Below, one piece after another: positions 1 through 32,000 of a stretch of DNA of 32,000 nucleotides. The translations under genes were made by a program, and so were the position numbers. Below the pieces are notes generated by a model. That model was not told where the DNA came from and did no database searches. It was given only the letters and a program-made list of their open reading frames with translations. The stretch comes from an uncultured archaeon. Lineage in GTDB: Archaea > Iainarchaeota > Iainarchaeia > Iainarchaeales > CSSED10-239. The DNA lies in assembly GCA_964496765.1 (NCBI GenBank), contig CAZCAP010000008.1:1-32000 (forward strand), in the 5' to 3' direction. Each line of letters begins with the position of its first letter. Positions within the stretch are counted from its first letter, which is position 1.

Positions 1-36
1 TTTACTACCCACTTTACTACCCACTTTACTACCCAC
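1..36 (-). repeat. Exact 12-bp tandem repeat tttactacccac x3 (may continue beyond the window edge); encodes in-frame (VGSK)3 of the COG2865 protein
   Basis: Direct reading: positions 1-12, 13-24 and 25-36 are identical. Reverse complement GTGGGTAGTAAA = V-G-S-K in the CDS frame. Confidence 0.95.
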
Positions 37-1128
37 ATCAATATATAAATTTTTTCTAAATATTACATTAAACCAATCTGTATCTATATTAAATTTAACA
101 TCTGGCACTAGCTTTTTTATTCTTTTAATTCCTGAACCAACCTTCTCAATAAGGTTTGTTCTTAATATACAGTCAGCTAATATTGGATTTCTTAAAACAC
201 TTATCTTTCCAAAGTCTTTTTTGTCAAATAATAATTTACCTGGATTTAATATTTCTACTCTATTAGAATATATTTCAATTAATATTCTTCCTTGTGTAAA
301 ATAATCTCTATGTATCATTGCATTTAATATTGCTTCACGTAATGCTTCTTCAGGGATTTCTGGGGTTTCTACTCTTACTAAGTTTATAATGTCAGCCTTT
401 GTTTTAGTATTTCTTAATATAAATAATAAAGAATTTTCAAAATTGGATATAAAGTCAGAATCAAATACTTTTTTATCAAGCATTACTGCTTTACTATTCC
501 CTTGATACAACACACAACTAATGTCTGCATTTAAAAAGAATTTAGTTATTTTCTTTGAAAATAATAACGCACAAGCATTGTTTGGTATATCATTTGTTAA
601 TAAATTTAGATTTTTAAGTATGTGACTTATAGGTAGACTTTTATTAACATTTGATTTTTTTAAAAAATTATTTAATTTGTTTTTATCAATGTCTTTTAAA
701 TTAAACTCAGAGGTTTGTTTTTCAAAAGATATTTTATTTACATTTTGTAAAAATTCAATTATTTCATTTCTATTTAATTTCTGGGTATTTGCGCCCTGTC
801 TCACATAAAAAGATCCATTAACTGAATAGGGTTTGTCTTTTCCAATAGGGACATATATAATTCCAATATTATCTATAATTTCAAAAGATATAATTAGAGA
901 AGGATCTATATTTCTTGCAATAGTTTGCATTTCTGATTCTAGTTTATTATTTTTACTAATTCCTTTTATTCCTCCATTGTCTTTTACTCCAAGAAATATC
1001 TTACCTCCATCTGAGTTTGCAAATGCGCAGATTTCTTTGCCAATCTCTTTATTATTTAGGCTTTCTTTAAATTCAATAGTATAACCTTCTCCAGTTGAGA
1101 TTATATCTAATATTTCTTGCTTATTCAT
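1..1128 (-). CDS. COG2865-type putative transcriptional regulator / ATP-binding protein (AlbA_2 Schlafen-like domain + HATPase_c_4-like domain); C-terminus runs off the left window edge
   Basis: ATG at 1128-1126 (minus). I read all 376 codons down to position 1 and found no in-frame stop; it is missing from the ORF track only because no stop lies in the window. MNKQEILDIISTGEGYTIEFKESLNNKEIGKEICAFANSDGGKIFLGVKDNGGIKGI fits the AlbA_2 pattern (E.K...AFAN..GG...GV.D.G...G). EEALREAILNAMIHRDYFTQGRILIEIYSNRVEILNPGKL fits the HATPase_c_4 pattern (NA..HRDY...I.I...I.NPG). The visible end is a (VGSK)3 repeat, a short-peptide-repeat linker of the kind I recall in this family. Confidence 0.85.
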   Translation of the reverse strand, partial: MNKQEILDIISTGEGYTIEFKESLNNKEIGKEICAFANSDGGKIFLGVKDNGGIKGISKNNKLESEMQTIARNIDPSLIISFEIIDNIGIIYVPIGKDKPYSVNGSFYVRQGANTQKLNRNEIIEFLQNVNKISFEKQTSEFNLKDIDKNKLNNFLKKSNVNKSLPISHILKNLNLLTNDIPNNACALLFSKKITKFFLNADISCVLYQGNSKAVMLDKKVFDSDFISNFENSLLFILRNTKTKADIINLVRVETPEIPEEALREAILNAMIHRDYFTQGRILIEIYSNRVEILNPGKLLFDKKDFGKISVLRNPILADCILRTNLIEKVGSGIKRIKKLVPDVKFNIDTDWFNVIFRKNLYIDVGSKVGSKVGSK

Positions 1129-1162
1129 GTTGTTTACCTATATAGTTAATTATTACAAAATT

Positions 1163-1203
1163 TATATATCCCTTTCGGGAGGGGGTAGCTGTCCAAGCAA
1201 AAT
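1163..1203 (-). promoter_or_regulatory. Copy 1 of a shared upstream element: TATA-like tatatatc plus GC-rich core ggagggggt-N4-gtccaagcaaa (core 1178-1201), upstream of the COG2865 gene
   Basis: Core is 21/24 identical to 11373-11396, with the same 9+4+11 architecture and the same position relative to a TATA-like box and the downstream minus-strand start codon (core about 50-75 nt upstream of the start). Confidence 0.6.
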
Positions 1204-1207
1204 TCGA

Positions 1208-1726
1208 TTATTTTGTTTTAAACTCTTCTCTTAATTCTGTTAATATTTTACAAAATATTTTTCTTGGAAGGGATTTTGAATCTTTTATTTGAACTAAATG
1301 GATTAATTTTGCGTTCCCTGTTGATAATAATGCTTGCTTCTGATCTGGGTTTTGTAAAAACCTCTCTCTTTCAGCTCTCTTTGCAAGTTCATATAATTCC
1401 TTTGAATCATAAGGGACAGCCTTATTATTATAATAAAGGTTGGTTGGATTTATACCTTTCGATATTAGTTTTGCTTGTATCCAAAATAATTTTCGTGCTT
1501 CTAATCTTTTTTCGTGACCTTCTGGAAATTTAAGACCTTGCCAAAAGCCTTCAAAAGATTCATACTTTACTCCATCTAAAATAAATGGAGATCTTGTAAA
1601 ATTAGATAAGGTGCTTGCAATTCCTTTTCCTTTTGAATTAATATTAATTAGTTTGCCTCTACTTAGCATACAGAATAAATTAACAGTTTTTACAAAATAT
1701 TTATTTGCAAGCTTTCTTAATTTCAT
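1208..1726 (-). CDS. NADAR (YbiA/DUF1768) domain protein, putative ADP-ribose / N-glycoside processing hydrolase
   Basis: 172 aa. LSNFTRSPFILDGVKYESFEGFWQGLKF aligns by eye with E. coli YbiA FSNFAAWPIKVDGKTWPTSEHYFQAQKF (Glu retained). ALLSTGNAKLIHLV matches ALLLATAPAKLVEH. C-terminal ILTELREEF matches LLMELREQL. Confidence 0.8.
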   Translation of the reverse strand: MKLRKLANKYFVKTVNLFCMLSRGKLININSKGKGIASTLSNFTRSPFILDGVKYESFEGFWQGLKFPEGHEKRLEARKLFWIQAKLISKGINPTNLYYNNKAVPYDSKELYELAKRAERERFLQNPDQKQALLSTGNAKLIHLVQIKDSKSLPRKIFCKILTELREEFKTK

Positions 1727-1769
1727 ATAATATCTATGATTTTTCTTCTTTCCCTTAGCTTTCTAATGC

Positions 1770-1796
1770 GCGTTAACCGAGCGAAACCGGTTACGC
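1770..1796 (-). other. GC-rich hairpin immediately 3' of tRNA-Ser(AGA), overlapping its last 3 nt; possible processing or termination signal
   Basis: gcgt(t)aaccg / cggttacgc form 9 bp with one bulged T and an 8-nt loop (agcgaaac). It is conspicuously GC-rich in an AT-rich spacer. Confidence 0.3.
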
Positions 1797-1876
1797 AAAG
1801 GACGAGATTCGAACTCGCGTAGTCGTGAGACTCCAGCTCTCTAGGCTGGCGCGTTTGGCCACTCCGCCACCTTTGC
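1794..1876 (-). tRNA. tRNA-Ser, anticodon AGA (A34) by canonical register; class II, long variable arm, no encoded CCA
   Basis: Minus-strand read: GCAAAGG TG GCG GAGTGGCCAAA CGC G CCAGC CTAGAGA GCTGG AGTCTCACGACTAC GCGAG TTCGAAT CTCGT CCTTTGC G. All stems pair. The body is nearly identical to the tRNA at 2590-2672. Loop CU-AGA-GA gives anticodon AGA. Confidence 0.85.
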
Positions 1877-1914
1877 ATAATATAATTAATGGGAAAAGAG
1901 TATATAAATTGATT

Positions 1915-2160
1915 TTATTTTTCACATTTATCTTTGTTGTTTGTAAACATGCTCTTTGTTACACAAACAAACCAATTAAAGTGTAGTACTATGTGTGTTA
2001 GTGAAAGTATAATAAAAATAATTCCTGAAACATCATGTAATTGAACTAATGTGTGCTTTGGAACTAGTTTTAAAAATAAAATAATTCCTGTTATTGCAAC
2101 TATTATAAATGAAATTGCAAGCAAGATATCTAAAAAATAATTAATCTTAATTTTATTCAT
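1915..2160 (-). CDS. Small two-TM membrane protein, DUF4405-like (H...G....H..LH.NW pattern)
   Basis: 81 aa with two hydrophobic helices. LHDVSGIIFIILSLTHIVLHFNWF resembles the DUF4405 signature. It lies 2 nt upstream of the next gene, which looks like an operon. Confidence 0.5.
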   Translation of the reverse strand: MNKIKINYFLDILLAISFIIVAITGIILFLKLVPKHTLVQLHDVSGIIFIILSLTHIVLHFNWFVCVTKSMFTNNKDKCEK

Positions 2161-2162
2161 GT

Positions 2163-2498
2163 TTAATGAACTCCTGAACCAGAATTAACTGACTCTGAGG
2201 GGAATAGAAGGGCTTCAACATCATTGTCACCAATTGCAAGTATCATTCCTTGACTTTCCTGACCCATCATTTTTCTTGGCTCAAGATTAACTATTACTGG
2301 TAATTGTTTCCCAACTAAATCTTCTGGATTGTATTTGGTTCCAATCCCTGCAAGTATCTGTCTTTTAAATTCACCAAAATCAACTATTAACTTTATTAAT
2401 TTTGTACTCCCTTCTACTTTTTCTGAAGATTCTATTGTTCCAATCCTAATATCAAGCTTTGAAAAATCCTGATAGGTTATGTTTGGTTTAACTTCCAT
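2163..2498 (-). CDS. tRNA-binding OB-fold protein (Trbp111 / CsaA / MetRS C-terminal-domain family)
   Basis: 111 aa. F.KLDIRIGTI...EKVEGSTKLIKLIVDFGE..RQILAGIG..Y.PEDLVGKQLPVIVNLEPRKMMG.ESQGMILA is the classic tRNA_bind domain pattern. Confidence 0.85.
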   Translation of the reverse strand: MEVKPNITYQDFSKLDIRIGTIESSEKVEGSTKLIKLIVDFGEFKRQILAGIGTKYNPEDLVGKQLPVIVNLEPRKMMGQESQGMILAIGDNDVEALLFPSESVNSGSGVH

Positions 2499-2589
2499 AA
2501 TATCTTCACTTTGTTTTATTTATATCTTTCTTTCCGAAAAATCTCTATATTCTTTTGGATCAAACATTTTCTTTTAAAGAAAAGGTTTG

Positions 2590-2672
2590 ACGCAGAGGAC
2601 GAGATTTGAACTCGCGTAGTCGTGAGACTCCAGGTCTCAAGCCTGGTGCGTTTGACCACTCCGCCACCTCTG
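2590..2672 (-). tRNA. tRNA-Ser, anticodon UGA; class II, no encoded CCA
   Basis: Minus-strand read: GCAGAGG TG GCG GAGTGGTCAAA CGC A CCAGG CTTGAGA CCTGG AGTCTCACGACTAC GCGAG TTCAAAT CTCGT CCTCTGC G. A compensatory C-G to G-C change in the anticodon stem relative to the 1794-1876 copy supports the fold. Confidence 0.9.
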
Positions 2673-2857
2673 CAATAACTGCTCGTGCGGTTAACACACG
2701 AATAGAAAGCCTTTACTTAAAAAACAAGCTAAAAGCTCTATATAGCTATATATAATATATAAGAGATAAAATATATAAACTAAATGTAAACCTAAAAGTA
2801 GAAAAAAAATCCCTCCAAGAATTAGAAAAAAAGAAATTATTAAAATATTATTCAAGA

Positions 2858-2919
2858 TTAGGGGAATCAACACACATCATATAGAATTTATCTTCACCAG
2901 ATCAAGGTTATTCCCCTAA
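2858..2919. repeat. Perfect 10-bp inverted repeat TTAGGGGAAT (2858-2867) / ATTCCCCTAA (2910-2919) with a 42-nt spacer, inside a 550-bp non-coding gap
   Basis: Direct reading of both arms. G/C-rich arms in an AT-rich context. No credible ORF covers it. Confidence 0.7.
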
Positions 2920-3225
2920 ACTATCGTTCCTATTCATTATCACCATATCTTAATACACCACCCTCCTAGATGAAACAGCTCCCTTTCGCAAAACCCTTTT
3001 CTAAAAGATTTTCTTGAGGTTTGCTTGTGACAATCTTCAATCCAACTACTATTAGGACTGTCACATATATATTAATGGGTGGGGGTTTGATGTACAAAAA
3101 AGAACACCCTGAATTAATAGAATGTACTATAATTCATTTAAAGGTAAGGTTAAAGCTAAATAAACCCATATTAACCATAAAAGTTAATTGCAACATAACA
3201 AGAAACAAAAGAAAAAAATTTAGGT

Positions 3226-4599
3226 TTAAACTAAAAATTTTTCTTTAGCTATGAAGAAATCAGATAAGAACTCTAGAACCTCTGTTTTAATAAGATAAAG
3301 ATTTCTTATATCCTGTCCAACAAAGATATTAGTATCTAGTTCACAGTTTTCTGGAAGGAAGTTTAATAGAACTGTCTTAATATCTGTCATCTCCCTTTGC
3401 TTAATTGAATACCATCTATAATCTTTAATGTATGGACCAAGAATAGCTTTTGTGTTATCTAAATAGTTTTGTGAGTTTTTCATATCACAAACAGGTGGAC
3501 CAATTACTTGCTTATAGATTGGAAGAACAAGAGATTCAACTAATATTATTAAATAGCATTTTGTTTCTCCTTCTTTATAGAATATATCATTTTTTAATAT
3601 ATTAAAATCTAAAAATTCAAGATGAGCTATTATTTTTTTTGCATTCTTTCTAACCTTTGACCAAACAACTTCTTTTAGCATGTCCTTAACATCAAACTCT
3701 ATTATTGTTAGTTCAAAGTTATCAAGTAACCCAACCATTTGATGATAGGTGATTTGCTTACTTGGTCTTTTAATAAAGAATTCTTTGCTTGGATGCTGTA
3801 GGAAGCTTCTCGAAGCTGCAATGAACATTGATAATTGCTTATCAGAAACAGCTGAAGCAACATTTCTGTTTTCATCAACAGGATCAATAACAACCAATGG
3901 ATCATTAAACCTAGCTAGATTAATTTCCTGATCCTTAACTAAAGTAAACTTAATTGGTGCTTCCCAGTTTGCTGCATGTGTTAAAAGAGTTATGAAGTCA
4001 CCATAGAATAAAATTAATAACTCACATAGATATCCAGAAAAACCAAATACCTCTGTGTCTGCTCCATAGCAATCAATTGCTTTCATGAACTGTTTAAGTA
4101 TTCTAACTTCATCCTTTTGGGTTGCTTTCATGTTCTTTAGAACGAATAATAGATGAAGAGAGGTTCTATCAACAGCAGAGATTATTTCTTCTCCAGGAGC
4201 TATCTTGTAAGCAGGAACCACTTCTACTTTATAATTATTAATTACTCCTCTTATGTAGGGGTGCTCAGAATAGGCTTTCTCCCAGAAACAACCTTTGAAA
4301 ACAGCTTGAGCAGTTGCAAGTCCTTCTTCAACAAACTCTTCTCTTTTCATGTCCTTTGGATATAAAATAAATATATCAAAATCTTTAGTTTCTGCAAGAT
4401 TTGTTCCTTTTCCAAAGGAACCAGCAACAATTGCAGATAAATGTTTACCAGGCATTTTGCTAATCTTATTAATAATTGAATTAGCAAACTCCTCTTCTTC
4501 AGCAACTTGTTTGCTTGATGGTTTAATCTCTTTTAATATCTCTCTACGAGCTAGCTTGTAGTCTTCAAGCTTAGATTTATCTATATTTAATTGTGCCAT
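3226..4599 (-). CDS. cca: CCA-adding enzyme (archaeal class I tRNA nucleotidyltransferase)
   Basis: 457 aa. GSFGKGTNLAETKDFDIFILYP is the class-I nucleotidyltransferase G[SG] / D.D signature. Length and overall pattern are typical of archaeal Cca. All three tRNAs in the window lack an encoded CCA, which is consistent. Confidence 0.9.
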   Translation of the reverse strand: MAQLNIDKSKLEDYKLARREILKEIKPSSKQVAEEEEFANSIINKISKMPGKHLSAIVAGSFGKGTNLAETKDFDIFILYPKDMKREEFVEEGLATAQAVFKGCFWEKAYSEHPYIRGVINNYKVEVVPAYKIAPGEEIISAVDRTSLHLLFVLKNMKATQKDEVRILKQFMKAIDCYGADTEVFGFSGYLCELLILFYGDFITLLTHAANWEAPIKFTLVKDQEINLARFNDPLVVIDPVDENRNVASAVSDKQLSMFIAASRSFLQHPSKEFFIKRPSKQITYHQMVGLLDNFELTIIEFDVKDMLKEVVWSKVRKNAKKIIAHLEFLDFNILKNDIFYKEGETKCYLIILVESLVLPIYKQVIGPPVCDMKNSQNYLDNTKAILGPYIKDYRWYSIKQREMTDIKTVLLNFLPENCELDTNIFVGQDIRNLYLIKTEVLEFLSDFFIAKEKFLV

Positions 4600-4658
4600 A
4601 GTTATCTTATAAATATAGTAACATTAATAATATAAACCTAATCTAATTGATTATAATT

Positions 4659-5621
4659 ATGATTAAAGATATACTTTATAAGGAACTTAGGAAGATTAAA
4701 GTAAAAGATAAAAGGATAGCAATACAGATTCCAGAGGGATTAAAGCAATACTCTAGAGAGATACTTGATTACTTCAAAGAAAACAATCCAATTCTTCTTG
4801 TTGATCCATGCTATGGTGCTTGTGATACTAGAGATGTGGAAGCAAAGAAATTGGGTGCAACTCTTTTAATTCATTTTGGGCACGAAGGAATGGGTAAGCA
4901 AGCAATTAGAACTATATATGTTCCTCTAAAGTATGAAATTAAGAATTCAGGAATTAAATATATTATTCAGGAAATTAAAAAACTAAACTTTAAAAAAATT
5001 AATCTAGTTACAACAACCCAATATCTTAATATGATACCAATAATTAAAAAAGAACTTCTAAAAAATAAAATTATTGTAAATAAAACAAGAGAAACACAGA
5101 GAGTTAAAGAACACATGGTTCTTGGGTGTGATGCATCAACGATCATTGATAGAACATCACCAATCATTTTTATTGGAGATGGAGCTTTCCACGTTAATAA
5201 TCTTGCTTTTCTTTATTCTAATCAAAGAATATTCTCAATAAGCCCAATAGTTAGAGAAATTAAAGAAATTAGAATAAATGATGAATTCACAAGAAAAAGA
5301 TATGCAATGATTGGAATTGCAAGAACAAAAACAAGATTTGGGATATTGGTATCAACCAAGAATGGACAGAACAGATTAAAGCTTGCTCAGGAGATTAAAA
5401 AATACTTAGAGAAACATAAAAAACAAGCATACATACTTGCTAGTGATTATATTAAAGAAGATTATCTTATTGGAATAGATGTTGAATGTTATATAAATAC
5501 TGCTTGTCCAAGAATCACCTATGATGATAGTTCTTCATTTAGGAAATCGATTATTTCTGCAAGCGAAGCATTAACCTTGTTTGATAAAGAAAAAGAAATT
5601 AAGATTGATCAAATAAATTAA
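4659..5621 (+). CDS. dph2: Diphthamide synthesis protein Dph2 (2-(3-amino-3-carboxypropyl)histidine synthase, radical SAM type)
   Basis: IAIQIPEGLKQYSREILDYF...LLVDPCYGACDTRDVEAKKLGATLLIHFGH is the Dph1/Dph2 family pattern. The track ORF starts at a TTG (4647); the first ATG is at 4659. Confidence 0.85.
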   Translation: MIKDILYKELRKIKVKDKRIAIQIPEGLKQYSREILDYFKENNPILLVDPCYGACDTRDVEAKKLGATLLIHFGHEGMGKQAIRTIYVPLKYEIKNSGIKYIIQEIKKLNFKKINLVTTTQYLNMIPIIKKELLKNKIIVNKTRETQRVKEHMVLGCDASTIIDRTSPIIFIGDGAFHVNNLAFLYSNQRIFSISPIVREIKEIRINDEFTRKRYAMIGIARTKTRFGILVSTKNGQNRLKLAQEIKKYLEKHKKQAYILASDYIKEDYLIGIDVECYINTACPRITYDDSSSFRKSIISASEALTLFDKEKEIKIDQIN

Positions 5622-6418
5622 TTATTCTGATCAATGTTTGCATCAAAGGCGTTGGTATCTAATTGTATGTTTGCATCGATTGGAGTATTACTATCAATTG
5701 AATTAGTGTCTAGTGTATTTGAATCATTCATTTTTATCTTGAAATCATTTATTGATTTTTCAATCTCTGCAATGTCCTTGAACAATAAACTGGTTGTAAG
5801 AACTACTGCTCTTTGAAGCTCATCCTTGGTTTTTGTTTGAATGTAAATATATCTTTCACCAAGATTAGCATTAACTAGAACTGTTGATTCCTTTAGAGTA
5901 TCCTTTGGGAAATCAATGATTATTTCAGTTACTCCTGAATTTAATAGAGAATAGCACTCTTCTGGGGTTAGTTCTTTATTTTCATAGTAGTCTCCAAGAT
6001 TTGATTGACAACTAATTGTTGCTCTTGTTTCATCCATAACATTAACTATGATTGTTACGTTCTTGTTCTCATAGGCAAGAACAGTTAATAGATAGGTTAA
6101 TTGGGAAGTGATTTGACTTAAATTATTCATGTCCTCTGGAAGAACATCAAGAATAAGGTAGATGTTTTGATCTTTGGATATACTCTCCATTGCATCCACT
6201 AAATAAAAGTCTCCTGATCTAAAGGTTATTCCACTTTCCTTATCCACGAATCCATATTTGTTCTTTTGAATGAATGTGAACACAAGATAAGCAAGAACAA
6301 GAAGAATAATTATAATTACAACATAGATGAAAATGTTTTTTTTCATTTTTTTTTCTTTTGCATGTTGCTTTATTTCCTTTGCGGTCTGTATTTTCGCCTG
6401 TGAAATAATTTGTTCCAT
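5618..6418 (-). CDS. Hypothetical N-terminally membrane-anchored protein with a D/N-rich C-terminal repeat
   Basis: 266 aa. One TM helix (NIFIYVVIIIILLVLAYLVFTFI) follows a Lys-rich N-terminus. I recognise no family. The 3' end overlaps dph2 convergently by 4 nt. Confidence 0.5.
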   Translation of the reverse strand: MEQIISQAKIQTAKEIKQHAKEKKMKKNIFIYVVIIIILLVLAYLVFTFIQKNKYGFVDKESGITFRSGDFYLVDAMESISKDQNIYLILDVLPEDMNNLSQITSQLTYLLTVLAYENKNVTIIVNVMDETRATISCQSNLGDYYENKELTPEECYSLLNSGVTEIIIDFPKDTLKESTVLVNANLGERYIYIQTKTKDELQRAVVLTTSLLFKDIAEIEKSINDFKIKMNDSNTLDTNSIDSNTPIDANIQLDTNAFDANIDQNN

Positions 6419-6431
6419 AATATCACTTCAT

Positions 6432-6926
6432 TTATTTTAAGTTTAATTTTAGTTTTAATTCCTTAAGATTCTTAACTTCGTTGTTAGTTGTTTTAATCAA
6501 TATATATTTTACACCCTTTCCCTTTAAAATTGTTTCAATATACTTAGTCTCCTCACAAAATAAGTTTTCTTCTATCTTTGCAGGCAAATAATTTCTTTCT
6601 TCATACCTTCTTCTTAATAACTTAAGATCGGTTTCTAGAAGAACAATTCTTTTGAACTTCATTAGATTACTCTTGGACATCTCTGGCCAGAGATGACCTT
6701 CAAAAATTAGATTTTCGTTCTTATGGGTTCTAATGAATTTACTAAATTCCTTATTTAGTTTTGTGATATCAACAATATATTCTTTTTCTTGATTATCCTT
6801 TTCTCCAAGCTTGTTTGCTAATGAAAAGGATTTATCATTTACAACTTTATAGGAATATTCCTTTCCAAGGATCTTAGACAAAGTTGTTTTTCCTGTTCCT
6901 GGATACCCTGTGATTAGCAAGTACAT
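6432..6926 (-). CDS. P-loop kinase, Fap7 / adenylate kinase isoenzyme 6 (AK6)-like
   Basis: 164 aa. Walker A at the N-terminus (LITGYPGTGKTTLSKIL), then IFEGHL, then RIVLLETDLKLLRRRYEERNY...KIEENL..E, matching the Fap7/AK6 layout. Confidence 0.65.
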   Translation of the reverse strand: MYLLITGYPGTGKTTLSKILGKEYSYKVVNDKSFSLANKLGEKDNQEKEYIVDITKLNKEFSKFIRTHKNENLIFEGHLWPEMSKSNLMKFKRIVLLETDLKLLRRRYEERNYLPAKIEENLFCEETKYIETILKGKGVKYILIKTTNNEVKNLKELKLKLNLK

Positions 6927-6941
6927 AATTAATTCATCAAT

Positions 6942-8834
6942 TTATCTTAGTCTTACACTCTCAAGATTCTGAATGGACATTGTATTAATATGGAACTTCT
7001 TTTGAAGGAACTTACCAAATTCTGGACAAGAATCACCATGATTAACAAGTATGTCCTTTGGTTTTGGATGAAGAGTTGCTATGTAGTTTAATAGTTCCTG
7101 TCTATAGGCATGACCAGAGAATGCATCTGCAGTCTCAATTCTCATATTTACATTCAATGTTTTTGTTTTGTTATTGGAATCTGCTATTGGCATTGATTTT
7201 AGTCCTCTTTGTATCTTGTAACCCAATGAATTTCTTGCTTGGTAACCAACGAATGCAAGAGTGTTGTTTGGATTATCAGCAAGCTCATAGAAGTATCCGA
7301 GAGATGGACCACCAGTTAGCATTCCTGATGATGCAATTATAACTGCTCCCTTTGTGTTAATTACTGCTTCCCTATTATTTTCCACATTGTCAACGGTTTT
7401 GAATAACTTGGATTGGAAAGGTGAGTTGTTTTGTAAGATTCTTGTTTTTATGTTTTGTTTTAAATATTCTGGGTAGACAGTGTGTATTGCTGATGCTTCG
7501 CGTGTCATTCCATCAATGAATACGTTTTCTGTTTTTAGCTTACCATGTCTATAGAATTCTTCAAGAACAAGCATAACCTCCTGAGCACGACCAACAGAGA
7601 AAACAGGAATTAAAGTTATTCCACCCTTGTCTGTTGTTTCATTAATTAAATCAATTAAATCCTGTTCAGATTTCATTCTTGATGGCATAATAAGCTTACC
7701 ACCATAGGTTGATTCAACAATTAGGGTTTCAAGACGAGGATAGCTAGCATCCATGTTATTGAAAAGTCTTGTAAATCCAAACTTAATGTCTCCTGAGTAA
7801 ACTAAATTTAGTTTACCTTCACCTATGTGGAGATGAGCTGAGGCTGAACCAAGAATGTGTGCTGATGAATGGAAGGTTAATCTTATTCCAGGAGCTATGT
7901 CTGTTACTTCTCTAAAGTTTCTTGTAACACAATGTTTAATTGTTTCCTTAACATCCTCTTCATCATATAGTGGTTCTCTTCCACTCTTGACTGAAACATC
8001 AATTGCATCAAACAATAATAGAGCCATCAGGTCTCTTGTGGGCTCTGTACAATAAACTGGGCCCTTGTACCCTGCTTTAAACAAGTAGGGAAGGAAACCA
8101 GTGTGATCAATGTGTGCATGTGTAATAACAACAGCATCAAGCTCATCAAGTGGAAATCTTAGAACCCCAAGGAAAGGAGTTTCTTCCTGCCTATCAGCTT
8201 GATTAATTCCACAGTCCATAAGTATTTTTGTGTCCGGTGTTTCAAGTAGAATTGAACTTCTTCCAACTTCCTGGAAACCACCTAGCGCAGTAACTCTTAC
8301 CCAATCCTTGTTGCTAACTGGGGGAGAATAGATTTTTTTTGCAACCTCTTTTAGGAAGTTTTTTCTTTCCTGACTATACTTTAATGTAAAACCTCTAACC
8401 TTTTTAAGAATTTCAGAAGGCTCTGTTGGAGCTCTTAGTATCTTTGGTATCCATTTTGTTTCTGTGATTATGTCCTTTGAAACCTGACCAAGCTTGCCTA
8501 TTACAACCCCTGGCTTATGAGCTTCAATAACAACCTCAGAGAAAACAGGATCAAAGAAAAGAGATTTAACTCCAGCATCTTCTGGAATTAATTGCTTTAT
8601 TTTTTGTAGAGCTTCAGCAGGATCCATGAGAACAGATTTCTCTGATCTTACGTTAATTCTTTTCTTGAAAGCTTCTGCGATTTCTCCAACAACACTTTTA
8701 TTATCAAAATAGATTTCAGGTGTTGTTGTGTAGATTGCAATCTCACTTCCTTCTGCTTCAACCTTTGTATAGTTTACTTTTTTTTCATCAAGCATTAGCA
8801 TGATTCTTTTTTTTATATCATCAAATATATCCAT
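6942..8834 (-). CDS. aCPSF1 (FttA-type) KH-domain + metallo-beta-lactamase / beta-CASP ribonuclease, archaeal transcription termination / RNA processing factor
   Basis: 630 aa. N-terminal KH-like region (VVIGKLGQVSKDII), MBL motif VVITHAHIDHTGFLPYL, and beta-CASP region with a C-terminal VNHGD. Length is typical of aCPSF1. Confidence 0.9.
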   Translation of the reverse strand: MDIFDDIKKRIMLMLDEKKVNYTKVEAEGSEIAIYTTTPEIYFDNKSVVGEIAEAFKKRINVRSEKSVLMDPAEALQKIKQLIPEDAGVKSLFFDPVFSEVVIEAHKPGVVIGKLGQVSKDIITETKWIPKILRAPTEPSEILKKVRGFTLKYSQERKNFLKEVAKKIYSPPVSNKDWVRVTALGGFQEVGRSSILLETPDTKILMDCGINQADRQEETPFLGVLRFPLDELDAVVITHAHIDHTGFLPYLFKAGYKGPVYCTEPTRDLMALLLFDAIDVSVKSGREPLYDEEDVKETIKHCVTRNFREVTDIAPGIRLTFHSSAHILGSASAHLHIGEGKLNLVYSGDIKFGFTRLFNNMDASYPRLETLIVESTYGGKLIMPSRMKSEQDLIDLINETTDKGGITLIPVFSVGRAQEVMLVLEEFYRHGKLKTENVFIDGMTREASAIHTVYPEYLKQNIKTRILQNNSPFQSKLFKTVDNVENNREAVINTKGAVIIASSGMLTGGPSLGYFYELADNPNNTLAFVGYQARNSLGYKIQRGLKSMPIADSNNKTKTLNVNMRIETADAFSGHAYRQELLNYIATLHPKPKDILVNHGDSCPEFGKFLQKKFHINTMSIQNLESVRLR

Positions 8835-8966
8835 ATTATTTTCACTTAAATTTTGTTTTATTAGTTACCACTGTAGCTATAACCTTTTATTTTATTGTTT
8901 ACTTAATTAGTTTAGATAATTAACTTATTTTGTTAATTATCCAATTAGAAAAATTGTTTATTAAAT

Positions 8967-9572
8967 TTATTCATATTTTACAACAGGGAGTTCTTCGATC
9001 TCGTTCTTTTTAATAACAACAACCTTAACCCCATCTCCGCCAGAAAAGATATCTCTCTTCTTTGCAGCATTAATTGCACTAACTGCAATCTTAATAGCTT
9101 CCTGTGTGCTTAGGTTTTCTTTATAGTTTGCATCAATGGTTGATAGTGCAAGTTCTGTTCCTGAACCTGATGCAGTATATTTCTTTTCTTCAATTATTCC
9201 ACCAGCAAGATCAAGAGAATACATTGTAAACCCATCAGCGCTTCCTGCAAGAATGAATTGAGTATAGAAGGGCATCATCTTGTTTGAGTTTAGAATGTTT
9301 GATAAAAGAGTACCGCATGCTTTTGTGCTCATGCTTCTCTTGTGCTCAAGCTCATAGAGGTTTGCTTGGACCTTTAGATGTCTAACAAGAACAAGGGAAT
9401 CTCCAACCCCACCAGCAATTGTCATTGCAATGTAGTTGTTTATCTTGTATATCTTTGTAACATCAGTGTTTGATGCAAGACTACCCATTGTTCCTTTCAT
9501 GTCCGCAGCAAGAACTATTGCGTCCTTAGCAATTATTCCAACTGTGGTTGTTCCTGTTTTATAACTATCCAA
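8967..9572 (-). CDS. psmB: Proteasome subunit beta (short propeptide, Thr1 active site)
   Basis: (M)DSYKTG|TTTVGIIAKDAIVLAADMKGT is the Ntn-hydrolase beta-subunit signature. TTG start at 9572, preceded by AAGGTGA plus a 6-nt spacer. A stop lies 2 codons upstream, which excludes a longer ORF. Confidence 0.9.
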   Translation of the reverse strand: MDSYKTGTTTVGIIAKDAIVLAADMKGTMGSLASNTDVTKIYKINNYIAMTIAGGVGDSLVLVRHLKVQANLYELEHKRSMSTKACGTLLSNILNSNKMMPFYTQFILAGSADGFTMYSLDLAGGIIEEKKYTASGSGTELALSTIDANYKENLSTQEAIKIAVSAINAAKKRDIFSGGDGVKVVVIKKNEIEELPVVKYE

Positions 9573-9590
9573 AGCAATTCACCTTTTAGT

Positions 9591-10277
9591 TTATTTGTTT
9601 TCCTTTCTTAAAAAAGTTTGTGAGAATTTAATCTTATTTAATTTAGTTGAAGTAAGAACCATTTCTGCAAATAATTCTTTGAAGTAATCAAACTCCTTTG
9701 GTAATCCAATTGGAAGTTCAATCTCAATTAATTTTTCTGCATCTATTATTTGGTATTTTAGATGTTCTGGTTTCATGAAATAGAATACTTTTTGAACAAT
9801 GATTGGTATTTTCTCATTATCTTCCTTATATATTTTATTTACTGTGATTGTGTATTCTAGGTTTCTACCAGCAAAGATTGGATTGAAATCAACCTTAACT
9901 CTTCCACCAGAAACAGAAATAACTTTTCCTGATTGGTTACCAATTGTTACCTGCATACCTGGTTCTGGTTTTATCTTATCTTCTTTAAAATCATTTAGAG
10001 GAACTATTTTTGTGTTGTTTGGATTTCTGTCTCCAAAAGCATCCTTTTTCAATAGAACAAAGGTATGTGTTTTTCCTGCTTCAACCTCTTTTATCTTGTC
10101 TTCAACAGCAGGAAGAAGTTCATTTGTTCCAAAAACAGCTCTAATTGGTTTATAATCTGCTTTTACATTAAGATCATTTTCCTTTGCAAACTTTTCAAAG
10201 GTTGTATCCAGTAGTTCCTTTGAATCATTATCTTTTAAAATTAAGTCAATCTCTATTATATCGCCTTTTGTTATCAT
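9591..10277 (-). CDS. FKBP-type peptidyl-prolyl cis-trans isomerase (long archaeal SlyD/FKBP26-like form)
   Basis: 228 aa. GTNELLPAVEDKIKEVEAGKTHTFVL..KDAFGDRNP....VPL..F...GMQV......GKVISVSGGRVKVDFNPIFAGRNLEYTITV matches the FKBP plus IF-insert pattern. Confidence 0.85.
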   Translation of the reverse strand: MITKGDIIEIDLILKDNDSKELLDTTFEKFAKENDLNVKADYKPIRAVFGTNELLPAVEDKIKEVEAGKTHTFVLLKKDAFGDRNPNNTKIVPLNDFKEDKIKPEPGMQVTIGNQSGKVISVSGGRVKVDFNPIFAGRNLEYTITVNKIYKEDNEKIPIIVQKVFYFMKPEHLKYQIIDAEKLIEIELPIGLPKEFDYFKELFAEMVLTSTKLNKIKFSQTFLRKENK

Positions 10278-10389
10278 TTTCTATCATTTCCTTTTTATTT
10301 AATTATAAACCTCTTAAACCTAAAGAGTAGATATAAAAGTTAAACTAGTATCATAAAATTAGAATTTTAATAATATATTTAGGAAACAA

Positions 10390-10406
10390 ATAGCTTAAAA
10401 AGCTAT
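10390..10406 (-). terminator. Hairpin atagctt-aaa-aagctat followed (minus strand) by a T-rich run; possible terminator of the Bro-N gene
   Basis: 7-bp perfect stem with a 3-nt loop, 68 nt downstream of the stop at 10474. The minus-strand continuation is ttgtttcc. The call is weak because archaeal terminators are mainly oligo-T. Confidence 0.3.
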
Positions 10407-10473
10407 CCCTAGACCTGAAAATACAAATAATTAGGGGTTATTTAGAGACGTATATCCTTTTTTGAAGAAGGTA

Positions 10474-11322
10474 TTAGTGTTTTTCTATTCTTTTTCTGTT
10501 TGTTAGATCAAACCTATTCTCCTTTGAAACAACCTTCTTTTTAATTATTGATTCTAGCTCCTTTCTTGCATTTCCAGAAACTGTTCCACCATCATTTGCA
10601 TCTTTCTTAAGATTTGGAAAATCCTTTGAATCTCTTTCTTTTGTTATTTCTTTTGTGCTTAGTTCTCCAAGCATTGTAAAAACAAGTTCCACATCAGTCA
10701 TATTATCCCTTATATTTTGGTTTTTAAACCTAGGATCTAAGTTTTTTATTATTTTATGTTCTTTTGTGGTTACATCAAAAGTGGCTTTTGAGATTTCATC
10801 AGTTAATATCGCATAATCCTTACTTTTCTTAATTCCTCTTTTGTTCCATTCATCAGTTAAGTCTAATCTAATTATTGTTCCTCTTATTCTTTTTGCAATC
10901 CAGTCTTCTGAGTATCCTTTGATTTCATAATACCTTTTTGCTCTTGAATATAATAATTCAGGATTTTCAATCTCCTGTATTCTCTCATAACCTGTTTTTG
11001 CTAGCCATAATTTAAATGGTTCTGCTTTCTTAGATGGAATTGATTGAATAATTCTAAATAGGCCTTCTGTGTTTGAACAATCTGTTTCTCTTAATTTACC
11101 ATCTTCTGCAAATAATTTCAACTGTACGATTTTATCGTACTGTTCAATGCCTCCCTCTTCCTTAATCTTGATTTTTAGATCTGACCAATACCTTCTTGGC
11201 TCTGAACTTTCAGTTAATGCACCAACCACATCAACAACTGAAAACCACCATTCTTCATTATACCATGTTCTTCTAATTCTTTTTGTTTCAAAAACAGCTA
11301 TTGCATTTTCCTTATCTCTCAC
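10474..11322 (-). CDS. Bro-N domain protein with DinD (DNA-damage-inducible protein D)-like C-terminal region; a family common on phages, plasmids and islands
   Basis: IRRTWYNEEWWFSVVDVVGALTESSEPRRYWSDLK...LFRIIQSIPSKKAEPFKLWLAKTGYERIQEIENPE fits the Bro-N pattern. The C-terminal half (YAILTDEISKATF....NIRDNMTDVELVFTMLGELSTKEI...GGTVSGNARKELE) resembles DinD-type proteins. The track ORF extends to ATG 11412, but GTG at 11322 is preceded by GGAGAGGTGA plus 5 nt, and the extension (MCFNLICLDTHPLQKRY...) overlaps the conserved upstream motif, so I prefer 11322. Confidence 0.75.
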   Translation of the reverse strand: MRDKENAIAVFETKRIRRTWYNEEWWFSVVDVVGALTESSEPRRYWSDLKIKIKEEGGIEQYDKIVQLKLFAEDGKLRETDCSNTEGLFRIIQSIPSKKAEPFKLWLAKTGYERIQEIENPELLYSRAKRYYEIKGYSEDWIAKRIRGTIIRLDLTDEWNKRGIKKSKDYAILTDEISKATFDVTTKEHKIIKNLDPRFKNQNIRDNMTDVELVFTMLGELSTKEITKERDSKDFPNLKKDANDGGTVSGNARKELESIIKKKVVSKENRFDLTNRKRIEKH

Positions 11323-11359
11323 TTCACTCACCTCTCCATATATATTATGTTTTAGGAAT

Positions 11360-11398
11360 GTATATCTTTTTTGGAGGGGGTGCGTGTCCAAGCAAATT
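11360..11398 (-). promoter_or_regulatory. Copy 2 of the shared upstream element: TATA-like gtatatc plus GC-rich core ggagggggt-N4-gtccaagcaaa (core 11373-11396), upstream of the Bro-N gene and in the divergent spacer with hel308
   Basis: See copy 1 (1163-1203). The 9-nt and 11-nt blocks are identical and the 4-nt spacer length is conserved. Confidence 0.6.
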
Positions 11399-11457
11399 AG
11401 GTTAAAACACATAAAAAACCATAATAATATATTAAGTTACATAAATATATATGTTAT

Positions 11458-13674
11458 ATGAATAATAATGAAATAATAGAGAAGATACTTGAAATTAATG
11501 AATATTCTTCTCTAAACCCAGTTCAGGAGAAGGCATCAAAGCACATTGGTGAAAGTTTAATTGTGTGTTCTCCAACAGCTTCTGGAAAAACAACTATTTT
11601 TGAACTATACTTACTTGATACAATCATAAATAGAAAGAAAAAAGTAGTTTACATCTCTCCTCTCAGGGCATTAACAAGTGAACATTATTTTGAAACTAGG
11701 AGAAAGTTCGCAAAGGAATTTGATTTAAAAATAGGATTATCAACAGGTGATCTTGATGAGTCTGTTAAGCACTTAGAGGGATATGATGTTCTTTTCCTAA
11801 CCTATGAAAAGTTTGATTCAATTATTCGTCATTCTCCCACATGGTTATCAGAAGTTGGATTATTAACCATTGATGAGATTCACGAAATTGGATCTGATAG
11901 GGGATCAACCCTTGAGGTTCTTTTAACACAGGTGAAAATAAATTATCCAGATATTAAGATGCTGGGGTTATCAGCAACCATTGGAAACCCTAATGAGGTT
12001 GCTTCATGGTTATCAGCTAAACTAATAAGATCAGACTATAGGCCAGTTCCTCTTGAAGTGGGAGTGCTCTATGATAATAAGCTTTATTTTGGAGAGCAAG
12101 TAATCAAGCTTGAGAACATTAAGAAGGATCATTCTCTTAATGGAATAATTAAAGATACATTAATTAAACAGAAACAAATAATTGTTTTTTGTAATTCAAG
12201 AAAAAGCACAATATCCTTATCAGAAAAATATTCAAGAGAGGTTTATTCTTTATTAAAGAATGAAGAAAAAGAAAAATTAAAAATGGTTTCAAGAAACGCG
12301 CTCTCTGCTCTCGAATCACCAACCAAGCAATGCTCTCTTCTTTCAAATGTTCTATCTTTTGGGGTTTGCTTTCATCATGCAGGACTTGTTTCAAAGCAAA
12401 GGCACCTAATTGAAGATGAATTTAAGAAAGGAAATATTAAAATTATATTTGCAACCCCTACTCTTGCTGCTGGAATAAATCTTCCTGCTTTTAGGGTTGT
12501 TATTAATTCAATCTATAGATTTAACTTAACTGGATCTGCACCTTTAGCTGTTAATGAGATTATGCAAATGGTTGGAAGAGCAGGCAGACCAAGATATGAT
12601 AAATCTGGGGAAGCATTAATTGTTGCAACAAAGGAAACGGACATAAATAAAATCTATGGATCATATATTAACGCAGAACCAACTAACATTGATTCACAAT
12701 TATCTAAAATAAACAAACTAAGAGCACAATTGTTATCAATAATTATTACAAACAATATAGAAAGCATAGATGATATTAATAAATTTATTTCAAAAACATT
12801 TTATTATAAGATATTTGGATCAACAAGCGAGATTAAGGAAAACATTAGAGATATAGTTAATGAATTTATTGAATATGGGTTTGTTGAAAAAAAAGAAAAA
12901 AACAAAATCAGAATAACTGATCTTGGAAAAAAAGTATCTTTGCTTTATCTTGATCCAACCTCTGCTCATAGAATCATTGAGGATCTTGAAATTAAACAGG
13001 AAAAGCTTGAAAAGATAAATGATTTATCTCTATTGTTAACTCTTCTTAACACAACTGAGCTCTCTCCCTATCTTAATTACAAGGATGATAAGGAGGATAA
13101 TTTGTTTACAATGTTTGAAGAACTAAAGCAAACAATCTTTTTTGATTATGAAGATATTTACCTTCTTTCAAAGCTTTATGAAGCAAAGATGTTAAAGGAT
13201 TGGATAAATGAAGTTTCTGAGGATAAGATAATTGATGAATACAACACATCTCCTGGACAAATAAGAGACATATTAACAAGAAGTGAATGGATTATTCATT
13301 GTATATTGGAGTTGTGCAAGTTTACTGGAAAGAATATTCATTTATTTAAGATGTTTAAAGATTTGAAATTAAGATTAAAGTATGGAATCTCACAGGAATT
13401 AGTTTCTCTAGTAGAATTAAAAAATATTGGAAGAGTAAGAGCAAGAGCATTATTTTCAAGAGGAATGAAAACATCAAATGATATTAGAAAGGATCCAGAT
13501 AAGTTCATATCAATTGTTGGAAGACCAGGTCTTATTACACTCGAAGAACTAAAGATAGAATACAGGAAAGAAGTGAAAGAACAAAAAGAAGAAGTTGTTT
13601 CAAAACCAATTGAAAAAAAAAAAGATAAAAAAGAAGAAAGCTATAAAAAACAAACTTCTCTTAAAGATTATTAG
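11458..13674 (+). CDS. hel308: Ski2-like superfamily-2 DNA helicase Hel308 (Hjm)
   Basis: 738 aa. Motif I SPTASGKT, motif II DEIH, motif III SATIGN, motif VI MQMVGRAGRPRYD. The C-terminal winged-helix / ratchet / HhH-like region and the length are typical of Hel308. Confidence 0.9.
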   Translation: MNNNEIIEKILEINEYSSLNPVQEKASKHIGESLIVCSPTASGKTTIFELYLLDTIINRKKKVVYISPLRALTSEHYFETRRKFAKEFDLKIGLSTGDLDESVKHLEGYDVLFLTYEKFDSIIRHSPTWLSEVGLLTIDEIHEIGSDRGSTLEVLLTQVKINYPDIKMLGLSATIGNPNEVASWLSAKLIRSDYRPVPLEVGVLYDNKLYFGEQVIKLENIKKDHSLNGIIKDTLIKQKQIIVFCNSRKSTISLSEKYSREVYSLLKNEEKEKLKMVSRNALSALESPTKQCSLLSNVLSFGVCFHHAGLVSKQRHLIEDEFKKGNIKIIFATPTLAAGINLPAFRVVINSIYRFNLTGSAPLAVNEIMQMVGRAGRPRYDKSGEALIVATKETDINKIYGSYINAEPTNIDSQLSKINKLRAQLLSIIITNNIESIDDINKFISKTFYYKIFGSTSEIKENIRDIVNEFIEYGFVEKKEKNKIRITDLGKKVSLLYLDPTSAHRIIEDLEIKQEKLEKINDLSLLLTLLNTTELSPYLNYKDDKEDNLFTMFEELKQTIFFDYEDIYLLSKLYEAKMLKDWINEVSEDKIIDEYNTSPGQIRDILTRSEWIIHCILELCKFTGKNIHLFKMFKDLKLRLKYGISQELVSLVELKNIGRVRARALFSRGMKTSNDIRKDPDKFISIVGRPGLITLEELKIEYRKEVKEQKEEVVSKPIEKKKDKKEESYKKQTSLKDY

Positions 13675-13686
13675 GAAAAGAATATT

Positions 13687-13758
13687 GCAGCTATAGTCTA
13701 GTGGTTAGGATGTAAGCTTCCCAAGCTTGAGACCCGAGTTCGAATCTCGGTAGCTGCA
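13687..13758 (+). tRNA. tRNA-Gly, anticodon CCC; no encoded CCA
   Basis: GCAGCTA TA GTCT AGTGGTTA GGAT G TAAGC TTCCCAA GCTTG AGAC CCGAG TTCGAAT CTCGG TAGCTGC A. This is a 72-nt cloverleaf with G-U pairs in the D and anticodon stems. Confidence 0.9.
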
Positions 13759-13775
13759 CGTTGTGTTTAGAATCA

Positions 13776-14354
13776 ATGGTAATTATCATGGAACTTGGAA
13801 AAACATTATATGTTACGACCAGACAGGAATGGCGAGCATGGCTTGCAAAAAACCATAACAAGAAAAATGAACTTTGGTTGGTGTACTATAGAAAATCTTC
13901 TGGTAAATCACGAATTCCATATAATGTTGCTGTAGAAGAAGCACTCTGTTATGGTTGGATTGATAGTATAATTAAAAAAGTTGATGAAAACTCGTTTGCA
14001 CAGAGATTCACTCCAAGGAAACCAACAAGTCAACTTTCTGAACTAAACAAAGAAAGGATTAAAAGGCTAATTAAACAAAATCAAATGACACCCATGGGAT
14101 TAAAAGCAATACAGCACGCATTTAATCCAAAAAAAGAAAAAAAGTTTATTGTTCCAAAACAAATACTTGCAGAAATAAAAAAAGAACCAGATGCATGGAA
14201 AAACTTTCAAAAAATGCCTCTCTGGTATAAAAAAATAAGAATAAGCTATATTGGATCTAGTGAACAGCAAGAAAAGAAAATATTTGAAAAAAGACTAAAT
14301 TACTTTATAAAAATGACAGGAAAAAATAAAAGATTTGGTTTCTTAAAAGACTAA
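13776..14354 (+). CDS. YdeI/OmpD-associated family protein (COG4430)
   Basis: TRQEWRAWLAKNH.....LWLVYYRKSSGKSRIPYNVAVEEALCYGWIDSIIKKVDENSFAQRFTPRKPTSQLSELN..RIKRLI.....TPMGL is the family pattern. The track start (13761) is a TTG 2 nt after the tRNA. The first ATG is 13776, with an alternative at 13788. Confidence 0.75.
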   Translation: MVIIMELGKTLYVTTRQEWRAWLAKNHNKKNELWLVYYRKSSGKSRIPYNVAVEEALCYGWIDSIIKKVDENSFAQRFTPRKPTSQLSELNKERIKRLIKQNQMTPMGLKAIQHAFNPKKEKKFIVPKQILAEIKKEPDAWKNFQKMPLWYKKIRISYIGSSEQQEKKIFEKRLNYFIKMTGKNKRFGFLKD

Positions 14355-14365
14355 AAATAAATCAA

Positions 14366-15148
14366 TTACAATCTTTTTATAAATATTTTTTCTGTTAATA
14401 TTTTGCTATCAAATTGATGTTCAAATTGAAATCCTCTTTTTTTAAAAGCTACTTTGACTTCATCATAAAACTTATTTAATTTTTTTCTAAAAATGATTGT
14501 TCGAAGATAATCAAATGGTTCAGTTAAAGTTAAGTCGGTTTTTGTAAATGTAATAAAAGCGCAACCTTCTTTGTTTAATGAATATGCGGTTTTTAAAAGC
14601 ACATTTTTTTTAAGTTCATCTAGTGTATACTGAAAACCACCATATGTTGAAAAAATAAGGTCTTGCTTTTTATCAGGAACAATACTTTTTGTTCCATTTT
14701 CATATTTCATTCTTTCAATTGGATTAACAATAATATGATCAATGTTTTTTGTTGAAGATAACTTCGTATCACTTGGATCAATAGTAATTCCAGTGGTTTC
14801 AACAATGTATTTGGATTGCAATTCTTTTTTTATTTCCTGTAGAAATTTACCTTCCCCAAGCCCTTCATCCATGATACGTAGTTTTTTGTGTTTAAAATTA
14901 GCATTTATGAATTCAATTAAATTTTTTTCTTTAAATAAGGATTTAAATATATAATTATATTCTTGCAATCCCTTGTTCTTATTCCATTTAAGTGGTTTAA
15001 ACCCATCACCAGGAATATATCTTTTTCTAATCTTTGCATTGTATTTTACATATTTTTTTCTAATTTCTTGTGTACGTAATTTTTTATAGATTTCTCTAAC
15101 TTGTAATTCTGCCATCCCTCCCTTAGGAATTTTTTTAATAAGCACCAT
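14366..15148 (-). CDS. Putative class I SAM-dependent methyltransferase with a Lys/Arg-rich N-terminal extension
   Basis: Motif order fits the Rossmann methyltransferase fold: motif I RIMDEGLGEGKFL, post-I ETTGITIDPSD, motif II QDLIFSTYG, motif III LNKEGCAFITF. No specific subfamily recognised. Confidence 0.55.
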   Translation of the reverse strand: MVLIKKIPKGGMAELQVREIYKKLRTQEIRKKYVKYNAKIRKRYIPGDGFKPLKWNKNKGLQEYNYIFKSLFKEKNLIEFINANFKHKKLRIMDEGLGEGKFLQEIKKELQSKYIVETTGITIDPSDTKLSSTKNIDHIIVNPIERMKYENGTKSIVPDKKQDLIFSTYGGFQYTLDELKKNVLLKTAYSLNKEGCAFITFTKTDLTLTEPFDYLRTIIFRKKLNKFYDEVKVAFKKRGFQFEHQFDSKILTEKIFIKRL

Positions 15149-15259
15149 ACACTATCAACCTATATATATTACGTTATCTAATGATTTAAAAACAAATCTT
15201 TCTAATTGAATTAATTTAAATTATATATTTTCACAACTTAAAAAAGAAAATAGATTAAC

Positions 15260-15529
15260 CTATTTTCTTAGTTTTGAAGCAAATCTTGCCCTAGCCTTTT
15301 TTTCTGAGAGCTTGTTAGCTTTCTCAGTTAATGAGGCCATCTTAATGGTTACCCACACAGCAATCACGGTTACAAGCACAGCATAAAAGATCATTGCAAA
15401 TAAACCACTTGCGGCTCCAAATACTCTTTTGAATATTTCTTGTATGGCTGTGTTCCATGCAAGTGCAGCAACCAATCCAAACGCAGCAATAATTAATGCG
15501 TTTAATTTTTCTAAAACTTCTTTATTCAT
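15260..15529 (-). CDS. Small two-TM membrane protein (DUF5654-like; AAFGLVAALAWN motif)
   Basis: 89 aa with two hydrophobic helices and a basic C-terminal tail. The motif recalls small uncharacterised membrane proteins of archaea and CPR bacteria. The family assignment is from memory only. Confidence 0.5.
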   Translation of the reverse strand: MNKEVLEKLNALIIAAFGLVAALAWNTAIQEIFKRVFGAASGLFAMIFYAVLVTVIAVWVTIKMASLTEKANKLSEKKARARFASKLRK

Positions 15530-15559
15530 GTTTACCTATCTCCTTTTATTAAATTTAAT

Positions 15560-16825
15560 TTATCCAATGTTTTCCTGCTTGATTAATTCTCTTAGAAGAA
15601 CAGTAGCATAGTTTCCTTTTGATAATGTAAATGAAATTATAAGTTTTTTATATCCTTCTTCTAGATGTCTCTCATCATCACCTATTTCAATTAGCTTTAA
15701 TTGGTGGGCTTCTGTTTTAATATCCCGGTATTCTCCTTTGCTTGAGAGAACTGAATAATCTCGATTATAAAAATCATCAAACATTATTCCTTCTTTTGTG
15801 AGAAGCTCTTTTTCTAGTTCTCCTGCAAGACCTTCTGAAAAGGTTGATTGAAATCCAAACAAAGGTAATTGAACAGAACCATTTACTATCCTATCTCCAT
15901 CAATTGGATTAAGCCCATATCCTCTATCTAATCTCATGTTTATTAGTTCATTGAAAAGATAGGATTGATAGGCATGTATGAAAAGATATTGAACTGCTTT
16001 TGGAAGAACCTGGATTGCTCCTAAATAATCATCAGGGTTCTTTGCTAAATGATTAAGCATTGCTGATTCATAACCAAAGGATGCAGGAAAGGATGATGCA
16101 TGGTGGCCGAAATCAAGATCTTCCTTGAGAGCAGATCTTGCTGCCTTGATATCTTCGGTTTCAAAATCATTTGTTTCTGTTAAATATAAGATGATTCCTT
16201 CTTTGAATTTGCTTTTCATGAAAAGCTTGCCTACTCTGTGAGTTATTTCTCTTGTTCCTCCAAACCTTTGTTCTCCAAAATAATTAATTAATCCATTTTT
16301 TTGGATTTGGGAGATGCATTCTTCTGTGATTGTTCTTATTTCTTCTTCAGCTAAATTTTTAATTTGTCTAATTGTAACAACAAATTTATTTTCCTTTAAA
16401 TCTCCAATATCTATTCTTTTTTTGGACCAGGTTGGATCATAAACCTTAATTGTTTTAAAATAGAATTTTTTTAAACGTTCAAGACTTGGTTCAAAGATGG
16501 ATATTCTTTGACTAGTTAATGCTCTCTTGTCCTTCAACCCAGCATAGCCAATTCTTTTCTTACTTGTGTGAAGAAATCTTGACATTTGAGAAATAGCAAC
16601 AGTTGTTGCAAGATTATTTTTTTCTAAAGTTAGATGAAGATAGTCTTCTTTATCTTGCTTTTCTGAAAAAACCTTATCCCAATCAAGCTCTGGGAGAAGT
16701 TTATCAGGAAGATATTTAACTTCAGTTATATAGTTTTCTCCAATTTCAGAAACAATAAAGTCTTCAGATATTTCTTTTATTCTTCCATTGATTGGAGAAG
16801 TGGTTGTTATGTATTTAAATTCCAT
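15560..16825 (-). CDS. truD: tRNA pseudouridine synthase TruD/Pus7 family (archaeal psi13 synthase)
   Basis: 421 aa. FIVSEI near the N-terminus. IGYAGLKDKRALTSQRISI contains the catalytic-Asp G.KD..A.T.Q motif. NYFGEQRFG follows. Confidence 0.9.
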   Translation of the reverse strand: MEFKYITTTSPINGRIKEISEDFIVSEIGENYITEVKYLPDKLLPELDWDKVFSEKQDKEDYLHLTLEKNNLATTVAISQMSRFLHTSKKRIGYAGLKDKRALTSQRISIFEPSLERLKKFYFKTIKVYDPTWSKKRIDIGDLKENKFVVTIRQIKNLAEEEIRTITEECISQIQKNGLINYFGEQRFGGTREITHRVGKLFMKSKFKEGIILYLTETNDFETEDIKAARSALKEDLDFGHHASSFPASFGYESAMLNHLAKNPDDYLGAIQVLPKAVQYLFIHAYQSYLFNELINMRLDRGYGLNPIDGDRIVNGSVQLPLFGFQSTFSEGLAGELEKELLTKEGIMFDDFYNRDYSVLSSKGEYRDIKTEAHQLKLIEIGDDERHLEEGYKKLIISFTLSKGNYATVLLRELIKQENIG

Positions 16826-16845
16826 GAGTTATCGATTCTTTTAGT

Positions 16846-19590
16846 TTATACTTTATATCTTAGAAAAGCACCTAGTCCACCAAATGTTTCAAAGAATTGC
16901 TTTCCTTCTGGAGATTCAATTGAAATTAGTTCAACCTTAGTGCTTGTTTCTTCTGCAATCTCAACAAAGTAATCAAAGATATCTAGTTCTTCAATTAATT
17001 CTGAATCCTTGCCACAGGAGGAACAAACAATTGTTTCTTTCTTTTCTTCTTTTTCTGGATCTCTAATTATTTTATAATCAATATTGTTACACGAATTGCA
17101 CTTGTACTTGTTTGCCATCCAGGTTATTCCTTCGGAGAGGAGGATGCTATCCACTTGTCCAAGATTTAATGCATTCATTACCTCTCTATAACCATAGGTC
17201 GCAAGTTCATTCTTAGCAACCTTTTCAACAAACTTATTAACAAGTGCTCTTTCCTTCATTACTCCTACTTCTTTTAGAATATCTCCAGATTTATCAAGTA
17301 TTTCTTTTATTCCTGATTCATCTGTGTAGGATGTGTCTATTGTTCCAAGAACCTTATCTCTTAGTCTATGATCAAGATCTCCTGCTTCTAAAAACCAATT
17401 TTTAGAATGCCCTGGTCCACCAACCACGATACCCTTAAGCTTTTCAATACCAACAAAGGTTGCATTTACTTTTTCTCCAACTCTTTTGTAAAAGTCCTCT
17501 TCAGCTTTTTCTCTAAGACGCTCGAAACGATGTGATGAATTATGAACAACAAGCCCATTCGCAATAAAATTTTTATTTTTTACTGTGATGTCAACCATAG
17601 AGGTTGATGTTTGTTTTTGTATATGTATTTTACTTATTTTAACAGGAATTACTGGGTAATCCATTATCTTTTTTAGATCTATATATAATTTTTTATCTTT
17701 GATTTTCTTTAAGATTGAACTTTCAAAGGTTGCTTTACCCATCATTCTTTTGTTATTAAAGAAAGCACTAACTTTTGGGAATAATTGAAGATTATATCCT
17801 TTTGTTTCAATTAATTTTCTAATAAAACTACCAGACATAATTATTTGTCTTGATCGTTCCATATTTGATTTTTTAGTGATTACTTTGTCAAGTATTATTT
17901 GTTTTTTCTTAGATGTAAATCCAATTTTTTTCTTAAATAATTGCAATGATGCTTTTTCAGTAATTGATATTGTAAATCTATGATTATCCGTGTATGGGTT
18001 CATATAATTATCATATTCAACGAGTGATGAAATTATTGAAAATCTTAATAGAACTAATTGTATTTGCTGAGCCAATCTCTTGTTATTTATTCCAAAACCA
18101 ACTCCTCTATCAAGATTAACATATCCTTCCGCATCAAATAATCCTTTTAAGAAGCTTGCAAGAATACTGTTTGGAGAACACAATATTTGTTTTGGAATTA
18201 ATGTATCTCTTGCTTTCTTTAGCTCAGGGAATTCTTCTTTAATTAATCTTACAAGAGGCCTGCTTGTAAATCTTAATTGATGATAATTTTTTGTCTCTCT
18301 GAATCTATAACTTGAATTTACTGAAAAATAAGAATCATATTTCTTTTTATATGCCAAAGCAACATCTTTATTCTGTTCAGAGAAGGAGATTCTATCCTCT
18401 TCAAAGTTTCCATCTCCAGCAAAATACCCCATAAACTGAGCAAACACTATATCTATTTTGGTTGGAAGCTTAATATTTGTATAAATTGTATTTATAGTGT
18501 ATTTTTTTAAAAATGTAGAATAGTTTATTTTTAATTTATTACAAATATTTTTTAAAAATTCTCTATTTATATTTACTTTTCCAATCTCAACACCTGAAAT
18601 TGCAGTTTGGGTAACTCCTAAACTTTTTGCAAGTTCTTTTTGAAATAGCTTTCTTTTTTCTCTTTCTTTTTTTAATAAACTTTTTCCTTCTTTTGTGATT
18701 GTAAATGAATTATAATATTTTTTTGAATCAATTACTTGAATAGTTCCTTTAACATCTATTTTTTCAGGCATTAATAAAGTATCTCCTTCTTTAAGATCTT
18801 CTGCTGTCTTTTCAATAACTTCAGTTCCTGTATGAACGAAGAAGAGATGATCTTTGCTGGATTGGATTTCAAGTCTTGGTTCCTTTGTTATAATTGTATA
18901 AATTTTGTTCTTCTTTACATCCCATTTGTTTGAAACTACAGAATCAAATAGATTATAATTATTAAAATTTATGGATTTAACATCTTGATTCTTGGATAGT
19001 TCTTTAATGTCAATTATGTTTCCATCAGCTAATTGAACAAATGCGTCTTTTAAACATTGACCTCCAGCACGTGATTTACCTGGAACAGCAGATGTTTCAT
19101 TACTTATAATTTGAATTGCTTTCCCTCTAAGAATAGCAAGGGTTGCTTCTCTCTTATCAACAGCAATAAAACCATAAACTTCGTCTGTTTCAGCCATCTC
19201 TTCTAGTGGAGTTGTATGAAAAGAAGAATCACACCAATAAAGCTTGGTTGTTAATCTCTTTGGTGGAATAATTTCAAGAAGAGTAACATCTGATTTGGAT
19301 GGATTAGTTGAAACGTCTCCTGAAAAAAGAACTAATCCATTTTCTGGAAGCTTGAAATCTATTTGTCTTAGATAATTAATTATTCTTTTTAGAGCTGCTT
19401 GAACATTTTTTCTAGTCTGAGAGCTCTTTATGTTTGATGATTGACTTTGCTCATCAGTTAATTGCTTAGTAACTGTGCTTCTATCAGCATCAGGAGGAAG
19501 GTACACACTTATTAATTGGGTTCCTGTTCCTTTAAACTTCTTAATTGCTTTTAATTTCTTTTTTAATAATAATAAATTTGTTTCATCCAT
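16846..19590 (-). CDS. prf1: Peptide chain release factor aRF1, interrupted by an in-frame intein (precursor 914 aa; predicted spliced product 408 aa)
   Basis: The N-extein carries NIKS (SSNIKSSQTR), YxCxxxF (LYWCDSSF) and GGQ (GKSRAGGQ). The C-extein resumes SSHRFERLREKAEEDFYKRV... and continues through the aRF1 domain 3 pattern. The extra 506 aa have intein hallmarks (next feature). Confidence 0.9.
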   Translation of the reverse strand: MDETNLLLLKKKLKAIKKFKGTGTQLISVYLPPDADRSTVTKQLTDEQSQSSNIKSSQTRKNVQAALKRIINYLRQIDFKLPENGLVLFSGDVSTNPSKSDVTLLEIIPPKRLTTKLYWCDSSFHTTPLEEMAETDEVYGFIAVDKREATLAILRGKAIQIISNETSAVPGKSRAGGQCLKDAFVQLADGNIIDIKELSKNQDVKSINFNNYNLFDSVVSNKWDVKKNKIYTIITKEPRLEIQSSKDHLFFVHTGTEVIEKTAEDLKEGDTLLMPEKIDVKGTIQVIDSKKYYNSFTITKEGKSLLKKEREKRKLFQKELAKSLGVTQTAISGVEIGKVNINREFLKNICNKLKINYSTFLKKYTINTIYTNIKLPTKIDIVFAQFMGYFAGDGNFEEDRISFSEQNKDVALAYKKKYDSYFSVNSSYRFRETKNYHQLRFTSRPLVRLIKEEFPELKKARDTLIPKQILCSPNSILASFLKGLFDAEGYVNLDRGVGFGINNKRLAQQIQLVLLRFSIISSLVEYDNYMNPYTDNHRFTISITEKASLQLFKKKIGFTSKKKQIILDKVITKKSNMERSRQIIMSGSFIRKLIETKGYNLQLFPKVSAFFNNKRMMGKATFESSILKKIKDKKLYIDLKKIMDYPVIPVKISKIHIQKQTSTSMVDITVKNKNFIANGLVVHNSSHRFERLREKAEEDFYKRVGEKVNATFVGIEKLKGIVVGGPGHSKNWFLEAGDLDHRLRDKVLGTIDTSYTDESGIKEILDKSGDILKEVGVMKERALVNKFVEKVAKNELATYGYREVMNALNLGQVDSILLSEGITWMANKYKCNSCNNIDYKIIRDPEKEEKKETIVCSSCGKDSELIEELDIFDYFVEIAEETSTKVELISIESPEGKQFFETFGGLGAFLRYKV
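17539..19056 (-). mobile_element. Intein (506 aa, aa 179-684 of the aRF1 ORF) with LAGLIDADG homing-endonuclease domain and an XRE-type HTH
   Basis: Cys1 codon TGT at 19056-19054, directly after GGQ. Block A CLKDAFVQLADG; block B-like SSKDHLFFV. LAGLIDADG motifs FMGYFAGDGNF (about 18403-18441) and FLKGLFDAEGYV (about 18121-18159). Terminal NGLVVHN (His-Asn, 17544-17539), then Ser+1 (17538-17536). HTH KELAKSLGVTQTAISGVEIGK at about 18520-18678. Confidence 0.9.
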
Positions 19591-19640
19591 AAATATACCT
19601 AGTTTATCTATATAATATCTGTTACGATATATAGAAATAG

Positions 19641-20057
19641 CTATCCATTAATAACTTCAGTTATATAAAATACTGACTTAACTTGATCATTTCTATAATC
19701 ATAGGTTATTCTCAGAGAAGGATAGATAATCACATAATAATCAGAGTTGTTTATTTTGTTAACAAATGGATCTCCGATCATGTATGGCTTGTAGCTTGAA
19801 ATAACCACAATTTCGTTATTTAATAGTTTTTGTATAACCTGTTCGTCCGTTGGTGCTTGATCTCCAATTCCAGAGATTCCTAAAAATAAAGAATAAACAA
19901 ATAATATAATTATAAGTATAACTAGGAAAATCTTAATCCTTGAAATAGAAGATAATTTACTTAATCTTTTTGAACTTCTTGGATGATTAATTATTACTTC
20001 AGTTTTTGATTTTTGGTTTTTACTTACAACCTTCTTTTTTGTAATTTTCTTTTTCAA
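19641..20057 (-). CDS. Hypothetical membrane-anchored protein (Lys-rich N-terminus, single TM)
   Basis: 138 aa. TM helix IKIFLVILIIILFVYSLFLGI. TTG start at 20057, preceded by GGAGTGA plus a 6-nt spacer; there is no ATG near the N-terminus. No family recognised. Confidence 0.5.
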   Translation of the reverse strand: MKKKITKKKVVSKNQKSKTEVIINHPRSSKRLSKLSSISRIKIFLVILIIILFVYSLFLGISGIGDQAPTDEQVIQKLLNNEIVVISSYKPYMIGDPFVNKINNSDYYVIIYPSLRITYDYRNDQVKSVFYITEVING

Positions 20058-20063
20058 GTTATT

Positions 20064-20531
20064 TCACTCCAGACAATTATCATAATCTTGACACAATGAT
20101 GCTTCCTGATAGGGGAAGACAATTGTTAGTTTGTTTTTGATTTTGTTAACTGAATACTTTGGAACAAACTTGCCCTCAGATTTATAGAAGATACAAGCAA
20201 GATCAATTGTTTTTATTGTTTTTTTAATTAATTTTATTTTTTTTGCAACTTCTTCTCCTCTGTTTTCTTCAAAAACATCATCAACCAGAAGAACATCTCC
20301 TTTTAGATCAAAGAGACAAGTAATTGCTTTATCAATAACATACTTATTGTTTATTAGTTTTGCAGAAATTACTCCAAGAGGAACATCTAATATGCCTGAT
20401 AGAATTCTTCCAAGCAATAGTCCACCACGAGAGATACAAATAACAGCACAGTATTTCTTATTTGAACTAATTACTTTTTTTCCAAGCTCAAGACTTAGAG
20501 ATTCAAACTCATTCCAAGATGTATAATACAT
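20064..20531 (-). CDS. Type I phosphoribosyltransferase-like protein (Gpt/Hpt-like fold) with a degenerate PRPP-binding loop
   Basis: YTSWNEFESLSLELGKKV....CAVICISRGGLLLGRILSGILDVPLGVI aligns by eye with E. coli Gpt (IVTWDMLQ...[21 protein letters not shown]). The PRPP loop VLLVDDVFEENRGEEV replaces the canonical V.DD..DTGGT. I prefer the ATG at 20531 (GAGGT upstream) over the TTG at 20564. Confidence 0.6.
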   Translation of the reverse strand: MYYTSWNEFESLSLELGKKVISSNKKYCAVICISRGGLLLGRILSGILDVPLGVISAKLINNKYVIDKAITCLFDLKGDVLLVDDVFEENRGEEVAKKIKLIKKTIKTIDLACIFYKSEGKFVPKYSVNKIKNKLTIVFPYQEASLCQDYDNCLE

Positions 20532-20686
20532 ATGCCCTATAACCTCTATATATAATATGGACAAAAGTTATAAAAAGAGTGATATAAACCTCTAATCTTT
20601 AAACTTTAAAAAGTTAGTTTTAAAAATGCAACTTACTTTTATATATCTACAAAGTTATAATTAAAATCTCAAGGAGAAGATGAGTT

Positions 20687-21271
20687 ATGCCAAAACCATT
20701 AAAAATTGCTATAAAGAAATTATTTGGAAAATCATTAACCTTTAGAGAAAAATGTGAAGGACTTGGAATTGAGAGGAATGGATACCTAAAAAAAATCACT
20801 CTCAATAAAAAAGACAAAACTAATAAGCATGATTTTCAATTAACATTATTAGAAAAAAGAAAGTTCATGGTTAGAAGAGGACTTCAGAAAGCAGAAAAAA
20901 AATTAAAATTAGCAACTGAAATAATAAATAAACTAGAAAGTAAAGTTAGGAATCTGGGTTCAGCAATCTCTATTAAAGGAGATATAGATGTATTCGCACT
21001 CCGTCAAGTAGCAAAATACACTCCAACTCATTGGGAATACAGGAAAGTAGCAGTTGATGCAAGAAATTATGCAAAAATTAATTTCATAGAGGTTTACCAA
21101 GAATATATTAAAAAACACAAAAAGAAACTGGATGATATTAGTAAAACTGATGTGCTAAATATATTACGTGAAGCTGGCAAAAAAAGAGAAAAAGTGCTTA
21201 TTTATGGAGACAGAGTAATCGTTAATCTTCTAGGGCAAAAAAGTACAAAAAGAAAAATAGCTGGATTATAG
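20687..21271 (+). CDS. Hypothetical basic protein (194 aa)
   Basis: ATG preceded by AAGGAG 10 nt upstream. Lys-rich and probably helical. No family recognised. The 3' end overlaps herA convergently by 6 nt. Confidence 0.45.
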   Translation: MPKPLKIAIKKLFGKSLTFREKCEGLGIERNGYLKKITLNKKDKTNKHDFQLTLLEKRKFMVRRGLQKAEKKLKLATEIINKLESKVRNLGSAISIKGDIDVFALRQVAKYTPTHWEYRKVAVDARNYAKINFIEVYQEYIKKHKKKLDDISKTDVLNILREAGKKREKVLIYGDRVIVNLLGQKSTKRKIAGL

Positions 21272-22804
21272 GAAAGATTCAATATCTTTCTTTTCTTCTT
21301 CTTTTTTAGTCTCATAGCTCCTTGCTAAACCAGTTAATGTAACATCAAGAATTGAATCCTGGGATCTCTTCTTTCGTACTTTAAAGAAAACAGGATAGTT
21401 GCTTGCTTCTCCAACAACTAGTGCTTCACCAACTCTAAGGGAAGTTATCATTTCTATTGATTTTGAATCAAGACCCTCACTTGATTCTCCAATATGCTTA
21501 AGATCGTAAGGGTTTGTAACTCTTAGAATTATATGTGTATTTGCTTGAGAAAGAACAGTTGTTGAAAGCCTAACTGGTCTTTGAGAAATTAAACATAGAC
21601 AAGCACCAAACTTTCTACCCTCTCTTGCTATTGTTTCAAGTATATTTTTTGCTAATGCTCTATCCTTTTGTGCCATCTCTGGAGCAAACTGATGGGCTTC
21701 CTCAACAATCAGAAGGAAGGGAGGAACTCTCTCCTTATTTACTCTTCCATGGAAGAGCTTGTGAGCAAAATAATAGAGAATTAATTGTTTCTTTTTTTGA
21801 TTAATCTCGTTTGATAAATCTAAAATTGTTAGCTTACCTGGATGAATCACATCATAGACGCTTGGAGAATCAACCTTTCCAAATAAACGAAGTTCAGATA
21901 ACTCATACAATGCATTGATTAGTGGTTTTGAAATTGTATCCTTAATTTCTGATGATTCAATCTCTCTAATTATGTCTTTTAAATCAAAAGGACCAGCACC
22001 GTGTTTTTTGTCTTCATTTAATTTCTTTATTGCAATTGAAAGTTCTCTTTTTTGAGCAGCAGAAAGAATTGTTAAAAGATTGGAAAGGAAATGATCTGAT
22101 AAACCAGTAACACCAATTTTAATATCATTTGATTTTATTTTAATGGTCTTTGTTGAATAGTCTTTCTTTTCTTTATCTTTTGTTGGTTCAGAGAAATTAG
22201 AATATTCTCCATGAGTATCAACAAGCACTACTGCTATTCTTCCTTTGTCTTCTGCTCTATCAAGAAGCTCCTCAAGGATTACACTTGTTAAATAACTTTT
22301 ACCTGCACCTGATTGAGCAAGGATAGCTAAATGCTTTTGAAGAAGGCGATCAAGATCAAAGGTAACCTGAAGAGATGGATTTTCTATTTCTCCTAGATTA
22401 AGTCCATCCTCTTTGAAATGAAGAAACTTTGAAAGAACATCCTTGTCGCAAACCTCAACCTTATCTCCTGGAGAAACAGGAAGAGTTGATCTTGCAAATC
22501 TATTTTCTATTGTTAGGACACCAAGAGGTTTAATAATACCCTCTAGAAATTCCCATTCATTTGCTGGGAATTGTTCAAAAATATTTATGTTATTTAGTTC
22601 AAATTCTTTTATTGATTCATTGTTTTCAAAATATCTATTTCTTTTAAGAACATCAACAACTAATCCAATTAACTTACCTTGAGAATAATTTATTTGAACG
22701 TATTGTCCCTTATGAACTAGTTTATTTATGCAAACAAAACTTATCTTAGAAGTGGATGGAGAATCATCTGTTGATATCACAATTCCAAATTCATTTTCTT
22801 GCAT
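21266..22804 (-). CDS. herA: HerA-family hexameric ATPase/helicase (HAS-barrel + DUF87 FtsK/HerA-type P-loop)
   Basis: 512 aa. The N-terminal HAS-barrel pattern is GIVISTDDSPSTSKISFVC...VHKGQYVQINYSQGKLIGLVVDV. Walker A LAILAQSGAGKSYLTS; Walker B FLLIVEEAHQFAP. The C-terminal YPVFFKVRKKRS is typical of HerA. Confidence 0.85.
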   Translation of the reverse strand: MQENEFGIVISTDDSPSTSKISFVCINKLVHKGQYVQINYSQGKLIGLVVDVLKRNRYFENNESIKEFELNNINIFEQFPANEWEFLEGIIKPLGVLTIENRFARSTLPVSPGDKVEVCDKDVLSKFLHFKEDGLNLGEIENPSLQVTFDLDRLLQKHLAILAQSGAGKSYLTSVILEELLDRAEDKGRIAVVLVDTHGEYSNFSEPTKDKEKKDYSTKTIKIKSNDIKIGVTGLSDHFLSNLLTILSAAQKRELSIAIKKLNEDKKHGAGPFDLKDIIREIESSEIKDTISKPLINALYELSELRLFGKVDSPSVYDVIHPGKLTILDLSNEINQKKKQLILYYFAHKLFHGRVNKERVPPFLLIVEEAHQFAPEMAQKDRALAKNILETIAREGRKFGACLCLISQRPVRLSTTVLSQANTHIILRVTNPYDLKHIGESSEGLDSKSIEMITSLRVGEALVVGEASNYPVFFKVRKKRSQDSILDVTLTGLARSYETKKEEEKKDIESFL

Positions 22805-22821
22805 AATTAATTACCTATTTA

Positions 22822-23583
22822 TTATATATGTGCTAATTGTTTTTTAACCATTTGATTAAACCTAAGCTTTTGTTTTTTTAATTTTTGTTGAACCTTTCGT
22901 TTTTCTGTTTTTGGTAGGATTGCTTTTTCAAAACCAACTGCATTCTGAATATTTAATTTGCTTTTATAATCTATGGTTCTTCTTTTAATTGTGTGAATCT
23001 TTGAATGGATACCAAATGATGCTAGCCTATTTTGTATTGCTGTTGCCCAGGTGGACACACAAAGTTTTCTGTATTCCCCAAAAGCAAGAATGCGAACGTC
23101 CTTGCTTAACTTATTAATAAATGTTTTTGTCATAAACTTTGGAGTACCAATGACATCAGGATTTCCATTGGCGTGTGGGTTATAATTACTATAGACCACC
23201 CTGTTTTTTAAATTTCTATTAGTGAACTCTGTGAATTTTGAAAGAATTTGTTTTTGTAATTTCAGAGTTTTATAAAATTCTTTTTTTAGTTCAGAATATT
23301 TTTCAAAACTCATCTTGTGTTCATATCTATCATAGACCCCAATTTGGGGAGTGAAAATAATTAGAAGTGATGCTTCTTCTTTTGAAATTTTATTTATTTG
23401 ATCTCCATATATTCCAATAATTTTTTTAAATTCATTTGTTGTGGGCTTGTGCTTTGAATTTAGTTTTTCAATAATTGGATTATCAATTAGATTATCTGTG
23501 ACCTGCTTATAAAAACCTTGCATAAGAAAAAGATCATATAATGGGTGAACTAACAAATATATTTTATTATATTTTTCAACCAT
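22822..23583 (-). CDS. Hypothetical protein (253 aa) immediately upstream of herA; basic C-terminal tail
   Basis: Clean ATG ORF, 17 nt upstream of herA and 18 nt downstream of the PAC2 gene. It has no NurA or Mre11 motifs. There is a very weak resemblance to isochorismatase-like hydrolases (KIYLLVHPLYDLF; VRILAFGEYRKLCVSTWATAI). The tail is KTEKRKVQQKLKKQKLRFNQMVKKQ. Confidence 0.5.
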   Translation of the reverse strand: MVEKYNKIYLLVHPLYDLFLMQGFYKQVTDNLIDNPIIEKLNSKHKPTTNEFKKIIGIYGDQINKISKEEASLLIIFTPQIGVYDRYEHKMSFEKYSELKKEFYKTLKLQKQILSKFTEFTNRNLKNRVVYSNYNPHANGNPDVIGTPKFMTKTFINKLSKDVRILAFGEYRKLCVSTWATAIQNRLASFGIHSKIHTIKRRTIDYKSKLNIQNAVGFEKAILPKTEKRKVQQKLKKQKLRFNQMVKKQLAHI

Positions 23584-23601
23584 GTTCTGCTACTCCTAAT
23601 C

Positions 23602-24411
23602 CTATCTTATATAATTATTTCTCGCAGGTGAATCACTCTTAGGTGGATTGTTCATTTTTTCAATATCTTTTGAAATTTTTGAAAATGATTCTTCTATTTT
23701 TTTTGCACTATCGAGTATGGACTTAAGATCTAGCTTAAGCTCAGAAAATAATTTAAGAGTTATCTCAAGTATTTCTTTTGCTGATGCTGGATCCCCATAG
23801 GTAAGCTTGCTATCGGTTTCACCCATTAAACAAACACCAGATATTTTATAGTTTTTATAGGCAATTCCTGGGAGAAGTCCTGCTACTCCAGAAATTAGAG
23901 TATCCTTATTGTTTTTATCAAAATAAATATTAGTTAACTTCTTTTTTTCTAAGTCTGTTCTTGTTTTTTCATCAGAGGTGACACAGGCAACTCTTGGTTT
24001 TGTTTTCATTCTCTGGTCCCCAATATTTAATCCTGCAAAAGTATATATTTCTTTTATTCCTGATTTTTTTGCAAAAGCAGCTATACTCTCAGAAAACTCA
24101 TAGTGATCTTGAGAGTTTGGAACATTACCTAGTGCTGGTTGAACAGGTCCAACAAGGAAAAGATAATCTCTTTTTTTGCTTGAATAAACGTATAATTCAT
24201 CGTGAATAATTTCAAGAACAGAATTCTTTGCATGAACAGCAGGAGGAAATGAATCTGAATAAACTTTAGCCAGGAGAATTGGTTTTGGTTTAAGCTCACT
24301 AACTAAATAATCAACAGCAATTTTGCCCACAAGGCCAATGCCAGGAAGGCCAGCTATAAGAACTGGGTTTTTTAATTTTTTTTTCAAGATTATATCTATG
24401 GTTGTACTCAT
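23602..24411 (-). CDS. PAC2-family proteasome assembly chaperone (COG1938, PbaA/PbaB-like)
   Basis: NPVLIAGLPGIGLVGKIAVDYLVSEL....LAKVYSDSFPP is the PAC2 N-terminal pattern. The track start at 24420 is a TTG; the first ATG is 24411, with GAGGA upstream. Confidence 0.75.
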   Translation of the reverse strand: MSTTIDIILKKKLKNPVLIAGLPGIGLVGKIAVDYLVSELKPKPILLAKVYSDSFPPAVHAKNSVLEIIHDELYVYSSKKRDYLFLVGPVQPALGNVPNSQDHYEFSESIAAFAKKSGIKEIYTFAGLNIGDQRMKTKPRVACVTSDEKTRTDLEKKKLTNIYFDKNNKDTLISGVAGLLPGIAYKNYKISGVCLMGETDSKLTYGDPASAKEILEITLKLFSELKLDLKSILDSAKKIEESFSKISKDIEKMNNPPKSDSPARNNYIR

Positions 24412-24434
24412 TTGAATCAATTCCTCTAGTTAAT

Positions 24435-25196
24435 TTAATCAGTATTATTTTTAATAATTTCTACACTTTCTCCTTTCAAGAATTTAGTTATGTCCTTTGA
24501 AATTAGGTCAAAGTCTTTTGATGCGATCTTATAATCTTTTGCAATCACAATTATGGAATAACGCCCTGGTCCAACGTAGTTGAACTTTGAGTTAGGGTAA
24601 TCCTTTTGTAATTTAAGTAGTGCTTTTCTAATTATTTCAATTCCATTTGGTTCACTTGATGATACCTTTATTGTTCCGGTTATTATCTTGTCTTTAACAG
24701 TTATGTTTTTCGATAATAAATTGAACAATGTTTGTCTATATTTTTCTTCAATACCTGGATAGTAATCTTTACCATATTTTAATAAATTAATAAAACCTTT
24801 ATAGAGACTAGATTCTTTCTCTAGAATTGGGTCCCCTATCTTTTGCCAAACATCTTCAGAAGTTAATTCTAGTTCCTTTGCAATTACTTCCATTAGGCTT
24901 TGAGCTCTTAAAAACAATCTATAGTCAGATATTTTTCTTTTTTCATCAGCAGATGTCACTCTACTAAAAGAAAGATCAACGTGCTTTTTTTCTTCATCAA
25001 CCTTTAGAACCTTTGCAGCTCTAATCTGTCCAACCTTAACATGATTATGAATGTTTTTAATCCAGGTTGATGAGACTTGAGATATGTGAATAAATCCTTC
25101 AATATCATCAAATTCTAAAATATTTGCAAAAACTCCAAAATCAGTTATTTTTGTAATCTTACACACAACTACATCATTTAATTTAGGGTATTCCAT
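24435..25196 (-). CDS. eif2a: Translation initiation factor aIF2 subunit alpha
   Basis: 253 aa. The N-terminal S1 domain is PKLNDVVVCKITKITDFGVFANILEFDDIEGFIHISQVSSTWIKNIHNHVKVGQIRAAKVLKVDEEKKHVDLSFSRV. The helical and alpha-beta C-terminal domains have the expected length. Confidence 0.9.
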   Translation of the reverse strand: MEYPKLNDVVVCKITKITDFGVFANILEFDDIEGFIHISQVSSTWIKNIHNHVKVGQIRAAKVLKVDEEKKHVDLSFSRVTSADEKRKISDYRLFLRAQSLMEVIAKELELTSEDVWQKIGDPILEKESSLYKGFINLLKYGKDYYPGIEEKYRQTLFNLLSKNITVKDKIITGTIKVSSSEPNGIEIIRKALLKLQKDYPNSKFNYVGPGRYSIIVIAKDYKIASKDFDLISKDITKFLKGESVEIIKNNTD

Positions 25197-25364
25197 TTTT
25201 TTTTCAACTCATTTATATTCAATTATTATAAAAAGAAAATTCTTTTGTATTATATATAATATATACAAACTGTTTTTAATGTATATCTTTCCTAGAAATA
25301 TATGGTTATTTGATTAAATAAAGAGCAAGCTTGTTTAAATAACAGGAATAAAGTAGAGACGAGT

Positions 25365-25931
25365 TTAATCTACTTTCTCAATTATTTCCTTTGTTTCTAG
25401 GATTTTAAAAATATCCTCAGGGATTTCCACTAGCTGATTGATTTCAAAAGGCCCATATTCCTTCATATCCCCACCAATGAATGCAGGAATGTCCTGTAGA
25501 AATTTTACCTTAACCTGTGTTGTTGTGTCTGTGTTCTGTGGCTTTTTTGAAACTCCAAAAATTGTGTTTGTTTGCTCGTTTTGCTTATCAATGAGCTTTA
25601 GAATTCCTTTTGCGAAATCAATCTCAAAATCCACTAATCCCTCATCAGCAAAATCATTTGTTCTGCTGTACATTAAACAACTATTCATTATTTTTTTAAT
25701 TCTTATTTCTCTTATTTTCTCAGTTATTCTTTTTAGGTTTTCAAATCTTTTCAAAGTATTTGTAGAAAAAGAATCTTCAATGGATGAAATATATTTATGT
25801 CTCTCGTCTGTTAGGAATTTTTTTAATCCCTTATAAAAAGAGGAATCTAATTTTGATAACCTGGGGGACTTGGTTTCAAGCCTATATATTTTTTGTAATT
25901 CATCATAGTCAACCTTGTAATTATCACTCAA
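25365..25931 (-). CDS. GINS complex subunit, Gins51 (Gins15) type
   Basis: 188 aa. A-domain pattern L.KIYRLE..SPRLSKLDSSFY..L..FL. B-domain pattern VKFLQDIPAFIGGDMKEYGPFEINQLVEIPEDIFKIL. TTG start at 25931 overlaps the priS stop by 8 nt, with GGGGTGG 6 nt upstream. priS-gins linkage is a known archaeal arrangement. Confidence 0.8.
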   Translation of the reverse strand: MSDNYKVDYDELQKIYRLETKSPRLSKLDSSFYKGLKKFLTDERHKYISSIEDSFSTNTLKRFENLKRITEKIREIRIKKIMNSCLMYSRTNDFADEGLVDFEIDFAKGILKLIDKQNEQTNTIFGVSKKPQNTDTTTQVKVKFLQDIPAFIGGDMKEYGPFEINQLVEIPEDIFKILETKEIIEKVD

Positions 25932-27189
25932 ATGTTCCCACCCCTTTTAATATAAAATAAATACAAATATGTTCTTCAAGCTCTTTTATTTCACCAATCT
26001 CATATGGTCCATAGGTTTTATTTAATAATTTAAATTTTGGAATTGGTTTTAAGATTTTAATTGTTTTTTTAATATCGGACTTAAAGACAATGGGATCTTT
26101 AAATGGATCAAATCCTTTAAGTTCTTCTTCATCTTTAATTGATTTCGCTAAAAAACCAGTTCCTCCATGAATTGTATCAGGCACTCTTACAATCTTGTAG
26201 ATGTCCTGAGCAACCGAAGGATCTATCTTAAGTTTTATGTTTTCTATTGCTTGATATAGAAAATTACTCCAAAATTTATCCTGTGAGGTAAAATCACTCC
26301 ACAGTATACTATTATGATACATCTTATTTAAAATGACTTCCTTATTTTCATATATAAGCTTTGCTTTTTGAGAAGTTATGTTTAATTTACTTTTAAGTTC
26401 CTTTTCATTTGAATCCCTAATAATTGTTATTAGATAATTAAGTATTTTCTTCCCCCAGCCCTTTGCTTTATCAGGAGAAGGGATGGACCACTGCTTTTTA
26501 TCAATTGTAAACCCTAGCTTTTCAAGATTAATATCATTACCAAGTATATAATGCATCATAATTGCTCTTGATGCTTTTGATAGAGGAATTATCTTTGGAT
26601 CTGTTATTCTCACATGATAACCCTTGGATCCTGAAAAAGAGATGATAAAGTAATTAGGATCTAAGGAAAAATCTTCAACCAGCATATCAATTAGCTTTAA
26701 TGTTTCCTCTTTTGCTTTACCTAGGCATTTTTCACATGTCCATTCAATAACCTCCACAGGGGAACCACATTCTGTGCACTTATCAAGGTGACCATAGCCT
26801 GTTTTGTTACAGACTTCGTTCTTACACACCCATGTATCATGTTCGTTTTTACAGGGGAGATCGAAATCATCAGCATCAAATTCATAGACTATGTCTGCTC
26901 CTGTCCATTCCTTAGCTTCCATTGGTCTTTTTTCTGGATATTTAAAATAACCAACAGAATAGGAGATGTGAAAAGGAACATTCGCTTTAAGATAGAAATT
27001 AAAATCAGTAATCGAATTGAAAAAAAGATGACGAGCGCTTATCTTCTTTCCAAAATCTCCAATTCCAAACTCTCTTGCTTCTGGACTAACTACAGAGGAC
27101 ACCCTATTATTAAGATAATAGTTTTTGAACTTGTTTCTAACATAATTAACTGCATAGGAGTTAAAATAAGTTGAATCAGAGCTGGACAT
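25924..27189 (-). CDS. priS: DNA primase small (catalytic) subunit PriS
   Basis: 421 aa. Catalytic acidic motif ADIVYEFDADDFD. Zn-binding cluster CKNEHDTWVCKNEVC...CTECG...CEKC. FSGSKGYHVRI is the SG.(K/R)G.H motif. The RVPDTIHG motif is present. Confidence 0.9.
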   Translation of the reverse strand: MSSSDSTYFNSYAVNYVRNKFKNYYLNNRVSSVVSPEAREFGIGDFGKKISARHLFFNSITDFNFYLKANVPFHISYSVGYFKYPEKRPMEAKEWTGADIVYEFDADDFDLPCKNEHDTWVCKNEVCNKTGYGHLDKCTECGSPVEVIEWTCEKCLGKAKEETLKLIDMLVEDFSLDPNYFIISFSGSKGYHVRITDPKIIPLSKASRAIMMHYILGNDINLEKLGFTIDKKQWSIPSPDKAKGWGKKILNYLITIIRDSNEKELKSKLNITSQKAKLIYENKEVILNKMYHNSILWSDFTSQDKFWSNFLYQAIENIKLKIDPSVAQDIYKIVRVPDTIHGGTGFLAKSIKDEEELKGFDPFKDPIVFKSDIKKTIKILKPIPKFKLLNKTYGPYEIGEIKELEEHICIYFILKGVGTFE

Positions 27190-27227
27190 ACATAATATAT
27201 AGAAAGAAAGAATTAAAAAGAAGAAGT

Positions 27228-29519
27228 TTATTGCTCTCTAATCTCTGAAATCCCATCATTTTCCTTATCTCTTTCTATTATGTATTTATGAGAATTTATG
27301 GTTTCAAGTAGCTTTGTGTCATGGGTTATGATTATTGTTTGAGATATATATTGTGGAATGTCCTCTTCAAGAACCAGGGATAGCATTTCAACTGCTTTTG
27401 TGTCTAGATTATGGGTTGGTTCATCAAGTATTAATAATCCAAGATTCTTGGTTAGGATTAATGCGATTGCTATTCTTATGGATAGAGCTGCACAGGCTCT
27501 CTCTCCTCCGCTTAGGAATCCTTCAACCTTGATCCAGTCTTTTGTTTTTGTTTGGACCTCAAGAATATAATCATTATCTGATTTTAGTCTAGCAGATAAA
27601 TAATCCTTGTATGGATAAACCTTTGGCCAGATAATTGAAAGAGCATCATTTATGTTATCAATTAGAACTTTTCTTAATTGATGTTGACTTACTTCAATTG
27701 ATTTAATAAAGTTTGAGATATCCTGCTTTTTAATTAAATAATTTTCTTTTTTAATTTCCTGTTCTTTTCTTTGGGCTTCAAGTTTTTGGAAATTTGTGAT
27801 TTGTTTTTCTAGATTATCCAATAAAGAAGTACTTGAATTTATTCTCTCTGTTATTGATTTGATTGTGCTTTCTAGATTTATGAAACTAGAATTTATTTTT
27901 ATATATTCATCTTCCTGATACCCAATTGATTTTTGCTTGATATCAAGAATAGAACTTTCCTTTAGAAGTTTGTCTTTTTCTTCTTTCTTTTCAATAATGG
28001 TTATAAAAAGAGAAATTTGGTTTAAGCTAGTTGTTATTTTTTGAAGAGATGAATCATCATCTTTAATTGCAGTTATTGATGTGGTTAATTTCAATATTTC
28101 TGATTGTATTTCCTCTTTTCTTTTATTATTCTGAGAAATGGTTGTTTCTAATTGTTTAATCTTGAGTTCATTTTCTTTTTGTTTGGTAATTAACTTATCC
28201 TGCTGGTCTTCTTCCTGCTTTAGCTTATCTATTTCTTTAGCTATTGATTCAAGATTTTGTTTTTGAGTAACCAACAGCCCTTCTTTATTAATCAATTTGT
28301 TTTGAATATCCTCTTCAGATAATTGAGAATCACATATGGGGCATTTTGAAAAACCTTTCTTAAGTTCCGCTATAGATTTATCTAGTTCGGAAATAGATGA
28401 AAGAATAACTATTTTATCTTGCTTTTGTTTAGAAAGATTATCCTCTAGATTTTTTTTATAAGTGAGAAGGTCGTGGAGAGGGGTTGGTGATTGCTTTTTA
28501 GTGTCCAAGAAATATAATTGTTTTTCTTTCAAATCCAAATCTAAACGATTAAGTTCATGTTCATAGGAAGCTCGTTCACTTGTTAGTTTTATTTTTTTAT
28601 TAATATCTTCTTTTACTCTTTCAAAATCTTTATTTAAATTCACTTTTTCTTTTTCAACACCCTCTAAAGTGTTTGTAGAATAATTCTCATCCAATTTATT
28701 TTTAGTTAGGTAATTATCAATATCTTCGAGTTTAGCTTTTTTAAAGATTAATTCTTTTACACAGGAATCATTATCTTGTTTTTTCTTTTTTTGAATTGCA
28801 AGTTCAGAAACTATATTACTCTCTTTATCTTTTTCAAGAATTAATTCTTTTTTTAATTTATCCAATGTATCTATTACTTCCTTCTTTTGAGCGAACTTTG
28901 TTTCTAAATCAAATGAAAGTATTTGGGAATTAATTTGAGAAATTAATTGGGTTATGGTATTTGTTTCATTATCAATTAACCTATCTAGAGCTCTCGCTCC
29001 ATCTTTGATTGTATCAAGCTTTAGTATTCCAAATAAATCATCAAACTTTTCTTTTCTCTTGCTTGGTTGAATTTTCAAAAAGTAATCTAGTTCATTTTGT
29101 TCAGAATAAACAATCTTAGTGAATAATTCATAATCAACCCCAAGCAACTCTTCAATCTTAGAGGTTACATCTGTTTGCTTAGGCCCTGCAATTAATTTAT
29201 TTTCTAAATATAATTTAGCACTAGTTATTCCCTTATCTGTGATTTCTCTTTCTATCTTATATACTTTTGAATCCAGATTAATAACTAAATTTATTTTTGT
29301 GTTTTCTTTTTTAACTGGTTTGAACATTATTACATCTGTGGTTTTTAGTTTCTTGTTTGAAAGAGAAGGAAAGGTACCATAGAGAGCATAGCATATTCCA
29401 TCTGTTATGCTGGACTTTCCAGAACCAACCTTACCAATAAGTAAATTAGTACCATTTGAGAAATCAAGAGTTGAAGAAAGGTGTGTCTTAAAATTCTCAA
29501 GATAAATAGAAGTTATCAT
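27228..29519 (-). CDS. rad50: Rad50 (SMC-like DSB-repair ATPase with zinc hook)
   Basis: 763 aa. Walker A LIGKVGSGKSSI. Long coiled coil with a central CxxC hook (FSKCPICDSQL). Signature LSGGERACAALSIRIA. Walker B/D-loop LLILDEPTHNLD. H-loop IIITHD. Confidence 0.85.
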   Translation of the reverse strand: MITSIYLENFKTHLSSTLDFSNGTNLLIGKVGSGKSSITDGICYALYGTFPSLSNKKLKTTDVIMFKPVKKENTKINLVINLDSKVYKIEREITDKGITSAKLYLENKLIAGPKQTDVTSKIEELLGVDYELFTKIVYSEQNELDYFLKIQPSKRKEKFDDLFGILKLDTIKDGARALDRLIDNETNTITQLISQINSQILSFDLETKFAQKKEVIDTLDKLKKELILEKDKESNIVSELAIQKKKKQDNDSCVKELIFKKAKLEDIDNYLTKNKLDENYSTNTLEGVEKEKVNLNKDFERVKEDINKKIKLTSERASYEHELNRLDLDLKEKQLYFLDTKKQSPTPLHDLLTYKKNLEDNLSKQKQDKIVILSSISELDKSIAELKKGFSKCPICDSQLSEEDIQNKLINKEGLLVTQKQNLESIAKEIDKLKQEEDQQDKLITKQKENELKIKQLETTISQNNKRKEEIQSEILKLTTSITAIKDDDSSLQKITTSLNQISLFITIIEKKEEKDKLLKESSILDIKQKSIGYQEDEYIKINSSFINLESTIKSITERINSSTSLLDNLEKQITNFQKLEAQRKEQEIKKENYLIKKQDISNFIKSIEVSQHQLRKVLIDNINDALSIIWPKVYPYKDYLSARLKSDNDYILEVQTKTKDWIKVEGFLSGGERACAALSIRIAIALILTKNLGLLILDEPTHNLDTKAVEMLSLVLEEDIPQYISQTIIITHDTKLLETINSHKYIIERDKENDGISEIREQ

Positions 29520-29627
29520 AGATATATACTAGGTGGATAGTTATAAAAAATAATTCTTTATTTTAGGTTATATTTTAGTTATAGGGGAATATATTTAAAT
29601 TAAATGCCTCAGTAAATTAAATATTTG

Positions 29628-29822
29628 ATGGATATGAAACTAAAGGAACTAATATCTGATTCAAAAGCACAAATATCTGCTGAAATGATCATTCTTCTTG
29701 CTGCAATCATTGCAATTGTACTTGTTGTTGTTACTCAATTACAAAAAACAACTGATAAGGCAAATAAAAAAGTAGAAACCCAAGCAGACAAAGTTTTTGA
29801 TAAGGTTGATGAAATTAATTAA
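29628..29822 (+). CDS. Small class III signal peptide (archaeal type IV pilin-like, DUF361/QxSxExxxL type) protein
   Basis: MDMKLKELISDSKA|QISAEMIILLAAIIAIVLVVV has a basic N-terminus, K-A/Q cleavage context, QxSxExxxL and a hydrophobic helix. Total 64 aa. The track start at 29625 is a TTG; the ATG is at 29628. Confidence 0.75.
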   Translation: MDMKLKELISDSKAQISAEMIILLAAIIAIVLVVVTQLQKTTDKANKKVETQADKVFDKVDEIN

Positions 29823-29823
29823 A

Positions 29824-30237
29824 ATGCATAAAGTAAAGGGTCAGGTTTCACTCGAATACATTCTAATAGTTGGAGCAGTCGTTTCTCTTCTTTTAATAAT
29901 TGTAACTAGCTCTAGTATGCTCTATAAAAAGAACATTTCTGCAATCGATGACAGAGAGTTGATTAAAACTGGAGCTGAATTGCAAAATATCTTGGACACT
30001 CTAGAGCTAATGCCCACAGGAACAGAAAAGATTATTGTAATTCCTGAATGGACTTGGACAATAGAGTATAAGGATTATTTAAAGAAAACAATAATTTTAT
30101 CAAATGGAAACAAAGAAAAACCTATTTCATCCATATCTGATATATATCTTGAGAAAAAAAGTATTTCAGAGAAATCAGAAATAATTATTAATAAGATTGA
30201 TAATAAGATATATATCAATATTGAAAAGGTAAAATGA
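29824..30237 (+). CDS. Class III signal peptide (type IV pilin-like, DUF361 type) protein, 137 aa
   Basis: MHKVKG|QVSLEYILIVGAVVSLLLIIV has the canonical KGQ.S.E motif. The ATG at 29824 starts 1 nt after the previous stop. The longer track ORF (29797) would overlap the previous gene and add an implausible leader. Confidence 0.75.
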   Translation: MHKVKGQVSLEYILIVGAVVSLLLIIVTSSSMLYKKNISAIDDRELIKTGAELQNILDTLELMPTGTEKIIVIPEWTWTIEYKDYLKKTIILSNGNKEKPISSISDIYLEKKSISEKSEIIINKIDNKIYINIEKVK

Positions 30238-30238
30238 A

Positions 30239-30754
30239 ATGGATATTAATTTAACATTATCTCGTGTTTTCTTTCCTGGAATAATTCTGCATGAACTAAG
30301 CCATGCAATTGCCTGTGTGGCTCTGGGTGTGAAGATAAAGAAAATCAAATGGATAAGCAAAGAAGGCGGATTTGTTATTCATGAACATAATAAATCATAT
30401 AAAACAATAATTATCTCTCTTATTCCTTTCTTTTTAAATATTGTTTATGCAATTGCCTGCGCTCTATTATTCACCATGGGAGTTGGACCTGTTCTAAAAG
30501 TGTTATTGCTTTGGATCGGGGGGAGTGCATTATTTTTTTGTTTACCAAGCAAGGATGATGCAAAGAATGTTTTTGATTCTGTTAGGGAGAGCTATACAAA
30601 AAAGCAATCCCTTCTAAGATGGTTATACAAGATAATTTTAATTCCAATAACTCTAATTGTATTAATCCTTTCATGGTTATTTAGATTGCTAGATGAATCT
30701 TTATTTTTTAGATTACTTTTAATAATTGTTTGGATATATATATTTTTAATTTAA
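30239..30754 (+). CDS. Polytopic membrane HExxH metalloprotease-like protein (Peptidase M50B / DUF3267-like)
   Basis: 171 aa. GIILHELSHAIACVALGVKIKKIKW..EGGFVIHE has HExxH followed by the G...I....GG pattern. There are at least 3 further TM helices and a PSKDDAKN loop. The ATG lies 1 nt after the stop of the preceding pilin-like gene. Confidence 0.6.
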   Translation: MDINLTLSRVFFPGIILHELSHAIACVALGVKIKKIKWISKEGGFVIHEHNKSYKTIIISLIPFFLNIVYAIACALLFTMGVGPVLKVLLLWIGGSALFFCLPSKDDAKNVFDSVRESYTKKQSLLRWLYKIILIPITLIVLILSWLFRLLDESLFFRLLLIIVWIYIFLI

Positions 30755-30945
30755 AGATGGTGATAGGAGAAGTTAGATAGGGAATATCTTGTTTGAATAT
30801 CAAAATATAAATCATTAAATTCATTGATTTTCATCAAAAACAACAATTTAAAAACCATTTTCTGCACTATATAATATACATTATAGGAAGTTTGTTAAGG
30901 TATATATATTTGATGTTACATATATATAATTAGGGGGTTAATATT

Positions 30946-31695
30946 ATGATTAGATTAAGTGTTAAGGATATTAAAGAATTTAATAAGAGCATAGATGCTA
31001 TTGGTGTATTAATTAATGAAGGATTATTTGTTGTTGATAAAGAAAAAATATATTTAAGAGCAACAGATCCATCTCAAATTAGTTTAATTGATTTCGTAAT
31101 GCCAAAAGATGCATTCGATGAATTTGTTGTTGATCTAGGTTCTGAATTAAAAATTTCATTTGGAATAAATATTAATAATCTTTTACAAATATTATCTCAT
31201 TCAAATGCTGATGATAAGCTTCTACTTGAGATCAAAGAAAATAAATCAAATATATTAATTGAACTTGTTGGAAAATCAAGAAGAGCATTTACAATACCTT
31301 TAATTGATGTTTCTGATCAGGAACAACCTATACCCAAAATCCAATCAGATGTTACTGTTCAAATAAATGGAGAACAACTTCTTTCTGGAATTAAGGATGC
31401 AACCTTATTTTCTTCACACATAACATTAAAGGCAGAAGATAATAAGTTCAGCATGGAAACACAAAGCAGTAAAGGTAAGTTCAAGCAGGACATAGATGCA
31501 GAATCAAAGAACGTAGTGATTTCTGGAAACAAGGCAAAAGCAATGTATCCACTTGATTATCTACAGAACATGATTAAGAATTCAAAGGGAATCATCACAA
31601 TTAAGCTTAAAGATGACATGCCACTTGAATTAAGTTATACCATAGGTAAGGCAGCAATAAGATACTTCCTTGCTCCAAGAGTAGATTCAGAATAA
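30946..31695 (+). CDS. pcn: DNA polymerase sliding clamp PCNA
   Basis: 249 aa. FNKSIDAIGVLINEGLFVVDKEKIYLRATDPSQISLIDFVMPKDAF.EF and the C-terminal RYFLAPRVDSE are typical archaeal PCNA patterns. AGGGGGT lies 8 nt upstream of the ATG. Confidence 0.9.
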   Translation: MIRLSVKDIKEFNKSIDAIGVLINEGLFVVDKEKIYLRATDPSQISLIDFVMPKDAFDEFVVDLGSELKISFGININNLLQILSHSNADDKLLLEIKENKSNILIELVGKSRRAFTIPLIDVSDQEQPIPKIQSDVTVQINGEQLLSGIKDATLFSSHITLKAEDNKFSMETQSSKGKFKQDIDAESKNVVISGNKAKAMYPLDYLQNMIKNSKGIITIKLKDDMPLELSYTIGKAAIRYFLAPRVDSE

Positions 31696-31720
31696 TGAAT
31701 CAACTCTTTTTTTCTATTTT

Positions 31721-32000
31721 TTATTGAATTAGTTTTAGTTCTCTTAATCTCTTTCTGGTTTTTTCATTTTCTAATTCAAGAGTAAATGAAGGAACAGCAA
31801 ACAACACATCAGATGCTTCTTTTCTATGAAGATGTTTAACTTTACCATCTAGTGTTATAATTTCAAACTCAGGAATTAATGGGCTATACTCTTTATAGCT
31901 AATTATTTGTTTAATACCTTTTTCCTTAAGAAATTGATAGAATAAATCAAGTTGACCTTTATGGTATCTAACATTATAGTGATCTGCAATCCCAGGGTGC
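31721..32000 (-). CDS. C-terminal fragment of an unidentified protein (N-terminus beyond the right window edge)
   Basis: Only one minus-strand frame is open from 32000 to the TAA at 31723-31721 (93 codons, read manually): ...HPGIADHYNVRYHKGQLDLFYQFLKEKGIKQIISYKEYSPLIPEFEIITLDGKVKHLHRKEASDVLFAVPSFTLELENEKTRKRLRELKLIQ. The family is not recognised with confidence; it is faintly reminiscent of the C-terminus of a polysaccharide-deacetylase-type hydrolase. Confidence 0.5.
   Translation of the reverse strand, partial: HPGIADHYNVRYHKGQLDLFYQFLKEKGIKQIISYKEYSPLIPEFEIITLDGKVKHLHRKEASDVLFAVPSFTLELENEKTRKRLRELKLIQ

Follow-up and report, generated by a model that had tools for sequence, protein, structure and literature searches.

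In a 32-kb window (the whole stretch of DNA analysed, 32,000 nucleotides) from a low-GC DPANN archaeon of the Iainarchaeota/Diapherotrites type, the gene for the class-I release factor aRF1 is interrupted immediately after its catalytic GGQ motif. The insert, between Gln178 and Ser179 of aRF1, is on sequence grounds a canonical class-1 intein, in frame and with its splicing residues intact, and embedded within it is a predicted double-motif LAGLIDADG homing endonuclease, all of whose endonuclease residues are likewise intact. The reading favoured here, at a probability of roughly 0.88, is that a class-1 intein with a LAGLIDADG endonuclease occupies the GGQ/S site of the chromosomal aRF1 gene, with both splicing and homing predicted. 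This insertion site is absent from the literature searched, and the mechanism is ordinary; the catalytic GGQ loop of a class-I release factor joins the list of intein insertion sites.

The interrupted gene and its empty site

The features of the locus are listed below in window positions, with residues numbered along the precursor unless the intein is named (a slash marks a splice junction throughout).

16846..19590 (-): complete aRF1 precursor ORF, 914 aa and 104 kDa, stop codon included (ORF list and translation)
19057..19590 (-): N-extein, aa 1-178, ending ...GKSRAGGQ (Pfam eRF1_1 match)
19423-19434 (-): NIKS (aa 53) in the N-extein (translation)
19219-19239 (-): YWCDSSF (aa 118) in the N-extein, the YxCxxxF motif (translation)
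19057-19065 (-): GGQ (aa 176-178), end of the N-extein (translation)
17539..19056 (-): intein, 506 aa (aa 179-684), Cys1 to Asn506, 58.5 kDa, pI 9.75 (Pfam Intein_splicing; precise 1518-bp insertion relative to L001)
19054..19056 (-): Cys1 (aa 179), first nucleophile, in block A CLKDAFVQLADG (invariant in 121/121 sequences)
18847..18858 (-): block B Ser-Lys-Asp-His, intein aa 67-70 (Ser and His invariant in 121/121 sequences)
18523..18675 (-): XRE/Cro-type helix-turn-helix (HTH) that follows the N-terminal Hint part and precedes the endonuclease (Pfam HTH_3, E 1.7e-9)
18403..18444 (-): first LAGLIDADG motif FAQFMGYFAGDGNF, ...YFAGDGNF, with catalytic Asp215 of the intein (Asp in 118/121 sequences; Pfam LAGLIDADG_3)
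18118..18159 (-): second LAGLIDADG motif ASFLKGLFDAEGYV, ...LFDAEGYV, with catalytic Glu310 of the intein (Glu or Asp in 117/121 sequences)
17539..17598 (-): blocks F and G MVDITVKNKNFIANGLVVHN, with D489, H505 and N506 of the intein (all three invariant in 121/121 sequences)
17536-17538 (-): Ser+1 (aa 685), first residue of the C-extein (invariant in 121/121 sequences)
16846..17538 (-): C-extein, aa 685-914, starting SSHRFERLRE (Pfam eRF1_2 and eRF1_3 matches)

An earlier note on this DNA had described an aRF1 ORF some 500 aa too long, an N-extein with NIKS and YxCxxxF that ends in GGQ, Cys1/His-Asn/Ser+1 class-1 junctions, two LAGLIDADG motifs and, on deletion of aa 179-684, a protein of 408 aa with GGQS restored; each of these points held. 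The insert measures 506 aa, of which 17539-19056 (-) is the exact coding stretch, and it closes with ...GLVVHN at aa 684. Its removal leaves a 408-aa protein with a contiguous GGQSSHRF. The 914-aa precursor matches the NCBIfam aRF1 equivalog TIGR03676 in two stretches (443.9 bits), the spliced sequence in a single one (471.7 bits against a cut-off of 234.7; model positions 4-403 of 403), and it is this full-length match, with NIKS, YxCxxxF and GGQ all present, that identifies the product as aRF1. Aligned with solved aRF1/eRF1 chains, the spliced protein runs without a gap through GGQS (4af1 aRF1, E 6e-86).

An intein-free allele (L001-L005, product P0122) occurs in identical synteny—PRTase, a hypothetical gene, aRF1, and TruD—with 94% amino acid identity. 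This allele aligns gaplessly with the joined exteins across all 1227 nt, the break falling exactly at CAA/TCA, which marks the insert as an exact addition of 1518 bp. The joined-extein site of the window reads CGTGCTGGAGGTCAA/TCATCACATCGTTTC, and the L001-type intein-free site GGGGGTCAA/AGTTCGATGAGATTT. A chance origin of the GGQ junction is ruled out by this alignment and by the GGQ/C...HN/S architecture, which is found in at least 120 database proteins and in every homologue listed. The exteins have a dN/dS of 0.059 (tested against two relatives), and the interrupted gene is the syntenic aRF1 orthologue, under strong purifying selection.

Splicing domain, endonuclease and HTH module

The insert scores 74.3 bits with Pfam Intein_splicing (cut-off 35.8) and 19.5-20 bits with NCBIfam intein_Cterm, over the cut-off of 15.6, while intein_Nterm, at 21.9-23 bits, falls slightly under its cut-off of 24.5. 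Partial matches to the NCBIfam models for intein-bearing IF-2, DnaB, GyrA, Tes, and RNR are due to the intein parts of those models. The AlphaFold model of the intein (pLDDT 95, pTM 0.93) finds the TliVMA intein, PI-PfuI, and PI-TkoII as its top Foldseek matches (E 3e-22 to 4e-19). Profile and fold therefore join Cys1, block B, the block F Asp, His-Asn, Ser+1, and the existence of intein-less homologues in placing the insert among class-1 inteins. Its block B TxxH motif carries Ser instead of Thr in 121/121 sequences.

Pfam LAGLIDADG_3 matches the insert in two stretches (68.3 bits, cut-off 22.5), and the two helices each end in a catalytic acidic residue, as in two-motif monomeric LAGLIDADG homing endonucleases. 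The HTH_3 module, which the earlier note had missed, scores 38 bits (cut-off 23) and forms five helices in the AlphaFold model (intein aa 122-186); HTH_3 is present in 108/121 homologues, and intein variants of ~434 aa exist without it.

The step chemistry of splicing follows the established intein mechanism. In the 104-kDa precursor, Cys1 would form a thioester at the Gln-Cys bond, aided by the block B Ser/His, and attack of Ser+1 on this thioester would yield a branched ester. Asn506, assisted by the block F Asp and by His505, would then cyclise, after which an O-to-N shift would re-form the Gln-Ser peptide bond. This should yield a 45.8-kDa aRF1 whose GGQS loop is intact, together with the 58.5-kDa intein as a free, basic endonuclease. 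Because the GGQ loop, which is bound for the peptidyl-transferase centre, holds a 506-residue insertion, the precursor is expected to be unable to catalyse peptide release, so that termination in the cell would depend on splicing; from the position of the insertion in the loop, such a dependence can soundly be inferred.

Mobility, descent and competing explanations

Once free, the intein would cleave aRF1 alleles that lack it at the GGQ/S codons, and repair of the break would copy it into them, the HTH module contributing extra DNA contacts. It is a typical homing intein, probably still mobile. Splicing and DNA cleavage are both predicted from the conservation of residues, and active homing has indirect support from three features: a patchy distribution, a low omega in the endonuclease region, and a divergence hot-spot at the junction. 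The intein is common among DPANN archaea in public sequence data and spans many DPANN lineages, yet its presence is patchy: of 51 genomes from related species, about 11 carry it. Its dN/dS is 0.119, with all sub-regions at 0.07-0.13, and both exteins and intein are under purifying selection; the endonuclease and HTH regions (omega 0.10-0.13, with the endonuclease region at 0.13) are under selection as strong as that on the Hint parts. Directly 3' of the insertion site, a stretch of 24 nt is the most diverged of the gene in each of two comparisons of an intein-plus with an intein-free allele, where it has 13 and 10 mismatches and the mean is 3.2; it is not the divergence maximum between two intein-plus alleles. 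As a general rule this hot-spot does not hold, being absent from an intein-plus/intein-free pair in Aenigmarchaeota.

Recent inheritance of the intein looks vertical because its dS between the window and L006 is about equal to that of the exteins (0.70 and 0.66) and because neighbour-joining (NJ) trees built from the intein and from the exteins divide the hosts into matching major groups. The window intein shares 56-60% identity with inteins in hosts only 37-45% identical, against 44-55% with those of closer hosts (Spearman -0.58). Cross-phylum horizontal transfer is not claimed from this pattern, since the host groups in the NJ trees agree and the faster evolution of the intein in Iainarchaeota-type hosts, seen in the same trees, accounts for it. 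In two scans of viral contigs for possible vectors, the nearest match was only 23% identical. The nearest non-aRF1 relatives in a representative search reside in a RadA host (P0310), two DHH hosts (P0296 and P0314), and a metallo-beta-lactamase host (P0297), the last of which also carries HTH_3.

The equal dS values and the agreement of the coarse topologies, which fit vertical descent, and the lack of close relatives in the viral contigs scanned would all suit a fixed, non-mobile intein, which still splices without homing and persists only because the cell could not survive its inexact removal from the GGQ loop. This explanation is unlikely, if worth weighing: the endonuclease and HTH regions are as constrained as the Hint parts, both catalytic acidic residues are retained, and presence alternates with absence among alleles of this locus with 87% DNA identity. 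Moreover, an unneeded endonuclease visibly decays: in P0099, a near relative judged by its exteins (72% identical), the intein is down to 271 aa and its endonuclease has decayed, which is what the homing cycle would lead one to expect.

More doubtful is a domesticated, conditional intein, in which splicing tuned by redox, temperature, or another cue sets the supply of active aRF1, and in which the HTH may let the free intein bind DNA as a regulator, as WhiA does. Long-term retention under purifying selection in many DPANN lineages, an XRE-type HTH in most copies, and the appearance of WhiA—a transcription factor built on a LAGLIDADG scaffold with an HTH—at rank 17 of the Foldseek matches lend this some appeal; however, close relatives manage without the intein, HTH-less variants of it exist, and its catalytic endonuclease residues are intact, unlike those of WhiA. 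A little further out lies the conjecture that the aRF1 intein might be more than a parasite and act as a post-translational gate on termination in DPANN archaea, its splicing rate setting the pool of active release factor and the freed HTH-endonuclease having a second DNA-binding role; if so, this would account for why purifying selection has kept it in several phyla. That the gene is an artefact of assembly, or a copy of aRF1 that is decaying or can be dispensed with, is very improbable: although a view of 32 kb leaves room for a second copy, none lies within the window and 0/51 related assemblies have two aRF1 loci (a weak scan with six exact peptide patterns), while the ORF is uninterrupted, NIKS, YxCxxxF, and GGQ are intact, the exteins are constrained (dN/dS 0.06), the gene fills the syntenic slot of the intein-free orthologue, and more than 120 independent assemblies show the same architecture.

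Literature, related aRF1 variants and known systems

The suggestion in the earlier note that the insertion site might be new stands as far as papers go, whereas in public data the intein is abundant and some copies already carry the automatic JGI annotation 'eRF1/intein/homing endonuclease'. The full texts searched gave no account of an intein in aRF1 or eRF1, and NCBIfam has no intein-containing aRF1 model. Novikova et al. 2016 (PMC4760082) report few inteins in translation components, and the main text lists aIF2, not aRF1. A second intein insertion site in aRF1 was observed inside the YxCxxxF motif. Taken with the GGQ site, it makes the core machinery of translation termination a target as well, where earlier surveys reported few translation inteins. 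When a long aRF1 gene turns up in a DPANN bin, its annotation should name the intein rather than read 'LAGLIDADG endonuclease' or 'HTH protein', and the intein needs masking in phylogenomic marker sets that include aRF1. It is also a candidate new splicing and endonuclease reagent with a Gln(-1)/Ser(+1) context.

GGQ is supposed to be universal; aRF1s with GGW in its place occur in Aenigmarchaeota. VLRF1 families have a relocated glutamine (GGxSQ; PMC6514570), but relocation does not account for all GGW hosts, since Gln is missing from +2 as well in 33 of 120 GGW proteins. The GGW aRF1s may be a more surprising lead than the intein.

Among known systems, TliVMA/PhoVMA (7qss, 7qst), PI-PfuI (1dq3), PI-TkoII (2cw7), and PI-SceI share with the aRF1 intein the Hint domain, the two-motif LAGLIDADG endonuclease, and class-1 junctions. 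They match it with Foldseek E values of 3e-22 to 1e-11, the archaeal ones with TM-scores of 0.55-0.67 (query-length normalised), and they too interrupt a catalytic motif in a protein that is essential. Sequence identity to the solved inteins is only 12-18%, and their hosts are an ATPase, ribonucleotide reductase or polymerase, whereas the host here is a translation termination factor. The accessory DNA-binding element also differs, being an XRE-type HTH_3 here, whereas PI-SceI has its DNA-recognition region and PI-PfuI its stirrup. Inteins of RadA, of GAN/RecJ-like DHH phosphoesterases, and of aIF2/IF-2 share ~28-34% identity with that of aRF1, but lie in other hosts at unrelated insertion sites. 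WhiA (3hyi, 8dy9 in Foldseek) has the same pair of domains, a LAGLIDADG fold and an HTH; it is free-standing, however, with its catalytic residues lost and its HTH at the C-terminus, whereas in the aRF1 intein the HTH lies ahead of an endonuclease that retains its catalytic Asp and Glu, and the two together sit inside a Hint domain.

Boundaries and fold of the intein

The intein at GGQ, the catalytic motif of the archaeal class-I translation-termination factor aRF1, is real, intact, widespread, and mechanistically ordinary. Its gene is laid out as follows:

16846-19590, minus strand, aRF1 precursor open reading frame (ORF), 914 aa, from the ORF listing of the window
17539-19056, minus strand, insert (intein), 506 aa, translation matching exactly
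18523-18675, minus strand, XRE/Cro-type (Cro/C1-type) HTH_3 domain (Pfam, 38 bits; cut-off 23), overlooked in the earlier note

A scripted check of the precursor places NIKS at aa 53, YWCDSSF at aa 118, and GGQ at aa 176–178; the insert begins with Cys at aa 179 and ends ...NGLVVHN at aa 684, followed by Ser at aa 685, which bears out the Cys1/His-Asn/Ser+1 junctions proposed in the earlier note. The flanks match eRF1_1, eRF1_2, and eRF1_3 (Pfam), and the profile searches suggested there for the insert both exceed their Pfam cut-offs: Intein_splicing at 74.3 bits (cut-off 35.8) and LAGLIDADG_3 at 68.3 bits (cut-off 22.5), the latter over two stretches, in agreement with the two LAGLIDADG motifs claimed. 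Deletion of aa 179–684 leaves, as predicted, 408 aa with GGQS, reading ...GKSRAGGQSSHRFERLRE... across the junction. This spliced sequence—the joined exteins, or host parts—gives one unbroken match to the NCBIfam aRF1 equivalog TIGR03676 (positions 4–403 of 403; 471.7 bits, cut-off 234.7) and, in the extein alignment also suggested, aligns without gaps through vpgk..GGQS..rf.rlr with the solved aRF1 chain 4af1 (E 6e-86) and with eRF1 chains; excision at the insert boundaries thus reconstitutes the canonical catalytic loop.

In an alignment of 121 sequences (the window plus its 120 best matches), GGQ(-1), Cys1, block B Ser and His, block F Asp, the His-Asn end, and Ser+1 are invariant, and the LAGLIDADG catalytic positions are acidic, with Asp215 in 118/121 and Glu310 in 117/121 (intein numbering). 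An AlphaFold model of the intein, built on 80 homologues (mean pLDDT 95, pTM 0.93), has as its top PDB matches the intein homing endonucleases TliVMA intein (E 3e-22), PI-PfuI, PI-TkoII, PhoVMA intein, and PI-SceI, with free-standing LAGLIDADG enzymes and WhiA ranking below them. In the model, the HTH forms five helices (intein aa 122–186) that follow the N-terminal Hint strands and precede the first LAGLIDADG helix.

Beyond the observed boundaries, residues, fold, empty site, selection, and distribution, established intein chemistry suggests that splicing would follow the standard four-step class-1 pathway. The precursor would be inactive in peptide release because of the 58-kDa insertion in its GGQ loop, and the released basic endonuclease (computed pI 9.75) would home, with the HTH as a putative extra DNA-binding module.

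Empty site, selection, and surroundings

Intein-free relatives were sought with the spliced sequence as query, and P0121 and P0122 proved to be 408-aa aRF1 proteins 94% identical to it. On five metagenome contigs, the P0122 gene lies in the same order as in the window: phosphoribosyltransferase, a small hypothetical gene, aRF1, and TruD. One of these contigs, L001, matches both flanks in DNA, with the sole break at the GGQ/S codons, and aligns with the joined exteins over 1227 nt without gaps (86.7% identity); this orthologous locus is thus polymorphic for the insert, a precise 1518-bp insertion or deletion.

Divergence across the whole gene peaks in the first 24 nt of the C-extein (window 17515–17538, minus strand, against L001 2755–2778), where the window has 13 mismatches to L001, and L006, the locus of an intein-bearing relative, has 10 (mean 3.2). 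Nearly all of the changes leave the amino acid unaltered (Ser TCA versus AGT, Arg CGT versus AGA), and the stretch ranks only 37th in divergence between the window and L006, both intein-bearing. This may hint at a co-conversion tract or at target-site escape by the empty allele, but is a lead rather than a result, since one Aenigmarchaeota pair did not reproduce the hot-spot.

Compared with the intein-free allele, the exteins have a dN/dS (Nei–Gojobori) of 0.059, and compared with L006, 0.063; the intein gives 0.119 against L006, and its Hint, HTH, and endonuclease sub-regions each fall at 0.07–0.13. Judged by these low ratios, the window aRF1 is a functional orthologue rather than a decaying copy, and the entire intein is being maintained. 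Against L006, dS is nearly equal for intein (0.70) and exteins (0.66), so intein and host have stayed together since the two lineages split. In the 121-sequence alignment, the intein outpaces the host gene in Iainarchaeota-type hosts (mean distance 0.73–0.79 versus 0.44–0.53), hence a negative correlation of intein and extein identity to the window; intein and host gene evolve at equal rates in Woesearchaeota/Nanoarchaeota-type hosts (0.58 versus 0.59).

The window is a stretch of ordinary DPANN chromosome, encoding a CCA-adding enzyme, Dph2, FttA/aCPSF1, a proteasome subunit, FKBP, a Hel308-like helicase, TruD, HerA, PAC2, aIF2-alpha, GINS, primase, Rad50, PCNA, and three tRNAs; several of these genes are classical intein hosts, all without inteins, and no second aRF1 gene was found within the 32,000 nt. 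Virus-type domains occur in this housekeeping region: Bro-N (E 2.6e-11) at 10474–11412 and phage GP30.3 (E 4.6e-15) at 1208–1726, both minus strand. A 260-aa ORF without Pfam match (14366–15148, minus strand) lies between DUF5654 and OmdA-like genes, and the roughly 840 bp holding it are missing from the otherwise collinear L001.

Distribution and novelty

The full precursor retrieves 421 proteins at E<=1e-10; the best 120 all share its architecture and come from metagenome-assembled genomes (MAGs) labelled Iainarchaeum/Diapherotrites, Woesearchaeota, Nanoarchaeota, or 'archaeon'. Intein sizes fall into about 505 aa with HTH (108/121), about 434 aa without (12/121), and one 271-aa remnant. The last, in P0099 (682 aa; exteins 72% identical to the window aRF1), retains every splicing residue, whereas its HTH and first LAGLIDADG motif are gone and its second motif has decayed (KFLKIYFDKTATI); it resembles an incipient mini-intein. 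The intein is present in 11 of 51 related species genomes and absent from the others, the closest being MAG ELA007 (JBAWVI01; C-extein 89% identical). Patchy presence, a decayed copy, and an empty syntenic site form the pattern predicted by the homing cycle.

An exhaustive search with the intein alone (50%-identity representatives, E<=1e-3) matched 2327 clusters; aRF1 is the host in about 60 of the top 146, and other hosts include RadA, GAN/RecJ-like proteins, and metallo-beta-lactamase. One metallo-beta-lactamase host, P0297, also has an HTH_3-bearing intein.

The earlier guess that the insertion site may be new holds in part. A full-text literature search, with InBase and survey supplements outside its reach, found no published description of an aRF1/eRF1 intein, and aRF1 is not among the several intein-bearing proteins to which NCBIfam devotes models. 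The main survey (PMC4760082) reports few inteins in translation components and, in its main text, names aIF2 among them, not aRF1. The GGQ site is thus apparently unpublished as an insertion site; the element itself is widespread in databases, where some JGI copies are already named 'eRF1/intein/homing endonuclease' and NCBI labels are often only 'LAGLIDADG endonuclease' or 'helix-turn-helix protein'.

A second intein site and GGQ-less release factors

Two representatives, P0289 (aa ~124–378) and P0303 (aa ~130–639), carry a second aRF1 intein alongside that at the GGQ site. It lies directly before the Cys of YxCxxxF, the stop-codon-recognition motif, with the junction ..YLYM↓C...HN↓CDDH.. (arrows mark splice points).

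GGQ is supposedly universal in release factors. Some intein-bearing aRF1s nevertheless read GG[W/F/M/S]↓C...HN↓SQ in place of GGQ↓C. For one such protein, GGWS..R[YF] occurs in 118 of its 120 nearest intein-free relatives (P0386–P0505), several of them labelled Aenigmarchaeota aRF1. GGW-type proteins retain NIKS and YxCxxxF; the Trp codon is TGG, and all three stop codons are in local use. With or without an intein, the gene occupies one conserved slot beside ribosomal protein genes, as at these loci:

L058, 10001-11218, GGW-type aRF1
L059, 10001-12739, GGW-type aRF1

The literature search found no paper mentioning such proteins. A relocated glutamine is rejected as a general explanation of GGW, since 33/120 relatives also have no Gln at +2; the GGxSQ motif of the VLRF1 families (PMC6514570) is, on the same count, a partial parallel to the GGW-type aRF1.
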